DNA from: a virus
Lineage: Duplodnaviria > Caudoviricetes
Reading direction: 5' to 3' (one strand)
DNA length: 64,000 nt
IMG/VR virus record: IMGVR_UViG_3300044614_002230
Location: 1,705-65,704 of that record
A program made the translations under genes and the position numbers. The first letter of the stretch is position 1; every line of letters starts with the position of its first letter. Of the stretch, positions 1 through 64,000 are shown one piece after another. Below the pieces are notes generated by a model, which was not told the origin of the DNA, did not search any database, and saw only the letters and a program-made list of their open reading frames with translations.

Positions 1-2452
1 TAGATCTAGGAGGTTCTGCAAATGTTATAGTGCTGTCATCATAAGTGTATGAAACTCCGGGAGATTGAATGACACCTCCCAAAGAAATCAATAGATCCCC
101 AGTTAAAGTTCCCTTTGGCAGGTTTTCCCCTTCAGAGGTCAATGTGAATTTTGTTTGCGTACCATTGAATTTGCTGGCGATATCGTCGATTATAATGTTC
201 CCTGTGTCCGACCCAGCCAAACCTAAAAGATTTTCTTCGGTGGTACGGAATTCGATATAAATTGCTGAACCAGGGGTTAGAGAGTAGGGCAGGATGTTAG
301 CAGGAGAGAAGGCGGAGGACAAGTAAATTAACTGAATGTCTGGATCCGTAGGGTCCAACGCAGTTTTTATCACTTTAGGTCCCAAAGGTAACCTAACCTG
401 GTTTTTAACGTTGCTAACATCTTCTTGAGTGAGTAACAAAGGACGCACGACTCCGGCTTGCAGGAAGCCTTGATTGGGCAATTCTGCTCCACCTAAAGTG
501 CCTATACCAGCGAAACCCTCAGCCAGAAGTCCCACACTGCCAAACGTAGATTTAGAATTTGACAGGGAAACTTGAGCACCATCTAAAGCCCAAACTCCAA
601 TAGCACTACCGAGCGTTTGAACGGAGTCGCCTTCAAACAAAGTGTTAGCACCCCTGACTCTCACACCGTAATGGCGGTAGTCATTATCGACATCGGTAAT
701 TCCTGAATCACCCAAAGGTTTCCCCGTGGCATCAGTCGCAACTTTAGTACTGTACAGATACCGTATATCTTCAATACTGGTCCTATTTAGAAACTCCAAT
801 TGTGCGTCTAAAGGTACGGAAGTAATTTCGCGATTTAGCGAATCTGCTACAATTTTCGTCAGGGTATCCCAGTCAGAGATGTTCTCTTTCGTTGTATAAA
901 TTTCGTAGCATCCAGGATCTCTCTGTAGGTTAATGATGGAGAAATTTTTGGCAGAAGCCGCTTTAAACCCGCTGACCAAATTACCATTTATATCACAACC
1001 TGCCATCCCATAGCTTGAACGAACGGATACATTATTAATGTAGGGTTCTGTGTTTTCAGTAGTGTTAGCTGCTGTGTTTTTAGGATAAGGTGCTTCTGTA
1101 TTACCAATAATGGTATATTCGGGGGAGAGAGTAATCCTGTCACTCACCGTTTCCCCAAAAAGGTTCGGAAAAGCTTTTTGAATTTTGGTGTAAAAGTCGT
1201 TGAAATCTTCTTTACTCGCGTTTCCTACAACACTTAACCGGTGAGCAGAATAAAGACCCACCTCGAATGGTTCATTGAGTTCTGGCCGGAAGTAAGGATA
1301 TATGTTTTGAACATTAAAAATGTTATAATTGCTGCCAGATATGAGTTTGGGATCTAAATCATAAACTTTAATCAATTGAGGTGTGGATTCTTTGTTAATA
1401 CCGACAAAAGTTTGGCGAGAAATAACAAACTCATACGGCGTGATTGCTTTTACGTAATAAGCGCCGTTAGGGAAATTAGGTGAGTTTGGTGTATTGGCTT
1501 CTGCACGAATATATACATAGTCGTTAATATCCAGACCGTGGGTTGTCTCACAAGAGAATACAGCCACTTCAGGGTTTAAGCCGTTCTCCTTGATGTTACC
1601 AGGGTTAATTGAAGTGATAAAACGTTGTTCTAATTTATCCGTTACACTAAAATTGGTTAGATAACTGTTTCCTGACCAACGGAATATATTAGCCAGCGGC
1701 TTTTTGGTGTATTGGGGACCCTTAGGGTCCAAGCTGTAATTAGCAGGAAATCCTGGGTAATTGTAAGTAGGTACGTAGGAAGGTCGAAGAACTGATTTCT
1801 TCAGGTCCATGCCTACAATTGAGACTCCTCGAGGCACAATAAGACCGCCGTCCGGGTGGTTGAACGCCTCTAAATTATCGATATTAGGGTTTGATTGGTT
1901 TGGGCCTGGTGCGAAATTCACTGTGAACGCATCAGCACGTTGACCCGGTCCATTAAACACTGTGACGGAACTTGGTGCCACCATGATGGTGTACCGAGCA
2001 TTAGAAGGAACACCGGTCACAGCATTTTGAACAATAGTTTTTCCTACCTCAATAATGGCACGGTTTAGAGAACGAAACGGCAATGTCTGTCCGTCGTTTT
2101 TCAGTGAGTCGGTAGCCTGAAAATAATCAGGAGCAACGAAAATTGTAACACCGTTAGTACCACCAAGGAAAGGTGCAGCGATTGACTCCCAGGTGTTGGT
2201 GTTGGAACCGATACTCAAAGTGTTGGTATCAGAGTCAACCCAAAGTTCCCCTTGAGCAGGTGATGTGGTGGGGGCAGCGGGCAGGTACGAAGTTGGTCCT
2301 GCTTTTACAACACTACCGTCGCTTACTTCAAAGTAAATACCAGGTTCAACACTGTTGGTATTTAAGCCTAACTCACCTGGTTCTAAAAGTTGTGAATTCG
2401 GTCTTTTTCCTAGTACGCTTGACCGCTTTAGAATAATTTTGTAAGCCGACAT
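1..2452 (-). CDS. Large virion structural protein (tail fibre/baseplate-associated), 3'-truncated by the window edge; absent from ORF track
   Basis: ATG at 2452 (MSAYKIILKRSSVLGKRP...GELGLNTN, typical fibre N-terminus); same frame at window start reads DDIASKFNGTQTKFTL...LLISLGGVIQSPGVSYTYDDSTITFAEPP, a cyanophage structural domain; GGGTAAAA upstream. Confidence 0.8.
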   Translation of the reverse strand, partial: MSAYKIILKRSSVLGKRPNSQLLEPGELGLNTNSVEPGIYFEVSDGSVVKAGPTSYLPAAPTTSPAQGELWVDSDTNTLSIGSNTNTWESIAAPFLGGTNGVTIFVAPDYFQATDSLKNDGQTLPFRSLNRAIIEVGKTIVQNAVTGVPSNARYTIMVAPSSVTVFNGPGQRADAFTVNFAPGPNQSNPNIDNLEAFNHPDGGLIVPRGVSIVGMDLKKSVLRPSYVPTYNYPGFPANYSLDPKGPQYTKKPLANIFRWSGNSYLTNFSVTDKLEQRFITSINPGNIKENGLNPEVAVFSCETTHGLDINDYVYIRAEANTPNSPNFPNGAYYVKAITPYEFVISRQTFVGINKESTPQLIKVYDLDPKLISGSNYNIFNVQNIYPYFRPELNEPFEVGLYSAHRLSVVGNASKEDFNDFYTKIQKAFPNLFGETVSDRITLSPEYTIIGNTEAPYPKNTAANTTENTEPYINNVSVRSSYGMAGCDINGNLVSGFKAASAKNFSIINLQRDPGCYEIYTTKENISDWDTLTKIVADSLNREITSVPLDAQLEFLNRTSIEDIRYLYSTKVATDATGKPLGDSGITDVDNDYRHYGVRVRGANTLFEGDSVQTLGSAIGVWALDGAQVSLSNSKSTFGSVGLLAEGFAGIGTLGGAELPNQGFLQAGVVRPLLLTQEDVSNVKNQVRLPLGPKVIKTALDPTDPDIQLIYLSSAFSPANILPYSLTPGSAIYIEFRTTEENLLGLAGSDTGNIIIDDIASKFNGTQTKFTLTSEGENLPKGTLTGDLLISLGGVIQSPGVSYTYDDSTITFAEPPRS

Positions 2453-2499
2453 TTGCTAAAGAGCGAGGGTAGTGATTATGTGTGTAAAGACACACAAGG

Positions 2500-2507
2500 T
2501 TTTACCC
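2500..2507 (-). promoter_or_regulatory. Putative late promoter GGGTAAAA
   Basis: Recurrent intergenic 8-mer, upstream of fibre gene. Confidence 0.7.
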
Positions 2508-2509
2508 GC

Positions 2510-2671
2510 TCAGAGATAGGCAGCGCCAATAATAGCGTCGTCGCTCACATTACCTTTTTCCTTTAGTTTTGTGGCAGCTTGCAGGTATTTCACTGCTGCT
2601 TCACCTTCTTCCCGGCGATGCTCTTTATATTTCGCCATTAATGCCACGTAGGCAGCGTCATCTTTAGCCAT
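2510..2671 (-). CDS. 53-aa helical protein coupled to kinase gene (below ORF-track cutoff)
   Basis: TAATG overlap with kinase stop; MAKDDAAYVALMAKYKEHRREEGEAAVKYLQAATKLKEKGNVSDDAIIGAAYL; fills gap up to next late promoter. Confidence 0.75.
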   Translation of the reverse strand: MAKDDAAYVALMAKYKEHRREEGEAAVKYLQAATKLKEKGNVSDDAIIGAAYL

Positions 2672-4554
2672 TAAACTCCCTCATATAAAGTGTTGATAAT
2701 TTCAAGTGCTTGACTATCACTTATTTTAGCCCAAGGACCCTTGGAGTAACTCGACATAGGCGAGCGAATACCGTGGTCCATTATGGTAGCAATATCGTCG
2801 TTGTTCAAACCCATCTTTTTCATTTTGTACATGGCTTCCGATCGTTGGTCAAACACTCGAGCCATGGTCGGGAAACGTTTTAAAAGTTCTGCGCGCTCTT
2901 GGGGTTTAGCTCTCTCCCACTGTTTCAGCACCTCGCCTCCGGTACCGTTCCAACGGCGCATTTGCCAATCGCCTTGACCGCGTGCTTCGGGGGAGCGGGT
3001 TACCATCGAACCCGTCGGTTTTGTGAACACACCGAGTGCTTCCGCCAGCGCTGCTTTAGGAGAATCCTGAGCGAGACCCATGTCTACAAACCTGCCTTTG
3101 CCGTTGCTGTCGATAAAGACGTTGTCGATATGCATATCGTTGTGGGCGATCCCCAGCCGGTGCAGTTTGGCTCTTGCCCCCCAGTAAGAGTCGGCAACTT
3201 TCACACCGTTGATTTCATCGTCTGCCCTTTTACCTCCGATTGGTTTACCAGGAAGTACATCCATTGCCATGCGCCCGTACCGAGTACCTGACTCTGATGG
3301 GTGAGGACCGTCAAGTTGAGCTGCTTTAAGGCGAGGACCTAAATCGTTCTCTCCGAGTTTTTGAATTAACCGAGCCTCATCTTCTCCAATAGCTCCGCGC
3401 TTTACCGCATTCGGTGTATTTCCTGTCTCTTTAATTACGGTTCCAAATGCACCTGAACCGAGAACTTTTGAACCAGAGCCGTAAGAGGTTTCCCATTTGT
3501 AATTGCTCTCGCCAATTTGCTGTTTGACTCCATTTTTCTCGATAACATCATCAATGTCTCTCGACTTTTCACGACCATACTTGGTTTTTGCGCTTGCTCC
3601 AGTTGCTGGACCTTCGATCGCCTTTTCAACTTCGTTTAATCGCTTAATTAACTTGGCTCGTTTCGGCGTGTTTGGTTTAGCCGCGTCTATTTCTTCTTTC
3701 AAATTACGCCGTAGGTCTTTAGCTTCATTTACCAAGCCTTCTAGGTCTCTTCCAACGTCTATGCGGGTTTGTGCACCAAGCCCCAAAACCGACTGCAACT
3801 GTGCGATTTGGGACTTAGACTTGAACCGACCACCTTCGTCGGTAATCATTTGAATATGTTGCGGAGATTCTCCTCGCATCAAACGAGAAATATCGTCCAT
3901 CATCAAGTCCATGCTGTCCGCTTTTTTCGCACCAGGCGACTGCGAAATGACCCTGGGTTTTGCCTCTAGCTGCTCTCTGCGACGAAGTTCGCCGTCAATT
4001 GCTTTTCTAGCATCTTCGAATTTTGGATCTTTATCTATACCTTGACGAAACTTTTTCAATTGATCGGTTTCCCAACCGCCGTAAAGAGGATCGGGCTGAT
4101 TAATTTTGTTCTGGAGACGTGGAATCTCGTCGGCTAACTCCAGCCTTCTTTTGAGAGCTGACACTCCGGTCTTACCGACTAAATTCTGTCTTTCTTCTTT
4201 CAGCCGATTTAATTTTGTCCTATCCCCTTCCTCTTTTGTTGCCTCACGCTTAGGGAGCACTCCAGCTTCTTGATACCGGCGGCGTAATTCCCCAATATGT
4301 TCTGGTTTACGAATTTGTTTAATTCCTTCAACCTTTAGCTGTTGTAAATATTCGCCACGAATTTTATTCGCTTTTGCGGCAGCACCTCTGGGCATGTGCT
4401 TCATAGCTGCCCAGAAATCCTTCCCTTGAATATTTGCGGTGGCTTGATTAATAGCGTTAGCCACGGTAGGCGGTAAGCTTACTCTGCAGACTTTCGCCTG
4501 ACTAATGAAAGAAGCCCCGCAAGGTTTTCCTGCGCCTTTGCCTGCTCTGGCCAT
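2671..4554 (-). CDS. Protein-kinase-like domain protein with N-terminal Cys-rich module
   Basis: LGSGAFGTV (Gly loop), AVK, HNDMHIDNVF (catalytic loop), VDMGLA (DFG-like); N-terminal GKPCGASFISQAKVCR. Confidence 0.85.
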   Translation of the reverse strand: MARAGKGAGKPCGASFISQAKVCRVSLPPTVANAINQATANIQGKDFWAAMKHMPRGAAAKANKIRGEYLQQLKVEGIKQIRKPEHIGELRRRYQEAGVLPKREATKEEGDRTKLNRLKEERQNLVGKTGVSALKRRLELADEIPRLQNKINQPDPLYGGWETDQLKKFRQGIDKDPKFEDARKAIDGELRRREQLEAKPRVISQSPGAKKADSMDLMMDDISRLMRGESPQHIQMITDEGGRFKSKSQIAQLQSVLGLGAQTRIDVGRDLEGLVNEAKDLRRNLKEEIDAAKPNTPKRAKLIKRLNEVEKAIEGPATGASAKTKYGREKSRDIDDVIEKNGVKQQIGESNYKWETSYGSGSKVLGSGAFGTVIKETGNTPNAVKRGAIGEDEARLIQKLGENDLGPRLKAAQLDGPHPSESGTRYGRMAMDVLPGKPIGGKRADDEINGVKVADSYWGARAKLHRLGIAHNDMHIDNVFIDSNGKGRFVDMGLAQDSPKAALAEALGVFTKPTGSMVTRSPEARGQGDWQMRRWNGTGGEVLKQWERAKPQERAELLKRFPTMARVFDQRSEAMYKMKKMGLNNDDIATIMDHGIRSPMSSYSKGPWAKISDSQALEIINTLYEGV

Positions 4555-4557
4555 TTC

Positions 4558-5070
4558 TTAGACCTGTGATTCTGAGAACTCCACCAATTTAGCTTCTAAT
4601 TCTTGAATACGTGATGACATTTTGTCAAGTAACTCAGAGTAAGAAGAAGTTTGGTCCATTGTCCTGTTGTAGTCTTCTTGTTGCTTACGTCCCAAGGAAA
4701 CTACAGCCATTTTGGCGTCAATTCCTTCTTTCTCTTTCACAAGAGCTTGCATCTCTTTCATTTGACGTTGCAACATCTGAAACGCACCGGTTTTTCGGGA
4801 GTTTCTCATTTGATTTTGAAGAGAATCAATACTCATATTGATCTCTTTCCCCCGTGCTTGGAGCATTTCATATTCTCCCCCATCCATTACGGTAGAAGGG
4901 GTCAATTCTTGGTATTTCTCCATTACAACCGAGGTGTTCTCAGGTTCTAACACCGTGCCGCGAGCGTAATCCGTGGGAGCGTGGCTGTAATCTTGAATCT
5001 GGTGCCCTTTTTCTGCGTAAATTAGGTACGCGGCTTCAAGGGCTTCTTTGGAAATGTTATCTTTCCTCAT
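4558..5070 (-). CDS. Hypothetical coiled-coil protein, putative internal head protein
   Basis: Leader ISKEALEAAYLIYAE; YSE and FSE motifs; late promoter upstream. Confidence 0.7.
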   Translation of the reverse strand: MRKDNISKEALEAAYLIYAEKGHQIQDYSHAPTDYARGTVLEPENTSVVMEKYQELTPSTVMDGGEYEMLQARGKEINMSIDSLQNQMRNSRKTGAFQMLQRQMKEMQALVKEKEGIDAKMAVVSLGRKQQEDYNRTMDQTSSYSELLDKMSSRIQELEAKLVEFSESQV

Positions 5071-5097
5071 TTTTACATGGAGAGGAGTGTGTAAAGT

Positions 5098-5105
5098 TTT
5101 TACCC
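5098..5105 (-). promoter_or_regulatory. Putative late promoter GGGTAAAA
   Basis: 28 nt upstream of ATG 5070. Confidence 0.7.
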
Positions 5106-5109
5106 GTAT

Positions 5110-5664
5110 TTATATAGAACCGCCTAATTCCTTAATCTGTTCTTCAATGGCCAATCTACCGGAGTCTGTGGTTTGACGATCGTAGGCTTCACGTAAGCCT
5201 TGAATTCGACCTTGACGAGAGGAATCACTGCCTCCCCCAGACCTTCGACGGCCGGTACCCCCACCACGGCCAGACTTGGTTTTCGGTTCTTTGGGGCCAA
5301 CCTTTTTCTCGCCAGCAACTGACCCCCACTCTACCAAAACCGCTTTACCATTCTTTTTAGCCCACCCATAGCGTTTCCCATTTACTGTGACTGGTTTGTT
5401 AGCATCGAAGGAAGATTTCTGTGTTTTAGCTGCACCGCCAATCTTTTTCTCCTGCTCTGTCTCTTTACTTGTATCCCAATCTTTCTCCCCTGACCCTCCA
5501 ACTTTGCGGCAGACACCAAACACCATTTTCTCCCCAGCAGGGCAAGCAGGGTCCGGAGTCGGTGTAGCCGGTGCAGCATCAGCAAAGTTCCAATCAAGAA
5601 CTTGATAGTGAACACCTTCGATTAAGTGATCAACGGACGGAAGATTTTGAAAAGGGTCGTACAT
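5110..5664 (-). CDS. Hypothetical basic protein, putative internal head protein
   Basis: TAATG-coupled; WNFAD followed by CPAGEKMVFGVCRKV; K/R/G-rich tail. Confidence 0.7.
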   Translation of the reverse strand: MYDPFQNLPSVDHLIEGVHYQVLDWNFADAAPATPTPDPACPAGEKMVFGVCRKVGGSGEKDWDTSKETEQEKKIGGAAKTQKSSFDANKPVTVNGKRYGWAKKNGKAVLVEWGSVAGEKKVGPKEPKTKSGRGGGTGRRRSGGGSDSSRQGRIQGLREAYDRQTTDSGRLAIEEQIKELGGSI

Positions 5665-5981
5665 TAGCCTACTTTGGCAGCATTGAGATTCTTTTGAGCG
5701 GCTGCTTTGGCTCCTGGATTGGTAGCTTTTGCAAGGGCTGCTTGAGCCCCTTTAATCCTACCCTTGACACCAGAGTCAGTCATTCGAACTCCAGACACGT
5801 TTCTATTTTTAGCTCCTGGAGGAAGTTCCGCTCCTTTTTTGGCTTCAGAACCTGCCGGGAGTAATGATACTTTTTTACCTTTTGTCTTAATCTCATACAG
5901 ACCGCTGGATAATCGAATCAACTTTTCAGCGTAATCTACTCGAAATTGAGCGAGAAGTTCATCAGGAAAAGAGCCAAACAT
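5664..5981 (-). CDS. Small basic protein with MFGSFPDELLAQFRVDYAE leader (start moved to 5981)
   Basis: TAATG coupling at 5981; leader near-identical to that of upstream gene. Confidence 0.75.
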   Translation of the reverse strand: MFGSFPDELLAQFRVDYAEKLIRLSSGLYEIKTKGKKVSLLPAGSEAKKGAELPPGAKNRNVSGVRMTDSGVKGRIKGAQAALAKATNPGAKAAAQKNLNAAKVG

Positions 5982-6343
5982 TACCATTTTACGCGATTTG
6001 CCCAATACGCTGCGGAGGAAGGCCCTTTAGCGATGTTTTTGGCATGACGAGCTTTGAAAGATTCGCGTCGTTTGCGGTACGCCTCCGACTCCCCTTCTTT
6101 TTTCGGCGACCCTTTGACACCCTTAGCTCCGAAGTGAATGATTTTGCCACCTTCAGGAGCACCGTCATAACATGCTTTTACGATATGCGAGCTTCCCCCT
6201 TCGGTATCCGGACGGGGTTTGTTGCAGGGCATGCTTTCTTTGTCTACAAACGACTGCTGCGGATAGCCGATTGCCATAGCCCGGCGTTCGGCGTAATCGT
6301 GCATGAACTGCTCAAGAAGTTCTTCGGGAAAGTGTCCAAACAT
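5981..6343 (-). CDS. Small phage protein of the RRxSFxARH...SAAYWANxVKW family (DUF5824/DUF6321-like)
   Basis: KIIHFG...RRESFKARH...SAAYWANRVKW; leader MFGHFPEELLEQFMHDYAE. Confidence 0.75.
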   Translation of the reverse strand: MFGHFPEELLEQFMHDYAERRAMAIGYPQQSFVDKESMPCNKPRPDTEGGSSHIVKACYDGAPEGGKIIHFGAKGVKGSPKKEGESEAYRKRRESFKARHAKNIAKGPSSAAYWANRVKW

Positions 6344-7275
6344 CAGTCTCTAGCCCTCGCTACTGCAGTCGCTCGACGTTGCATTGCCAGGGGGGAAATG
6401 TCGGGTGCCTGTTTAGGCCCTTGTACTTTATCTCTCTCCGCTTTTAGCAGTTCTTCTCTCTTCTTGGTCAGTTTAACCACATCGTCCATTAGTTTTTTAC
6501 GCTCTCCCGCTTTAGTCGAATCGCCCTGTAATTGTTTGTGTTTCTCACTCATCTTTCGCAGTTTCACGCCAAGTGCCTCAATCAAGAGTTTAGGGTTCTC
6601 ACGTCCTAAACGAGCGTTTTCTTCTTTAGTAAATTTTGAGGTTTCTTTCTGCGTTTTGAGAACCTTGGCTACCGGGTCTTTTTTAGTCATCGCCGACTTC
6701 GGGGGGACTGGAGCCACCGGAGTTCCACTGGTTTCAGTGCCTTTGCGGCACTTACCGCCAGTGCCATACCGAGAACCATCAGGGCGCTCACAAGTTGTAA
6801 AATCTAAAGTTTCTGAAAACTCAACACCGAAACGCATGTAATCGCACACGGACGCGAGATTTTGAGAACTCATGGTAAGTTTTGCCGCCATCCATGGTTC
6901 CAAGTTGTCGTCAGGATAAAGCATTCCAAGCATAATATCAATCTTTTCACGCATAACCCGCAGCTGGTTGATCGCCATTGCGGCATTAGGTTCCATTGAT
7001 TCGGTACCGGGCATTTCACTCATAATAAATTGGTCGGGCATGCTTGCTTCAGGTTTGGTCATGGATCGAGCGGTCATAAGGTCAACAGGGTTTTCAGATT
7101 CAGCGTGTTCGGAGCTGTTTTTCTTTTTCACGCAATTCGGCACCTTTTTGCCATTTTTTACTTTCATTCCAACGGCAGTATAACCTGGCCAACAAGCACT
7201 TTTTAAACTACCTATTGCCTCCTCTGTGAACCCCAAACTCTGGAGTTGATTATAATCATGAAAGTTGGTAGACAT
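6343..7275 (-). CDS. Modular putative internal head protein (start moved to 7275)
   Basis: TAATG coupling; CWPGY..GMK.KNGKKVPNCV motif, MAINQL...LEPWMAAKLT...VCDY motif, DFTTCERPDGSRYGTGGKCRKG module; HAE/FSE motifs between modules. Confidence 0.75.
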   Translation of the reverse strand: MSTNFHDYNQLQSLGFTEEAIGSLKSACWPGYTAVGMKVKNGKKVPNCVKKKNSSEHAESENPVDLMTARSMTKPEASMPDQFIMSEMPGTESMEPNAAMAINQLRVMREKIDIMLGMLYPDDNLEPWMAAKLTMSSQNLASVCDYMRFGVEFSETLDFTTCERPDGSRYGTGGKCRKGTETSGTPVAPVPPKSAMTKKDPVAKVLKTQKETSKFTKEENARLGRENPKLLIEALGVKLRKMSEKHKQLQGDSTKAGERKKLMDDVVKLTKKREELLKAERDKVQGPKQAPDISPLAMQRRATAVARARD

Positions 7276-7862
7276 TACAGAGTTCTTCCTTTTTTCCACC
7301 CTTTCGGGATTTCACTGTCTGGAGCAAGCATTTTTGATTCTATACCGTTGGTTACCCAAAAGTAACCTTTTGTAGCTTCCGGGTCTAAATTTTGCAATCC
7401 GTTGTAGTAACTACCTTTCACCCACCCCTCTCCGGGGCATTCTTTACAGCGTTTGCTTTTTCCATCTTTAATCCACTGAACCGAACCTTTGGTTGGGTGT
7501 TCTTCCCCGAAAGGTTTTGACCTACCCCACTTAAACCCGGGAGGGAGAATACCATCACGGACCTGTAAGTTTTTTACCCCGTTAGTGGCCCACTTGAATG
7601 ACCCAAATATATCTTTTTCAGGGGGAACCATTCTGTTTCTGTTTCTATTGTTAGATATATGTTTTAATATTAACTGTCTTTCCCTTTCTTTAAGTTCTTC
7701 CAAATTGTCGCAAAATGCAATAACCTGTTTTTTAACAGGGACAAAAGATTTGTCTTTACAAGAACCCATGTAAGGATCTAAAGACGGGTCTTGTCGGGAA
7801 GAACGCCTCCCAATGTAATAATCGTTTTGTTCGTTAAAAACTAAATAAAGGTAATGGTACAT
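7275..7862 (-). CDS. GIY-YIG homing endonuclease (Seg-like), free-standing
   Basis: HYLY...YYIGRRSS...DPYMGS; C-terminal WxTNG...P.GWxxGR DNA-binding repeats. Confidence 0.85.
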   Translation of the reverse strand: MYHYLYLVFNEQNDYYIGRRSSRQDPSLDPYMGSCKDKSFVPVKKQVIAFCDNLEELKERERQLILKHISNNRNRNRMVPPEKDIFGSFKWATNGVKNLQVRDGILPPGFKWGRSKPFGEEHPTKGSVQWIKDGKSKRCKECPGEGWVKGSYYNGLQNLDPEATKGYFWVTNGIESKMLAPDSEIPKGWKKGRTL

Positions 7863-7908
7863 TGTTGCTGGGTCTTTTCTTATTTATACCCTACGCAGTT
7901 TGGAACTC

Positions 7909-8625
7909 TTAACCCGGCAGCCCTGATTCACCTGCTTCCAGGCGTTTTTTCACGGATTCGGGTAACCCGCTTTCCCAGCCGTGCTTTTTTGCAATGCGAA
8001 TAATATTTTTCATAATCGCCCGGGGATTCTTAGCGCGGCCAACCGAAGACCAAGCTGCCGACACATCCTCGGGTCCGGAGATTGGGAAAGACATTTCTGG
8101 ACCGGCGAATTCTCCTTTTACTTCGCCTTTCTTCATTTTCTCCCTCTTTTCAGTCGACCACTCCCGATATTCAGCATCTTTACGCTTTTTATCGCGACAA
8201 GCAGCACATGTACCGCATTTGCACCCCTCGGCCATGGCAAAGGGTTGAGGGATTGCCATCAATTCGTTATCTTGGGAGTCTCCGGGAGCCGCTTCTGCAA
8301 ACGGGTACTCTTTTTCTTTCAGGGATTTAAATTTTTCCGCTCTTGCTTTTTTACGGTCAAAAATTTCTTTCATCGCGGTTGAGCTGTCTGCGTGATCGTC
8401 GTATAAACGGTTCACAAGGCTTTCCCGCTTTTGACGGTTTTGTTCATTAGCTTTTAGCTGAGTCTCGTTGTGGTGAGACATACCGCCTTCCGCATTCGGG
8501 CTCCACTTCTTACCTGTCTTATTAAGGCGAGCAAGCTGGTCCGTAGTCATGGCATTGCCAGCGTTAATACCGCCCCCAACACCCGGAAGCGAAATACCTG
8601 AAAAGTCGAGGGAGCTACCGTACAT
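7909..8625 (-). CDS. Putative head-associated protein with C-terminal DUF6582-like domain
   Basis: FAGPEMSFPISGPEDVSAAWSSVGRA...KNIIRIAKKHG...LP; FAE motif; CKCGTCAAC. Confidence 0.65.
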   Translation of the reverse strand: MYGSSLDFSGISLPGVGGGINAGNAMTTDQLARLNKTGKKWSPNAEGGMSHHNETQLKANEQNRQKRESLVNRLYDDHADSSTAMKEIFDRKKARAEKFKSLKEKEYPFAEAAPGDSQDNELMAIPQPFAMAEGCKCGTCAACRDKKRKDAEYREWSTEKREKMKKGEVKGEFAGPEMSFPISGPEDVSAAWSSVGRAKNPRAIMKNIIRIAKKHGWESGLPESVKKRLEAGESGLPG

Positions 8626-8650
8626 TATATTTATAGATGAGTCTAGGGTG

Positions 8651-8658
8651 TTTTACCC
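8651..8658 (-). promoter_or_regulatory. Putative late promoter GGGTAAAA
   Basis: Upstream of ATG 8625. Confidence 0.7.
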
Positions 8659-9090
8659 TTACTCTTCTTCTTCATCAAAGGAATTGAGCAATTCCTCTAC
8701 TAATGCATCAATCTCTTCGTCAGAAATAATGTCTTCTTCATCCGAGTCGGTATTTTCTTCTTCGTCTAATAGTTCATCGATGAGAGCTCTTGCTTCTTCA
8801 AGGGTCATTTCTTCTGTATCTTCATCGAATTCCTCGTCATCCTCTTCCGGCATGTAATCTTCTACATTAAATGGCCTTTTTAGATCTTCTTCTGGCCCTT
8901 TACCGCTTGGGTATTTCCAAAGCCCAACGTGGGCAGCCCATGGCGAACCGGTTGAAATTACCTCTGTGGGCAACCCTGTATTCTGGTCAATATCGTGATC
9001 GGCAGGATTCACTAACGACTGACCGTAAGCAGCTCTAAAAGCTTCAAGAGCTTCGGCACTCCAGTCACCACCGATTCTGTTTGTTCCCAT
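8659..9090 (-). CDS. Hypothetical protein with shared leader and very acidic C-terminus
   Basis: GDWSAEALEAFRAAYGQ leader; D/E-rich tail; late promoter upstream. Confidence 0.7.
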   Translation of the reverse strand: MGTNRIGGDWSAEALEAFRAAYGQSLVNPADHDIDQNTGLPTEVISTGSPWAAHVGLWKYPSGKGPEEDLKRPFNVEDYMPEEDDEEFDEDTEEMTLEEARALIDELLDEEENTDSDEEDIISDEEIDALVEELLNSFDEEEE

Positions 9091-9112
9091 AGTTTTAGTG
9101 TGAGTTGCTAAA

Positions 9113-9120
9113 TTTTACCC
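9113..9120 (-). promoter_or_regulatory. Putative late promoter GGGTAAAA
   Basis: Upstream of ATG 9090. Confidence 0.7.
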
Positions 9121-9124
9121 GATA

Positions 9125-9493
9125 TTACCGAGGTTTGATCTCACCTGTAATATCCTGAGAAAGGCGAGAATTTCCCATTAATTGCTCTTTGTACTTTTTG
9201 ATTTCGGTTTGAACTTCGGCCCGCAATTTGCCTGATTCAATCATCTCTTTCTTTTTCTCGTTACGGGTTTTTGGACGATTACTTTCCACCACTCTTCCTT
9301 TATCATCAAATTCATGACCCTTTGGTGCCTGAGGTTTAACCGGCTCAGGGTGACATTCTTCACACAACCTGTCGAGAAGAGTGTCGAATTTGTCTTTTAA
9401 CCTTTTTCTACATACCGTGTTGACTGCCAAGGTCATAGGACCACAAGGAAGTTTATGTTCTTTAATAAGGTTAGAGGCTTTTGAATTTGACAT
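9125..9493 (-). CDS. Hypothetical protein
   Basis: Fits minus-strand operon packing. Confidence 0.65.
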   Translation of the reverse strand: MSNSKASNLIKEHKLPCGPMTLAVNTVCRKRLKDKFDTLLDRLCEECHPEPVKPQAPKGHEFDDKGRVVESNRPKTRNEKKKEMIESGKLRAEVQTEIKKYKEQLMGNSRLSQDITGEIKPR

Positions 9494-9499
9494 AATTAG

Positions 9500-9832
9500 T
9501 TAGGCTGATTTGCGAGGAGTTAACCACCCTTCATTGTGTTTATCGTAATGAACTCCTGCTTTTTTCTCCTTTCTAGGGTTGGAGTCTTTTTTGTTTTCTT
9601 CCCTCATAGAAGAGATCATTGTGTCTCTCATGGCTCGAAGGGTTTCACGAGGCACGGAACAATGGGGACTGTCTCTATAACTTCGGTACCAGAATGCCAC
9701 TTCGGAAGGGTCGTCAGCCTGTAGGCAAAGGTTCCAAATGCCAAGAGCCTGAGAATCGGATAAAGTTCCAGGAGGAAGTCGAGATTCAATTTCATGGCGC
9801 TCAGGGCGAGCGAATCGAGTGTCTTTGCGCAT
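9500..9832 (-). CDS. Hypothetical protein
   Basis: Fits operon packing, directly downstream of HNH-like gene. Confidence 0.65.
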   Translation of the reverse strand: MRKDTRFARPERHEIESRLPPGTLSDSQALGIWNLCLQADDPSEVAFWYRSYRDSPHCSVPRETLRAMRDTMISSMREENKKDSNPRKEKKAGVHYDKHNEGWLTPRKSA

Positions 9833-9840
9833 TAGCTTAC

Positions 9841-11529
9841 CTATAGATCCATGAGCTCTTGAAACACTTCCTCTCTGACAGTTCGCACGATAGCACGAAC
9901 TTGTTTGGTTTTCTCTCCTTTGACGCGAACAAAAGGCAAACCAGTTTCTGCGTCCACATCACCGGGGGCGGGTTTAACTTGCTTGCTGATAAGTTCTTTA
10001 GCTCTTGTAGTACCTGAGTTTAAAATCTCTCTTGCTTTTGCTAAAGATTGTTTATCACCTCTTTCATATAAAACTGCCATTTTCTCAATCATACTTGTAG
10101 TCAGTTGTTCTGACCCTGCAACGTCCTTACCGAACCAATACCACCGCTTATCCCCTCGGCCATGACTCTGAATACCACCTCCAATGGTTTCAGCACTCGC
10201 TCCTAAGTTAAATGTGATAATTTTCGTCAATAATTTTTCACGTAATTGTTTGTCCTCCACTGCGGCAGCCTGTTGTCCTAGCAAGCGAATTTGATCAGCT
10301 GTTTTGGCTCTAGAAGCTCGACTTTCTACATCTTTTTTAAACAAAATTTGATCCATTTTTTTATCGAAGTTCTCTTGAACTTTTTGCTTGCTTTCTGTGG
10401 TTAATTTATTATCTTTATCAAATTGGTAACCGCCTTCTTTCTCCCGAGTTTTCCACCATGTATCGTAGGGAGTGCTGGCTCTGCCAACATTGGACCCTGT
10501 TCGGAAGAATGAGTAATTCCTGCCTTGTTCTGCCGCTTTACCTGCCACTTCTGCTGGAATGTTGTGCTCTAAATCCATCCAAGTGATGGGCAATCTAACC
10601 CCCGAAGCGAAATCTCTACCATCTTCAGAAAGAAACACTGCGGCCAACACCCTAGCCCTGGCGTTTTTCTGATCCGCGGTTTGTTTGCCCAGGGGGCCAT
10701 AAGATTCAGGTAAGGCATTGGTGCTCACATCTTTGCCAAATTTGCCCCCAATTGGGGACTTATCCAGAGCACCTGCTTTTTCCAAGTATTTGCGCTCACT
10801 GTCTGGCATCAGCGATAAAAACATAGAAACTTGAGCTTCCGAAGGTTCTCCACGGGTTCTCCTTGCAGCTGCTAATGGTTCTAATTTTTCAGATAACTGT
10901 TGGGGGGTAAAAGGTTTGCCGGCATCTTTAGCTGCTTGAACTTCCTCCTGCAACTTCGTGTACGCGTTAAGTTGAGCCAAACGCTTTTGTGTACCTTCAA
11001 CTTCTGCCACAGATGCTGGAATAGATTTCTCCCTTTCTGTGAAAGAAGCGGACACTGCCAACTCTAATGTTTTATTTAATGTTTGTTGATAAGATTTTTC
11101 ATCTAACACGCCATTTACTGTGTGTTCCTTCTTCAGGGCCTCAATGGAGGCATTTAGCTCCTTAACCCTTTTCTTTAGAGTGGAGGATTTTAAATCAACA
11201 TCATCTTCTTGATCATCTTCATCTTCATCTTCATCCTCAGAGCTTCCCGAGCTTTTTGTTTTAACTAATTTGGAGAAATACCCAGAAGTCTGCTCCTCAG
11301 TTAGAACACCTTCTTTTTCTAACCCCCTTAGCATTTGTCGCAAAGAATTGAGCGACGAATTTACAGGGTCTGCAGCGTCAATTAAACAGTCATCATCAAA
11401 GTAAATACAAGTGGCTCCACAAGATTTACCTTTTTTGCAACCCTTGGCTCCGCCTGCAGCGAAAGAGAAAACCGCTGGCATTCGAGTAGATAGAGGTTCA
11501 ATTGTATGAGAATTACGCCAGCGGTACAT
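9841..11529 (-). CDS. Cys-module protein with putative HNH-like nuclease domain
   Basis: FSFAAGGAKGCKKGKSCGATCIYFDDDC near N-terminus; EDGRDFASGVRLP..MDLEHNIP...RNY......SNVGR resembles the HNH beta-beta-alpha motif. Confidence 0.6.
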   Translation of the reverse strand: MYRWRNSHTIEPLSTRMPAVFSFAAGGAKGCKKGKSCGATCIYFDDDCLIDAADPVNSSLNSLRQMLRGLEKEGVLTEEQTSGYFSKLVKTKSSGSSEDEDEDEDDQEDDVDLKSSTLKKRVKELNASIEALKKEHTVNGVLDEKSYQQTLNKTLELAVSASFTEREKSIPASVAEVEGTQKRLAQLNAYTKLQEEVQAAKDAGKPFTPQQLSEKLEPLAAARRTRGEPSEAQVSMFLSLMPDSERKYLEKAGALDKSPIGGKFGKDVSTNALPESYGPLGKQTADQKNARARVLAAVFLSEDGRDFASGVRLPITWMDLEHNIPAEVAGKAAEQGRNYSFFRTGSNVGRASTPYDTWWKTREKEGGYQFDKDNKLTTESKQKVQENFDKKMDQILFKKDVESRASRAKTADQIRLLGQQAAAVEDKQLREKLLTKIITFNLGASAETIGGGIQSHGRGDKRWYWFGKDVAGSEQLTTSMIEKMAVLYERGDKQSLAKAREILNSGTTRAKELISKQVKPAPGDVDAETGLPFVRVKGEKTKQVRAIVRTVREEVFQELMDL

Positions 11530-11531
11530 AG

Positions 11532-12254
11532 TCAGTCTTCGTATCTGTCTAAAATGTGTGCGATTACAGAGTTACGCACGATGTCTTCTTTTTCGAATTT
11601 AACAATCCCAACCTCTGTTAGGTTGCTTAAACGGTGAATGGCGTCAACCAGACCATTATCACGACGGAAAACTTCAAGATCTGTCTGTTTGGTGTCTCCA
11701 ATAAGGCAAATTTTTGAATCTTTGCCGACCCGGCTGAGGCAAGTTTTGATATGACTCGGCAAAAAGTTCTGAGCCTCGTCAACGATGATAAATGCTTCGT
11801 TCAATGAGCGTCCACGAATATCCTCGAGGAGCACAGGTTCAATAATTTTTTTATTTAAAAGGTATTCTGCAGCACCTTGCGAACGCATGATGCAGGGTAG
11901 GTTGTCGAGCACGGGAGCGATCAACGGAGCAATCTTTTCCGATAGATCGCCAGGTAAAGCACCTCGTCCCCTTTGAAACTCTACTCCAACGTCGCTACGA
12001 ACATAGTACACTTTATCATAGTCGCCAGAGGCGACTCCATAAAGTCCGTAGTGAAGAGCAATTAGAGTTTTGCCGGTACCGGCACAGCCATGAGCCAGAG
12101 TGACTGTGTTTCTTTTGAAACAATCCCAAAGTTCTTCTTGACGCCAAGTTAGAAACTTCGGGGTCTGAACATCCATACCTTTATGGTATGTTTGTTCTAG
12201 CATTTGCACAGCCTCGGCTCGACGAGTTTTACGCTTTTCCTTTGAAGATAACAT
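11532..12254 (-). CDS. phoH: PhoH-like ATPase (start probably 12254; ORF open to 12359)
   Basis: GCAGTGKT, GALPGDLSEK, IRGRSL, DEAQN, GDTKQTD, DIVRN. Confidence 0.95.
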   Translation of the reverse strand: MLSSKEKRKTRRAEAVQMLEQTYHKGMDVQTPKFLTWRQEELWDCFKRNTVTLAHGCAGTGKTLIALHYGLYGVASGDYDKVYYVRSDVGVEFQRGRGALPGDLSEKIAPLIAPVLDNLPCIMRSQGAAEYLLNKKIIEPVLLEDIRGRSLNEAFIIVDEAQNFLPSHIKTCLSRVGKDSKICLIGDTKQTDLEVFRRDNGLVDAIHRLSNLTEVGIVKFEKEDIVRNSVIAHILDRYED

Positions 12255-12383
12255 ACGTGAGATGGTGATAGCAACGGTGGGTACTTGAAAAACATACGCT
12301 TTGTGCCTAAAAAACTTTACACTAACACCACCTCCTTGAGAAATATAGTGGGATTGCATTGGAGGGCTGCAACCGACCCAAAG

Positions 12384-12391
12384 TTTTACCC
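12384..12391 (-). promoter_or_regulatory. Putative late promoter GGGTAAAA
   Basis: Upstream of phoH. Confidence 0.7.
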
Positions 12392-12400
12392 TTTAAGAGG

Positions 12401-12601
12401 TCACTCGTGCCACCGTTCAACAAAATCATCGAAGCCACCAGCTCCACCGCAAGGACGCGAATACCGGTTTTCTGGGATATTGTATTGGCTGGCCTTTGCT
12501 TTTTTCAAATACAAGTCAGCTATTGGCGAAGTGGCCAATACTACTGTGCCGTGCTCGGCACGCATAATTTCTTGATTATAGTCTGTAGGATGAATAGCCA
12601 T
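12401..12601 (-). CDS. Hypothetical protein
   Basis: 66-aa minus-strand ORF between terL and phoH promoter. Confidence 0.55.
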   Translation of the reverse strand: MAIHPTDYNQEIMRAEHGTVVLATSPIADLYLKKAKASQYNIPENRYSRPCGGAGGFDDFVERWHE

Positions 12602-12648
12602 AGCAATCTGTTGTAAACAACAGAACTTTTAGGGAGGTTGCTATCTCC

Positions 12649-14388
12649 TTAGTCGTAGCTTAAATGCCCTCTTCTGCCTCTTGAACCTCTTTCAAAGAAA
12701 GAAGGAACTCTTCTATGGTCCTCAGTGTCTCCGTAAGAGTAATCAGGGTCATTTACCATTGTATCCCCGGAGAACAATTTATGCCGGGGTTTGTGCAACT
12801 CTTGTATCACATTTCCATCTGAAATAGCGTCTCGAGTTAATTGCCCTTTGAATCTCTTGTTTTGAATAATATGGTCTTGAAGCCCCCTGTCTATAGCGTC
12901 TAATTTTAACGTGTAATAGGTTAATGTCCAAGAAAAAGCATCAGTGCTATCGTCATGTTTAGTGAAAGGAAAAGTTGTTAATTCTTTGACGAAAGCATCC
13001 GTCCATAGCCCTCTAACTATTTTAACGCGGCTGTTTTCAAGTAAAGGGCAAACCGCTTGTAAACGGGTTGTTTTAGATTTAAGTGGCCTCATTTCTTCCA
13101 CAGGTATGCGAGCCTCTCTCTTCAAAACCTGAATCAAAGATTGACCTGATGCAGCTTTTTCAATGCATAATACCTTGGCATTATAAAAAGCATACGCCTG
13201 TTTAACCGCTTCCACCATATCTGGGAACCCCCAGCGACCTTTGATAATATCTCGTATATATACGGTACTAGGGTCAGTCAGACTTATTGAGCCCACGCAT
13301 ATGGCAGTTTCGTCGGAAAATTGCTGTTCACTAAAGGCACAGTCTACGCCGAACCATGTTACGTCAAACTCTGGACAATCTTCCTCTTCCACGATTTCGA
13401 TCCAACCGTTTTTCACGATTTGACCTTCGGCTGCTACAGGCATCCCTTGGTACAGGGCGGCAAAAGCGAAAGAACCCATGGTCTTTTTCTGCGACAAGAG
13501 CATGTCAACAGTGAATGAAGAGTTCGTTGGCCAGTGAGATTCTCCCATCTGGCGTTCCAACGGGTCATTAACCGGATCTTCACAAATACCCGCAATGTTC
13601 ACCCAACGCCAGCCCATGGGGTTTTCTTCTTCATCGTAAAAACCATCTTTCTCCATCAAAACTCCATGCAAGTCTCTTTCATGGAATCGTGTGGCAATCA
13701 CAAGCTGGCACCAATTATTTGTCCTTCGGGTGGAAGCTTCCTCTCCCCACCAGTTTTCCAGGGTCTCAAGGGCAGCTTTTGAGTCGGAGGACTTCAAAGG
13801 GTCGTCAATAACCATGCTACCTACTCCCGGGCTTTCAGGGTTCGTAGTTCCAGCAGTGAATCCTGTCAAAACTCCACCTACAGAAGTTGGAAGGATGTAG
13901 CCTCCCCCCAACATGTCGTATTTTGAATCCGGTGCAAAACCTTTCCACTCTGGAAAAATTTTCTTAAATACAGGGGTTTTGAGCATAGCAATACATTCCC
14001 GGTGGAATTTACCAGACAATTGCTGGCCGTATGATGCCATGATGTGCTGAGTCTGCTGATCCCTACCGAGAAGCCATGCCACAAACATTGTGGCAAGCAT
14101 AGACTTGCCGGAACGAGGAGGGCACGAAACAATCAACCTTCGGTATCTGCCTGTGGCTAGATCTTCAAAAGCTGAACCAATAATTTCGTGAAATCCGACC
14201 ACTTTCAGAGACCCTTCCTTCATCAAATCCGCAAAGGCTAGAAAACAATCTCTAGCTGCTTGGTGCTTGTAGGCGTTGATAACGGACTTAGGGGCTTCGA
14301 GTAATTCTAACTCTTTTAAACCTCTCTGATAAATTCTCCAAGAGGAGTGCTCTTCTAATTGGCTTGCCTTGAGAATTAATGGCCTCAT
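12649..14388 (-). CDS. terL: Terminase large subunit
   Basis: PPRSGKS Walker A, IDDP Walker B, ALYQG.P, GVDCA, IEKAASG, FPFTKHDDSTDA nuclease motifs. Confidence 0.97.
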   Translation of the reverse strand: MRPLILKASQLEEHSSWRIYQRGLKELELLEAPKSVINAYKHQAARDCFLAFADLMKEGSLKVVGFHEIIGSAFEDLATGRYRRLIVSCPPRSGKSMLATMFVAWLLGRDQQTQHIMASYGQQLSGKFHRECIAMLKTPVFKKIFPEWKGFAPDSKYDMLGGGYILPTSVGGVLTGFTAGTTNPESPGVGSMVIDDPLKSSDSKAALETLENWWGEEASTRRTNNWCQLVIATRFHERDLHGVLMEKDGFYDEEENPMGWRWVNIAGICEDPVNDPLERQMGESHWPTNSSFTVDMLLSQKKTMGSFAFAALYQGMPVAAEGQIVKNGWIEIVEEEDCPEFDVTWFGVDCAFSEQQFSDETAICVGSISLTDPSTVYIRDIIKGRWGFPDMVEAVKQAYAFYNAKVLCIEKAASGQSLIQVLKREARIPVEEMRPLKSKTTRLQAVCPLLENSRVKIVRGLWTDAFVKELTTFPFTKHDDSTDAFSWTLTYYTLKLDAIDRGLQDHIIQNKRFKGQLTRDAISDGNVIQELHKPRHKLFSGDTMVNDPDYSYGDTEDHRRVPSFFERGSRGRRGHLSYD

Positions 14389-14389
14389 A

Positions 14390-14668
14390 TTACCCGTCTT
14401 TAAGTTTTTGGAGGAGTTCTTCTACTTTGCCTCCATATTCTTTCGCAAGCTCTTTTTCTGACTTGCTCTCGGTTTCGGTCAACGCAACAATGTCAGAAAC
14501 AATTTCCCTATGGGTTTTAACAGCGGAATTAAAAATTGAAACCAAATCTCTTGTTGAGCACTCAGAAAGTTGGTCTTGGATGTAACCAAGCGCCTCATTC
14601 GCTACTTTGAGCGCCTCAAAGGCCAAAAATTCTTTTTGGGATAAAATTTCTTCGTGTTTTCGAGTCAT
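14390..14668 (-). CDS. Small helical protein, candidate terminase small subunit
   Basis: Immediately upstream of terL; position only. Confidence 0.45.
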   Translation of the reverse strand: MTRKHEEILSQKEFLAFEALKVANEALGYIQDQLSECSTRDLVSIFNSAVKTHREIVSDIVALTETESKSEKELAKEYGGKVEELLQKLKDG

Positions 14669-14826
14669 GGGAATCTTTTTCTACAAGAGGAGCAACCTCC
14701 CCGGTTACTGGAATAGGGTGTGGAGGAGTACGAGTGTATCTCAGATAAAATCTGGTGGGCTAATTGTTCATTACCTTGAGCCATAGCGTCATGGTACAAT
14801 TTCCACAATTGAGCTGGTGAAGTCAT
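14665..14826 (-). CDS. Small hypothetical protein with C-terminal CSSC
   Basis: ATG at 14826 right after upstream stop; ATGA overlap downstream. Confidence 0.55.
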   Translation of the reverse strand: MTSPAQLWKLYHDAMAQGNEQLAHQILSEIHSYSSTPYSSNRGGCSSCRKRFP

Positions 14827-14828
14827 GA

Positions 14829-16046
14829 TCAACACGGAGGGGGAGGAGCTTGTTGCCCCGTACAAAGTTGACAACCCAGTTTCCACAAGGAATTCAGAGA
14901 AGCAAGTTCGAAATTTTCTTCCTTGATCCAACCTTTACCTTGGGAAGAGTTGCTCACGTAGTAAAATCGACCTTTTTCTGTTTGTGTAAACACCGAAGTG
15001 TTTACGCCAATTAAGGAACCAGAGTCTAAGTAAAGTTGGGCCCCATTAGGGTTCAAAGGGTCGGTGAACAAGTATACGGGGAACCCGCGAGCTACAGCAA
15101 ATTCCCCGGTGTTCATACCTTGGAACCAGGTTGAATCTTTGCTGGCCAAGGCACTAATTTCACCGTTACTACCAACTAAATCTTTCCAAAGTTCCACTGC
15201 ATAACGAGCTAGCTTTCTGCCACTATTGCAGAAAAACATTTCTTTAATTGGCTCGTTAGTTTTCTGATCGAAAACTGTAACAACTAAACGTCCATCCTCA
15301 GTATAGTTATTGTTGCTCAGTAAGTAAATGGGTTGATTTAACGGGTCTTTGATAAAAATTGTCTCAGGGTCACAAACAAACACCCAGTCCCCGCTTTGAG
15401 TGAGTTCATCGCTCCAACGAATACCATCACAAAGACTGTAATCTTCTGTAGGCAATTTATCGCCAAAATACCAAGGTAAGTAAATGCTACCTGAGGCATC
15501 GTCTAGAACGCCACCTAGAGGTAACTTTGTTTCCACATTTAGACCGGGGAACAATTGCCTGCAGTCTCCCCTCTGAACGCAAGGGTCAAGAGCAACATAT
15601 GGTAACTGTTCTTCGATTGTAACAACGTAAACTTGAGTGTATGTATATTGAGACTGATCTGTTAAACCAGTGAATGATTCACTTTGGCAAGTGAACGGTT
15701 CTATGACATCCACGTAAGCACCAGATGGTACAGCACCGTTTAGAGTTATGAACGCTCCTGCAAGCAACTGAGTGGCAAAATCATGTCCACTTGTCGTCAA
15801 GTAATTCAGACACGACATATTTAGTTCGAACGTCATCTGACGCTCAAACACCATGGGAATTCTATTTTTTACATTGTTTGTGGAACCGGTGTAACGAACG
15901 ACAATATTATTTGTCTGCTGAATGACACCTTCATTCTCGATAACATCAGCCAGGCGTAACACATTTACGCCAAGAGGGATAAGAGGACTAGCAACCAGCG
16001 CATCGCACATGAATTGCTCAATTCTCTGTATAGTTGAGAGTTCCAA
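14829..16046 (-). CDS. Putative tail completion/terminator-like structural protein
   Basis: N-terminal IEQFMCDAL...VVRYTGS...FELN...YTQVY pattern reminiscent of Mu gp37-like proteins; late promoter. Confidence 0.5.
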   Translation of the reverse strand: MELSTIQRIEQFMCDALVASPLIPLGVNVLRLADVIENEGVIQQTNNIVVRYTGSTNNVKNRIPMVFERQMTFELNMSCLNYLTTSGHDFATQLLAGAFITLNGAVPSGAYVDVIEPFTCQSESFTGLTDQSQYTYTQVYVVTIEEQLPYVALDPCVQRGDCRQLFPGLNVETKLPLGGVLDDASGSIYLPWYFGDKLPTEDYSLCDGIRWSDELTQSGDWVFVCDPETIFIKDPLNQPIYLLSNNNYTEDGRLVVTVFDQKTNEPIKEMFFCNSGRKLARYAVELWKDLVGSNGEISALASKDSTWFQGMNTGEFAVARGFPVYLFTDPLNPNGAQLYLDSGSLIGVNTSVFTQTEKGRFYYVSNSSQGKGWIKEENFELASLNSLWKLGCQLCTGQQAPPPPC

Positions 16047-16070
16047 GTTACACCTCCTCTCTGTAAGTAG

Positions 16071-16078
16071 TTTTACCC
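16071..16078 (-). promoter_or_regulatory. Putative late promoter GGGTAAAA
   Basis: Upstream of ATG 16046 / terminase operon. Confidence 0.7.
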
Positions 16079-16082
16079 GGGA

Positions 16083-17738
16083 TTACCAGGATGTTAGAGC
16101 TGCTCGTTTCCAGGTGTTGGCGGCGACGCAAACATAAACGTACTGATCGTCCCAGCAAATACGTCCCGTCTCGCCGGGGGAAGTGGCGGCAAGTGGAGTG
16201 AACTTTTTCGTAATCAGGGAATCGCCAGTGACTTTGGACGCGCCAAACTGAGAGAAACCGGTGATTGTTGTATTCTCACCAGCCAACGTAGCATTCGAAG
16301 ACGAAGGGAATGCCAGAAATTTTACACACTCGGTAAACAAAACTTTGCCGGGATCTGTAGTCTTAACGCTAATGATTTGATCGGAACCCATGTCGCAAGC
16401 GTAGAAACCCACAGCCACCGTAACGGTGTCCTCAATAGTTAATCCGCCACCAAAAGTGCAGTCCTCAAACTCAATGAAGCCCTCAGTATTGTTACGAAGA
16501 ATAACAGGACCGTTAAAGGTTACGTTGTCAAATGAGTGCCGTCCTTGAGAACCATCAATAATCATTCCTCCTTCGACAACTAGGTCCGTTAGACGCACGC
16601 GAGTGCTCGTACCTCCGATCAGGACTTTACGGGCGTTCGTTTTATTGCCGACAAAAGCAATCGCACACCCATCAGGGCAGTGAGGACCGACGATGTTCAA
16701 ACCGGTGGCACCGTTGATTACCAGGTCTTCCCCACCGTAGGCACCAGTCGCCACGTAAATGGTGTTATAAAGCCCAGCGGCGTCGACTGCTGCTTGGATG
16801 TCTTTGACCGTGGAGTTAACATAAAACGTGTTGCTAACTTCGGTCACGTCGCTCATCGCCTTCCAAACGTTCGCGCTGCCGTCAAAGCTTAAATAGTCGC
16901 CCGCTTGCGCTGCTACCGTCGGCGCTACTACCGCTGCGTCCGCCGTTTTTTGTGCATTGACCGCTGCTGTGTTCGCAGCGTCTGCTGCCGTTTCTGCTAC
17001 TTGTGCTTGAGTTTTGGCAGCGTTGGCCATTGTTACGGCGCTGTTCGCTGCGCTTTGTGCCTGATTAGCGTCGTTAATTGCCGTGTCTGCCAGGCTTTTG
17101 GCTCCCGTGGCTTCTGCTTTAGCCTGATCGGCCACAGTTTGAGCATCTGCAGCAGACTGGCTTGCCGAATCGGCTTCGGCTTTAGCTTGTTCCGCTAAGG
17201 TTTGGGCGGCAGTGGCGCTCTCGTTAGCCAAATTTGCTGAACCTTGGGCCTCACCTGCTAGTACAAAAGCCTGGTCTGCTTGCTCACCAGCTTTTACTGC
17301 ATTCTCTTCAGTCTTTTTAACTAGGCCAACCGTTTCGTCGATGGCACCTTGAACGTCTTTAGCAGTTAATTTAGATGTTTCCGGATCGTAATCTACGTCT
17401 TTAGCTGCTACATGCCCACCAGGTTCTACTGAACCCCATACAGGGTGATCTTTGTCCCCATCCCACATTAAAACTTGTTTATCGAACGGTTTATCACCGT
17501 AACGCTGGGGATTGGCGAGGTAAGAAGGGTCTAGCCCTGCTTGTGAGAGAGGAAAAGCAAACCACCCTTGACCAGGAACTCCCGGGGTTGTCGTACCGTC
17601 GAATAGTTTATTCGTGTCACTACCGTCACCAGTGTAAAGAATCTGGTCGGCTAAGTTTATAAAAATTTGTCCAGGTTGTAGAGAGGGGGGCTGTAGACCA
17701 GGGGTCAGTGTACGGTAGTTCTGAATAGGAAGGCTCAT
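16083..17738 (-). CDS. Tail fibre/spike: Ala-rich coiled-coil stalk, beta-helix domain
   Basis: Heptad Ala-rich segment; DIQAAVDAA..NTIYVATGAY beta-helix start; C-terminal GETGRICWDDQYVYVCVAANTWKRAAL. Confidence 0.8.
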   Translation of the reverse strand: MSLPIQNYRTLTPGLQPPSLQPGQIFINLADQILYTGDGSDTNKLFDGTTTPGVPGQGWFAFPLSQAGLDPSYLANPQRYGDKPFDKQVLMWDGDKDHPVWGSVEPGGHVAAKDVDYDPETSKLTAKDVQGAIDETVGLVKKTEENAVKAGEQADQAFVLAGEAQGSANLANESATAAQTLAEQAKAEADSASQSAADAQTVADQAKAEATGAKSLADTAINDANQAQSAANSAVTMANAAKTQAQVAETAADAANTAAVNAQKTADAAVVAPTVAAQAGDYLSFDGSANVWKAMSDVTEVSNTFYVNSTVKDIQAAVDAAGLYNTIYVATGAYGGEDLVINGATGLNIVGPHCPDGCAIAFVGNKTNARKVLIGGTSTRVRLTDLVVEGGMIIDGSQGRHSFDNVTFNGPVILRNNTEGFIEFEDCTFGGGLTIEDTVTVAVGFYACDMGSDQIISVKTTDPGKVLFTECVKFLAFPSSSNATLAGENTTITGFSQFGASKVTGDSLITKKFTPLAATSPGETGRICWDDQYVYVCVAANTWKRAALTSW

Positions 17739-17746
17739 GGTAATAC

Positions 17747-18211
17747 TTAAACTAAAAGACCGCCATCGATTGAAACAACTTGACCACTTGGGCTAATTGT
17801 CACGCCATTGCCGGAGACCACGTAATCGTTGCTTGTTAAATAAGATTGAATAGCAGTATTTACCGAACCAACAGTCGCAAAGGCCGCAGGGTTGTTAGGC
17901 ACCGAGTAAGAAGCGTAAATAGGACCCTCAAAAGTACCACCGTTCTGATCTATGGAATTTTCCGGATACGGGGTAATAGCAACCCAGGCACCGCCGTTAA
18001 GGTCTTTTAGGTAGATAGACAGACCACCGTCATTGGTGCTATACCATAAATTGCCTGGTATAGGGTTTGCAGGGGGTGATACGCTAATATAAACTGGAGC
18101 AGTTCGGTTGGTAAAAATTTGCGTGGAGTCCCACCTTACTCCATTCCAGACGTAGGTACGTCCGTCAACTGTGTAATTATCACCCTTATTTGGATTGGGA
18201 GGAAATGACAC
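17747..18211 (-). CDS. Tail-fibre-associated protein
   Basis: FPPNP..GDNYT..GRTYVWNG..W and PPANPIPGNLWY motifs. Confidence 0.7.
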   Translation of the reverse strand: MSFPPNPNKGDNYTVDGRTYVWNGVRWDSTQIFTNRTAPVYISVSPPANPIPGNLWYSTNDGGLSIYLKDLNGGAWVAITPYPENSIDQNGGTFEGPIYASYSVPNNPAAFATVGSVNTAIQSYLTSNDYVVSGNGVTISPSGQVVSIDGGLLV

Positions 18212-18236
18212 TATTCTACAAGCAATCTTTTAAAGA

Positions 18237-18244
18237 TTTTACCC
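18237..18244 (-). promoter_or_regulatory. Putative late promoter GGGTAAAA
   Basis: Upstream of start 18211. Confidence 0.7.
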
Positions 18245-18258
18245 GTTTACTTATTTGG

Positions 18259-19338
18259 TTAGACACCAGAATCTGGGACACCGTTAATGAGAACTCCGCC
18301 AGAGTCTGTAGGTTGGATGCTTGTTAAATCCCCATCTAGTTGCATAAAATTTCTCTCACCTAACCAGTTACTTTGATTGTTATTCTGCCCGATGGAACCG
18401 TACCCCCAACGGTAATCTAGTCCTTGGTCGCCAGCAGTGTCAACATTCCACCCCGAAAGACCTTTACCGCTAACAGAATTGTAGCGTTGAGGTGTACGGA
18501 AAGAACGCATAATTCCTTGCGGAGTGTCAATAGCTGCGTCCCCATTGCCAGCCCTAATGGCTGACATTTTCATCTCGGCTTGTAATTGTTTCAGAGCCGA
18601 TTCATAATCTTGGCGAACGTCCTCGCGCCTGCGAACCGTGTCCAGGTAATACCTGGCAATAATTAAAGCGGTTCTTCTACGGTTACTTGTTATAAGAACC
18701 ATTCCAGCTTTGCCGGATTGTTCAATGTAACTATCAATCAGAGCGTTGGCGTCTTGAATTGCCATACGCAATTTTGCAACGTTGACAGAAGTTGCTGCAC
18801 CATCGTCAATGTTCGTGAGCTGTATAGCTTCTTTCAGCCCGTATGCTACGATAAAGTCGTCAGGCGATGCGGAATAAGGGTTTGACCCGGTCTCTGTTAA
18901 AACTCCTGATCTATTTTGATAGGGAAAACCGTACCCACCAATTGTCGCTCCCAGGTTAGACTGCGATTGAGATCCGTCTCTTTCCTCGTCCGGGGCTAAT
19001 TGATTTTTTACAGGAAAACGGTAAAAGGCTTTTGCGGCATTACGCTTTTTGACAACATCATTAGCCGTTGGTGGTACTGGACCTCTAAGGCACTGTGCTA
19101 AATTTATCGGTGGCTCGTAAGTTACAAACACCGTGTCAGCAAAGGAAATGTTGCTATCTAACCCCAAACTGACCATTGTGTCGGAAACGTATTCCACTGT
19201 TGATACGGAATACTGCCCGTAATTAACTGTGAAACAGTTGACCGGTACGGAGACTTTTTTGTCTAAAGGGCCATCAAAGTACAGCATTAGTGTGCTTTCG
19301 GCCGCAACCAGTGCTTCTTTGATCAGTGGAGTAGCCAT
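18259..19338 (-). CDS. Head-tail adaptor (Mu gp36/DUF1320-like) fused to N-terminal SwmB-like Ig domain
   Basis: DFIVAYGLKEAIQLTN...AIQDANALIDSYI...IARYYL...VRQDYESALKQL; N-term TLMLYFDGPL...FTVN...VSLGL...VFVTYEPP. Confidence 0.75.
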   Translation of the reverse strand: MATPLIKEALVAAESTLMLYFDGPLDKKVSVPVNCFTVNYGQYSVSTVEYVSDTMVSLGLDSNISFADTVFVTYEPPINLAQCLRGPVPPTANDVVKKRNAAKAFYRFPVKNQLAPDEERDGSQSQSNLGATIGGYGFPYQNRSGVLTETGSNPYSASPDDFIVAYGLKEAIQLTNIDDGAATSVNVAKLRMAIQDANALIDSYIEQSGKAGMVLITSNRRRTALIIARYYLDTVRRREDVRQDYESALKQLQAEMKMSAIRAGNGDAAIDTPQGIMRSFRTPQRYNSVSGKGLSGWNVDTAGDQGLDYRWGYGSIGQNNNQSNWLGERNFMQLDGDLTSIQPTDSGGVLINGVPDSGV

Positions 19339-19342
19339 AAAA

Positions 19343-19765
19343 TTACCTTATCAAATAACTGTTGTTCAGGTTGTCGTAAGGGAATAGCTCCTCTGACACC
19401 CAGAAAGGGTAGTTTTCTTTGCTCACGCGAATGGTGTACTGTTGAGTTTTTCTGTACATGCACCTTATCATGTAGTTTAACCCTATTCTAACTGGCCAAT
19501 CGTCTTTCCAACTATGTGTCCAATCTTGAAGAGTCACCAGTTTACCGTTTAGCTCGTAAAACAACTCAGCAACAATGTGACCTCCTCTTTGTTTCTCATC
19601 TGGGTACGGAGGATTACTATAGTCAAAAGTCTCAGAAACCCTATAAAAAGGTTCCCCATCGTACTTAACTTGTAGAGATCTAAATTGGATGCCTTCAATT
19701 TCTTCATCAAGAAAATCTTGAAAAAGCCATTGAGAGGAATACATGCTTGGGCAACGTATTGACAT
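19343..19765 (-). CDS. Hypothetical protein
   Basis: TAATG-coupled in structural operon. Confidence 0.65.
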   Translation of the reverse strand: MSIRCPSMYSSQWLFQDFLDEEIEGIQFRSLQVKYDGEPFYRVSETFDYSNPPYPDEKQRGGHIVAELFYELNGKLVTLQDWTHSWKDDWPVRIGLNYMIRCMYRKTQQYTIRVSKENYPFWVSEELFPYDNLNNSYLIR

Positions 19766-20022
19766 TAGTACGCCGCCAATACTAAATGAGTACCTGAGTC
19801 CGCTTGTATGATTTTGGGCACGAATCTTCGGCCCCCAACTCCAATAACAGCAGGACGAACATTTGTTGTTCCTAAGTCAGAAGCGCCAAGCACGTGAATA
19901 TCTTGGCAGAAAACTTGCTCTCTGGGAGTGAATTCAGGTTTGTTACAACCGTCTGCTCCGCAACCTGCCTCCACGTCACAGGGAGTGTCGTAATTAAGAG
20001 TGTACTTAGTAGGAGTTGCCAT
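19765..20022 (-). CDS. Small Cys-containing protein, possible spike tip
   Basis: ATG at 20022 directly after gp5-like gene; position only. Confidence 0.5.
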   Translation of the reverse strand: MATPTKYTLNYDTPCDVEAGCGADGCNKPEFTPREQVFCQDIHVLGASDLGTTNVRPAVIGVGGRRFVPKIIQADSGTHLVLAAY

Positions 20023-20023
20023 T

Positions 20024-20830
20024 TTATTTCGGGGGTTCATGCCATTTGGCGTCTCCACCAAACGGGTTTGCTCGGGGATTGGTGCCGTAGCGGGAATATT
20101 TTTGCATTTCTCCTCCGGTCGTTGGAAAAACGTAATCCCAAACTGCTTGTTCTTCTACCGGGAATTCGGCATCGCCTCGAGTGTCGTTAGGCTGTTTGCC
20201 GTCGTTTTCTCCAGCATGACCATGAGCCATGTCAATATGCCTAACCCAGTAGTAAGACCCTTGACGCTTAAGGCAGACGCAGAGCCAATCTGAATCCATG
20301 GGGCCACCCATTTCAACAACCATGCATCCGTGGTTTTCTTCAGAGGCAGGAGGCAGTTCACCGGAGGGATAAATAGGCAGCCGTGTCATGCTGCTATTAT
20401 CCGGCATCTTTAGTTTTTCGCTTTTGCCGGTGGCTAAGTTATCTGGGTCATATAAAACGTCGTTTAAAACAGCGTACTGGTACTCGCCATTTGTTACTGA
20501 GATATTAACCCTCTTTCCCACAAGTCCAGCAGGTTGACGTCCTTTGAAAGCAGGGGAAACATCGATCCAGTGAGACTGGTCTTCTTTACCTTTTCTGCTT
20601 TCTGACCATTCACCAGCACCCGAAACTTGGGGAATGTCCGGAGAAAAAGCGTCAAAGTACACTTTGACTCTGCCTCGGTTTTCTGGATCCTCAACAGAAG
20701 TGATTGTTCCCCTTACAGAACCTTTTGGTGTACCTACTTGCCCTGCTTGTAATTCCGACCGCTCTAAACAAGAAGCCAATTCCTGGACCAGGGGTATGCA
20801 AGTTAATTTAACTCCTCTTGCTCCGGCCAT
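20024..20830 (-). CDS. Baseplate spike (gp5/VgrG/gpV OB-fold)
   Basis: GTITSVEDPENRGRVKVYF OB-fold signature; HGHAG metal-binding motif. Confidence 0.8.
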   Translation of the reverse strand: MAGARGVKLTCIPLVQELASCLERSELQAGQVGTPKGSVRGTITSVEDPENRGRVKVYFDAFSPDIPQVSGAGEWSESRKGKEDQSHWIDVSPAFKGRQPAGLVGKRVNISVTNGEYQYAVLNDVLYDPDNLATGKSEKLKMPDNSSMTRLPIYPSGELPPASEENHGCMVVEMGGPMDSDWLCVCLKRQGSYYWVRHIDMAHGHAGENDGKQPNDTRGDAEFPVEEQAVWDYVFPTTGGEMQKYSRYGTNPRANPFGGDAKWHEPPK

Positions 20831-20832
20831 AT

Positions 20833-21057
20833 TTAAGAAAACCTTGGTACGTTTCTGCGAGGACCAACAATCTGAGGCTCGATTGGGCGCGGCTTGATTT
20901 TTGGAGCTTTCACCTCAGGTTTATTAGGTTCAACCTTTGGTGTAATTTGCACCGGTTGTGGTTTTTCCTCAAAAACAGTATCTTCTTGAGGTGAATCTTT
21001 TTCCTCAACGGTGGTGTTTTGAGTTGTCTGATAAGTGGGTCTTTTTCTTGTAGTCAT
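20833..21057 (-). CDS. Small hypothetical protein (start moved to 21057)
   Basis: ATG 19 nt after GGGTAAAA. Confidence 0.6.
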   Translation of the reverse strand: MTTRKRPTYQTTQNTTVEEKDSPQEDTVFEEKPQPVQITPKVEPNKPEVKAPKIKPRPIEPQIVGPRRNVPRFS

Positions 21058-21075
21058 AGGAACCTCCGAGTTTAT

Positions 21076-21083
21076 TTTTACCC
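21076..21083 (-). promoter_or_regulatory. Putative late promoter GGGTAAAA
   Basis: Overlaps upstream stop codon; upstream of ATG 21057. Confidence 0.7.
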
Positions 21084-24005
21084 GGTTAAAGCGGAAGGAG
21101 TTAAATAGGAATTTTGTGGAGCATTTAAAGGTTCCCTCCAGGAGCAAGGGTTCTCTACATCGAAGAAGGCGTCTTCTGCTGCGGAAACGTCAGCCATAAA
21201 GTAGACATACCCAATTTTAAAATTATTGGCATCTACTGTGTACTCTTCGGAAACAGAACCTATCATGGGAGGTATTTTATAAATACTGGCATCCCAAGTC
21301 GGAGGCTTAATTGGTGAAACTTTCTTTTGTTTTAAATCAGTAGATAAGTAACCGCTTAACCCTTCACAAGGAGTTACCTCTATGTAAACCCCTTCCCATT
21401 CTCCAAACCCTCGTCCCACAGGGTTTTCAACATCAACTGACCTTGAATGTAAAGGGTCATACTCAATTAAATTCGCTTCTTCAAATTCGTCAAAGGCAGT
21501 GTCCTGAGTTGGTAGAACCACGCAGTTTTCGTATTGAGATGAAGATAAAAATTCTGTAATTACTGCGTTAGAGTACAGGTAAGGTTCTGAGTAAACATAC
21601 CTGTAAGGTTTACCGTTATTTCTAAACAAGTAAACTTCCTCATAAATCTCAGGGGTTTGTTTCTCTGGCGGTACGTTCATAGGCTCAGCTTCTACGCTGG
21701 ACCCCATGTAAGCAAAATTTTGACAAATTAAGTTGACTTTTTGCCATTCCGGACCGTTACGTTCATAGCAAGGGGGCATGCGAACGAAATATCGGGCCCA
21801 ACTGCTATCATTCGGTCCAGTGTTTTGATCAGCAATTAAAGGGTTTCCGTAGCTTCTTTGGTTGACTTCTTTTAGGGAGTTCACGACCTGCAGGCTTTGG
21901 GGTTTCCACAACCTTAAGGGAGTCAAAGCATTGTACACATTAGGCGAACAGTAATACCTGGCTCCACTAAACACCTTATCAGTGACATCGACTCTAAACT
22001 CTGAAGTTAAATTGTCAGATATTACCACCCTTGGAGGTTGAACTCCTACCGAATTAGATAAAATACTGTAAGTAAACTCAATCTTCCCTTCTAGTGGTTT
22101 TTCGGTGTACTTAAATGCGTAGAAATCAGTTTGATACAGTTTGTCATTTTTAAGTAAAACGCCATTGCAAAAAACACACAATTGGTTATAGTTTAAAGGT
22201 GCTGGTGGAGCACTAATAAAGTCTCCCGTTGTGAATTCGACCCACTGGTCTTGAGCAAAAACCGTGCCTGCACGATTAACGTAGTCTTCATTCAGGTAAT
22301 CCCACCAAAGTTCTCCTCTTTCTGGTTCATAAGGAGACATCTGGTTTCCATAGAGCCGAGTATTTGCTATGAATTTGAGTATACTGCCTGAGGCAATTTC
22401 CCACTCCTCGTTCCGGTAGTATTTAATGAAAGAGGCAGGGACAGGTGTGGAAATAGTGAACTCTAAATTACGAATTTCGTAATTCTTACCAAGCGCGTTT
22501 TTCACTCCAATAGCGTTGGCAATATTAACTTGTATACCAAAAGGCAAAGAGAGGGCATTCTCATTAAATGCATTCTCATCTAATAAACGAATGTAGTCAA
22601 TTACCCAGATACCGTTCTCATTTTTGTGAGCATAGATGACTCCTTGACCTTTGAGTTCTCCTTGCAGACCTTGAATAATGTAATTTTCGGTTATAGGCTT
22701 TAGCCCATCTATATTTAAAAGAGTTATAAAAGAGTTTACGTTTAAATTTTTTGCCTCTTGGTTAAATTCGCTAACTGTTTCGTAATTTTTGTCCGTTTGG
22801 TAATACTCCCATTGCTCAGGGTAGTGGGGGTAATCAATTTCCACTCTACCTGTACACTCGGTGTCCAATCCAGTGATCCTTACCGACATGGAACCATTGG
22901 CCTCGTTCCACCAAGGAACATCTGAATACAAACCTTCCGGGACAGTTACATCCGTTGATGCCTGTTGTAGATAAACCTCGTTTAACAATTGATCGTAATT
23001 TACGCTGACTGTTGTCTCAGGTACAAGAATTGAGTTGTTTTCTGTAAAACCGTGCAATTCCAGAGCGTCAAAACATAGGTTAAAAGGCAAGAAACCTCCC
23101 TTATTGCCCCAAGCTCCTGTGAAATTATCGATTGCAGATTGGTTTAGCCAATCGGAAGGGTCTTTCCAAGAAGTGAGGGAGAATCGGGTCCAAGCCACTT
23201 TAGGGAATTCCTTCACGGAATACTCCCACACCAGATAACCAGTTGGAGGTAAAGTTTGACTCAGACTGTCTGGAATTTTTATTCTCCAAAGTTTCAGATC
23301 TTCATCGTAAAAAGGTTCTATGTCTCTTTGAAATGAATCCGGGCCAGTGAAAGAAATATAAACATTCTGATCAAAGGAGTAAGTAGAACCTAAGAAAAAA
23401 ATGTTGAAAGAATAAGGTAATTTACCTTGCTTGTCGTAACCTGGGCATAAATACAGGCTGGTGGAATTAGTTTTTACAGTGAAAGAAGCGTTTCCGGAAG
23501 TTTTAACGTTCGGACGAGTAAAAGGTTCTGGAATGCTCTCGATTGCTAAAATCCTGAGTTGGCCCTCTTCTGCAAAGTCATCATAAAACGATTGAGGCAA
23601 AGGCCCAAAACTGAGAGCATAATGACGACCGGATTCCGAAATTTTCTTAATGGTGTAAATTTTGTCTTTTAGGAAAACTTTCTGCCCTAGTTTTACGCGT
23701 TCATCCGCTTCAATTAAAATCAGCTCATCCCAATTTTGTACGGCGTAAACTTTTGGAATAATATATTTATTGTATACACCAAATGAACCAACTAGAAAAT
23801 TTCTCTTTTCGTGTAAGGTATTTGGTAGATTGTTCCAATAATTTGCCCCGTTCCAACCCAAAAGCTGGGCCAACCAATCTATCTGCTGATTTACCCTGTC
23901 GGTAACTTTTACTAGAGCTTCAGACTGAGCGGCAGTATAATAGCTGGATTGGGTTCCAGTTAACTCGTACTGAGAGATGTCAAATTTAGGGTTAAATTCT
24001 GTCAT
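21078..24005 (-). CDS. Large baseplate/tail structural protein
   Basis: 975 aa in baseplate operon; DWLAQLLGW resembles gpI-type wedge motif. Confidence 0.65.
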   Translation of the reverse strand: MTEFNPKFDISQYELTGTQSSYYTAAQSEALVKVTDRVNQQIDWLAQLLGWNGANYWNNLPNTLHEKRNFLVGSFGVYNKYIIPKVYAVQNWDELILIEADERVKLGQKVFLKDKIYTIKKISESGRHYALSFGPLPQSFYDDFAEEGQLRILAIESIPEPFTRPNVKTSGNASFTVKTNSTSLYLCPGYDKQGKLPYSFNIFFLGSTYSFDQNVYISFTGPDSFQRDIEPFYDEDLKLWRIKIPDSLSQTLPPTGYLVWEYSVKEFPKVAWTRFSLTSWKDPSDWLNQSAIDNFTGAWGNKGGFLPFNLCFDALELHGFTENNSILVPETTVSVNYDQLLNEVYLQQASTDVTVPEGLYSDVPWWNEANGSMSVRITGLDTECTGRVEIDYPHYPEQWEYYQTDKNYETVSEFNQEAKNLNVNSFITLLNIDGLKPITENYIIQGLQGELKGQGVIYAHKNENGIWVIDYIRLLDENAFNENALSLPFGIQVNIANAIGVKNALGKNYEIRNLEFTISTPVPASFIKYYRNEEWEIASGSILKFIANTRLYGNQMSPYEPERGELWWDYLNEDYVNRAGTVFAQDQWVEFTTGDFISAPPAPLNYNQLCVFCNGVLLKNDKLYQTDFYAFKYTEKPLEGKIEFTYSILSNSVGVQPPRVVISDNLTSEFRVDVTDKVFSGARYYCSPNVYNALTPLRLWKPQSLQVVNSLKEVNQRSYGNPLIADQNTGPNDSSWARYFVRMPPCYERNGPEWQKVNLICQNFAYMGSSVEAEPMNVPPEKQTPEIYEEVYLFRNNGKPYRYVYSEPYLYSNAVITEFLSSSQYENCVVLPTQDTAFDEFEEANLIEYDPLHSRSVDVENPVGRGFGEWEGVYIEVTPCEGLSGYLSTDLKQKKVSPIKPPTWDASIYKIPPMIGSVSEEYTVDANNFKIGYVYFMADVSAAEDAFFDVENPCSWREPLNAPQNSYLTPSALTG

Positions 24006-25270
24006 TTTACAACCTCAATACCAAGTTTCTCTAAAGAACCGTACTCCCTAAGCATAGCAGATTCAGGGTTCATCCAATCTTTTACGTAATTATTAATTTG
24101 TGAGAAATTTTCCATCAAATTTTGATCCCAGTAATTTGTCAACCAATCTGCAACAGGGTAGTAGGGGTTTTGAGTAATCAACCGTTTGTCTTGAATTTCT
24201 TGCACTTGGTAATTACCGTTGACCTCAATTAAAGCAAGAGGGCAATACACTGCATTAATTAGTTCACCCGTAGAAGAGGTTACTTGTTTTGGGATGGCAT
24301 TTTCAGGGTAGATCACCAAAGAAGCATAAGTTTTAGCATACTGCGGATTAATTTTTTCCGTTAAATATCCGGTAACTTCCAATTTGTTGATAGTAATTAA
24401 CGGAGTTATGCCAGGAGTTTTCCAAGCCACTCTCCAGCCGGACACATACTGGGGGTTGGATAAGTTAAACTCGTAATACTGCCCTTGAGCATCTTCCTGC
24501 ACGGTCGAGGTGGCCGCTACAGACCATTCTTCTTTAAATTTCACATACAAAGTAGCAGTGATGGGGAATATTTGATTGACCACTTTCGGAGAGCGGAGAA
24601 CTATCCTGCTAAAGGAAGATTCATAAGGGCTTTCCCAACCTAAAGTTGCGGGAGCTAGTTGTACCGGATCCGGCAATGAGGGGTCATAGTTGGTCCAATA
24701 GCGGTCAGGGCTCGTAATGAAAGCATTCACAGGAGGGAAACGCCAAGCCCCGTAAATATCTGTCCCAGCAGTAATGTTAAGAGGTTGTCCTTCCAATGAA
24801 CCGTTTTCAACAAAAGTTTTTTGCAAGTAACTGGCTCTATCAGCGATTAGCTCATACCCGACAAACTGACGCCCGGAACCCAACTCTAAAACCTCTAAAT
24901 CTACGATTACAGGGTTGACCTCATTTGTGCCTAATTCCCAAGAAATTTTACCACTACCCACTCCAAGGAATTTACCATCTTGAAAAGTAGAAACTTTTAT
25001 ACTGTTGGAAGAATCTGCACTGAAACCTGGAGGCACGTAAACATAGCCAATTTCAGTTTCAGCGAAAAAATCTCTTTGATAGGTTTCTCCTATGGCAGGT
25101 AAACGCCTATAAATAGGTCTTCCGTTACCTGTCCATTCAGTTGGCCGTTCCTCTAGTCCAGTGGCTTCAATATATTGTTGTGATAGAACTCTGCCTTGGG
25201 TGTCACGACCTGAGATTTTTGTTTGTACTGTCGGGGGTTTACCCACCGGGGCAGGAAGAGAAAAGGTCAT
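24002..25270 (-). CDS. Baseplate structural protein with possible discoidin-like domain
   Basis: ATGA-coupled after baseplate J; IYRRLP motif; W-T-N...RIVLR...GWRVAW beta-sandwich pattern. Confidence 0.6.
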   Translation of the reverse strand: MTFSLPAPVGKPPTVQTKISGRDTQGRVLSQQYIEATGLEERPTEWTGNGRPIYRRLPAIGETYQRDFFAETEIGYVYVPPGFSADSSNSIKVSTFQDGKFLGVGSGKISWELGTNEVNPVIVDLEVLELGSGRQFVGYELIADRASYLQKTFVENGSLEGQPLNITAGTDIYGAWRFPPVNAFITSPDRYWTNYDPSLPDPVQLAPATLGWESPYESSFSRIVLRSPKVVNQIFPITATLYVKFKEEWSVAATSTVQEDAQGQYYEFNLSNPQYVSGWRVAWKTPGITPLITINKLEVTGYLTEKINPQYAKTYASLVIYPENAIPKQVTSSTGELINAVYCPLALIEVNGNYQVQEIQDKRLITQNPYYPVADWLTNYWDQNLMENFSQINNYVKDWMNPESAMLREYGSLEKLGIEVVK

Positions 25271-28101
25271 AATGCAAGCGTACCTGGACCGTAATTAGGG
25301 GGAGTAAAGGGGTACCGTGTACCAGGGTACCATGACAACTCTGAATTTTGAGTGTAGCTTTCTGTAGCTTCCCAAACGTACAAAAGGTTTTCGTTCGAAC
25401 CGGAACGGTCCTTCTTACTTTTAGGGATAATGGTAATTTGAGCCACACCCAGTTTTATCGCGGATGTTACTTTGCCAAGTTGGGACAGAATCGGATCTTC
25501 GCAGGAGTACATATTAACATAACGAAGAAGATTCTTAGCGTATTCTTCGTTGCGAGGAGTGTTTTCAACGGTGGCTTCAGTCCAATTTCTCACCATTTGC
25601 TTCGGGGTGAAAGACTTGATCACTCTGTATAAACTTCCTGTCTGTTCTTCGTAGATACTGTCTTCAGCATTTTTTGCATAAGCAGGGTTAAAAAACGGAA
25701 TGTATTCAGTGGAGTTAAAAGAAACGTTTTGCATCGTTTCCGTTTTTACGAATATGCCGCTTTGCTCATATATCCGGAACGCAAATAAAGGACTTACGTT
25801 CTCGGTCGCTGTATATGAGGTTATGTTTACGCCATCTCTGAAGAAAGTTCGGTCGCCCTTAAAGAAAGTGAACATTCTTGAGGGTTGTTTAACAGAGCCG
25901 TTGGTTATTTGTTGTTGCAAATCGTTTTCTTGTGTCTCACTCGTAGCCAAAGGCACTATGAACCCTTCCCTAACCAATTGGTCAGGGTCATTTACAAAAG
26001 GAGTGAAATATTGAGCAGAAATGTAGTACACTGGTTTGTCTTTTGTGTTTCTCCTGTACTCTAAATACTGGCCCGTTTGAAATCTAGCGTTGTACCTTGC
26101 TAAAGGTAAACCTTTGTCTGCATTTTGAACAATGATTTCTTTTAGAACTTTCTTTGCGACTAAATCGTCAAAGTAATCACTCAAAGTCTCACCGTCTCTG
26201 AGAACAAAAGTGAAGTTAGAATTAACGTAAGCGTATTTATTTACGACGCCTTTTTCCAGGTCAATGTAGTTGTAATAAGGGTCCGCTATGGGATTAGGTC
26301 CGGACCCTATCTGAGGAGTCATGACCCAATCCCCTTCCGAAAAAGTTTGGTTTTTGCGAAACATTTTCACTTCCACTGGGCTGGGGCTCAAGACTCCAGC
26401 AGAAGATGCACCAGTCAAATCGTCTGTAGGTTGCTCTAGTATGAATTCTTTAGCAACCAACCAAACCAGAGTGCCAGGTCTCTTCTCTTGTGGCACCGGT
26501 TGAGAAGTATTTGATGCCGGCGGAATGTATTCGTCGCTGCTGTAAGTGTACTGAATAATTTGAGGGTCGTAAATGTCGTTAACTGTATCCGAATAAATCA
26601 ACCCTACTTTCCATTCGCTGTAACTTTTAGCTCCCGAAATCAAACCTGATTGAATTAATTGAGGAATCTCCACATAAGAGCTAATAGCCACGTTTTGTAG
26701 AACCACATGCAATTCTGCATCTCCGTCCACTTCGGGAGACCAGAAAACAACATCACCTTGAGCGAATAGCCCTGGAGTCAAGTATTTTATTTGCTTCAGT
26801 ACAAGATTGTCATAAATAGTTTGTTTAGATTTTTCTGCAGAGGTAGGTGTAAATGGTGACGTTACTGCGTAATACGTTTTAACTGGTTGACTAACGTATA
26901 CCAGATCCCTAGGGTTTAATAGAAAATCAGAAGTTTCGAAAGGCAAAACCTGAGTATAAGTGGCTGCCTCAGGGGTTAGTTCAGCAGGAGTTGTGAACGC
27001 TGCTGAGGTCACTATACCAGGGTTTTTATAGCGATCGACAGCGTCGAAAGTTGAATAAAAAGCTGAATCTATTTCACCAACAGTCGGGTCGATGTCTGCC
27101 GGGAATACTCGCCCAGGGATAAGAATATTGTTAAGTCTATTTCTGAAATCATTCGAGGCTGTTTTTGTGTCTCCCCCGAAAGCACCTGTAGCGTCTATTT
27201 CTACTGTTAAATTATATTGAACGTCGCTCAGACTAATTGGGTATAGGTGTGCTTCTAACTCGACCGGAGTTGAAAAATTTAGTACATTTTGGCCAACTCG
27301 TAATTGCTCCGGAGTTAGTTCAATTCCTCCAGGTCCAAGAACGAAAAAAGAAACTTGGCCATTAGACCTTTTATAGTCTGTCTCGTAATTGTAAGGCAGT
27401 CTACTTGGACGCCCAGGCTGGATAGAGGTTAAAGTTCCGACACCATAAAGGTCTTCAAAAAAGTCACTCCAATCTTCCCCGCTTACAGGGTTTTTACGAC
27501 GAATCAGAGTGAAAAAACGTTCTCTTACATCATCGTAAGACTCAACGTCACTACCACCCACCGCCGGAAGCCGGTTTGTAACGGTTGCTCCGGGAATAGT
27601 TAAGAAAGATGAATCCGTAATGGACTGGGCAGGAACGTTATACTCTCTTCCTACAAATTGGCTAGCTACGCTGATTGTAGTAGAAATTTGGCCCGGAGGT
27701 ATTGTTACATCCGTAGTAGTAACAAATGAAATACTTTCTCCCCCGGTAGCGTTAGGATCGGTAGCGAAAGTGGACCCAACAGGTATAAAAACTGGGGAGT
27801 CTGACGGAGGAATAGTTAGGGTTAATTGAGCGATAGAAGGAGTACCAAGACGCCTCATGGCTCCTAGGAAAGGGCCAATCCACTCCAGCAGGATTTTCTC
27901 AGGTAACTGGTTTGCCCAGAAAAGAAATTCCCCTTGAGCGAATGCTTGACCCTCAATTAAAGCCGCAAGGGGATTACCCGAACTAAAGTCGTTTAGAGTC
28001 TGGTTGGAAGCATCATAAACACGCTGAGAAGCTTCTTGAACTAATTCAGCCTCGTTACGCGGGTCAATAGAAACAACAGGTAAAGGAGCGTATCTTGGCA
28101 C
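25267..28101 (-). CDS. Baseplate J-like wedge protein
   Basis: LNDFSSGNPLAALIEG, IPVGSTF, GREYNVPA, AVGGSDVES...RER...PVSGEDW. Confidence 0.9.
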   Translation of the reverse strand: MPRYAPLPVVSIDPRNEAELVQEASQRVYDASNQTLNDFSSGNPLAALIEGQAFAQGEFLFWANQLPEKILLEWIGPFLGAMRRLGTPSIAQLTLTIPPSDSPVFIPVGSTFATDPNATGGESISFVTTTDVTIPPGQISTTISVASQFVGREYNVPAQSITDSSFLTIPGATVTNRLPAVGGSDVESYDDVRERFFTLIRRKNPVSGEDWSDFFEDLYGVGTLTSIQPGRPSRLPYNYETDYKRSNGQVSFFVLGPGGIELTPEQLRVGQNVLNFSTPVELEAHLYPISLSDVQYNLTVEIDATGAFGGDTKTASNDFRNRLNNILIPGRVFPADIDPTVGEIDSAFYSTFDAVDRYKNPGIVTSAAFTTPAELTPEAATYTQVLPFETSDFLLNPRDLVYVSQPVKTYYAVTSPFTPTSAEKSKQTIYDNLVLKQIKYLTPGLFAQGDVVFWSPEVDGDAELHVVLQNVAISSYVEIPQLIQSGLISGAKSYSEWKVGLIYSDTVNDIYDPQIIQYTYSSDEYIPPASNTSQPVPQEKRPGTLVWLVAKEFILEQPTDDLTGASSAGVLSPSPVEVKMFRKNQTFSEGDWVMTPQIGSGPNPIADPYYNYIDLEKGVVNKYAYVNSNFTFVLRDGETLSDYFDDLVAKKVLKEIIVQNADKGLPLARYNARFQTGQYLEYRRNTKDKPVYYISAQYFTPFVNDPDQLVREGFIVPLATSETQENDLQQQITNGSVKQPSRMFTFFKGDRTFFRDGVNITSYTATENVSPLFAFRIYEQSGIFVKTETMQNVSFNSTEYIPFFNPAYAKNAEDSIYEEQTGSLYRVIKSFTPKQMVRNWTEATVENTPRNEEYAKNLLRYVNMYSCEDPILSQLGKVTSAIKLGVAQITIIPKSKKDRSGSNENLLYVWEATESYTQNSELSWYPGTRYPFTPPNYGPGTLAL

Positions 28102-28111
28102 AATTTACCTC

Positions 28112-28711
28112 TCAAGGGTTACAAATGATGTCGGTATTGCCGCTAACTGGGGGCACATCTGGAGTCGAATAGTTATTACAGTTACCACCGTTCACATAGT
28201 AATAACCATTATCTACAACAAGCAAACTCAGAGTGTTTTGAAGAAGTTCTGACAGAATTAGTTTGGTAACAATATCAGAAACATCTAGTGAATCAAACTT
28301 CTGAGAAATTGTCGGGTTTGGCAACCCATTTGCTTGAGTATATTTGTCATTGGTAATATAGCTCCTCGGTGCATTCTCTACTGCGTTACGAGGATTATTT
28401 AGGACGGGGTTTGGATCATAACCAAAATTCCAGATACCTGTAACAACCTTCGTCCCGGAGATATCCAAACCGGAAGAAAATTTGTAGGTTTTAGTAGAGT
28501 CTGGTAGAATGTACGGCTCAAGGGTTGGTTGGTCCGTTGGCATAGTGACGTATCTGCCATCCAGTCCATCAGGGCCCGCAGTATTGATTGAGCTTAAACC
28601 CAGAGGAGGGTAGTGCCAGTCCAGGTCTTGTCCGTCGAAAAAGATCTTTTGAGACCCGTTTAGCCACTCACTAGTGACTATAACACCAGAACTAAACGTC
28701 GTCTTTGCCAT
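28112..28711 (-). CDS. Tail/baseplate-associated protein
   Basis: MAKTTFSSGVIVTSEWLN N-terminus typical of fibre-associated proteins; late promoter. Confidence 0.6.
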   Translation of the reverse strand: MAKTTFSSGVIVTSEWLNGSQKIFFDGQDLDWHYPPLGLSSINTAGPDGLDGRYVTMPTDQPTLEPYILPDSTKTYKFSSGLDISGTKVVTGIWNFGYDPNPVLNNPRNAVENAPRSYITNDKYTQANGLPNPTISQKFDSLDVSDIVTKLILSELLQNTLSLLVVDNGYYYVNGGNCNNYSTPDVPPVSGNTDIICNP

Positions 28712-28741
28712 AAATCCTGCTTGGATTATTTCTTCTAAAAG

Positions 28742-28749
28742 TTTTACCC
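28742..28749 (-). promoter_or_regulatory. Putative late promoter GGGTAAAA
   Basis: Overlaps tyrosinase stop; upstream of baseplate operon. Confidence 0.7.
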
Positions 28750-30179
28750 TACTTGTAGTATTTAACGGTTATCTTTTGAATACTGACAGGAGGAACCTCC
28801 CCAACAACTTTATCGTTTTCAACACCGGTTGTAGGTGTGAATACCAGCTCAAAGCTGTTTTCAGCAAAGCGACTTAAAGGAATCTCAAGAGACACCGGTT
28901 TAGCATTTCCATGGTGATGGTGGCCCTCATGTCCGGAGTCTGGAGTGTTGCCTTCTTTACCGAAGAAATTCAAAAAACCAATAGAAATTCCATTTCCTTT
29001 ATCTCCTATAGCTCTGTAACTTACAATGTAAGAAACGCTCGTGTATCCAGAAACAATTGCATTCTCTATTTGAATAATTCCACCTGTATTTCTAAGACCT
29101 TTAGGTCCAAGAAAAGAAACACTCACTTGTTTTGAAGTTAATGTAACAGGTTTAGAGGTTTGAACTGAAATGGTGTTTTTGTTTTTATCTGCGCTCTCTG
29201 CGGCTAATAGCTTGGGTTCAAAGGGAGAACGTTGACAATCTTCGTAGGATTGGTATTTAACTTTGATAACATTCTGTACCAGATTTTGCATCTGAGGGAT
29301 TGTTAATGAAATTATTGACCCGTCTTCGTCTGTGAACTGGTAGGTTCTACCGTCATCTTCGAAAGTAGGTAACACACCACCTCGGTTTGTCCAACATTCC
29401 CACACGCGGTCTAAGTTGGCGTGATGTAACCAAAAAATTGGGTCCTGAGCAGCCCAGGAAATAGATCCCATCAAAAGACCGTTTTCTTTGCCGAGGGCGT
29501 CGTGTACAACGTTGTGTGGCACGTGTTCTAGGGCCGATTGGAAATCCTCGTATAATGAATTGTCTAATGCTGAAAGAGAGACAATGTCTTCATCTAATGC
29601 ATGACCCCGGTTAATACTTGCTCTTCGGGGGGCATGGAGCGGGTTAATTGACGAATCTTTAGTTAAACGAGTACGAAAAGCTTGAGGGATCTCACGAGCT
29701 TTTGCTGTGCCCGCAGTGTAATTCCAGTAAGGTAGGCTCCAGTTCGGCTGTCCGGACACTTTGCGAGCAACTTTCTCGAAATAATGAAGATACACTCGAT
29801 GCCAAAGTAAGAAAAGCTTATCTGGGTGATATTGATGGCACTGGTTCCAAGCATTCTTAACTTTTACTGTTTCATTGGGCACAAGCGTATAAGGCATCAT
29901 TTCTTTCTTATCTTTTTTCGATACATCTTGCATATTTTTCACATCATCCGTGGTGTAGTAATGATGTATTCCGGAGAACCAACGCCAACTACGAGGGTCT
30001 GTCTCAGGCAAAGCCTTCATTGAGCTAACAACTCTTCGGTATTCGTTAATTTCTTGCTCTGTCAGAGAGTTAAAATCTTTTCTAAATGCTGTATTTTCTC
30101 CGTTTGCGAGCGCAGGAATACTAACACTTACGGATGTTAATAATGCAACGATGATTTGAATAAAAATTTTGCGAGCCAT
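28749..30179 (-). CDS. Secreted tyrosinase / polyphenol oxidase (type-3 copper)
   Basis: Signal peptide ending IPALA; CuA GIH...CH...FLLWHRVYL; LPYWNY; CuB PHNVVH...DPIFWLHHANLDRVW. Confidence 0.93.
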   Translation of the reverse strand: MARKIFIQIIVALLTSVSVSIPALANGENTAFRKDFNSLTEQEINEYRRVVSSMKALPETDPRSWRWFSGIHHYYTTDDVKNMQDVSKKDKKEMMPYTLVPNETVKVKNAWNQCHQYHPDKLFLLWHRVYLHYFEKVARKVSGQPNWSLPYWNYTAGTAKAREIPQAFRTRLTKDSSINPLHAPRRASINRGHALDEDIVSLSALDNSLYEDFQSALEHVPHNVVHDALGKENGLLMGSISWAAQDPIFWLHHANLDRVWECWTNRGGVLPTFEDDGRTYQFTDEDGSIISLTIPQMQNLVQNVIKVKYQSYEDCQRSPFEPKLLAAESADKNKNTISVQTSKPVTLTSKQVSVSFLGPKGLRNTGGIIQIENAIVSGYTSVSYIVSYRAIGDKGNGISIGFLNFFGKEGNTPDSGHEGHHHHGNAKPVSLEIPLSRFAENSFELVFTPTTGVENDKVVGEVPPVSIQKITVKYYK

Positions 30180-30185
30180 AGGTAT

Positions 30186-30211
30186 AAAAAATGCCCCCGT
30201 ATAGGAGGCAT
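30186..30211 (-). terminator. Intrinsic terminator after capsid/tube genes
   Basis: ATGCCTCC-TATAC-GGGGGCAT then T-run on minus strand. Confidence 0.75.
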
Positions 30212-30240
30212 TATAATTAGTGATTGATTGAGTAAACAGA

Positions 30241-30687
30241 TTAAACTCTGTCCCAGTAATTTACCGTCATCTCAATTTCAATTTCTTGCACATCACCAGA
30301 TTCGCGATCCACTTCACCGGTTGTGATCGAAACAAAACGACATTCATACATCAGGTATTGGCCTCCGGCAGAGGGCTCGGAGCCTTTACCGCTACAGTCA
30401 CGTGGTGTAACAGTAACAGTAATGTATTCGCAGTTATAGTTCAACCAAAACAGCTCAAGAGCTTTGAAAATTGTAGGATCGTAAGGGGCCGTCAGAGTCA
30501 CATTGTCAGCGGTGCGAGGACCGACAACGTGGTAGAGACGGTTTCCTGTACCGTTGGCGTAGGTGCTTGTGTCCGAGGAGTCGTTAACTCCACTAAACTT
30601 CGTGAAAACCGAAGTAAAAGTTGTTCCACCACCAGAAGCAAACGAGACTTCGTATTGCGCTTTGGTGATCGGTCTTAAAATAGCCAT
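30241..30687 (-). CDS. Tail tube protein
   Basis: 148 aa; FTKFSG, NVTLT, ITVTV, C.FVSITTGEVD..S..V..IEIE pattern of T4 gp19-like tubes; strong AGGAGG RBS. Confidence 0.8.
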   Translation of the reverse strand: MAILRPITKAQYEVSFASGGGTTFTSVFTKFSGVNDSSDTSTYANGTGNRLYHVVGPRTADNVTLTAPYDPTIFKALELFWLNYNCEYITVTVTPRDCSGKGSEPSAGGQYLMYECRFVSITTGEVDRESGDVQEIEIEMTVNYWDRV

Positions 30688-30713
30688 GATGACACCTCCT
30701 TAGTATTCTTGGA

Positions 30714-31769
30714 TCAACCAAGAATGTTGGTGATCATAGCGCCAGAACCGATAAGACCAGAGGCACCAAGGCCAACCAGGTTAACAACACGCTCAACCGT
30801 GATTTCAGCACGAACCACGCGACGCTCACGAATGTAGTACTCGGGGCGAACAGCAGGGGTACCAGTCAGCTGATAGGTGTAAGCGAAGGCAGGGGTAGCA
30901 GCGTTAGCACCACCAGCAGGCATAACCGAATCCGAAGGGCCATTCGGGCTGTAGAACAGCAGAACGCCGTTCTCAGGGAACACGGGCTGCAGGCTACCAT
31001 CGGTGGCCAGATAACGACCCTCAGCCACGCGCAGACCGCGCTCGAGACCGAAGTAGCGGGCGAGCATGTCGGTGTCGATGCTGTCAGCGGTGGTGTACTT
31101 GATGCGCTCAAGGATCGCCTGGTTGGTCAGCAGTTGGTCAAACACGGCGGTACCGACAACCATCGAGTTGGGGCGGATACCGATCTGGTTAGCAACAGCA
31201 CGCTTTAGGGTCAGCACGTCTTCAATCGGGTTTGAAGAACCTGAAGACCAAGCAGCAGGGCCGCCAGCAGAACCGTAGGCAGTTTGGAAAGCAGCCCAGT
31301 TGGTAAAGCCCAGGCCAGTCTGGCTGCCGGGAGTACCATTGTAAGGCTCATAAGGGTTGTAAGAACCGGTAACGGTCACAGCCTGGCTCACGGTGTACTC
31401 GTAAGCGTTCATCAGGCGGCTCATGGCGTTGCGGGTTTCAATCGCACGCAGATCAACCTGAGCAGGACCTTCGCCAGCGTTCTCAATGACTTCTTCCGGC
31501 AGTTCCCAAGCCACGACTTCTTGCTCGAGCGCATAAGGCTCAGCATCAAAACGGCTTTGAACGTAAGGAATATTGGTGCCGTAAGCACGACGGAAGTCGT
31601 TGATAGCGAACTGTTCCTTACCGAAGCGCAGGATCCGGCCAGCACGAGTCGGGGTATCAACAACGGGAGCAATAAAGTTGGCGATATTGGTCGCCGGCAG
31701 CATGAAACCTTGAGCCAGTGTAGTCAGAATCGGATCTACACCCGCATAGGTTTGCGAGAGATTCATCAT
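30714..31769 (-). CDS. Major capsid protein
   Basis: VDPILTTLAQG...IANFIAPVV...FGKEQF, G.RPNSMVVG; position after decoration gene; strongly biased codons. Confidence 0.92.
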   Translation of the reverse strand: MMNLSQTYAGVDPILTTLAQGFMLPATNIANFIAPVVDTPTRAGRILRFGKEQFAINDFRRAYGTNIPYVQSRFDAEPYALEQEVVAWELPEEVIENAGEGPAQVDLRAIETRNAMSRLMNAYEYTVSQAVTVTGSYNPYEPYNGTPGSQTGLGFTNWAAFQTAYGSAGGPAAWSSGSSNPIEDVLTLKRAVANQIGIRPNSMVVGTAVFDQLLTNQAILERIKYTTADSIDTDMLARYFGLERGLRVAEGRYLATDGSLQPVFPENGVLLFYSPNGPSDSVMPAGGANAATPAFAYTYQLTGTPAVRPEYYIRERRVVRAEITVERVVNLVGLGASGLIGSGAMITNILG

Positions 31770-31860
31770 GGGAGGGATTCTCCGAAAATAATTTTGTCTT
31801 CAAATGGTTGCAACCAGGGTGGGACTTACACCTTACGGATGCCCTTCCCGGTTAATTTAC

Positions 31861-32325
31861 TCAGATAGAAACAACCACAAAACTGCGGCCACCAATGGCG
31901 ACCACTTCACGGATCAAGGGGGTGCTACCATCAATGGTCACTTCAGTGCCATTCTTAGCAGCTTGGCCTTTACCGTTGATTGCGAGTTGAGCGTTCAGAT
32001 CGCCAGCCTGGAAAGGGGCAGTGGGGTCTTGGGCAACAAGCAGCAGACCTGAGGTAGCTACGCTAGCTTGGCGAGCGGTGTAAGGCTCAGCCAGGGCGGT
32101 AGGAATGTAAGCCTGGTTAACACCGAGCACGTCGGTAGGAGCGGTGGTGAAAGCGTTCGGGGGAGCGCAAACCATCGGGCCAGCGTATGTAGCGTAAGCT
32201 ACGCAGCAATATTCGCCAATTTCGACGGTACCAACAGCACCACCTTGGGTGTTCTGGGCAGCTTCGAAAGTCTCGGCAAGACGGATGTATTGTTTGCCGT
32301 ATACGGGAGCAGCGTTAGTCGCCAT
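31861..32325 (-). CDS. Capsid decoration/cement protein (DUF2190-like)
   Basis: Small Ala/Gly-rich protein directly upstream of MCP; VLGV...ASVATSGLLLV...GQA. Confidence 0.75.
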   Translation of the reverse strand: MATNAAPVYGKQYIRLAETFEAAQNTQGGAVGTVEIGEYCCVAYATYAGPMVCAPPNAFTTAPTDVLGVNQAYIPTALAEPYTARQASVATSGLLLVAQDPTAPFQAGDLNAQLAINGKGQAAKNGTEVTIDGSTPLIREVVAIGGRSFVVVSI

Positions 32326-32442
32326 GTTTTATACTTTAATAAATGGACTTCAAAATTTTCGACAAAGTCGAGGTAGTTTGTCATGCACATGCCGGAAGGC
32401 AGGCAATTGCTAGACCTTTTGTTGTTTAGTCTTATTCGTAAA

Positions 32443-32450
32443 TTTTACCC
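32443..32450 (-). promoter_or_regulatory. Putative late promoter GGGTAAAA
   Basis: Upstream of decoration/MCP/tube operon. Confidence 0.7.
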
Positions 32451-33182
32451 TTAGCGGTACTGAACTTGGCAACGGCAACGATCGTAGCACCGGCAATCTT
32501 GGCCGGGCATTGGAAGTTGCCCTAGGGGCACCCATCCGAGTTTCCCGTAATCTAAGCAATCAGGGCAAACTTTCTGATCTGCTCTAGGTATTCTTCTCAT
32601 TTCCTTAAACCCTTGCTCCTCTTTGACAAAATAATCGCCTAAGTGGTAGTAAGAATATACAGGTGTTGATAAATAACGTTGAACCCTGCTGTATAGACCA
32701 GGCCAAGTCTGCCCGATCGCTTTATTCTTCGTTGCTTCCTGCACGCCCTGACTCTCGTAATTTTCAAGAAGGTCAAGGTCAATCTCAGAAAGCTCTTCGA
32801 ATTCAAGTGTTTTGTCCCCTTGGCGCAGAGTGTTGTTATCTAGGTAAGTTTTCGTTTCGGCCAGGAATTGAACTAAAGGCGGAAGCACGTTGCCCACAAT
32901 AATGGGCCATGCTTTTTTCATCTTTTCCTTTGGCCTGGAACTTTTCGAACCCAGGTAAACGGCTGCTAAGGCAGAGGTTAAAGTTTTATCAACCATTGAA
33001 CGCTCGTATTCTTCGAAACGAAATAATTTGTCTCGAAGACCTTTGACGAGAGTTTTAGATTCCTCTGCCATTCTAGACTCTAATTTAGACTCTGTAGGGC
33101 ACTTTTTTGAAAGTTGCTCTGCTTGAGTGAAATAATCCTCTCTACGTTTTGTAACTGAACCTATGATAGAGAGGATATCCAT
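32451..33182 (-). CDS. Minor head protein, MuF-like
   Basis: C-terminal CPDC...LPMPGQDCRCYDRCRC; head-operon position. Confidence 0.7.
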   Translation of the reverse strand: MDILSIIGSVTKRREDYFTQAEQLSKKCPTESKLESRMAEESKTLVKGLRDKLFRFEEYERSMVDKTLTSALAAVYLGSKSSRPKEKMKKAWPIIVGNVLPPLVQFLAETKTYLDNNTLRQGDKTLEFEELSEIDLDLLENYESQGVQEATKNKAIGQTWPGLYSRVQRYLSTPVYSYYHLGDYFVKEEQGFKEMRRIPRADQKVCPDCLDYGKLGWVPLGQLPMPGQDCRCYDRCRCQVQYR

Positions 33183-33189
33183 TTCACAT

Positions 33190-35409
33190 TCAGCTGTACA
33201 TAGTTTTCTTCAGGGCTTCGACGTAGTCGATTCCTTCCGATTCCACAAGACGCAGAGCTTTAGTATGGGGGTCAAGATCTTCTTCAGAGAACTGGAAAGT
33301 TCCACCTTGAACCACTTCACCATAGGTAACCATGGGAGGCAGTTTTGCAAGAATACCCATTAACTTGGTTGCAGGGGTTTCACCTTCGGAGAATTCTAGG
33401 GTTCCGAACTCTAAACCTTCGCAGTAAGAAATAAGTTCTTGCTCGGGGATAACGCCATCAGTTAGACGACCTTCGCTATAAAGGCTATCAACGAATGAAG
33501 CGATTTTCTCTTTACGAGCCATTCGCTTTTCTTCGCTGTAAAGCCGCTGTAGTTCAGCGTGCTCTGCCTTTAGTTTTTTGATTTCTTCCATGTACATTTG
33601 AGCTTCACCCATTGGGCGTGCCTGGCTCATGGAGCCCATGCCATAGTTGTCCATCCCGCAGAAGTCGTCAGTTTCACTGTAATCGTCGTCATCTTGTGAC
33701 TCTTCGATCCCTTCGCCCTCTTCGTAAGTCGAACCAAAACCAGTCTTGGTGTAAGGGTCTTTCTTTTTACCTTCGGCATGCTCTTCCGAGAACACTCCAG
33801 CAGGGCCTGTGATTTGGGCAGCTTCGTCGACTTTGTCGAAATCACCGCTCAACTGTTTTTCTTTGGACTTTTTCTCTGATTTTTCAGCGTGGTTGATGGC
33901 ACCACCTTTTACAGGAGCCCGTCCATCGCTGCTCTTCTGACGTAGGACCCTCATATCTTTGTCACTCATTACATTGGTAACTTGAGTGGCAAACACAGTG
34001 TCGTCGGGTGTTTCTTCGGTTTCGGTAGGAACTTTGGTAGGACCTTCTGAACGACCGGCAGGGTCGCTACCTGATGCATCACCGGGTTGGTTGGGCTCAG
34101 GGTAATCGCCTTTGGCCAGATCGTATTGGTCATTATTATGAACTTTGTCATAGCCGTCGGCTTGACCAGCCCACCTTTCTTCCCGATCGTCCGAATTTTC
34201 CGAAGATTTAGCAAGTTTGACGCGGTCTGCGTCTTGACTGCCGTTTTTGGCTGTGTTCAGACGGTCTTGATCTTGCTCGGCAGACTCAGCATCGGTAAGA
34301 CGACCAGTTTCACCATCGGCACCAGCTTTGCCGGTACGCATACGGTTGCCGTATCCGTCCACATCGTTTCTGGCTGTTTCCATACGACCAGAACGATCTG
34401 AGTCGCTACTTTCTTTCTTTTTACCGAAAGAAACTTTTCCGCCTTTTGCGGTTTTGTAAGAGACTTCGTCGAATTCTAAATTCTCGGAATGATCTGCAGA
34501 AGATTCTTCATCTTCTTCATCATCGTCCATTGCCATCTCTTTGGCATTGGCTTTTTTCTTAAAGGCTTCAGGCATTTCGCCGTGGGAAGCAGCAATTTCC
34601 ACTGCATCCTCTTCTGCCTCGTTATGGAGTTCTTCCACAACTTGAACATCCTGGCCGTGAGCGCCTTTGGCACGCTTTCGGCTGATTTTTCCTTCTTCCA
34701 TAAATTGGTCCTCTGGGAGATTGTCTTCAAGTTCAGCCGTTTGCTGAGCAATTTCGGAGAATTTTTCTTCGGGTTGTTTTTCCGTTTCAGTTTCCTCCCC
34801 CTCTGGTGAGGGAGAATTTTGATTATCTTCCGGGTTAGTTTTACCTTGGGATTCGGAAGATAGATCTTGCCTTACTTGGTCAAGTTTGGCTTTTAGCATT
34901 TCTAGAGGACTATTTTCCACATTCATTGTGGGTCCTAGCTCTTCATCGAAAAGCCCCTCTAGCGAAAGTGAAGCCGAAAAATTCAAAACCCCATTCTCTT
35001 CCGAGAAAGAAAAAGGTTCTAAACCTTTGACTGCCGGCGGCGCGGCACCTAACAACGCTAGGTGTCGAGCACTCCATTTCTTTCCATGAGGGTTAATAGG
35101 GGAATCTGGGGAGTAAAAGGAGATCGAAACCTTGCGATAGTGACCATCTTTTACTAAATCTTTTGCCGTATCCGTGAAAGCCACGTCGGCATACAAATTT
35201 TCTCCCTGTCTAACAAATTTCTTGATCCACCCATAAGATGGCAAGCTATCGTTATCACCTTGGTGTCCGATCACCAAAGGAGCTTCATGGATAGAAGGGT
35301 CATAACTCTCAACAACCTGGTCAAGGTCGTCAGGAGTGAACTCCCGTTGTACTCCTTGAGCAGAAGTTTGAGAACCTGCTTTAAATACGTGAACTCTTTT
35401 TGTGAACAC
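33190..35409 (-). CDS. Mu-like prohead protease fused to long acidic scaffold
   Basis: HEAPLVIGH, YGWI, YRKVSISFY, HLALLGAAPPAVKGL; follows portal; GTG start 25 nt after GGGTAAAA. Confidence 0.9.
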   Translation of the reverse strand: MFTKRVHVFKAGSQTSAQGVQREFTPDDLDQVVESYDPSIHEAPLVIGHQGDNDSLPSYGWIKKFVRQGENLYADVAFTDTAKDLVKDGHYRKVSISFYSPDSPINPHGKKWSARHLALLGAAPPAVKGLEPFSFSEENGVLNFSASLSLEGLFDEELGPTMNVENSPLEMLKAKLDQVRQDLSSESQGKTNPEDNQNSPSPEGEETETEKQPEEKFSEIAQQTAELEDNLPEDQFMEEGKISRKRAKGAHGQDVQVVEELHNEAEEDAVEIAASHGEMPEAFKKKANAKEMAMDDDEEDEESSADHSENLEFDEVSYKTAKGGKVSFGKKKESSDSDRSGRMETARNDVDGYGNRMRTGKAGADGETGRLTDAESAEQDQDRLNTAKNGSQDADRVKLAKSSENSDDREERWAGQADGYDKVHNNDQYDLAKGDYPEPNQPGDASGSDPAGRSEGPTKVPTETEETPDDTVFATQVTNVMSDKDMRVLRQKSSDGRAPVKGGAINHAEKSEKKSKEKQLSGDFDKVDEAAQITGPAGVFSEEHAEGKKKDPYTKTGFGSTYEEGEGIEESQDDDDYSETDDFCGMDNYGMGSMSQARPMGEAQMYMEEIKKLKAEHAELQRLYSEEKRMARKEKIASFVDSLYSEGRLTDGVIPEQELISYCEGLEFGTLEFSEGETPATKLMGILAKLPPMVTYGEVVQGGTFQFSEEDLDPHTKALRLVESEGIDYVEALKKTMYS

Positions 35410-35433
35410 TTTTATAAAAAACCCTGTGAATAA

Positions 35434-35441
35434 TTTTACCC
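35434..35441 (-). promoter_or_regulatory. Putative late promoter GGGTAAAA
   Basis: Overlaps portal stop; upstream of protease. Confidence 0.7.
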
Positions 35442-36848
35442 TACACCCGCTTCCTCAGGAGATAACGTTTCTTCTCCTTCTGGCGCTTCAGGGAGATTTG
35501 CGATATCTTCCTCGGTGGGCATAGATTCTCCTGACCCAGAATCGTCACCAAAGATTTGAGCGTATAAATCTTGGTCGGTTTCAGGGTTGTAAACTTCTGA
35601 GTTGGTTCCAGGCTCTGAAGAAGAATCTTCTTTGTCGTGTAGTTCCACTCGGAAGTGTCTCTCGATCCATTCTTTTCTAGGTGTAAATCCAGACTGAATA
35701 AGAAGAGAAACGTCTGGCATCGTGAGAGGAGACTCTTCAATACGGAATTCACGTGTGAGCTCCGGACAAGCCACATCTGTGCCATAGTTTAAGTCAACAA
35801 TCCAGCGAATTAGAGTTTTTGTTAGAGTGTGAGAAATCATTTCTGACATCTCTGAAGCTTTAACAACCCTAACTAGATTGGCAACTTGAGAAGACGCACG
35901 AGACCCTGCTTCTGCTTGGCCTGCCTCGTTTTCTCCGCACACAAGAGTACTAATTTCCTTGTCAATGTAATCAATCAAGTTTTTGAAAACATCTGGGCTA
36001 CCAGAGGGAGTTACAAAATCAAGTTCATAACCCTCAGGCAGAATCATTGCCGTTTCTTGAGATAAGTTAGACAGATGGTCGTACAATGTGTCTAACTCTT
36101 TCGTGCTTGCACTTAACGGAGCTTTTGCCACAGCTGTGGGAGTTGCGTACCTGTCTCCATACAACACGTAAGATTCAATCGCTCTTCTTCTGAATTTCAC
36201 CAAAGGATACAAAATCCTTCCTAGTCCGGCTCCATACGGGTCACCATTGTGAGAGGTGTAGTGGCGATTAATAATAAATTTCCTTTGAGGTAGCTCAACA
36301 CCCTCAAACATTCGGTTAAAAGTTAGGCAACGCATCGTAAAACCGGTTTGAGCTTCTTCCATCTCTTGAAACACAAACCGACGTTGATCTCTCATACGAA
36401 CGTCGAAAGGAATCACTCCCCTTTTAGATTTTTTCCACATTACCTCAGCCACCGAAAAGCCGGTAATTAGGCATTCAGCCATGCCTTTATAAATATCGTC
36501 TATAGGAAGTTCAGAAAGAACCTCAGCTACGTAGTCTCTAACTGCTAAGTCCCCGGGTTTATCCGAATGCTCCTGTACATACCAGGGTCTTGCTGTTACT
36601 TCTTGCATCAGTTTAGCAAAACACCCTTGGACATGTTCGTCTAAGAGCAATCTTTGATATACCGATAAAGCACGGTTCCCGCCCTTAGAGAGAAGCAAAT
36701 CATCCGAAGGACGAACAATTGTATTACCTTGCCCTGTAAATGGGCTCGACGATCCAAACATGTAGATCGACGAAAGGTTATACGGGTCACTCGTGTAACG
36801 AGCAACTTCACCTGAGGGGACAGGAGCAACTTTAAATCTTTTTGCCAT
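35436..36848 (-). CDS. Portal protein (Mu gp29/DUF935-like)
   Basis: DEHVQG, ITGFSVAEVMW, PYGAGLGRILY, YGDRYATP..AK, IDYIDKEIS. Confidence 0.93.
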   Translation of the reverse strand: MAKRFKVAPVPSGEVARYTSDPYNLSSIYMFGSSSPFTGQGNTIVRPSDDLLLSKGGNRALSVYQRLLLDEHVQGCFAKLMQEVTARPWYVQEHSDKPGDLAVRDYVAEVLSELPIDDIYKGMAECLITGFSVAEVMWKKSKRGVIPFDVRMRDQRRFVFQEMEEAQTGFTMRCLTFNRMFEGVELPQRKFIINRHYTSHNGDPYGAGLGRILYPLVKFRRRAIESYVLYGDRYATPTAVAKAPLSASTKELDTLYDHLSNLSQETAMILPEGYELDFVTPSGSPDVFKNLIDYIDKEISTLVCGENEAGQAEAGSRASSQVANLVRVVKASEMSEMISHTLTKTLIRWIVDLNYGTDVACPELTREFRIEESPLTMPDVSLLIQSGFTPRKEWIERHFRVELHDKEDSSSEPGTNSEVYNPETDQDLYAQIFGDDSGSGESMPTEEDIANLPEAPEGEETLSPEEAGVG

Positions 36849-36955
36849 TACTAGCTTCTCCCCTTGAGGTCAAGGTTGCTCCTATTTTTAAGTTCTTCGT
36901 TGATTAAATTTATCGCGGCGTAAGTAATCACACGACAACAGCGTTTATAATAAAA

Positions 36956-36963
36956 TTTTACCC
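36956..36963 (-). promoter_or_regulatory. Putative late promoter GGGTAAAA
   Basis: Upstream of portal. Confidence 0.7.
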
Positions 36964-36968
36964 TAAGC

Positions 36969-37340
36969 CTAACTTGCAAGTGTGAACCGTAAAGGAGGTT
37001 GAGGAACACTGTTAATTTCGTACTGGATCAAAACTTTGTAGACTCCATCATCACCCCCGGTTTGCCAATCTCCCAAAACACTTAAACCGCTTAGACCAGG
37101 AACATTCAGCGTTATAGAGTTTTGTATGGCAGAGTTAATTAAACCAGGGTCTAAAACTTCAAGCACATAGTCACCAATACCGTAATCTGCACGCATCACT
37201 CTTTCGTAGTACCGGGTTTCTACCACACTCCGAATCTGTTGGGCGATTAAATCCGCATCAACACTTACGGCAAGGTTACCGTTAGCTATGGTTAAAGGGT
37301 AGGTTAAACCGCGAATAATGGAAGCACTTGTTTCAGTCAT
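36969..37340 (-). CDS. Baseplate wedge subunit, gp25/gpW-like
   Basis: GLTYPL...IAQQIRSVVETR..ERVMRADYG. Confidence 0.88.
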   Translation of the reverse strand: MTETSASIIRGLTYPLTIANGNLAVSVDADLIAQQIRSVVETRYYERVMRADYGIGDYVLEVLDPGLINSAIQNSITLNVPGLSGLSVLGDWQTGGDDGVYKVLIQYEINSVPQPPLRFTLAS

Positions 37341-37621
37341 TAGCGTATATATCTCCTAGATATTTGAAGTTCAAGATGATTTACTCTACGCTTAATCTCT
37401 TCTTGTGGTAAAGAACTTTCAATAACTTTAGCAATTTCTGACCTTAAAATTCCGTGGTTTAACGAAGGATAAAAAGAAGGATCTATAAGATCGCCTTCGT
37501 CGGAAGATTCAGATAGAAGGGAAAGGCAGAGAGCCTCTAAAGAAACCCCCTGCCGTGTTGCTTGCTTTTTTAACGAGAAAAGAAGAGAGAGCGGAACTTG
37601 TAGTAATAGTTCCTCAGTCAT
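37340..37621 (-). CDS. Small protein with ribbon-helix-helix-like N-terminus
   Basis: LLLQVP.SL...LKKQATRQGVSLEALCLSLL. Confidence 0.6.
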   Translation of the reverse strand: MTEELLLQVPLSLLFSLKKQATRQGVSLEALCLSLLSESSDEGDLIDPSFYPSLNHGILRSEIAKVIESSLPQEEIKRRVNHLELQISRRYIR

Positions 37622-37637
37622 TTAGCTCTCCAAAAAG

Positions 37638-40600
37638 TCAACGATTACCTGTACCAAGACCTTGCAGGTCTAGTTCTTTCTGCATTTGGCCGATGGCAAC
37701 GCGAATAAGGTCGATCTGAATCCTTTCCAGTGTTGGAACAGGAGTTACAAACACCTTAGCATTGACAACTCCACTCTCCAGGTTCATGGAATTGTTAATT
37801 CGCTCGTCGCAGATGACTTGGAAGGCATCTGAAGGACGTGCCCCGAACAGAGCACCTTTGACGTACAGTTCGTTTAGAACGCTGTTACCAACGTTAACGA
37901 TCTGGTTGTAAACCACACCGAAACCGTCGACAACGTTAAAGATCTGGTTATCGAAGGCATTACGAAGCGAGCCGTAAACCACGTTCAGAATAACGCGGGT
38001 GTTTACGAACTGGTACAGACGCTGCTGAGCATCGGCTTCGTTGATACGAGTACGACCACCCCAAATAAAGATTGAATTTAGGGGGTACCCAGGCAGGTTA
38101 CGGATAGCGTTACAACCCTTCGGATTCAGCAAGTTCTGCTGAGCAGAGTTGATCGGAATCTGAGCCGCTACGGCATCCGAGAGCTGGTATTTAGCGCCAG
38201 CAGGCGGGAATTGGTAACCTTCGGAACGGTAACGACGAATTGCAACCCCGGTAACGTAAGGCGAGGGAGGAATCCACTGCCCACCGGCATTTTGGATGTA
38301 AGGACCATAGTAGGCAATAAATCCAAGGGGATGCTCGTAACGTTGGCTGTCTTCCAGGAGACGAGTAACGTTATCAACACCGGCTTCTACGAACACTGCT
38401 TGAGGCACACCATTAAATCCGACCCCTCTCAGAGCTTCGTCAATGATGTTGGTCGAGGTAACAGCATCAAACCTCCAGAGGTTTGCAGGAGGAGTTTGCT
38501 CAGGCAGGAACGAGATTTCTACGGTTGCGCCGTAGCAAGGCTGACCTGCAGCAATAATGTTTTCGTCTTGTCCAACAGCGTCCGGTTTTACAACCATCCA
38601 AGTCACTGCTACACCGTCAGAAACAGCAGCAAGTCTATCGCCTTTAGCAACGTTTGTCTTGTCGTCAGGAGCCAGACCGTCGCTGGTTACATTGAAATAA
38701 ACACCAACCAGCTTAGAGCGCGAAGCTTGAACAGCATCAGCGGTTGAACCATTGCTTAAGCCCGTTGCTAAGACATAAGGAGTTACATTAGCTAATGTAC
38801 CATTTGAAGCCAGAGCAATCCCGGCAACATCGGCTTCGAATCCGACGCATCCTCCGATTGAAGCGGAATTCAACTCAAGTTGATCGCCAATCGCGTAACC
38901 ACTTCCACCGGCAACAACAGTAACGTTGCTAACAACACCGCCAGTAACAGTAACAGTTACGGTAGCATTTTGACCGAGGCCAGTCTTGGTCACAACAGGT
39001 ACGCTAACGTACTGTCCGTCAGTACCACCGGTACCACCGTTTGTAACGGTTAGCGATTGCAGAGGACCCACGGCCGGACCACCACCGGCATTATAATCAC
39101 CACCCGGAATGGCTTGCAGGGAGGGAACCAGATAAGCTTCTGTGGAGAAACTTTGCTTTGTAGTAGGAACGCAATAGAAGTTTTCCACGAAAGCGGTTTC
39201 GTCACCAGGATCAACCAGTTTGAGTTCTGGCAGGTAACCAGCCGTGGTGTTTTCACCCCAGGCAGAGATTTGACCCTTACCAAGAACTTGGGCGCTGTTA
39301 TTTAACCGGATGCTAACTTTAGGAGCAGTCAGCGAAGGAGCAGGAGCGACTTTAGAGTCTCCAGCAATGTTGTCAATCGTACCGCTAGCGAATCCGTACT
39401 TACGTCCACGTAGGAAAGGAATGTTAGTAAGTTCAGTAAGGTTAACAGCTGTTTCGCTTCCACCGAGAACATTCGTGTAAAAAATAGTCGGGCTGGAAAC
39501 AATAGGAGCTGAAGGGAACAGAACGTAACTACCGGCATTTAGAGCAGTCAGGCTTGTTGACAGTACAAAACTATCGACAGACAGCTGTTTCACAAAATAG
39601 TCGAAGGTTACAGCTTTTGTGGTAGCTTTAAAAATGTCAATTCCCCCTGCTGTAACAGGTTGCGTGAAGTAGACTTTTTGTCCATCCGTAAGGCCGTGAT
39701 CGACACAGTTAATTACGGCAACGCCAGCAAGTCCAGGAGACGTAGAAGAAGTAATGGAAACTTTAGGATCATAAATTGTACGACTCTGGAAGCTCAAACG
39801 GTAGTTAGTTGTTGAACTTTGAAGCGTTGCAGGAAGGTGCAAGGTGTTGACACCCACAACCGAATCCGATACGCTTTGAATCAGGTCTGAGGATTGACCG
39901 TTAATTAAAACCTCAAAATCCCATGCTGGGGTTTCGTAACTGATTTCACAGGCTCCACTTCCACTCGGGAAAGCAACAGCACCGGTAGGCAGTGTAGTGA
40001 CTGCGCTCGAACCACCTAGCAGTTCAACAGAACGAAGAACAATAGCTGCTTCAGCCGGAGTCAAAGCAATAAAGGCATAATTTAGATTGTAATCTCCAAA
40101 ATTTTTCTCATCAAATTTAGGAGCAATCAGATAAACGGATTTACCGTTGATAGCATGGAACGGATTGGTTGCATCCTCTGCACCTGTAACGTTCACCTTT
40201 TGAATTTTCTTGTCTACAGGCCAATAATTGGAATTGTTAAACAAGATACGGCCAACAGCACCATTGTCCACATTGGCAATGTAGACCCCGGAATCAAGAA
40301 TACCAATTTTTGTTCCAGGAGAAACAGTGTTGGTAGATTCTGTGACCGCTGTTTCAGGAGAAACACCGAACTTCAGCTCTTGATAATTGAGACGGGGATG
40401 GGTAACTGTAGCACCTGTCCACGTGTAAATGGCGTTGTCTACCAGGTACTTTTGGTTTGTCTCCAGGTCTTCAGCAGCTTTATGAGGAGTAAACTGATTG
40501 TACTTATTAACATCAGTTACGTTGTAAGGGCCGGGATCAGCAATCGCCATCCACTTGTAACTGTTGTTAGCACAATGAGCAGCAGCGGCAGCTCCAATGG

Positions 40601-41540
40601 CCGACCTTCCTTCCACGTCGAACTGAGCGTAGGCAGTAGGAGTGATCAAGTACCCTTGGTCTTGCTGACCGTCGAAAGCAGTGCTAATGCACTGAATATA
40701 GTCTTGAGGAACTTTTGCAATGTCTCCTTGCCCCACAATGTTATCAACACTGTAGGTGTTTTGCATGAACACTGCAGTTTGTCCCACGGGGTCAACCTGG
40801 GTCACAACAGAAACATTCCCTCCCCAAGTAGCGGAAGAGATTGTAACGTAAGCATTCTGAGAGTTAGCGTACTTGACTGGATCCAAGTCGTTGAGCATGC
40901 CATAGCTACGCACGTACACCGAGCTGCTAACGCTAGGGTTCGATTGCATAGCTTCTGCCACAGCTTTGACAACGGCGGCAGAAATTTTGCGGTTGTTAGC
41001 CGCGTCTCCAGCGATGTAATTAACAGGAATGTTAACAGGAACACCAAGCCACTCACCGTTGGAACTGTACCCAGTGCTGTTGTTACCAGACACTAGAGGA
41101 ATACCATTAACGATAATCTGAGCGTACACAACGTCCCCGGCCATCAAGGCTGAAGGAGTGCCTGTGCTGTTGATTTTAGTTCCAGAAGACAGCAGTTCGA
41201 TCTCAACCACTTCTGCGGGAGTGCCAACCCGCACTACGCGAAGATCCCCGACTTGAGCGTTTAAGAAAAATTCTTGAACGCAGTTGTAGCTAAGAAGGGC
41301 AATACGGTCTTGGGGAATACTGCCGCCAAGAAGAACTTTATAGTCGTTGATGCTGGTAACTGCAACCGGCGTGTTAAAAGGAAAAACCGTTACAGGAACG
41401 CTATCCTCAACCTCAACCAACATATAAGTTGTGCTGAAGGGAGCAATAGCAGGAGTTCCTAAAATACCTGGGCGCTCATTAATGTAAACGCCAGGGGCGC
41501 CAGGAACAATAGCGCTGTTGCCGAGAGAAAAAGTAGCCAT
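37638..41540 (-). CDS. Contractile tail sheath protein with large insertions
   Basis: APGVYINE N-terminus; PPS..V.G, LNPKGCNAIR, IWGGRT, FVNTR, GALFG, AFQVICDERIN C-terminus. Confidence 0.95.
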   Translation of the reverse strand: MATFSLGNSAIVPGAPGVYINERPGILGTPAIAPFSTTYMLVEVEDSVPVTVFPFNTPVAVTSINDYKVLLGGSIPQDRIALLSYNCVQEFFLNAQVGDLRVVRVGTPAEVVEIELLSSGTKINSTGTPSALMAGDVVYAQIIVNGIPLVSGNNSTGYSSNGEWLGVPVNIPVNYIAGDAANNRKISAAVVKAVAEAMQSNPSVSSSVYVRSYGMLNDLDPVKYANSQNAYVTISSATWGGNVSVVTQVDPVGQTAVFMQNTYSVDNIVGQGDIAKVPQDYIQCISTAFDGQQDQGYLITPTAYAQFDVEGRSAIGAAAAAHCANNSYKWMAIADPGPYNVTDVNKYNQFTPHKAAEDLETNQKYLVDNAIYTWTGATVTHPRLNYQELKFGVSPETAVTESTNTVSPGTKIGILDSGVYIANVDNGAVGRILFNNSNYWPVDKKIQKVNVTGAEDATNPFHAINGKSVYLIAPKFDEKNFGDYNLNYAFIALTPAEAAIVLRSVELLGGSSAVTTLPTGAVAFPSGSGACEISYETPAWDFEVLINGQSSDLIQSVSDSVVGVNTLHLPATLQSSTTNYRLSFQSRTIYDPKVSITSSTSPGLAGVAVINCVDHGLTDGQKVYFTQPVTAGGIDIFKATTKAVTFDYFVKQLSVDSFVLSTSLTALNAGSYVLFPSAPIVSSPTIFYTNVLGGSETAVNLTELTNIPFLRGRKYGFASGTIDNIAGDSKVAPAPSLTAPKVSIRLNNSAQVLGKGQISAWGENTTAGYLPELKLVDPGDETAFVENFYCVPTTKQSFSTEAYLVPSLQAIPGGDYNAGGGPAVGPLQSLTVTNGGTGGTDGQYVSVPVVTKTGLGQNATVTVTVTGGVVSNVTVVAGGSGYAIGDQLELNSASIGGCVGFEADVAGIALASNGTLANVTPYVLATGLSNGSTADAVQASRSKLVGVYFNVTSDGLAPDDKTNVAKGDRLAAVSDGVAVTWMVVKPDAVGQDENIIAAGQPCYGATVEISFLPEQTPPANLWRFDAVTSTNIIDEALRGVGFNGVPQAVFVEAGVDNVTRLLEDSQRYEHPLGFIAYYGPYIQNAGGQWIPPSPYVTGVAIRRYRSEGYQFPPAGAKYQLSDAVAAQIPINSAQQNLLNPKGCNAIRNLPGYPLNSIFIWGGRTRINEADAQQRLYQFVNTRVILNVVYGSLRNAFDNQIFNVVDGFGVVYNQIVNVGNSVLNELYVKGALFGARPSDAFQVICDERINNSMNLESGVVNAKVFVTPVPTLERIQIDLIRVAIGQMQKELDLQGLGTGNR

Positions 41541-41639
41541 TTTATTTAAAAACAAATCCTCTTTATATCGATTCGCGATGGAGGCGAGGAAGGACTCCTC
41601 CGTGGTTCCCGTAGGATCGCTTACCGAGGCACTTACATG

Positions 41640-42014
41640 CTACTTTATTTTACCCGTGTTCCCGGTCTGTGCTTCCTCTGTATCGGCAGTGTATCCGTTG
41701 ATTTTGTTAAGTTGATCTATAGCACTCGGAGTGTATCTAACTAAAGATTTAATGTATTCTTCTCTAGATCCGTATGGGAAAAAACCGTCATCGCTAGATT
41801 CCGTTCCGGTTGTATAGATAAACGAAGCTTGGCTTAACCCAGAACGAGCCTGGGTGCCTGCGTCAGACCGCATCTGAGCGCCAATTGGTGGTAAATTAAT
41901 GACCGACCATTGAGGGTTTTCTTCTAAAACCTGTCGATAGTTAACAGAGTTATAGTATAGTAGAAAACCTAGCTTACGCCAGGTGTAATCCTGTTGAAAC
42001 GGAAAAGCGTTCAT
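41640..42014 (-). CDS. Tail X/LysM-like baseplate protein
   Basis: TWRKLGFLLYY....YRQVLEENP...LPPIGAQM. Confidence 0.65.
   Translation of the reverse strand: MNAFPFQQDYTWRKLGFLLYYNSVNYRQVLEENPQWSVINLPPIGAQMRSDAGTQARSGLSQASFIYTTGTESSDDGFFPYGSREEYIKSLVRYTPSAIDQLNKINGYTADTEEAQTGNTGKIK
41648..41655 (-). promoter_or_regulatory. Putative late promoter GGGTAAAA
   Basis: Upstream of sheath. Confidence 0.7.
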
Positions 42015-42016
42015 AA

Positions 42017-42355
42017 TTAGGCCATATTACGTGATTTGGCAATAAGGCGAGCTCCGATAGAAGTGCCTCGATTTAGTTCAAATCCGTTTTCTTTAGCAAT
42101 TTGAGAAGCGGCTTTCTCAAGTTCGACCGGGTTTGTAGGGACAAACAGGTTGTCATTGTCAGTTTTCTTGCCCAGCTTTTTCATGACGCTGGTCTCAACG
42201 ACAACTTTTTCAGTAGGCTCTGCAGCCACTTCTGCAGCTTCACTCGTCTTTTTAACTTCGAAGTTTGCCGGGGCTACTGTTTCATCGCTTTTTACGATTG
42301 GGGGAGTTTGAGCTTTTGAAGCCATTGGTTTTGAGGTGTTAGAACGTGTTGCCAT
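42017..42355 (-). CDS. Hypothetical protein (start moved to 42355)
   Basis: ATG 2 nt after upstream stop. Confidence 0.6.
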   Translation of the reverse strand: MATRSNTSKPMASKAQTPPIVKSDETVAPANFEVKKTSEAAEVAAEPTEKVVVETSVMKKLGKKTDNDNLFVPTNPVELEKAASQIAKENGFELNRGTSIGARLIAKSRNMA

Positions 42356-42357
42356 GG

Positions 42358-42762
42358 TTAACGTGTAGAGAGTATATTCCCCCAAGCTATTGCGGGGAGT
42401 TTTTGCAAGGAGGTGGAAGGAATTCCCACCCAAGGGCGAGCGGACATTTTAGATGTCCCATTTTGATGATAAACTCCGTAAAATTTAGAGGTTACATTAA
42501 ATCCCTCGCCTTTTGGAACTATTTTCATGGAGTCTTGCATATCCCCGCTTGCGCGTAGGATTGATGCTCCTGGCCACCGTTTTAATTTCTGAACTGCGTA
42601 ACCAGGGCTCAGCGATTGCCATGGACGACCAGTAGTTGGATCAGACTCTTGGCGCCAAAACGGTTGTTGATCAGATGCGAGAATTGGGGCCCATTGACGT
42701 TGTGTCTTGGGCCACCAATTTAAGTTTACCTTAGGTAATTTTTTGAGTTTAAAACTGATCAC
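42358..42762 (-). CDS. Virion morphogenesis protein (Mu gpG / P2 gpS-like)
   Basis: DPTTGRPWQSLS...ILRASGDMQDS...YGVYHQNGT.KM.ARPWVGI. Confidence 0.85.
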   Translation of the reverse strand: MISFKLKKLPKVNLNWWPKTQRQWAPILASDQQPFWRQESDPTTGRPWQSLSPGYAVQKLKRWPGASILRASGDMQDSMKIVPKGEGFNVTSKFYGVYHQNGTSKMSARPWVGIPSTSLQKLPAIAWGNILSTR

Positions 42763-43178
42763 TTTTTCTTTTTCGAGGCTTTCTTCATTTCAGATTCTTG
42801 GCTGTCGACAAAGTTTTTTTGAATCTCAATCATGGTAAGAATTTTACTTATTGGCTGAGATTCTAACCAATCCATTGTCGAGTCCCAACGTTGCTTACAC
42901 AAATGAAATCCAACTTCTAACCAATTTTCCACTGTAAAAACAGTTTCATTCAGTAAATTGTTCATTGCCCAGTTTAAGATAGCTCGGCAAGGTTTTATAG
43001 GTAGCTCGTTGAATTCTTCCTTTGATAGTATTAGCCTGAGAAAGATCGGGAACTGGTTTTGCTCGTTTTGACGTAAAATTTGAGCCAGGTAGAAATCTTT
43101 GGGGCAAATTTCCCGCAGTAATACAGAAGGGTACCCTTCAACTGTTACCAAAAAAGTGAAGTCTTCCTGGTCATCCAC
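42759..43178 (-). CDS. Tail assembly chaperone, downstream (T) frame, probably expressed by -1 frameshift
   Basis: In -1 frame relative to upstream chaperone; weak GTG start; W...WLESQPISK motif like gpT/gpE-prime tails. Confidence 0.7.
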   Translation of the reverse strand: MDDQEDFTFLVTVEGYPSVLLREICPKDFYLAQILRQNEQNQFPIFLRLILSKEEFNELPIKPCRAILNWAMNNLLNETVFTVENWLEVGFHLCKQRWDSTMDWLESQPISKILTMIEIQKNFVDSQESEMKKASKKKK

Positions 43179-43180
43179 AG

Positions 43181-43507
43181 TTAGTTTGGGTCTTCTTCGT
43201 CTCCACCGCTGGCTTGAGCCACAAGGTCGCTCAGTTTTTTGAAGTCGCGAACACCGAGGTCCAAAATTTCGTCGTATGTAATTTTGTCTTCCCCAACAAT
43301 CAACCTTTCGATAATTTTCATACCTTTCTCGACGTCACCCGCTTTCGAAAGATCTTTCTCCATGAAAATTAGGTCGCGACCAGTCATCTCACGAATTGTA
43401 ATATGCCGGCCGTCTGACAAAATAGTTGAGAAAGTTTGCAGATTGTGTTTTTGTTCTTTTTTGTTTGCCGGCGTAGTTTGAACCGAGTCGTCAGAAATAG
43501 TGCGCAT
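43181..43507 (-). CDS. Tail assembly chaperone (Mu gp41/gpG-like)
   Basis: ITIREMTGRDL...ITYDEILDLGVRDF; ends at slippery site. Confidence 0.8.
   Translation of the reverse strand: MRTISDDSVQTTPANKKEQKHNLQTFSTILSDGRHITIREMTGRDLIFMEKDLSKAGDVEKGMKIIERLIVGEDKITYDEILDLGVRDFKKLSDLVAQASGGDEEDPN
43184..43190 (-). other. Programmed -1 ribosomal frameshift heptamer C CCA AAC
   Basis: GAC CCA AAC TAA; -1 frame CCC AAA CTA ACT GTG GAT enters 42759..43178. Confidence 0.8.
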
Positions 43508-43518
43508 AATTTGCTTGT

Positions 43519-43734
43519 TTACTGTTGATCAAGTTTTACCCGTGAGAGCATCAAAGCGGACTCTAGTTCCTCACTACCTTCTCCCGGAGGGAGGCTAAGG
43601 TAAATATCGTTGGCAATTTTCCAACTAAGGTTTGCAGAGTCGATATCTTTTTCGATGCGATCAGCAACGTCTTGTATCCAATCCCGTACTAAACCCTTGC
43701 GATAATCAGGATCTAATGGAAGTGGAAAAGGCAT
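43519..43734 (-). CDS. Hypothetical protein
   Basis: TAATG-coupled downstream of polymerase. Confidence 0.6.
   Translation of the reverse strand: MPFPLPLDPDYRKGLVRDWIQDVADRIEKDIDSANLSWKIANDIYLSLPPGEGSEELESALMLSRVKLDQQ
43534..43541 (-). promoter_or_regulatory. Putative late promoter GGGTAAAA
   Basis: Upstream of tail chaperone. Confidence 0.7.
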
Positions 43735-43928
43735 TACAAAGCCTCAGACATCAGCATAGCCTCTTCTGACTCGAAGTAAGCGGCATTGTAGGCACAATTT
43801 ACCGAGGAAGGAATTTCCCTTCCTTTTTTATCGTAAGGAGTTACCAGGTAATATTCGTATCCGCTTTTGGGTCCTACAATTACCGAGAGAGAAGCGTAAA
43901 CAACTCGAGATTTTTTAAACTTTTTCAT
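43734..43928 (-). CDS. Hypothetical protein
   Basis: ATGA overlap with polymerase stop. Confidence 0.6.
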   Translation of the reverse strand: MKKFKKSRVVYASLSVIVGPKSGYEYYLVTPYDKKGREIPSSVNCAYNAAYFESEEAMLMSEAL

Positions 43929-46681
43929 TTAATTAGTCCTTTTTGAATAGCAGTGTAACGAGTTTTGAGTTTGTCGATGAACCCTTGTTCCGACAATTCT
44001 TGCATAGAATACTCAACTCCCGGGGGTTCCTTAGCTCCTTGGGGATTTGACAGAGTGACTGTCTTTTCTTTGGGAGACTTGCGAAGGCGGTTGTCAATCG
44101 CTACGCTCGAGAAAAATGCTCGAGACAAAGGCAATTCGGGAATACCCACCGACGAATGAAACAGACTCCAAGTATACATGTGGGCAATTTGAAATAAAAC
44201 TGCAAATTGTTCTGCATATTTATCAGGGGTCATGAACCACACTTCGTCATGAATGCTTAGAATAAACCGAGCAGGAACCTTATATTCTTTAACAAGCCAA
44301 TGGACCGTCGTCAAAAAGATTGCAAGAATTTCTGCACCAGAAGATTGAATGGTCCAATTAACCCTTGAGGTTTTAAAGTCGTCTCCCACTGCCGAAGGTC
44401 TCATTGCTGTAGAGATTTTGGTGCCTAAGCAAGGGAGGGTAGGAATTTTAGACCGCATTGCAATCTGTTCCATAAAGTTAAAACAACCCGAGTCAGAACC
44501 ACCTTCGTATAAACCTTGTGTCATACGACCTTTTTTGCCTTCCAGAATCCGGTAAGCGAAATTTTTGACTTCCGTAGGGGATTTCTCAGGGTACTTTCGA
44601 CGAATATAAGTTTGAACCGCACGAACGCCAGCACCGTAAAGCACGGCGAAACCGGCAATTTTAGCAGTGTCACGGTCTACGCCCGCGAGTTTCGCAAGTG
44701 CAGAGTGAGGATCCGTACCCGCTTCCTTAGAGCCTGACAACACATTGTGCCCGAAAGGTGAACAACCAACGTGGCCCCCTTCCCACTTGTCGCTGTAGAT
44801 TGAAGCAATCTGCATTTCCTGGCCATCAAAGTCAGCGCCAACAATTTTCCAGCCATCCGGTGCCTGCACCCGAGATTTAAGCTCAGTGCCAATGCGCCAA
44901 TTTTTGGTGGAACACATGGTAACCATAAGGGATTCAACAGTCCTTCTAGTTACCGTACCGTGACACAGGATCTCTGGAAGAGTAACCAGAGCATCGGCCC
45001 CATGGGGATTATGAGCAGGAAGGAAAATTCTGTCCATAACCCGCTTGCGAACCGAGGTCCAGTAAGAAACGGCATTCGCGATCTCCAGGGCTCTTTTGGC
45101 TTCTGGCAGGTCACTAGACAACCTACCAACAGCCATGTCGTCAACGAAGTCTTTACTTAATACACCGCCGACGTTATCTCCCGCACCTTTTGGATGAGGT
45201 ATTTTTTGAAGTTTTCCCTCTTCATCGTGGTAGCACCAACCGTCGTTTTCTGTAAAGATCATTGGGCTACCTTCATACTTGAGCTTAAGCATCAAGTGTG
45301 AGAGGATCGATTTCACACCAATGTGGGTTTCCGGGTCTTTAATAAAAGGACGAACCCAGTTAGGAACTCCGGCATATTTACCTTTTTGAGTCTTCACTTC
45401 CCAATTCAATTGGCTCAGCCAAGGGTCCCGAACCTCAAATTCTTCTTTGTTTTCGGATTCCTTCCATGTTTCATAATTTTGCCAAACAAGGTCCCTACAG
45501 AGCTGGGTCATTTCCTCGTTGTGCTCTTGAAACACCCTCTCTACATTTTGAATCCACTCCTCCCAATCAGGGACCAGAGGAATAACAGAACCGTTGAGGT
45601 GATAATGACCGCACAAGGCAACCATTGAAGGTGTAGAGTTTAGGTACTTGGGCCATATTGCCTGGAAAAGTTCGGCGGTGTAAAAAGCGTCCTTCAAGGC
45701 GTAATCGAGAGCCTGTGTTAGCATCTGCCGAATTTGACTTAGATGTGTCGCTTTTACGAAAATATCGCGAACCTTTTTATCGCTGTCTCCCAGCTCGGTA
45801 ACATTTTCTCCGAAGTATTTTCTAACGGCTGCTACATGAAAGTTATAACATTGAACCAGAGAGTTCGTCGCACCTTTATCGAGCCACTTCGGGGCGTACC
45901 GGAGTTTTCTCTTTTCTTCTTCAGTTAGATCCTCAGGGTCTTTACCTGCCAGCACATATAGCCAGCGTTGACCCCCGGCAAGACCGGAAACACCGATGTG
46001 TGCCGACAATGTGTCAAAATAGAAATTCTCTGGCTCGGTGTTTTCAAGGGAATACCCTTCCCTGGCCCGAACACGGTCGTACGAAATATTATGACCAGCA
46101 ATAAACCGTTGTCGCCCAACTGGAATCAACCCGTGTTGTTCCCACTTGTCTTCTGGAATCGTTGGGTCAATTAGCTCTGCAGCCAGCCAAACGTAAGCTG
46201 CCTTTGGTGACAAAGCGGTTCCGATAATTGGGAAAGCACCGCCATGCACATAAGTTTCGGTGTCAAATGTAAATACTTCTTCCTCGGGGTAAGGAACTTT
46301 TTTAGTTTTCCATTTCCCTTTTACTTTCTCATACCGAATCCAACCGCTCTCCAGGATAAACTCTTCTGGTGGCGGTAGTTCTGGAAGCTCACAACTAGCA
46401 AACTTGTCGCCAAGGTCTTTATACCGACCTACTTGATTTGCAGCGATAGTTTCAAAATGCTCTTTTAGTGAATTACCCTTCAAATCTGGCAGCGGAAGTT
46501 CTCCGTTGTACAGATTATCAGGGTAATCAACAGGCGTACTAATCCCGAAATTTTTCAGAAGACCTTTCGCCTTTTGAATTTCTGTTCGAGACATACCCTT
46601 GAGTTTTTCCTGCCCGAAGATCTTGTCGTGCAGATCGTCTGAAATAACTGGGTATCCTAGTTCTGTGATTCTGAGTGCCAT
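43925..46681 (-). CDS. Family A DNA polymerase, mitochondrial Pol-gamma-like
   Basis: Exo FDTET, GHNISYDRVR, YALKD; gamma-type KIPHPKG..NVG.VLSKDF, SYW.S.R.R, GTVTRR, RIGTELK..VQAP.GW; motifs A GADFDGQE, B RDTAK...LYGAG, C SIHDEV. Confidence 0.95.
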   Translation of the reverse strand: MALRITELGYPVISDDLHDKIFGQEKLKGMSRTEIQKAKGLLKNFGISTPVDYPDNLYNGELPLPDLKGNSLKEHFETIAANQVGRYKDLGDKFASCELPELPPPEEFILESGWIRYEKVKGKWKTKKVPYPEEEVFTFDTETYVHGGAFPIIGTALSPKAAYVWLAAELIDPTIPEDKWEQHGLIPVGRQRFIAGHNISYDRVRAREGYSLENTEPENFYFDTLSAHIGVSGLAGGQRWLYVLAGKDPEDLTEEEKRKLRYAPKWLDKGATNSLVQCYNFHVAAVRKYFGENVTELGDSDKKVRDIFVKATHLSQIRQMLTQALDYALKDAFYTAELFQAIWPKYLNSTPSMVALCGHYHLNGSVIPLVPDWEEWIQNVERVFQEHNEEMTQLCRDLVWQNYETWKESENKEEFEVRDPWLSQLNWEVKTQKGKYAGVPNWVRPFIKDPETHIGVKSILSHLMLKLKYEGSPMIFTENDGWCYHDEEGKLQKIPHPKGAGDNVGGVLSKDFVDDMAVGRLSSDLPEAKRALEIANAVSYWTSVRKRVMDRIFLPAHNPHGADALVTLPEILCHGTVTRRTVESLMVTMCSTKNWRIGTELKSRVQAPDGWKIVGADFDGQEMQIASIYSDKWEGGHVGCSPFGHNVLSGSKEAGTDPHSALAKLAGVDRDTAKIAGFAVLYGAGVRAVQTYIRRKYPEKSPTEVKNFAYRILEGKKGRMTQGLYEGGSDSGCFNFMEQIAMRSKIPTLPCLGTKISTAMRPSAVGDDFKTSRVNWTIQSSGAEILAIFLTTVHWLVKEYKVPARFILSIHDEVWFMTPDKYAEQFAVLFQIAHMYTWSLFHSSVGIPELPLSRAFFSSVAIDNRLRKSPKEKTVTLSNPQGAKEPPGVEYSMQELSEQGFIDKLKTRYTAIQKGLIK

Positions 46682-46729
46682 AGAACGATAAGTTTGTGTA
46701 TTTATTATAGTGTTTTTTAGAGCAGTAAA

Positions 46730-47026
46730 TCAGCTCAGGGTGTCGATGGGAGGTGCGACTGTACTGTCTGCAACCGGGTAAAGCGCAGCACTAAACCCTT
46801 TGCCGAACATGCGGTGAGGGGGTTGAGCCCAAGCAGGTTCGCCCCCAGGGAAACTATGGACGGAATACATAAATTTGGTTCCAAACCCCTGCGCAGGCCC
46901 CCGAGTGTAATAGGAGTAGTTGTTGTTCTGCCAAGAACGCCAATTGGGGGCCAGAATGTTTCCTTGTTCTGCAGGTACTCCCGCAGCGGTGACAGCTTGT
47001 GTCATTAAAACGGCACGAGGAGTCAT
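46730..47026 (-). CDS. Hypothetical late protein
   Basis: Own GGGTAAAA promoter 24 nt upstream. Confidence 0.6.
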   Translation of the reverse strand: MTPRAVLMTQAVTAAGVPAEQGNILAPNWRSWQNNNYSYYTRGPAQGFGTKFMYSVHSFPGGEPAWAQPPHRMFGKGFSAALYPVADSTVAPPIDTLS

Positions 47027-47049
47027 TCTACTATTCTCGATATAAAAAG

Positions 47050-47057
47050 TTTTACCC
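47050..47057 (-). promoter_or_regulatory. Putative late promoter GGGTAAAA
   Basis: Upstream of ATG 47026. Confidence 0.65.
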
Positions 47058-47058
47058 T

Positions 47059-47322
47059 TTACTCAAAATTGTAATCCCAGCAAGTTTCCCCCGGGTTGGA
47101 ATCATACAACCCTAGGTTACGGGCTTCGTTAATCGGGTCTAAGATTGACCGATCATTCTTCACTTTTCTGTGAAGCCTCAAACGCCAAAGAACATACTTT
47201 TTTGCATTGCTCTGGTTGGGGTTCTCCAAATAGTTGTTGTAACACTTTTCTACGGTTTGCACCATGCCTACTCCCGCTTTTTCAACAAGGTAGTCGATTT
47301 TTCTCAAGGCTTTCGTCTTCAT
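47059..47322 (-). CDS. Hypothetical protein
   Basis: ATGA-coupled. Confidence 0.6.
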   Translation of the reverse strand: MKTKALRKIDYLVEKAGVGMVQTVEKCYNNYLENPNQSNAKKYVLWRLRLHRKVKNDRSILDPINEARNLGLYDSNPGETCWDYNFE

Positions 47323-48143
47323 GCTGCTACCTCCTCGTTAGTTTCACCACTGTAAGTGAACATTTGCACATCAAATTTTCGAGTACCAGTGGACTCGTAA
47401 ACCAGGTCTTTGTTCTTTTTGTAAATTTCTTGAGCGTCAAACACTTTTGGGAAGTGCAACGGTCTGTCTCCGGGGTTATCTTTCCAGTACATCATTTCAG
47501 TGTAAGAATAAGGCTGGTCAATGTCCCAAGTTTCGTCTCTGGCTCCATAAATTAGAGGCAGACCTTCGTTCCTCCACCAATCCGTAATAATTTCGCTATA
47601 CTGATTCCAAGAAACAGGATCCGTTAAATAAGTTTTGCATTCCTCTTGAATCCAGCGAATGTATTCTCTACCGTGATTAATAATAATGTTAGCAGAATCT
47701 GGAATTTCTTCTAGATAATAGGCATCTTCTGCTCCATCCATGATTCTCTCATAAATGACAGGAAATATGAAAGACTCTGAGAGAAGTTTAAAGTCTTCAT
47801 TGTTGCCGCACATGTTTCGAAGCAAAGATTGAAACACACATACTGTACTGGCTATACGAAGCTCTTGAGGTGAAGACTTCAGTGAAGCAATTTTTTCTAC
47901 TGGTTGAGTTTTTTGGAGCACTCTTAACTCGTTTTGCAGTCTCCTGACCTCGCGGTTTGCTTCCCTTTGAACTTTTTCTTTGTACACCTCGGCAGACGCC
48001 AAAAAAGTTTCCAACCGGGTTTCCAGCTTGTCAAGATCTGCACTAAAGGCTTCTACCTGGATTTTTAGGTTTGATAGTTTTTTCTTTATCCCTGCTACAT
48101 TGTTCTTTAGTGTTGTGGCGGGATAAGCCAGATTGTCTTGCAC
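47319..48143 (-). CDS. Hypothetical protein, N-terminal coiled coil
   Basis: 274 aa, operon packing. Confidence 0.7.
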   Translation of the reverse strand: MQDNLAYPATTLKNNVAGIKKKLSNLKIQVEAFSADLDKLETRLETFLASAEVYKEKVQREANREVRRLQNELRVLQKTQPVEKIASLKSSPQELRIASTVCVFQSLLRNMCGNNEDFKLLSESFIFPVIYERIMDGAEDAYYLEEIPDSANIIINHGREYIRWIQEECKTYLTDPVSWNQYSEIITDWWRNEGLPLIYGARDETWDIDQPYSYTEMMYWKDNPGDRPLHFPKVFDAQEIYKKNKDLVYESTGTRKFDVQMFTYSGETNEEVAA

Positions 48144-48145
48144 GG

Positions 48146-48733
48146 TTACAGTCGTTTAATGTGGGCTTTGAGGTTGTCGTTGGCTACATCGATTACATCA
48201 ATGTGAAACTTATAACGAAGGTCCGGATCACTAAGTAAGTGAAATTCCCCTTCAAACCTGTCCCCATCTTTGGACCTCAAGTAAGAGTTACCTGGAGTGG
48301 GGGGAGAACATAGTGCAATGTTTCCGGACAGATTAGGGTCCTCTTCTTCTATAGCTTGGACGATTCTCTGGTAAATCGCCGAAGAAGCGGCAAGCTCATT
48401 ATCGTTAGTAATTTGAGCCTTCACTTCTCCTTCTACAGCTTTCAGGAGAGATGCAATACCGCTATCCAAGTAAATACCGCAACTTTCCCCGTCTTCCTCG
48501 CACTTGAAACACACCTCCTCAGCAAGAAACTCGCAATCCTCAGGGTCTTCAAAGTTTTGTAGATCGTACTCTAGAATATCGTAGAAAGCAGACTTAAGAG
48601 TATCTCCGTCAGGGCCTTGCAAAATTTTTGCAATGGCGTAAAACAATCTAGGGTTGGCAAGTAGTCGTTCTACAGGGTAAATAACTTGAATTTCTTCCAT
48701 TGTATTACTCTTTAAAGGTGTGACGTGCCTCAC
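48146..48733 (-). CDS. Hypothetical acidic protein (true start may be the internal ATG near 48700)
   Basis: C-terminus (NSYLRSKDGDRFEGEF) resembles 58911..59282 product (NNYFLSEDGKTFTGTF). Confidence 0.65.
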   Translation of the reverse strand: MRHVTPLKSNTMEEIQVIYPVERLLANPRLFYAIAKILQGPDGDTLKSAFYDILEYDLQNFEDPEDCEFLAEEVCFKCEEDGESCGIYLDSGIASLLKAVEGEVKAQITNDNELAASSAIYQRIVQAIEEEDPNLSGNIALCSPPTPGNSYLRSKDGDRFEGEFHLLSDPDLRYKFHIDVIDVANDNLKAHIKRL

Positions 48734-48737
48734 ACGG

Positions 48738-48745
48738 TTTTACCC
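48738..48745 (-). promoter_or_regulatory. Putative late promoter GGGTAAAA
   Basis: Between gyrA stop and next gene. Confidence 0.65.
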
Positions 48746-48751
48746 GGTCAG

Positions 48752-50722
48752 TCACAGTTTAATGTCTTGCAAATTGGCGACCTTAATGCCTTTGGCTCCA
48801 GGGCGACCTTGCTTAACATTTACGGGAAACAGTTCCACTTTTTTCTTTCGAGAAGACACCCAAGGAACAGTATAGGACCCTTCACCAAAGTGAAGCAGTT
48901 TAGCACCTTCTGGTAAAGCTTTCTTGCCTTTGGATGTAACACGACAAAGGTCCTCTCCGGAAACCATCATAGCTTTTAGCTGATCCTCAAAAGCAAACAC
49001 AGCCAGGTACCTTCTTTCGGAGACTTCGGATTCTTTCTTGGCCAATACTACAGTTGAGTAAGTTTCCCCAAGAGCACCTTTAAAATTGGCAGGAATTTTT
49101 TTCAGGAACCCGTCTTCTGTTAAAGTAATTAGTTTCTCTTTTTGGTCGAGAACAAGGGCACCCCTGGGACCTTTAACCTGCTCAACAACCCCCCGCTTCA
49201 TGTCAATCTTCAAGAACCGGGGTCTAGGAGCGGCTGCAACCCGGGTCTTTTTCTCCCCGTTGACAGTCACCACCAGGCTGTCCGGGGGTTCCACCAGAGA
49301 GCTTCTACGAGCCTCTCCGTGGCGTGTGGTGAGCTGTGTCATGAGCTTAACCGCATAGGCCGCCCGTTTCTTCGGGTCTTTGATAAGCTCTTCCAGCTCC
49401 AACACCACGTCCAACAAGGTCGTTTTTTCGTTGGCCAAGGCAGTATGGTCCAGTTTCGTCAGTTGTGCCAGACGCATATCCAAAATCGCGTTGGCTTGCT
49501 CCCGGCTGAACTTATACGGTTTGTCTACGAGCTTGATTAGAGCGTCTGAGCGGGAGCTGGCACTCCGAATTAGTTTAATGATATCATCAAGACTGCCAAT
49601 TGCTTTCAGCAAACCTTCGACAATGTGAAGGCGAGCGTTTGTTTTCTCAAGATCTAGCTCATATTTTGCTTGAAGGCGGTCCAGTCGCCAGTCGAACCAT
49701 TTCTTACAAATGTCAATTGGGCTGAGTTCGACGGGTTTCGTACCGTCAATAACCAGCGTTTTTGCCGAATAACGAGTGTCGAGATCGGTGTATGCGTACA
49801 GTTGTTTAGTAAGGAGTTCAGTGTCGGTATTGGCCTTTGCAATAATTGTGACACGGTCTCCGGAGAGATCAGACTCATCGATGACTTCAGCAATGCCATG
49901 AATTTTCCCTTTGTCTAGCGCATCTTTGATTTGCTCCCCGATTTTTTCAGGGTTAACGGCAGGCGGAAGGTGAGTAAACGTAATCGCCGTTTTTGCCTTG
50001 CCTTTTTGTTTCTTAGTTTCAGTAATTTCCAGCTTAGCGCGAACGCGGATGCTACCAGAACCGGTTCGAGCGTAATCAGTAAGTCCTTCATCTTTTACAA
50101 TGTCGCAACCGGTCGGGAAGTCGGGGTACAGCTCTGCTGTTTTTTTCGAGTTTATTAGCTTCGTGGCTTCAACTACTTCTCGGAGATTGTGTGGGGCGAG
50201 TTTCGTAGCGAATCCCACAGCAATTCCACTGTCACCATTAAGGAGAACAGAAGGGATAGCAGTATTAAATCGGATGGCCTCTTGACGTGACCCGTCGTAG
50301 TTTTCAATCGTTTCCCAAGTTTCACGGTCTTGAAGCAAAAGGTCGGTGGCGGACGGTCGCAATTTACACTCAGTGTATCTTTCAGCAGCAGGGCCGTCAA
50401 CACTGCTTCCGAAATTGCCGTGACCGTCCACCCAGGGCACGTTGTTGTTCCAAGGGGTTGCCATGTTCACGAGCGCACCGTAGGCACCTCCGTGAGGGTG
50501 GTAATACGCCATCGTAAGGCCAGTCACCCGGGCGCACTTTACATAGCGTTTCTCAGGGCTCAAACCTTCTTCCAGCATCGTTTGGAGCACACGGCGCTGT
50601 ACAGGTTTAAGTCCGTCGTAAAGATCAGGGATAGCTCTCCCCAGCAGCACCGCCATGCTGTAGGAGAGGTAGTCCTCCTTCATTTGGGAGGCTAGGTTAG
50701 TTGTCGTGAGTTGTTCTGCCAT
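48752..50722 (-). CDS. gyrA: Type IIA topoisomerase subunit A (GyrA/ParC-like), shortened CTD
   Basis: YLSYSM, RAIPD..DGLKPVQRR, YHPHG, GNFGSS.DGPAAERYTE (catalytic Tyr), NG..GIAVG.AT, PDFPTG, QANAILDMRL. Confidence 0.95.
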   Translation of the reverse strand: MAEQLTTTNLASQMKEDYLSYSMAVLLGRAIPDLYDGLKPVQRRVLQTMLEEGLSPEKRYVKCARVTGLTMAYYHPHGGAYGALVNMATPWNNNVPWVDGHGNFGSSVDGPAAERYTECKLRPSATDLLLQDRETWETIENYDGSRQEAIRFNTAIPSVLLNGDSGIAVGFATKLAPHNLREVVEATKLINSKKTAELYPDFPTGCDIVKDEGLTDYARTGSGSIRVRAKLEITETKKQKGKAKTAITFTHLPPAVNPEKIGEQIKDALDKGKIHGIAEVIDESDLSGDRVTIIAKANTDTELLTKQLYAYTDLDTRYSAKTLVIDGTKPVELSPIDICKKWFDWRLDRLQAKYELDLEKTNARLHIVEGLLKAIGSLDDIIKLIRSASSRSDALIKLVDKPYKFSREQANAILDMRLAQLTKLDHTALANEKTTLLDVVLELEELIKDPKKRAAYAVKLMTQLTTRHGEARRSSLVEPPDSLVVTVNGEKKTRVAAAPRPRFLKIDMKRGVVEQVKGPRGALVLDQKEKLITLTEDGFLKKIPANFKGALGETYSTVVLAKKESEVSERRYLAVFAFEDQLKAMMVSGEDLCRVTSKGKKALPEGAKLLHFGEGSYTVPWVSSRKKKVELFPVNVKQGRPGAKGIKVANLQDIKL

Positions 50723-50773
50723 GCATTTAGTATACTAAACCTTTTCCAAGAGTAAAGGAGGGTTTACCGAACC
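50723..50773 (-). promoter_or_regulatory. Early/middle promoter cassette (palindromic box + TTTACT-N16-TATACT)
   Basis: GGTTCGGTAAACCCTCC-TTTACT...TATACT-N6-ATG of gyrA. Confidence 0.75.
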
Positions 50774-51265
50774 TTATTCGATTGTTTCTACTTTATGTGG
50801 GTACTTTTTGCACAAGTTTTCGATACGGGTTCTCATCCCTTTCATCCAACTTTCGTTTTGAGTGTTGTTCCTTGCTGCTCGCCTACGCTCCAGCTCTTCT
50901 TCACTGACTTGCAAACAAATCAAGTTCATGCCAATGTTTTCTTGAAACATAGCATCCATGTTAGGACCATTGCTCAAACGTTCCCCTTCACCGTAAATTA
51001 TCCAGTCCGGAAATTCTTCCGTGGCTCCGAGTAACCATTCACGAAACTTGGGTCCCACACCTTTACTCCAGGTGTCGGTCCCTGCAAACGTGCCTTCATC
51101 ATAACGTCCAAGGACGATTGTCTTCTGTTTAAGGAATTTATGGTAAGTTACCAACCCTTCTTTAATGAATTCATCTGTTTCGTTCTCTCGAAGGTTATTT
51201 AAAATACCGCGCATCAACGTGGTTTTACCGGTTCCAGGTTGACCAATGTAATAAAAGATTTTCAT
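50774..51265 (-). CDS. P-loop nucleotide kinase of DNA-hypermodification type (putative 5-hydroxymethylpyrimidine DNA kinase)
   Basis: GQPGTGKTT, GTD, EGERL, RRAAR; ATGA-coupled to amino acid:DNA transferase. Confidence 0.8.
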   Translation of the reverse strand: MKIFYYIGQPGTGKTTLMRGILNNLRENETDEFIKEGLVTYHKFLKQKTIVLGRYDEGTFAGTDTWSKGVGPKFREWLLGATEEFPDWIIYGEGERLSNGPNMDAMFQENIGMNLICLQVSEEELERRRAARNNTQNESWMKGMRTRIENLCKKYPHKVETIE

Positions 51266-52335
51266 TGTTTAGGGTTGTAATGGTAATGCAGGGTGCCGTG
51301 GTTTAAAAACAATTCCATTTTAGCTTTATCTTCACGGGCGTAACGTGGAGCCAATACATCGCCAACAACTTCTCCACGAGCTTGCCAAATTACGTTCCAA
51401 TCGATCCCGTGCCAGTTATCATTTTCAGCTTTCATAACTTCTTCTGATTGCCGGTCAAGGTAATAGCCAACGTAACGGCCTCGACTGGTTCTCCAGAGCT
51501 TTTTGTAAGCACAGAGTGCGGTTTCCATTGAGAAGTTGTCGAATTGGGAAGCAAGCAATGGCCAACGCTTGCGAGCTTCCAGCAAAAGTTCAGCACCAGC
51601 TATTTCTAAGTAAGCGTACTCTTTGCTGGTCAATTTTTGGTTGACCCATTCGTCTTTCCCGAGCGCATAACACAACCCGTTTCTGTGAGACTTGGATCCT
51701 GAGTAGTCACTTAGTAGTAATGTTGGGCAATCAATATTGATGCCACACGTGTGTTTTAATGTTTGTAAGTAAAAAAATGCGGTGTAACGTCCGAACTTAT
51801 ACCATTCTCCTTTTATAATTGCCCAGAGTCGTTCAAAGTTAACTTCCGGCTCCTCCGTACAAATTCGGTCAAACACAGCTTTTTGTGAAGACCCGTGAAC
51901 CCAATCACAATACGATTGGTACATGGCTGGCAGGTGCCCTTTTGACCACTTCGTGTCAGTTTGATAGCGCAATCGTGTATAATTCTCGTTGTTCCATTGG
52001 GTAAATCTATCTACACTCGCCAACTCCTCATCGGGGAATTCGTTCTTATAAACGAATGCGGTGGGTAAATTGTATGTGTGATACAACCATGCAAACCACA
52101 AACGTTCTTCCACCGAGTATTCATACCGGTCGTTCAGGTATTGGATCAACCAGAGTGCAGGATCGCAATCCCCGGAAGCCACGCTTGCTGCGTAAAATTG
52201 CAAAAAACCCTCAGATCTTTGACTTAATTCACGGTAATCATGACCAACGTTCTTTTTGTTTGTACTGGCAACATTAACCGCAGCGCCGCCGCACACATTA
52301 TCTTGGAGTCTCATAGTAGCAGTTATAAAGTTCAA
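51262..52335 (-). CDS. Amino acid:DNA transferase (aGPT-Pplase2-like, HhH glycosylase fold); start uncertain
   Basis: DYR, GDCDP, ERLWFAW, YQTDTKW.KG, FGRYTAFFYL, SKSHRNGL, METALCAYKK, RYVGYYLDR. Confidence 0.85.
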   Translation of the reverse strand: MNFITATMRLQDNVCGGAAVNVASTNKKNVGHDYRELSQRSEGFLQFYAASVASGDCDPALWLIQYLNDRYEYSVEERLWFAWLYHTYNLPTAFVYKNEFPDEELASVDRFTQWNNENYTRLRYQTDTKWSKGHLPAMYQSYCDWVHGSSQKAVFDRICTEEPEVNFERLWAIIKGEWYKFGRYTAFFYLQTLKHTCGINIDCPTLLLSDYSGSKSHRNGLCYALGKDEWVNQKLTSKEYAYLEIAGAELLLEARKRWPLLASQFDNFSMETALCAYKKLWRTSRGRYVGYYLDRQSEEVMKAENDNWHGIDWNVIWQARGEVVGDVLAPRYAREDKAKMELFLNHGTLHYHYNPKQ

Positions 52336-52650
52336 TCATGTGGCACCGGGAAAGTCGCTCCGTTAGGTAAAAAGGTCCCCAGCAAAATGCGTATGGCCCT
52401 GGAAGAATTGGGATACAATCCCAACAATCACCGCTCTCAAGGTGTCTCCGAAGAATTGCTTGCCTGGGCTGATAAAATCGTGATTATGGGCAACGCCCAC
52501 GAGAAATTTATCACAGAGCATTACCCTCAGTACCTTACTAAAATAACCAATTGGAACGTTAAAGATCCTCACTTTGCTACTGGGAATGAGCTGCATCGTA
52601 AGGTGGCCAAAGAAATTGAAGTCAAAGTTAATCAGTTATTTGTTGAATGA
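52240..52650 (+). CDS. Low-molecular-weight protein-tyrosine-phosphatase family protein, antisense to its neighbours
   Basis: NVLFVCTGNINRS P-loop, SCGT, HRSQ, WADKIVIM, VKDPH. Confidence 0.92.
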   Translation: MTNVLFVCTGNINRSAAAHIILESHSSSYKVQSCGTGKVAPLGKKVPSKMRMALEELGYNPNNHRSQGVSEELLAWADKIVIMGNAHEKFITEHYPQYLTKITNWNVKDPHFATGNELHRKVAKEIEVKVNQLFVE

Positions 52651-53566
52651 CCTTCACAGTTTCCTCGGCAGTGCAGTTATCGATATCTAAATGTTTACGC
52701 AGATCGTTGATACGGGTTTCGGCAACTTTCCGAGAATTTTTATCAAAATTAGTGTACTGATACCCGCACTCCATTGCAAAATCAAACGGGGCAAACTCAG
52801 GGAAATCATAAGAGTATGCCGAAAGCAATTCTGAAACAAGGGCATCATTCAAAGCCCCCTCGATAAACTTCGCTACCCACACAAAACAGGAGGCTAACTT
52901 TTTAACATCAAGAGTGTTCGTAAAATGGCGAAATTCAACGGTGTCCGTTTCTTGCAACTGTAACAAGTTGATGCCAGCTCTTGTTGTTAGTCCATATGCT
53001 CGTTTGTTGTCAGTCTGCAATTTTGAGTGAGCATCAAAGAACTCGCGCACCGTTGTTGCTTGCATCGCCTCAGCAACTCTCGCAGCAGGCACCTTATATT
53101 GGTGAGAAACTTTACGTCGCTTGTAGCGTTTGAGAGCACCCTTATAGGCTTCTTCGCTGAAGTAATCTTCCCTCAATGGTACCGGAATTGGCTCAATTGC
53201 TGCATAAATTTGACCTTGATTCGCATCAATATACGCAAGCAATTTCTTGAGAGATTTTAAATCCTCCGACAACCCTGGTACACAAATATGTAAATGCAAG
53301 TTTGTTCGGTGGTTGATAGCAGCTTCCGGATGTCGGGCAATCAACAACTCAAACATTTCAAGTTGTTCAGCAAAGCTATCGGTAGGCGCAGAGTTAATCT
53401 CTCCTCCGCGTTGGTACGCTCGCCCTTTAGGGTCATTTGCGATCCCGGTTGAACTTACGATTGAGTAATCTTTTTCGTTCCAAGTTAGCCCTTGAGGTAA
53501 ATCACTCCTCCAAATATCACCAAACTCGTATTCTGCCCCGAACGTTACGTTCTTGAGGTCAATCAT
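52628..53566 (-). CDS. Putative amidoligase (Amidoligase_2 / COOH-NH2 ligase fold)
   Basis: TFGAEYEF, GGEINSAP, NHRTNLHLHI, GINL, TVEFRHF. Confidence 0.82.
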   Translation of the reverse strand: MIDLKNVTFGAEYEFGDIWRSDLPQGLTWNEKDYSIVSSTGIANDPKGRAYQRGGEINSAPTDSFAEQLEMFELLIARHPEAAINHRTNLHLHICVPGLSEDLKSLKKLLAYIDANQGQIYAAIEPIPVPLREDYFSEEAYKGALKRYKRRKVSHQYKVPAARVAEAMQATTVREFFDAHSKLQTDNKRAYGLTTRAGINLLQLQETDTVEFRHFTNTLDVKKLASCFVWVAKFIEGALNDALVSELLSAYSYDFPEFAPFDFAMECGYQYTNFDKNSRKVAETRINDLRKHLDIDNCTAEETVKVIQQITD

Positions 53567-54222
53567 GGAATCAGTTCCTCAACGTTTGTTATTTTAGTGC
53601 CACCTTTGGGAGTGTAAATCCACCCCGGTTCGCATCGCCGTGGTCGTTTCAATCCTGCACGCAGAGCAATGTCTGATGTTGAGCAGATAAATACACCGTT
53701 GGGTACACGGTTGAAGTACAAAGGGCGTTTCCCGTTGCGATAAAACCGCAACCCATCGGAGCCCAACTCGGCAACTGCCATACTTGCTTCAGGGAACTCT
53801 TTCAGCGGTTCTTTCCCCGCATGTCTTGCTTGGTATAGTAACTCGGAATCGTTACTTGTTGCTAGTTCGTAACCGTGCTCGCCCCAATAAACAGGTGGCC
53901 TTTGATCGACAACACCGTTGTGGGCAAGCGCCAAGTCTTCAAAAATATGCAAAGGTTGATTGAATTTAAGGTCGCTCGTCGAATACCTGCAATGGCCAAT
54001 CAATTGCAAAGTGTAATCACCAGGCTGCACCTCTGCGAAATGACTTTGCACGAAAGTTTCCGCAGGGACAGGCGCAACTTGAGTGAAGATTCGCTTATTG
54101 CGAACCAGAGAGTAACCACTTGCGTGTTTTCCTCTAATCTGGGACTCGACAAACAATCGTTTCAGGGTCTGAATTTGTTCTTCAGAAGGCGAGTCAAGGT
54201 AACAACCAACTATAGCACACAT
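53563..54222 (-). CDS. Class II (Ntn) glutamine amidotransferase
   Basis: MCAIVG (N-terminal Cys), RGKHASG, GHCRYST, NQPL, HNGVV, NDSE, RNGKRPL. Confidence 0.92.
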   Translation of the reverse strand: MCAIVGCYLDSPSEEQIQTLKRLFVESQIRGKHASGYSLVRNKRIFTQVAPVPAETFVQSHFAEVQPGDYTLQLIGHCRYSTSDLKFNQPLHIFEDLALAHNGVVDQRPPVYWGEHGYELATSNDSELLYQARHAGKEPLKEFPEASMAVAELGSDGLRFYRNGKRPLYFNRVPNGVFICSTSDIALRAGLKRPRRCEPGWIYTPKGGTKITNVEELIP

Positions 54223-55653
54223 TCATTTCTCCGTATACCAGTAATTAGTGCGGGAAGCGTTAGGGCAATGTTTTGTTCTATACTCGTCCCACTCGTCGCT
54301 GACCCACATAGCAGGAAACACTCCACTGAATTTGCCTCCATCGTTTTTCTGATAGCGGTCTGCGTAGTTGGCTTGAGAGTATGCAATGAACTGTTTACGG
54401 CAACATTCTGACCTGTAATCATCTAGTTTAGCCATGCCATCCCGGGCGTAATAAACTTGAATGATACTTTCGGCGTCCCCGGTTTTGTCTATCATTTCAG
54501 TTTGCCCGTGAACGCGATTGCAGTTGTCACCAACAAAGAAATCTCCGTGGCGAATGTCAAACGCTAAGCCAAACTCAGCCATTACAAAGTATTGTCCGTC
54601 GTATTTCTCGCCAGGGTATGCTTCATTAGTAATGTTTGTAAGAACTGCTACTCCTCTAGGGTTATTTTTACCATCTAGGTGCCAGAAGGTAGAGAAGTTA
54701 TAGTTGATTGTAATTGTGGAGAAAGTTTTAGTACCTAGTAGCGTGTATAGATCTTCTTGGCAAGGCTCCATAAGATCATGGATATAATTCCACTCTTCTG
54801 GCATTGTGTCTCGGTACATATCCGAGACTTGCTGATACAAAGATTTATGAGCCTCAAAATCTTTTCGCCTTTTTTCCGTAGTGGCTGACAAGCGACCGAA
54901 AGGATTTCGGGCAGACCTGTCCATAAAACCGAGGATATTGCTATATACTTTATTCGCTCGAGTCTGAATGCTGACAAAGTTCTTGTAAGAATCTTTAGCG
55001 AACTGAACTTGATCTTCTTCTTTAGCCCAATCAATCAACCAATTATCAAACCACTCCTGACGCAGTTTATCACGTTCAGCCAAGGCGGCATCTTTCTCTG
55101 CTTGAGGTGTGGCTTTCTTGCGAAGAAGAGACTCCAACGCCAGGATCTTCTCTCCATCTACGTAAGGGGAGTTCAGCAGTTTCTTGACATACAAGGAGAA
55201 CCGCGAAGCTCCGGTCTGGCTAGCGACAATCTCTTTCGCTTCCTCAATTGTTTTGACTTTACCTTTCGTGGCAGAGCGAAAGAATGCTACTTGGCCGTTG
55301 GTAAGTCTGGCTGAAGTATCGGTAACGAGCTCTTTACCTCCTACCAAGCCACGTTGATCGGACAGTAGATCTTTACTGACCCAACGCCAATAGTTGAAAC
55401 TGTCGGAATCAGGAGTGATTTTAGTAATCTCTGGCAACGCATTGCGCAGAAACACAATCGCTCGTTTACCTTTTAGATACACAATCGTGTTATCTCGAAT
55501 TATACGGTTGCTGTCATAATCGGTTTCATTGGGGCGATCTCCGATCCGTTCTTTATCGAAAGGGATCAGTTCATCTATTTCAATCACTTCACACTCATAA
55601 GTGCCAGTGCAAGTTTTGAGGGTTTCAGTGTTGGTTTTAACTTTGGCAGTCAT
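54223..55653 (-). CDS. TET/JBP-family Fe(II) dioxygenase (5-methylpyrimidine oxidase-like)
   Basis: VYSNILGFMDR, FSTITINYNFSTFWHLDGKN (HxD), RHGDFFVGDN..VHGQTE (distal His), VYYAR. Confidence 0.88.
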   Translation of the reverse strand: MTAKVKTNTETLKTCTGTYECEVIEIDELIPFDKERIGDRPNETDYDSNRIIRDNTIVYLKGKRAIVFLRNALPEITKITPDSDSFNYWRWVSKDLLSDQRGLVGGKELVTDTSARLTNGQVAFFRSATKGKVKTIEEAKEIVASQTGASRFSLYVKKLLNSPYVDGEKILALESLLRKKATPQAEKDAALAERDKLRQEWFDNWLIDWAKEEDQVQFAKDSYKNFVSIQTRANKVYSNILGFMDRSARNPFGRLSATTEKRRKDFEAHKSLYQQVSDMYRDTMPEEWNYIHDLMEPCQEDLYTLLGTKTFSTITINYNFSTFWHLDGKNNPRGVAVLTNITNEAYPGEKYDGQYFVMAEFGLAFDIRHGDFFVGDNCNRVHGQTEMIDKTGDAESIIQVYYARDGMAKLDDYRSECCRKQFIAYSQANYADRYQKNDGGKFSGVFPAMWVSDEWDEYRTKHCPNASRTNYWYTEK

Positions 55654-55672
55654 GGCTTCGCTCGTTTTGGTT

Positions 55673-55700
55673 ATTTTAGGTAAAACAGGTGTGTTGTAAA
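55673..55700 (-). promoter_or_regulatory. Putative sigma70-like promoter of hypermodification operon
   Basis: TTTACA-N16-TAAAAT upstream of TET-like gene. Confidence 0.5.
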
Positions 55701-55704
55701 CGCC

Positions 55705-56202
55705 TCACTCAAAGAAACCGCGCATAACATGATATTTTTGCCCTTGGTTATAGTGGTCAGCTTCCAGGTTGTATGTGAAGTTGAAACTTTTTCCTGTGAT
55801 GTGGTTCAATGGCACAAAAAAATGATCTTCGTTATCAATGAATTGATTATATACTGTAATCCAAACAATTTCCGCCGTTTTGGCTTGCAACTCTTTAGTT
55901 CCGAGTTTCATTAGCCAATAATCACCTCTTTGATTACGGTTATTCACTAGTCTTTTGTATTTTGCCTCTACAGAGCGATCTGTCTCTTCACAGAATAGAT
56001 CGTGCCCGTTTGTGGAATCTCTGGGAATCGAGAGATATTTACTTAATGCCAATTCGTGCAAAACACACAGCTCTATGCCGCCAGACTCAGCGAGTTCCTC
56101 GATTGCTGTGTATTGCTCGTCAGTGAAATGAGGATAAACGTAACGAACGTACTTTCTGACAAGGGGTTTGTGGTAATTTGCCACACGTTGAGTTGTTGCC
56201 AT
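55705..56202 (-). CDS. Putative PD-(D/E)XK endonuclease
   Basis: HELAL...GHDL......SVEAKYK catalytic-like spacing. Confidence 0.55.
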   Translation of the reverse strand: MATTQRVANYHKPLVRKYVRYVYPHFTDEQYTAIEELAESGGIELCVLHELALSKYLSIPRDSTNGHDLFCEETDRSVEAKYKRLVNNRNQRGDYWLMKLGTKELQAKTAEIVWITVYNQFIDNEDHFFVPLNHITGKSFNFTYNLEADHYNQGQKYHVMRGFFE

Positions 56203-56208
56203 AAAAAT

Positions 56209-56472
56209 TCAAAGGTACCAGCAGGGCTCACGGTGCCCTTCCATGATTTCATACTGGTAGTCATACCAGGTTTCCGTGACTTGTTCGAAGGGAGAAACTT
56301 CTAAGCTGATTTCATCACGAGCTATTACAAACAATTCTTGGTAAAGACTATCGAAAGAATCTTTGGTGCCGTCATAGCCCATGAAAGCATCGTCGTTGAG
56401 CAGTTTGCCGTGCATCTGACAGGCGGCGGTCAGAGCTACGGCTTCAGGGGAGACAGTGTCGAGTGTTTTCAT
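56209..56472 (-). CDS. Hypothetical acidic protein
   Basis: Leaderless-type promoter directly upstream. Confidence 0.65.
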   Translation of the reverse strand: MKTLDTVSPEAVALTAACQMHGKLLNDDAFMGYDGTKDSFDSLYQELFVIARDEISLEVSPFEQVTETWYDYQYEIMEGHREPCWYL

Positions 56473-56530
56473 ATTTCAAGTATAACGTGGTTGTAGGCAG
56501 AAAGGCAACGAGTCAAGGCCGACCGTAACT
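56473..56530 (-). promoter_or_regulatory. Early/middle promoter, degenerate box
   Basis: TATACT-N6-ATG; CCACG.TATACT shared with other cassettes. Confidence 0.6.
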
Positions 56531-56541
56531 ATTCTTTAGGT

Positions 56542-57192
56542 TCAGGCAACCAGGCCCTCAACCGAAGGGTAAACCTCGCGAGTAAGTTGTTCAATCCTAG
56601 AGCGCACAAGCGACCTATACTCACCAACTTCATCCTCACCTAGTACAGCAAACGGTGCAGTCTCAGCGCTGTACCAGCTGTCCCAAGCATCATTCCAGCT
56701 ATCAGCAAATTCCGCCTTGAGTTCATCACGGAAGACGACCCAATCAAAGTTGCTAACGCGACCCAAGTCCGCAGCCAGAGCCAGCAATTCTTTCTCTGGA
56801 GCCACAAATTTACTACGGCGGCTCGTATCAACTTGGTCTAGCACCGGTTGATAAAGTTCCAGAGCTCGAAGCTCCTCCTCCTTAATAATCAACCAGGCAG
56901 GCACTTCACCAGGAGCCAACTCGCTATATTTACGTAGCAATTCCGCTTCAGCAGCCCGCCAGCGGTAGTGCAGTTTGGTTTGAACAGGTTGTTTGCTCGC
57001 TTTGGTACCCCTAGCCTTTGCAGCAACCTTTTCGGCTGCCTTTGCAGCAAGAATAATCTGCTTTTGATCAGCAGTCAGGTTGGCGTAGCCAAAATATTCG
57101 CGAGCCTGGAGAGCTTGCTGCAACTCAGCAATGTTCTCGGAGGACCAACCGGCCAGGTTTTGCAGTTTTGAGAAGTTCATGTCGTTTTTCAT
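56542..57192 (-). CDS. Hypothetical protein
   Basis: Repeated promoter cassette upstream. Confidence 0.7.
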   Translation of the reverse strand: MKNDMNFSKLQNLAGWSSENIAELQQALQAREYFGYANLTADQKQIILAAKAAEKVAAKARGTKASKQPVQTKLHYRWRAAEAELLRKYSELAPGEVPAWLIIKEEELRALELYQPVLDQVDTSRRSKFVAPEKELLALAADLGRVSNFDWVVFRDELKAEFADSWNDAWDSWYSAETAPFAVLGEDEVGEYRSLVRSRIEQLTREVYPSVEGLVA

Positions 57193-57268
57193 TACCTTAA
57201 TAGTATAGCGTGGAGTGACCTAAAAGAAAAGGGGGCAAACCGAACCATTTGGTTCGGGTTACCGAACC
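57193..57268 (-). promoter_or_regulatory. Early/middle promoter cassette with two palindromic boxes
   Basis: GGTTCGGTAACCCGAACC-N4-GGTTCGGTTTGCCCCC-TTTTCT-N17-TATACT. Confidence 0.75.
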
Positions 57269-57273
57269 TTTGC

Positions 57274-57537
57274 CTAGACCCGCCAGGGGTCCAAGTCCTT
57301 GATCCTGGCGATCAAGGTGTCCACCTCGCCCACAGTACAGTAGCGGACGACGTCACTCGTGATTTCAGTTTCGTATGTCAAGTGTGCCCGCTTGCCTTCG
57401 GTGTGTTGAAGCACGGCAACTTCGTAGTGCTCCCCGTCTTCTTCAGGTACTACTGAAATGCCGTAGCCGTTGTCAAACAATTGCTGGTGCATAAATCCCC
57501 GAGGATGGGGACGAACGTTCAAGTCAGCCAATTTCAT
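57274..57537 (-). CDS. Conserved small phage protein (FDNGYGISVV...YEVAVL family)
   Basis: Recognisable motif of a widespread phage early protein. Confidence 0.7.
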   Translation of the reverse strand: MKLADLNVRPHPRGFMHQQLFDNGYGISVVPEEDGEHYEVAVLQHTEGKRAHLTYETEITSDVVRYCTVGEVDTLIARIKDLDPWRV

Positions 57538-57772
57538 TTAAAACCTCGTTGTATTCGTCTTCGTCGGTAATGTCTTCAACAGCACCCAGCAATTCTTCGT
57601 CGGTGTACTCTCTCAGGTACTCTGACTGAACATCAAAAAAGAAACGCTCAAGGTCGCGACCATTCATGCTGTCGAGATAGCGCATGGCCACCAAATCAAT
57701 CAGATAATCGCGTTGCTCAACGGTTAAGGGTTGAGAGGTCGGGGATTGCGTCGGATTCGGAAGAGAGATCAT
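57524..57772 (-). CDS. Hypothetical acidic protein (start approximate)
   Basis: YLDSMNGRDLERFFFD...Y.DEELL; similar to 59765..59968 product. Confidence 0.6.
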   Translation of the reverse strand: MISLPNPTQSPTSQPLTVEQRDYLIDLVAMRYLDSMNGRDLERFFFDVQSEYLREYTDEELLGAVEDITDEDEYNEVLNEIG

Positions 57773-57868
57773 CGGTGTCAAAGAGATTGTTGAAAAGTTC
57801 GTCAAGGAAGGATTCTGTTTCCTCGTCGCTAAGTGTAGCAAAACGAAAGTTAGGGTCGATTCGTTTCA

Positions 57869-58288
57869 TTAGTAGTAACACCTAAAGTAATGGTCGCCGT
57901 AACGATCAACGTCGTGGTCAAGGAGATATTCGGCAGTAGCTTCCCAGTCCACCACAATCATGTAGCGCAAGCGATCAACTTCGTCATCGAGAAAATCTTC
58001 AGCCATTCGTGCTGGGGAGGAGTATTCACCGATGTAGGCATTTTCGAACCGGTCAAGTTCATCCAGACCACCAACCTTATTGATAAAGCAATCAACGGCT
58101 TCGTAACCGTAGTTTTCACCGAGTTCAACGTACTCTTCGTAGTATTCACGGAACTCCTCCTCATTGTGCTCATCGATAAAAACAAGCATGTCGTCGAGAG
58201 CATACAAGTCATCAACCAAACGGTCAACAACCTCAACGGTTTCGGGTGCGAGTGTATCGCGGTAAGAGGAGGTCAAGGTAACAGTCAT
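57869..58288 (-). CDS. ardA: ArdA-like antirestriction (DNA mimic) protein
   Basis: Very acidic; FENAYIGEYSS...AEDFL...VDWEATAEYL C-terminal ArdA pattern. Confidence 0.7.
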   Translation of the reverse strand: MTVTLTSSYRDTLAPETVEVVDRLVDDLYALDDMLVFIDEHNEEEFREYYEEYVELGENYGYEAVDCFINKVGGLDELDRFENAYIGEYSSPARMAEDFLDDEVDRLRYMIVVDWEATAEYLLDHDVDRYGDHYFRCYY

Positions 58289-58299
58289 TGTTGTTTGTA

Positions 58300-58482
58300 T
58301 CAGTAGTTTGGGTTTGGATTTTGTGAGCTAAACATCGCCACGGCTTCAAGGATTTTGTGATGCTCCTCCGTAGGCTCGTAGTCTTCAACGTTGTCAAAAG
58401 GGCCGAGAATCACGTCAAGCTGATCACATATCATTTTGTGAAGAATGGCGTAGTTTCTCTCACTCAAGTAAACAGTTGCCAC
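58300..58482 (-). CDS. Hypothetical protein
   Basis: Operon packing. Confidence 0.5.
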   Translation of the reverse strand: MATVYLSERNYAILHKMICDQLDVILGPFDNVEDYEPTEEHHKILEAVAMFSSQNPNPNY

Positions 58483-58510
58483 GGCTAGTTACCATTCAAA
58501 AAATCGTAGA

Positions 58511-58717
58511 TCACAGACGTTGCGAGCCGTTCTTGATCAGACGATCCCACTGGGCGTAAGCTTCCTCGGTGCTAATCCGCTCAAAGAACTTCTTACGGAA
58601 GGTGCCTTTCTTGGTAGGGGTTCCAAGGTAACAATCGTAAGAGTTTCCGACCCGCTTGTAGATAAAACTGCTCCCAACAAGAGTAACGAAAGTTACGGTT
58701 GATTGATTCATTTCCAT
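58511..58717 (-). CDS. Hypothetical protein
   Basis: Operon packing. Confidence 0.55.
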   Translation of the reverse strand: MEMNQSTVTFVTLVGSSFIYKRVGNSYDCYLGTPTKKGTFRKKFFERISTEEAYAQWDRLIKNGSQRL

Positions 58718-58735
58718 GGTTGTTTCAGTCAGTGC

Positions 58736-58909
58736 TCAGTTACCGTTCAAGAAGTCGTGAATAGCTTCGCGGTACTCCTCGTAGGTAGAGTAACGATCAC
58801 GAAGGTGAGCGGGCACCCTCTTATCGGCTACCGCAGGAGTTTTGCGGATTTCCATCAGGGAGTAGCCTTTCTGGACCAGGTATTCTTCGTAGCAATTCAA
58901 GTTTTTCAT
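58736..58909 (-). CDS. Hypothetical protein (start moved to ATG at about 58909)
   Basis: MKNLNCYEEYL...YEEYREAIHDFLNGN; starts just after upstream stop. Confidence 0.6.
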   Translation of the reverse strand: MKNLNCYEEYLVQKGYSLMEIRKTPAVADKRVPAHLRDRYSTYEEYREAIHDFLNGN

Positions 58910-58910
58910 A

Positions 58911-59282
58911 TCAATAAACCATTGACCATTGACCGTTTTTGCCTTCAGTGACCTTGAAATCGAACTCTCGATCTTCGGTGGCATCAACAAACGTACCGGT
59001 AAAAGTCTTACCGTCTTCGCTCAGGAAATAGTTGTTATACTGGCAAGGGGGCAGCCCATCTTCGTCATGAATGGCGGAAACGCCAGGAGCGTAAACTTCA
59101 GAGATAGTCTTTATCAAGAAAGCAGTAACCTCTTGAGCCACAGGATCATTTGCAATTGCTGCCTCGATTTTTTCTCCCTCTTCCGTGAAAGCTTCAAACA
59201 TTTCATCCAGCGAGTTAAACCCCTGGAAGGTCATGCCAGTAAAGGGATCGGGGGGGAGGGTCATAGTGCTTTCGTCTTTCAT
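58911..59282 (-). CDS. Hypothetical protein (start moved to 59282)
   Basis: ATG 6 nt after -10 box. Confidence 0.7.
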   Translation of the reverse strand: MKDESTMTLPPDPFTGMTFQGFNSLDEMFEAFTEEGEKIEAAIANDPVAQEVTAFLIKTISEVYAPGVSAIHDEDGLPPCQYNNYFLSEDGKTFTGTFVDATEDREFDFKVTEGKNGQWSMVY

Positions 59283-59356
59283 ACTAATATAATACCAGGG
59301 GTTCGGGATTTTGTAAAGGGGTGGAAACCGAACCAAGTGGTTCGGGTAACCGTACC
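59283..59356 (-). promoter_or_regulatory. Early/middle promoter cassette with two palindromic boxes
   Basis: GGTACGGTTACCCGAACC-N4-GGTTCGGTTTCCACCCC-TTTACA-N17-TATTAT-N6-ATG. Confidence 0.75.
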
Positions 59357-59701
59357 TCAGGCAGCCCCCAGCACCAGGCGGTCAGCAGAGGTACCGACGC
59401 GGAAAGCACCGTTCCACAGGTAGGACCCCCAGAAAAAACGACCCTCGGTGTCATAGAATTCGGCGGTAACCGACCCGAGCTCAAGGCGGTCAGCCTCGGC
59501 TTCCAAGTCTCGCAGGTTGGTTACCCCGAAAGCGTTTTTCAGGAGTTTCAGATTGCTGTAGACCATTCCGTTAACTTTAAAGCCCACGAAACGGTTTTGG
59601 TCAACGAGCAGGTCGCGGCGCTTGTAACCAGCCTGGACGACCTGCCCAGAATAAAGGTTTGAGACCGTGGGGCGACGGGTAGTGGCGGTTTTGCTTTTCA
59701 T
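59357..59701 (-). CDS. Hypothetical protein (start moved to 59701)
   Basis: ATG 6 nt after -10 box; GC-rich codon usage. Confidence 0.7.
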   Translation of the reverse strand: MKSKTATTRRPTVSNLYSGQVVQAGYKRRDLLVDQNRFVGFKVNGMVYSNLKLLKNAFGVTNLRDLEAEADRLELGSVTAEFYDTEGRFFWGSYLWNGAFRVGTSADRLVLGAA

Positions 59702-59774
59702 ATTATTATCATACATCACTCTCGCCCAGAAGTAAAGGGGGTAAACCGAACCACCAAGGTACGGTTAACCGTCC
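59702..59774 (-). promoter_or_regulatory. Early/middle promoter cassette with two palindromic boxes
   Basis: GGACGGTTAACCGTACC...GGTTCGGTTTACCCCC-TTTACT-N17-TATGAT-N6-ATG. Confidence 0.75.
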
Positions 59775-59968
59775 TTTTCCTCCAGTAGTTCAGGAGCATA
59801 GGTTTCGGCGTAAGCCCACAGGTCTGCCCACTCCTGGTGTACAAGGTCGTCGTACAGCATGTCCCAAACCATTCGACGCATTTCTTCCAGGGTCATGGTG
59901 CGAATAATTCCGTCAACAATCTCCTCGGCGACAGTGCCGCGATCCTCTTCAACCCAGTTGTTTCTCAA
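59765..59968 (-). CDS. Hypothetical protein
   Basis: Operon packing; ends YAPELLEE. Confidence 0.6.
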   Translation of the reverse strand: MRNNWVEEDRGTVAEEIVDGIIRTMTLEEMRRMVWDMLYDDLVHQEWADLWAYAETYAPELLEEKDG

Positions 59969-59973
59969 AGTAG

Positions 59974-60132
59974 TTACACTCCTTGATCTTTAAAATTGAT
60001 GCAAATTTTTTCAAAAGAGATGTCGCCTTTTATATATTTATCGTAAAGTCCTTGTTGTTGCAATTTGACAACTTCGACTTCAGTAAATTGAGAAAAAAGA
60101 AATTTCTCTCTACTTTTTTCAGAATTAGTCAT
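59974..60132 (-). CDS. 52-aa hypothetical protein (below ORF-track cutoff)
   Basis: ATGA overlap with DUF1599 stop; MTNSEKSREKFLFSQF...DQGV. Confidence 0.5.
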   Translation of the reverse strand: MTNSEKSREKFLFSQFTEVEVVKLQQQGLYDKYIKGDISFEKICINFKDQGV

Positions 60133-60431
60133 GACACGACAAACTGTTCTGATCTTCGTTGTTGCATCTGAGCGACTTTAAATAAAACTAGGTAACCAAC
60201 AAGGTCTGAAATAACGTCTTCGTCTTCATCGTCTTGTGCATTTTTCAGTCGACTCAGTTTATCGTCCAGTCTGACTTTTAGCTGTTCGATTGTACTAGCT
60301 TTACTAAAAATGCGGACCGGGTTTAATGCAGAGTCCCCATACTTTCTGTTTTTCTCTAATAGCAACTGCTTGATTTGATCACATACAGTTGCAATGTCTT
60401 GTTGAGACTGTGTGGTAATTCCTTCGCTCAT
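60129..60431 (-). CDS. DUF1599 / nucleotide-modification-associated domain protein
   Basis: LLLEKNRKYGDSAL.P..IFS...VRLDDKLSR...DLVGYLVL. Confidence 0.85.
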   Translation of the reverse strand: MSEGITTQSQQDIATVCDQIKQLLLEKNRKYGDSALNPVRIFSKASTIEQLKVRLDDKLSRLKNAQDDEDEDVISDLVGYLVLFKVAQMQQRRSEQFVVS

Positions 60432-60649
60432 AGTTTTCCACCGACAGACCCATCATAGCTTTTACTCTGTTCTGGGAAACCTTCTTGCTTGGCTTTCAGC
60501 CACCATCGGGTTGCTGCGATGCACGACTCTTCGCTGTGAGAAGTAATCAGCTCTTTTTCGTCCAGGTCGACAGAAACGTAAGTGCCCCATTGCTGCTTTC
60601 GGACCCAAAAAGCATCATCAATCACAAACACCTCGTCCGGCCTCGAAAC
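60428..60649 (-). CDS. Hypothetical protein (start approximate)
   Basis: IDDAFWV...WGTYVS...YDGSVGGKL, cyanophage-type small protein. Confidence 0.6.
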   Translation of the reverse strand, partial: VSRPDEVFVIDDAFWVRKQQWGTYVSVDLDEKELITSHSEESCIAATRWWLKAKQEGFPEQSKSYDGSVGGKL

Positions 60650-60851
60650 CCATGTCATAGGCTGCTTTGAGCCAGTTGCGGAGGCATTCATTGTTACCGT
60701 ATTCGCAGTCGTTGTAGAATCGCTCTGCTCTGAACCCGAAGCCTTCCATTTCATAGAACCAGTCCTCAAATTTCTCATTAGTTTGAATGTAGTTAGCTAC
60801 TTGTTTTGATTGTTCGCGAATCCGCTCTCGTTTAGCTTCTTGCTCAGTCAT
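60618..60851 (-). CDS. Hypothetical protein
   Basis: FEDWFYEMEGFGFRAERFY...WLKAAY family. Confidence 0.65.
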   Translation of the reverse strand: MTEQEAKRERIREQSKQVANYIQTNEKFEDWFYEMEGFGFRAERFYNDCEYGNNECLRNWLKAAYDMGFEAGRGVCD

Positions 60852-61047
60852 CGTTATAAAGCAACTCCCCTTGTTGATACTGCCACCGAAGTAATGTCGG
60901 TATGACTGTCGGTTGCATACCTACGTGCTCCAGGGCATACTCAAACCATATTGCCATGGTCTCCAGAACCAGAGTAACTTTACCGTCGTCAGGATCACAG
61001 TTGAGAGCCTGTCCGAGTGCCAACTGCAACTTTGTGTACTTAGCCAT
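60844..61047 (-). CDS. Hypothetical protein
   Basis: Overlap-coupled ORF. Confidence 0.55.
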   Translation of the reverse strand: MAKYTKLQLALGQALNCDPDDGKVTLVLETMAIWFEYALEHVGMQPTVIPTLLRWQYQQGELLYNDD

Positions 61048-61261
61048 TGTTAAACTTCCCGAGGTCAAATTTGCCCAAGGAATTTAGTGAGTCCTCGGCA
61101 ACATTCAACTGAACACCATCAAGGATTTTTACAACATCCTCCAGGGTTTCTCGTCTGGTCTTTTCATCATACATTCCAGAGTAGTTCGCAACTTGCAAGC
61201 TGCGGTATAAGCAATCTACGATTACCATTAGTTGTGAAGCAGTTAGTTTGACAGCACTCAT
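61040..61261 (-). CDS. Hypothetical protein
   Basis: ATGA-coupled. Confidence 0.55.
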   Translation of the reverse strand: MSAVKLTASQLMVIVDCLYRSLQVANYSGMYDEKTRRETLEDVVKILDGVQLNVAEDSLNSLGKFDLGKFNNG

Positions 61262-61563
61262 TGCGATACCCTTCGAAATTCTTCCATAAATTCCTCACCC
61301 ATTAATTTTGTAATGTCCCCCGGTTTCAGGTTGCTGATCGTTTTCATGCACTCTCGAAACCGTCGTTCATTCTCCTCTTCGGAAATTTGCTCCTGCTTCA
61401 GGAAAACTTTCAAGGTTCTGCCTTCGTCCTGCAAACTTACTTGTACGTTGCTGCAGCCGTAACGGACAAACTCTCTCCCGTCGTCTGTGATAACCTCAAT
61501 GCGAGTGACCTCGGGATAGTTTTTAAGGAAGTCCCCGTTCGGTTGTTGTATGTCATTACTCAC
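61258..61563 (-). CDS. Hypothetical protein (VTRIEVI...SLQDEGRTLKVF family)
   Basis: Widespread phage motif. Confidence 0.65.
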   Translation of the reverse strand: MSNDIQQPNGDFLKNYPEVTRIEVITDDGREFVRYGCSNVQVSLQDEGRTLKVFLKQEQISEEENERRFRECMKTISNLKPGDITKLMGEEFMEEFRRVSQ

Positions 61564-61924
61564 TTGCAGCCTCCTCCCTCAGTTCGGTTGTAATCCAGTC
61601 AATCTGAGGACCGAACTCCTCCTCCAACCACGTTGCTACTTCGCGAATCGCAGCTCGTGCTTCCGGTTGACCAGCACTCTTTGAACGTGCGTATTCAACG
61701 TAGATTGCGTGTTGAACCCTCTCCACAAGTGAGTCTTCTCTGTCCAACGCAATCAATCGGTCAAGTTTGTCCTGGTGCGGTTTCTGCGTGGTTTCCAGCG
61801 CCTCGACCCTCGCACGCAGTTCGAGGATACAGCAGGCCATGGACCACCTCAGCCCGGTAATGTTATTTGGCGATTTGCCCTCAGTCTGGGCCCACTGCTC
61901 GGGTGTTGCTCGATACTCACTCAT
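61556..61924 (-). CDS. Hypothetical protein (ATPEQW...CILELRARVEALE...EARAAIREVA family)
   Basis: Cyanophage-type motif; start moved to MSEYRAT. Confidence 0.65.
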   Translation of the reverse strand: MSEYRATPEQWAQTEGKSPNNITGLRWSMACCILELRARVEALETTQKPHQDKLDRLIALDREDSLVERVQHAIYVEYARSKSAGQPEARAAIREVATWLEEEFGPQIDWITTELREEAASE

Positions 61925-62534
61925 TGCCCCGCCCCGCACCCATGTTGTAAGCATCCCTAAAGATCTCCCAACGCTCGGAATCTTCACCAGTCCCGAAACT
62001 GTTGTATTTCTCGTAGTACGCTTTCATTGCCGGTGACAGCTCGTATTTGACGCAATAGTCCCCATAAAGCGCCGTAATCTTTTTCTCGATGCTTTCGAAC
62101 AGGGCAACGTCCTCGGGGTTGTCAGCATTGTGACCAGCGCAGATACTTGGGTGATTCTCCACAATCGTGTCTAGGCACTCATTCAGGAAGCCAACCTCAT
62201 CCTCGGTCAGTTTGAGGGTAATCTCACCGATTTCGTAAGGAGCAGTAAGCTCTTCCTCCAACTCTTCATCAGTCATAATCGGTTTTTGATTCTTCAACTC
62301 TTTGATTGCAGCAATCTCAGCTTTCACTTCGCTGATTCCTTTGCTAAGGTACCCGTAGTCGCGAGTTTCCGTGCAACCTTTAGTTTCCCCGCAGATGGGG
62401 CATTCGGCTATCCATGTGCTAGACACGCCAACACTGTAGACGCCGTATTTCTGACCACATTCACGACAACAAATGTCGGCTTGTATCAGCTTTTCTAGGA
62501 GGGAGTCCGAAGGGGGAGTGGGTTTGTTTTTCAT
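61917..62534 (-). CDS. Zn-ribbon-containing hypothetical protein
   Basis: CRECGQKYG...CPICG...TETRDYGYL. Confidence 0.7.
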   Translation of the reverse strand: MKNKPTPPSDSLLEKLIQADICCRECGQKYGVYSVGVSSTWIAECPICGETKGCTETRDYGYLSKGISEVKAEIAAIKELKNQKPIMTDEELEEELTAPYEIGEITLKLTEDEVGFLNECLDTIVENHPSICAGHNADNPEDVALFESIEKKITALYGDYCVKYELSPAMKAYYEKYNSFGTGEDSERWEIFRDAYNMGAGRGNE

Positions 62535-62589
62535 GACTTTAGTATAGCGTGGTTTGGCAGGGGTGTAAAGGGCGGTTTACCGCCCCCCC
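62535..62589 (-). promoter_or_regulatory. Early/middle promoter cassette
   Basis: GGGCGGTAAACCGCCC-TTTACA-N17-TATACT-N6-ATG. Confidence 0.75.
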
Positions 62590-63324
62590 TCATATCTTTA
62601 CTCTGGCATTCGGGTCCCAACCATTTGCCCTGTTGTGCTGGACAACGTTCCCTGCGTTACCTACGAACCCGTCCACAGTTGACCTCCATAAGGTGTATGC
62701 TGCTTTTCTGCCATCTTCGGTCATTTTTTCTTTAGATATTCCGTGAACTCCTAACTTTAACTCCACTACCTTGGGTCCACCTATTTTTCCACCTTTCTTT
62801 CCTCCTTCCACTTTTGCTTCGTGGTATTTTTCGTGAGCACCAGGGGCATGTATTCCTACACCTAGTAAAGCAGTTTTGGATCCACCCCTTGTTCCCCACT
62901 CACTGGCGGTTTGAAAGTCGTAGACACCTTCTCCTCTCTCCTTATTTCGTTCTGCTGATGCTTTTCCAGCTTTACTATATCCGCCAGGCGCATGGAATCC
63001 GGTTTTATTCTCAACTTGCCTCAGGCCTATCTCTTGTTTATCTTGTACGTATAATGGTCTTGCCTCCTCCCACAATGAGTCAGGCAAATATTTTACATGC
63101 CACGGACAAAGACAGTTTTCCTTGAGAGCAAGGGTTTGCAAAGCGGATGCTATAGCGTGTTGTTTCAAAGTCAACCATTGCCCCAACGGTAAGTCAGGGA
63201 AAGCAGCCTTAGGCAGCCAGTGATTCCACTCCATTTCGTAATGGTGCGGATCAATGTCGTTAATCCAGTTGTCACGTGCGCATTTGTCAATGTACGCAAC
63301 GTACAAGTCCCAGTAGGAGTCCAT
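62590..63324 (-). CDS. Putative HNH-type homing endonuclease
   Basis: EWNHWLPK...WLTLKQHAIA; Gly/Lys-rich C-terminal repeats; own late promoter. Confidence 0.65.
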   Translation of the reverse strand: MDSYWDLYVAYIDKCARDNWINDIDPHHYEMEWNHWLPKAAFPDLPLGQWLTLKQHAIASALQTLALKENCLCPWHVKYLPDSLWEEARPLYVQDKQEIGLRQVENKTGFHAPGGYSKAGKASAERNKERGEGVYDFQTASEWGTRGGSKTALLGVGIHAPGAHEKYHEAKVEGGKKGGKIGGPKVVELKLGVHGISKEKMTEDGRKAAYTLWRSTVDGFVGNAGNVVQHNRANGWDPNARVKI

Positions 63325-63397
63325 AATACTTTTGAGAGATTTTTAGCGGGAGTCAGAGTTAGAATCTCTCACAAAACTAACTCGTTCTCCCAATCAG

Positions 63398-63405
63398 TTT
63401 TACCC
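63398..63405 (-). promoter_or_regulatory. Putative late promoter GGGTAAAA
   Basis: Upstream of HNH gene, after terminator. Confidence 0.65.
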
Positions 63406-63436
63406 TAAAAATCCGAAGGCGCCGAAGGCGCCCAAT

Positions 63437-63460
63437 AAAGAAAACGCCCCATAAGGGGCA
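63437..63460 (-). terminator. Intrinsic terminator
   Basis: GCCCC-TTAT-GGGGC then GTTTTCTTT on minus strand. Confidence 0.65.
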
Positions 63461-63480
63461 ACAAGGCAACACGCTTAGCC

Positions 63481-63687
63481 TCAGGCACCTTCCAGTTCGT
63501 CGGCGATGGCGCGGAGTTCATTCGCGTCGCAGATCCAGCAATTGTTGTATTGGCGTTGCTGAGTGTGCGCGATAGCAGCACGCAGGGCGGCGGCGATAGC
63601 CAATCTGTCGGCGTTCCACCCTCCTCCAACCGGAGCATCTGAAGATGCGTCCAGAACCGCCTGGGCTTGCGGGGAGAGATCAGCCAT
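63481..63687 (-). CDS. Small protein, LSP.AQAVLDA family (copy 2)
   Basis: MADLSPQAQAVLDA...AAALRAA...AIADELEG. Confidence 0.7.
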   Translation of the reverse strand: MADLSPQAQAVLDASSDAPVGGGWNADRLAIAAALRAAIAHTQQRQYNNCWICDANELRAIADELEGA

Positions 63688-63904
63688 TGGCACCCTCCAG
63701 CTCGGCGGCGATGGCATTCAGCACATCTGCTGGATGTTGCAGTTCAGCCCAACGAAGACACACTTCAACCGCAGCAGCTCGCAGGGCGGCGGCAAGGCAT
63801 TGACGATCTTGCACCATAGGCTCGTCTTGCCAACCAACAAGAAAAGCATCCAGCACCGCCTGCGCGGCGGGGGAGAGATCAGCCATGTCGTTTTTCATTT
63901 TCAT
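63680..63904 (-). CDS. Small protein, LSP.AQAVLDA family (copy 1)
   Basis: MADLSPAAQAVLDA...AAALRAA...AIAAELEG; ATG 6 nt after -10 box. Confidence 0.7.
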   Translation of the reverse strand: MKMKNDMADLSPAAQAVLDAFLVGWQDEPMVQDRQCLAAALRAAAVEVCLRWAELQHPADVLNAIAAELEGANG

Positions 63905-63976
63905 ACCTTTAGTATAGCGCGTCTTCACCGCAGGCGAAAGGGGGCAAACCGTACCGTACAGGACGGTTTACCGCCC
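63905..63976 (-). promoter_or_regulatory. Early/middle promoter cassette with two palindromic boxes
   Basis: GGGCGGTAAACCGTCC...GGTACGGTTTGCCCCC-TTTCGC-N17-TATACT-N6-ATG. Confidence 0.75.
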
Positions 63977-64000
63977 AATGCTATCAATCTTTCGGACGAT

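What the first reader, a model, noticed from the sequence alone, without database searches (positions are those of the whole stretch)
50774..55653. Post-replicative DNA hypermodification pathway: TET/JBP + GATase-II + amidoligase + amino acid:DNA transferase + kinase
Seen: five tightly packed co-oriented genes. Established: P-loop kinase plus aGPT-Pplase2 attach amino acids or amines to 5-hydroxymethyluracil in DNA, usually fed by a dUMP hydroxymethylase; phage TET homologues oxidise 5-methylpyrimidines in DNA; gene neighbourhoods of this general type have been predicted computationally. Inference: here the hydroxymethyl group is made on DNA, activated by phosphorylation and substituted, and the GATase/amidoligase pair supplies ammonia or forms an amide (e.g. 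aminomethyl, then gamma-glutamylated or amidated base). I know of no chemically defined product for this combination, so a new base is plausible.
Basis: partly seen in the sequence, partly recalled or inferred. Interest (0 to 1): 0.85.

Follow-up and report, generated by a model that had tools for sequence, protein, structure and literature searches.

The report
Phage thymine hypermodification gene cassette
An uncultured phage carries six tightly packed genes that most likely oxidise thymine in its finished DNA and build a nitrogen-bearing, acylated side chain on it; this kind of gene set is already published, but the base it makes is still unknown.

Summary
A sixth gene belongs to the set, an antisense low-molecular-weight phosphatase (LMWPc) at 52240-52650.

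This neighbourhood type is in print (Lee 2021, O'Toole 2026), with no product defined. This scan has met it before on other DNA: 22 notes in at least 18 genomes, mostly a GNAT variant.

Comparison of 205 related loci (136 clusters) shows separable modules.
- GATase travels with AADT and kinase: 49 of 49 clusters with enough flank.
- GATase occurs without amidoligase and is absent where an FAD lyase is present: 0 of 9.
- GATase-linked AADTs have lost both glycine-binding residues of PaMx11 gp46.
- A predicted GATase-AADT complex scores 0.91, against a best control of 0.00.
- The amidoligase is followed by LMWPc in 48 of 77 clusters and is fused to it once.

Best reading: T, then 5hmU, then 5-phosphomethyl-U, then glutamine-derived 5-aminomethyl-U, then an N-acyl product. 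All of this is in silico. The oxygenase also lacks the canonical 2-oxoglutarate arginine.

The parts
54223..55653 (-). TET/JBP-family 5-methylpyrimidine dioxygenase (5mYOX), 476 aa. Predicted thymine to 5-hydroxymethyluracil on DNA.
   Evidence: Pfam PF12851, E 5.9e-12. AF2 model has pLDDT 89.6. VIA gives Z 19.7 to TET2 and 18.5 to NgTET1 over model residues 3-468, so residues about 70-230 are an insert in the fold and not a separate N-terminal domain. H325, D327 and H382 are invariant in 23 sequences. S396 sits where TET2 has R1896. A promoter-like TTTACA-16-TAAAAT lies at 55700-55673 (such sites are not enriched over shuffles).
53563..54222 (-). Stand-alone class II (Ntn) glutamine amidotransferase, 219 aa. 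Predicted nitrogen donor for the transferase.
   Evidence: Pfam GATase_6, E 2.9e-7. M1-C2, R79, N102-G103 and D125 are invariant in 13 sequences. Predicted complex with AADT: ipSAE 0.91 against a best control of 0.00. The interface includes residue 1 and residues 103-109.
52628..53566 (-). GS/GCL-like carboxylate-amine ligase (Amidoligase_2), 312 aa. Predicted ATP-dependent N-acylation of the aminomethyl base.
   Evidence: Pfam E 0.0023, below the cut-off. Relatives at 45-48% identity carry PF12224. AF2 pLDDT is 94.2. Foldseek top hits are all GshF, glutamine synthetase, YbdK, GCL and PafA, with weak E-values of 5.5e-4 to 2e-2. E12, E14, H91, H93, E211 and R213 are invariant in 22 sequences.
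52240..52650 (+). Low-molecular-weight phosphatase (LMWPc), 136 aa, antisense inside the cassette. It is coupled to the amidoligase; its role is unresolved.
   Evidence: Pfam PF01451, E 1.6e-17. Nearest solved relatives are YwlE-type phosphatases, E 1e-10 to 1e-7. C8 and R14 are kept in 50 of 52 sequences (2 gapped), D109-P110 in 52 of 52. It is the next gene after the amidoligase in 48 of 77 clusters and is fused to it in L113.
51262..52335 (-). Amino-acid:DNA transferase family (AADT, formerly aGPT-Pplase2), 357 aa. Predicted to displace the phosphate of 5-phosphomethyl-U with glutamine-derived nitrogen.
   Evidence: Pfam PF18724, E 4.9e-20. E271-T272-x-x-C275 matches the metal and nucleophile motif of PaMx11 gp46. 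Y184 and F188 replace its glycine-binding Trp and Lys. The start may be TTG 52335 or ATG 52314.
50774..51265 (-). P-loop nucleobase kinase (5-hmdU DNA kinase type), 163 aa.
   Evidence: Pfam Ploopntkinase3, E 3.5e-11. Walker A GQPGTGKT is seen. A profile grown from it hits the kinase-position gene of phage ZC01 at 1.6e-36. It co-occurs with AADT in 49 of 49 GATase clusters with enough flank.

Best explanation
This is a six-gene, post-replicative thymine hypermodification cassette built from three modules.

1. Priming. The TET/JBP oxygenase hydroxylates thymine in DNA to 5-hydroxymethyluracil. The P-loop kinase makes 5-phosphomethyl-U. Both steps are inferred from family membership and published homologues.
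2. Amination. The AADT, docked to the stand-alone Ntn glutaminase, replaces the phosphate with nitrogen from the amide of glutamine and gives 5-aminomethyl-U. This is inferred from co-occurrence, loss of the glycine-binding residues and a predicted complex. It does the job that glycine transfer plus an FAD lyase do in phage PaMx11.
3. Tailoring. The GS-like amidoligase uses ATP to join a carboxylic acid to that amine. By analogy with the whole GS/GCL/YbdK/PafA superfamily, the acid is most simply the gamma-carboxyl of glutamate.

The LMW phosphatase works with the amidoligase. It may remove a phosphate carried by the acyl donor or product, or it may clear unreacted 5-phosphomethyl-U. That step is a guess.

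The product would be an N-acyl-5-aminomethyluracil that has not been described chemically. Its likely use is protection of phage DNA from host nucleases, as shown for related modifications.
For: Families and catalytic residues are intact in all six proteins.

Thymine as substrate, by elimination:
- PF00145 and PF00303 are absent from this record and from 22 of 22 related records.
- The 3 records that are at least 90% complete each carry Tet_JBP.

GATase goes with AADT:
- Of 49 clusters with GATase and at least 5 kb downstream, 49 have AADT, 49 have kinase and 45 have amidoligase. The other 4 have a GNAT instead.
- Architectures 5mYOX-GATase-GNAT-AADT-kinase occur in 8 clusters, and GATase-GNAT-AADT-kinase in 3.
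- All 9 clusters with an FAD oxidoreductase have amidoligase and none has GATase or 5mYOX.

Published precedent. In PaMx11, AADT plus an FAD lyase give 5-aminomethyl-dU, which a GNAT then acetylates (Lee 2021, section read). Phage ZC01 has that colinear cluster. The environmental 'class B' loci are the same cluster with amidoligase-LMWPc in the GNAT slot.

AADT residues:
- The catalytic E-T-x-x-C is kept in 73 of 74 GATase-linked AADTs and in 8 of 8 class B.
- The glycine-binding Trp and Lys are kept in 8 of 8 class B.
- They are Tyr and Phe in 71 of 74 GATase-linked AADTs, the window's copy included.

Predicted AADT-GATase complex:
- ipSAE is 0.91 (runs 0.92, 0.91, 0.91); the best of 3 controls is 0.00.
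- In calibration the mark was reached by 58 of 80 solved complexes and 2 of 110 mismatched pairs. These counts hold only roughly, because my own alignments were used.
- The runs share at least 93% of contacts, and partner pLDDT is at least 91.
- The interface holds GATase residue 1 and the oxyanion-loop region 103-109, plus invariant AADT residues R70, E72, E76 and E99-D102.

Amidoligase and LMWPc:
- LMWPc is the next gene in 48 of 77 clusters, 42 on the same strand and 6 opposite.
- The two are one 559-aa fusion in L113.
- LMWPc-linked amidoligases form one deep branch. It holds both GATase-type and FAD-type cassettes and is separate from the GNAT-linked ones (SH-aLRT 100; quick tree only).
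Against: Nothing here is chemistry. No nucleoside, activity or expression was measured.

- The oxygenase subfamily has Ser or Asn where TET2 R1896 and NgTET1 R289 hold the C5-carboxylate of 2-oxoglutarate. Most other phage 5mYOXs, including those of most other such cassettes, keep the Arg. Co-substrate and product of step 1 may therefore differ.
- No ParB-like activator was found: PF02195 in 0 of 4 records. Published stand-alone phage T-dioxygenases are about 290-300 aa, not 476.
- The window's amidoligase is below Pfam's cut-off, and its fold matches are weak.
- In the window, GATase and amidoligase are translationally coupled neighbours, which is what the rival reading expects.
- Locus counts come from seed-biased samples (the best 80 of each scan) of related cassettes. 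Co-occurrence partly reflects shared descent.
- The gp46 residue mapping goes through a homologue (ZC01) and motif matching, not through gp46 itself.
- The acyl donor and the role of the phosphatase are guesses.
Confidence: 0.55

Rival explanations
1. GATase and amidoligase form a two-subunit amidotransferase of the asparagine-synthetase type. The AADT first appends an amino acid through its alpha-amine. The amidoligase then activates that amino acid's free carboxylate with ATP, and GATase-derived ammonia turns it into an amide. The product would be an 'amidated' base such as glycinamide-T.
For: The two genes are adjacent and overlap by 4 nt in the window. They are adjacent, or separated only by a glycosyltransferase, in most class A loci. 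Ntn glutaminases normally feed ATP-dependent synthetases (established knowledge, recalled).
Against: GATase occurs with AADT and kinase but without amidoligase: 4 of 49 clusters with full flank, and 8+3+2 clusters among the architectures. The amidoligase occurs without GATase in 9 of 9 FAD-type clusters. GATase-linked AADTs lack the Trp and Lys that hold glycine in gp46 (71 of 74). The predicted complex places the GATase active-site face on the AADT. The GATase+amidoligase pair itself was not folded.
Confidence: 0.15
2. The AADT transfers whole glutamine through its amide nitrogen, or a gamma-glutamyl amine. The Ntn hydrolase then cleaves the gamma-glutamyl bond on DNA, which unmasks 5-aminomethyl-U without free ammonia. 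The rest follows the best explanation.
For: The GATase keeps the residues that, in class II amidotransferases, hold the alpha-amino and alpha-carboxyl groups of a gamma-glutamyl substrate: R79 and D125 (the roles are recalled from GlmS/PurF). This gives the same end product and fits the same co-occurrence data.
Against: The predicted tight heterodimer, with the glutaminase nucleophile buried at the interface, suits channelling better than action on DNA. The AADT pocket has become more hydrophobic (Tyr/Phe for Trp/Lys), which does not suit binding a zwitterionic amino acid.
Confidence: 0.12
3. The oxygenase is not a 2OG-dependent thymine hydroxylase. Lacking the C5-carboxylate Arg, it either uses another co-substrate and makes another adduct, as algal CMD1 does with ascorbate, or it carries out iterative oxidation to 5-carboxyuracil. 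In the second case the amidoligase would amidate that carboxyl.
For: S396 sits at the TET2 R1896 position, with Ser or Asn across the subfamily. CMD1 is the top Foldseek hit, only marginally ahead (E 1.3e-8). The CMD1 paper ties loss of a working Arg at this site to loss of 2OG use (passages read). O'Toole 2026 reports iterative oxidation by phage enzymes (abstract).
Against: Orthologues of the same subfamily sit, in the same phage backbone, next to TET-associated glycosyltransferases or next to AADT plus kinase alone. All of these need a hydroxyl. Kinase and AADT are present in 49 of 49 clusters. One subfamily member keeps Arg at the site (P0031).
Confidence: 0.1
4. The phosphatase is an unrelated 'moron' that happens to sit in the operon, for example a host-takeover tyrosine phosphatase. 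The pathway would then have five genes.
For: It is on the opposite strand in the window and its closest relatives. LMW phosphatases are common stand-alone signalling enzymes. GNAT-type cassettes work without it.
Against: It follows the amidoligase in 48 of 77 clusters, on the same strand in 42. This holds in both TET/GATase-type and ThyA/FAD-type cassettes, and it is fused to the amidoligase in L113.
Confidence: 0.05

Closest known systems
Metavirome TET_JBP/5mYOX-initiated thymidine hypermodification clusters (Lee et al. 2021 NAR, PMC8989533, Fig. 2 sequences 22-25; O'Toole et al. 2026 PNAS, PMC13229309, clade C1 neighbourhoods)
   Same: The gene families match: TET_JBP instead of a dUMP hydroxymethylase, a P-loop kinase, AADT, and 'amidoligase' and 'glutaminotransferase' genes of unknown role. 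There is no neighbouring C5-methyltransferase (passages and sections read).
   Different: Those papers' main texts assign no function to GATase or amidoligase and do not mention an LMW phosphatase (supplements are closed). O'Toole links this machinery to ParB-dependent enzymes, and no ParB_N was found here. This oxygenase is 476 aa with a large insert and lacks the canonical 2OG Arg.
Pseudomonas phage PaMx11 pathway to 5-acetylaminomethyl-dU (gp46 glycine:DNA transferase, gp47 FAD lyase, gp48 GNAT; Lee 2021 section 20; Wen et al. 2024 NAR, PMC11472151)
   Same: It shares the kinase, an AADT with the E-T-x-x-C motif, a 5-aminomethyl-dU intermediate (predicted here) and then N-acylation.
   Different: 5hmU comes from DNA oxidation, not from a dUMP hydroxymethylase. 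GATase takes the place of the FAD lyase. The glycine-binding Trp and Lys are replaced by Tyr and Phe. Amidoligase plus phosphatase take the place of the acetyltransferase.
Class II (Ntn) glutamine amidotransferases such as GlmS, PurF and AsnB
   Same: It has the N-terminal Cys nucleophile and the conserved Arg, Asn-Gly and Asp motifs. Its predicted active-site face is buried against a partner enzyme.
   Different: It stands alone at 219 aa. Its predicted acceptor enzyme acts on a base in DNA, and no such amidotransferase is described in the papers I searched. The residue roles are recalled, not tested.
GS / gamma-glutamylcysteine ligase / YbdK / PafA carboxylate-amine ligases
   Same: These are the fold matches of the amidoligase model. 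The Pfam family is Amidoligase_2.
   Different: Similarity is weak (TM at most 0.43). The substrate would be an amine on DNA. It is tightly linked to an LMW phosphatase, which I do not know from that superfamily (recalled).
Campylobacter jejuni capsule amidation (ATP-dependent amidoligase using phosphorylated amines, followed by a phosphatase)
   Same: The logic of an amide ligase followed by a phosphatase is one way to explain the amidoligase-LMWPc coupling. I saw only the abstracts in the listing, which mention amidation with ethanolamine or serinol. The phosphorylated substrates and the phosphatase step are recalled.
   Different: The enzyme families differ and the target is a polysaccharide. 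This is an analogy only.

Membership tests
Post-replicative thymidine hypermodification (5-hmdU DNA kinase + AADT; Lee 2018/2021) | P-loop nucleobase kinase | tested here: met
   PF18751, E 3.5e-11. Walker A is present. The family profile hits the kinase-slot gene of the PaMx11-like phage ZC01 at 1.6e-36.
Post-replicative thymidine hypermodification (5-hmdU DNA kinase + AADT; Lee 2018/2021) | AADT with metal ligands and catalytic Cys (gp46 E243, T244, C247) | tested here: met
   PF18724, E 4.9e-20. E271, T272 and C275 align with the E-T-x-x-C of the ZC01 homologue.
Post-replicative thymidine hypermodification (5-hmdU DNA kinase + AADT; Lee 2018/2021) | A source of 5hmU in DNA (dUMP hydroxymethylase, or TET_JBP in the metavirome variants) | tested here: met
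   PF00303 is absent. Tet_JBP is present. The record is only about 30% complete.
Post-replicative thymidine hypermodification (5-hmdU DNA kinase + AADT; Lee 2018/2021) | A modified thymidine in virion DNA | not testable with these tools
   Needs LC-MS of DNA.
PaMx11-type glycine route to 5-aminomethyl-dU | Glycine-binding Trp146 and Lys150 in the AADT | tested here: not met
   The window has Y184 and F188. GATase-linked AADTs have Tyr in 71 of 74 and Phe in 71 of 74. FAD-linked AADTs keep Trp and Lys in 8 of 8 (mapped through ZC01).
PaMx11-type glycine route to 5-aminomethyl-dU | FAD-dependent glycinylthymine oxidoreductase and GNAT acetyltransferase | tested here: not met
   The scanned window ORFs gave no such Pfam hits. 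No ORF in L001-L003, the window's closest relatives, took the FAD-oxidoreductase or GNAT profile label in the architecture lists.
Phage 5mYOX thymine dioxygenases (O'Toole 2026) | TET/JBP fold with the HxD...H iron triad | tested here: met
   PF12851. Z 19.7 to TET2 and 18.5 to NgTET1. H325, D327 and H382 are invariant.
Phage 5mYOX thymine dioxygenases (O'Toole 2026) | Arg that binds the C5-carboxylate of 2OG (TET2 R1896, NgTET1 R289) | tested here: not met
   S396 sits at that position. Ser or Asn is found in the subfamily members compared. Arg is kept in 18 other phage 5mYOX ORFs in the same alignment. The profile alignment to TET2 is weak in E-value but matches the LVFY strand.
Phage 5mYOX thymine dioxygenases (O'Toole 2026) | No C5-cytosine methyltransferase in the genome or neighbourhood | tested here: met
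   0 of 22 records, 3 of them at least 90% complete.
Phage 5mYOX thymine dioxygenases, ParB-dependent subclass | Neighbouring ParB-like activator | tested here: inconclusive
   PF02195 was found in 0 of 4 records. It was found next to a short 5mYOX in L024. The paper also used structure searches to find ParBs, which I did not repeat on the upstream ORFs.
Phage 5mYOX thymine dioxygenases | Placement in clade C1 or C2 with the tested enzymes | not testable with these tools
   The reference sequences are in supplements, which are closed.
Class II (Ntn) glutamine amidotransferase | N-terminal Cys with Arg, Asn-Gly and Asp glutamine-site motifs | tested here: met
   GATase_6 scores 31 bits against a cut-off of 27. 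C2, R79, N102-G103 and D125 are invariant in 13 sequences. The motif roles are recalled.
Class II (Ntn) glutamine amidotransferase | Physical coupling to an acceptor (synthase) enzyme | tested here: inconclusive
   The predicted complex with AADT scores 0.91 against a best control of 0.00. This is a model, not a measurement, and the amidoligase was not tried as partner.
Amidoligase_2 / GS-like carboxylate-amine ligase | Family profile match | tested here: inconclusive
   The window protein scores 18.3 bits against a cut-off of 22. The L113 relative scores 23.6. Relatives at 45-48% identity carry PF12224 in precomputed annotation.
Amidoligase_2 / GS-like carboxylate-amine ligase | GS/GCL-type fold | tested here: inconclusive
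   All top Foldseek hits belong to this superfamily, but E is 5.5e-4 to 2e-2 and TM is at most 0.43.
LMW phosphotyrosine phosphatase / ArsC fold | C-x5-R-S P-loop and D-P general acid | tested here: met
   PF01451 scores 64.5 bits against a cut-off of 23.2. C8 and R14 are kept in 50 of 52 sequences and D109-P110 in 52 of 52.
Thioredoxin-coupled arsenate reductase (ArsC) | Additional redox Cys pair | tested here: not met
   The window protein has only C8 and C34. Position 34 is Ala in 35 of 52 relatives. The requirement itself is recalled.

The most novel reading that the evidence does not exclude
The stand-alone Ntn glutaminase and a glycine-blind AADT variant together form a glutamine-dependent amidotransferase that acts on a base in double-stranded DNA and makes 5-aminomethyluracil in one step from 5-phosphomethyl-U. 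A co-inherited amidoligase-phosphatase pair then builds an N-acyl side chain (gamma-glutamyl, or derived from a phosphorylated acid). The result would be a DNA base not yet described, started by a TET-family enzyme that has given up the canonical 2-oxoglutarate arginine.
Probability: 0.35. Interest if true: 0.8.

Novelty: new variant of a known kind. Interest (0 to 1): 0.55.

Why it matters
Hypermodified thymines protect phage DNA from restriction enzymes and other nucleases, and their enzymes are used to build and read modified DNA. The cassette type seen here is common: more than 551 GATase relatives were found in one viral collection. Its product is still unknown.

The comparisons turn an unexplained gene list into three testable steps with named residues and a predicted protein pair:
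- glutamine-dependent amination on DNA by a GATase-AADT heterodimer;
- ATP-dependent acylation by the amidoligase;
- a phosphatase-dependent step.

If confirmed, this would add an amidotransferase and a carboxylate-amine ligase to the enzymes known to work on DNA bases. It would also show that phages reach the same intermediate, 5-aminomethyl-U, by two unrelated routes.

Tried and rejected
Searches and checks that led nowhere, or that weakened an idea:
- Megablast of the region against 50,697 phage records gave no match.
- The amidoligase protein searched against the same collection matched only 2 records. Phage Simon has an amidoligase-LMWPc-kinase set. In Vibrio phage 2.275.O the homologue lies in a 7-deazaguanine cluster. 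No cultured phage with this exact cassette was found.
- PDB sequence searches found nothing for the GATase, the amidoligase alone or as a profile or the AADT. A solved AADT does exist (PaMx11 gp46), so a blank there does not mean 'no structure'.
- I first read the oxygenase as 'N-terminal extra domain plus TET domain', possibly a fused ParB. I rejected this because the structural alignments run from residue 3-5 to 424-468. The extra 150 residues or so are an insert.
- ParB_N was not found in 4 records. I did not fold the upstream ORFs 55705-56202 and 56542-57192, which have no Pfam hit, so a divergent activator is not excluded.
- Direct BLASTP of the window's proteins against ZC01's cluster gave no hit at 1e-2. 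Only profiles link them.
- Promoter-like sites are not enriched in the region: 4 found against 9.6 expected. I make no claim about transcription units.
I therefore could not measure which basic residue might replace the missing Arg, or whether a tunnel joins the two active sites.
- The careful tree search did not finish, so the tree cited is the quick one.
- I could not read Iyer et al. 2013, which is not held. What I say of it is recalled.
- Supplements of Lee 2021 and O'Toole 2026 are closed. They may list this very contig, LMW phosphatases or clade assignments.
- Only one complex job is allowed. GATase+amidoligase and amidoligase+LMWPc were not folded.

Full report
**What is there**

The window is an IMG/VR virus record of 65.7 kb, estimated about 30% complete. 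Nearly all of its genes are on the minus strand.

At 50774-55653 there are five minus-strand ORFs with these Pfam matches:
- Tet_JBP, 476 aa, E 5.9e-12;
- GATase_6, 219 aa, E 2.9e-7;
- Amidoligase_2, 312 aa, E 0.0023, below the curated cut-off;
- ADDT, 357 aa, E 4.9e-20;
- Ploopntkinase3, 163 aa, E 3.5e-11.

The genes abut or overlap by 4 nt. Downstream lie a topoisomerase II A subunit and a family A polymerase with a Pol-gamma-type exonuclease domain. Further on come Mu-like head genes.

**A sixth gene**

The apparent gap between amidoligase and AADT is a plus-strand gene, 52240-52650. It encodes a low-molecular-weight phosphatase (PF01451, E 1.6e-17) and is nearest to YwlE-type enzymes in the PDB. 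Its C-x5-R-S loop and D-P motif are intact.

It overlaps both neighbours. Three related contigs, with 75% identical oxygenases, keep all six genes in the same order and orientation at 59-75% identity.

**What is in print**

Lee et al. 2021 (PMC8989533; abstract, sections 15 and 20 and passages read) showed that 5-hmdU DNA kinases and AADTs install amino acids on 5hmU in DNA. They noted metavirome contigs in which a TET_JBP gene replaces the dUMP hydroxymethylase. [quoted passage not shown]

O'Toole et al. 2026 (PMC13229309; abstract and sections 5, 6, 11, 12 and 13 read) showed that phage TET/JBP enzymes oxidise thymine after replication. They state that the ParB-dependent subclass is 'consistently linked' with GATases, P-loop kinases and AADTs.

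Neither main text mentions a phosphatase in these clusters. Neither assigns the GATase or the amidoligase a role. My searches found no paper that defines the product. Supplements were closed.

This scan has met such cassettes before on other DNA: 22 notes in at least 18 genomes, mostly a GNAT-containing variant in T4-like phages. One follow-up already proposed that the GATase feeds ammonia to the transferase (e1-5822702). That is a lead, not evidence, and I tested it below.

**The oxygenase**

There are 90 full-length relatives at 37-90% identity. H325, D327 and H382 are invariant in an alignment of 23 sequences.

The AF2 model (pLDDT 89.6) matches TET2 and NgTET1:
- TET2: Z 19.7, rmsd 3.9, 273 residues aligned;
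- NgTET1: Z 18.5, rmsd 4.4, 244 of 266 residues aligned.

These alignments span model residues 3-468. The extra length is therefore a large insert in the fold, at the place of the 'variable insertion' that O'Toole et al. tie to ParB dependence. No ParB_N gene was found on this record or on three relatives.

Two points weaken a simple reading.
- The published stand-alone enzymes are about 290-300 aa.
- This subfamily has Ser or Asn at the TET2 R1896 position. Eighteen other phage 5mYOX ORFs in the same alignment keep Arg there, including those of other GATase cassettes and a ParB-linked one. R404 aligns with TET2 H1904 and CMD1 R418, which contact the base.

Several observations argue against a dead or odd enzyme.
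- The subfamily is conserved.
- In one and the same phage backbone (topoisomerase and polymerase 60-78% identical), orthologues stand before three different downstream sets: a TET-associated glycosyltransferase set, AADT plus kinase alone, or the present cassette. All of these need a hydroxymethyl group.

Thymine is the substrate by elimination. C5-methyltransferase and thymidylate-synthase-like genes are absent from 22 of 22 records. Three of those are at least 90% complete, and each of the three has a Tet_JBP gene.

**Comparative anatomy**

I labelled ORFs with profiles grown from the window's proteins and from Pfam-checked neighbours. I then merged loci that share at least 2 kb at 95% identity or more. 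This reduced 205 loci to 136 clusters. These samples are biased by the seeds and are not a census.

The main architectures, with cluster counts, are:

| Architecture | Clusters |
|---|---|
| 5mYOX-GATase-amidoligase-LMWPc-AADT-kinase | 11 |
| The same with a GT1 glycosyltransferase after the GATase | 11 |
| The same with a TAGT glycosyltransferase after the GATase | 2 |
| The same with LMWPc on the opposite strand | 2 |
| 5mYOX-GATase-amidoligase-GNAT-AADT-kinase | 18 |
| 5mYOX-GATase-GNAT-AADT-kinase | 8 |
| GATase-GNAT-AADT-kinase | 3 |
| 'Class B': AADT-FAD oxidoreductase-amidoligase-LMWPc-kinase-HMUDK_hel-thymidylate-synthase-like | 6 |

Truncated forms of each also occur.

Counts with flank requirements:
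- GATase with at least 5 kb downstream, n=49: AADT 49, kinase 49, amidoligase 45, LMWPc 30, GNAT 19. Four clusters have a GNAT and no amidoligase.
- Amidoligase with at least 2.5 kb upstream, n=63: GATase 50, FAD oxidoreductase 6, radical SAM 1, none 6.
- FAD-oxidoreductase clusters, n=9: GATase 0, 5mYOX 0, amidoligase 9, LMWPc 8.
- Amidoligase with at least 700 nt downstream, n=77: next gene LMWPc 48 (6 on the opposite strand), GNAT 26, other 3.

One of the 'other' cases is L113. There, amidoligase and LMWPc are a single 559-aa ORF with both Pfam domains.

**Reading the modules**

Class B is colinear with the PaMx11-type cluster. I verified this in phage ZC01, which reads AADT-FAD enzyme-acetyltransferase-kinase-HMUDK_hel-thymidylate synthase. 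In class B, amidoligase-LMWPc stand in the acetyltransferase slot.

In PaMx11 the biochemistry is known. The AADT adds glycine, the FAD enzyme cleaves it to leave 5-aminomethyl-dU, and the GNAT acetylates that amine. The amidoligase therefore most likely also acts on the amine of 5-aminomethyl-U.

In the TET-type cassettes there is no FAD enzyme. There is always a GATase, and in some the only other tailoring gene is a GNAT. The simplest account is that GATase plus AADT make the same amine directly.

**Two further tests of that idea**

First, the AADT residues. The gp46 structure paper (PMC11472151; abstract and sections 14 and 22 read) names E243 and T244 as metal ligands, C247 as the nucleophile, and W146 and K150 as holding glycine. 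I mapped these through the ZC01 homologue. It shares gp46's D24, Y47, Y51 and E92 numbering and has W-x-x-x-K at 149-153 and E-T-x-x-C at 236-240.
- E-T-x-x-C is kept in the window (E271, T272, C275), in 73 of 74 GATase-linked AADTs and in 8 of 8 class B AADTs.
- The Trp and Lys are kept in 8 of 8 class B AADTs.
- They are Tyr (71 of 74) and Phe (71 of 74) in GATase-linked AADTs. The window has Y184 and F188.

Second, a predicted AADT-GATase complex, using 13-row alignments in matched order.
- ipSAE was 0.92, 0.91 and 0.91; the best of three controls was 0.00.
- The runs agree in at least 93% of contacts, and partner pLDDT is at least 91.
- In calibration the mark was reached by 58 of 80 solved complexes and 2 of 110 mismatched pairs. 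This holds only roughly here, because my own alignments were used.
- The interface includes the glutaminase N-terminus and the 103-109 loop. On the AADT side it includes the invariant residues R70, E72, E76 and E99-D102.

This supports binding in the model's sense only. I found no solved AADT-GATase complex that it could be copying, but I did not search for one specifically. I could not fold GATase with the amidoligase for comparison.

**The amidoligase and the phosphatase**

The amidoligase family is large: 367 relatives at E of 0.001 or better. Invariant acidic, His and Arg positions are seen. Its model (pLDDT 94.2) finds only GS, GCL, YbdK, GshF and PafA-type ligases at the top, though weakly.

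All characterised members of that superfamily that I recall activate a glutamate gamma-carboxyl. Gamma-glutamylation of the aminomethyl group is therefore the default guess.

A quick tree (SH-aLRT only, careful search unfinished) splits GNAT-linked from LMWPc-linked amidoligases with support 100. It nests the class B amidoligases (support 99) among the GATase-type LMWPc-linked ones. The amidoligase-LMWPc pair thus moves as a unit between cassettes with different routes to the amine.

What the phosphatase does is unexplained. It is not needed by kinase and AADT as such, because GNAT-type cassettes lack it. I suggest a phosphorylated acyl donor or product. A weaker alternative is clean-up of 5-phosphomethyl-U.

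**Verdict**

It is refined to three modules, with the GATase assigned to the transferase and a sixth gene added.

The kind is published and common, so this is not a discovery of a new system. The LMWPc variant, the glycine-blind AADT with its predicted glutaminase partner, and an oxygenase without the canonical 2OG arginine are new, testable details. The product remains chemically undefined.

Confidence in the overall scheme is about 0.55. Confidence in the specific acyl group is much lower.

Noticed in passing
window 28749-30179 (-): A 476-aa tyrosinase (PF00264, E 1.6e-28) sits among the phage structural genes, between capsid and baseplate genes.
   Followed up: no
window 43925-46681 (-): The family A DNA polymerase has a mitochondrial Pol-gamma-type exonuclease domain (PF18136, E 1.7e-61).
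   Followed up: no
L004-L018 compared with window 50774-55653: One phage backbone (topoisomerase IIA and polymerase 60-78% identical) carries orthologous TET/JBP genes at the same site, followed by different cassettes. These are a TAGT glycosyltransferase + HAD + NTP-transferase + APH set; AADT + inositol-1-phosphate-synthase-like + two unknowns + kinase; AADT + kinase alone; or the present set. It looks like a swappable hypermodification slot.
   Followed up: partly
L051 3319-6242; L069 953-4638 and 7114-8939: Some relatives carry two or three tandem TET/JBP paralogues, an R2K-type ATP-grasp gene and two amidoligase copies.
   Followed up: no
L131 (Vibrio phage 2.275.O) 7866-12126: An amidoligase homologue (27% identity) lies beside 7-deazaguanine genes: a QueF-like reductase, a queuosine biosynthesis protein, an Ntn aminohydrolase and GTP cyclohydrolase I. 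The same ligase family may therefore also tailor modified guanines.
   Followed up: no
window 50774-51265; L209 6141-6710: The nucleobase kinase matches PHROG 800, which is labelled 'terminase small subunit'. The ZC01 orthologue is annotated that way in RefSeq. This is a likely propagated misannotation.
   Followed up: partly
window 55700-55673 and 53618-53591 (-): Two identical promoter-like boxes, TTTACA-16 nt-TAAAAT, end 19 and 24 nt before the start codons of the oxygenase and the amidoligase. The scan as a whole found fewer sites than shuffles do, so this may be chance.
   Followed up: no
L002 14442-14822 and 16363-16842; L009 15624-16172; L016 6727-7479: HNH-type endonuclease ORFs are inserted within or next to the cassettes of several relatives. 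In L002 one lies between AADT and kinase.
   Followed up: no
L001 6753-7355: In the closest relatives, the gene just upstream of the oxygenase is a 200-aa protein with an HEMVH metallopeptidase-like motif. It replaces the window's unrelated 165-aa ORF. It was not scanned against Pfam.
   Followed up: no
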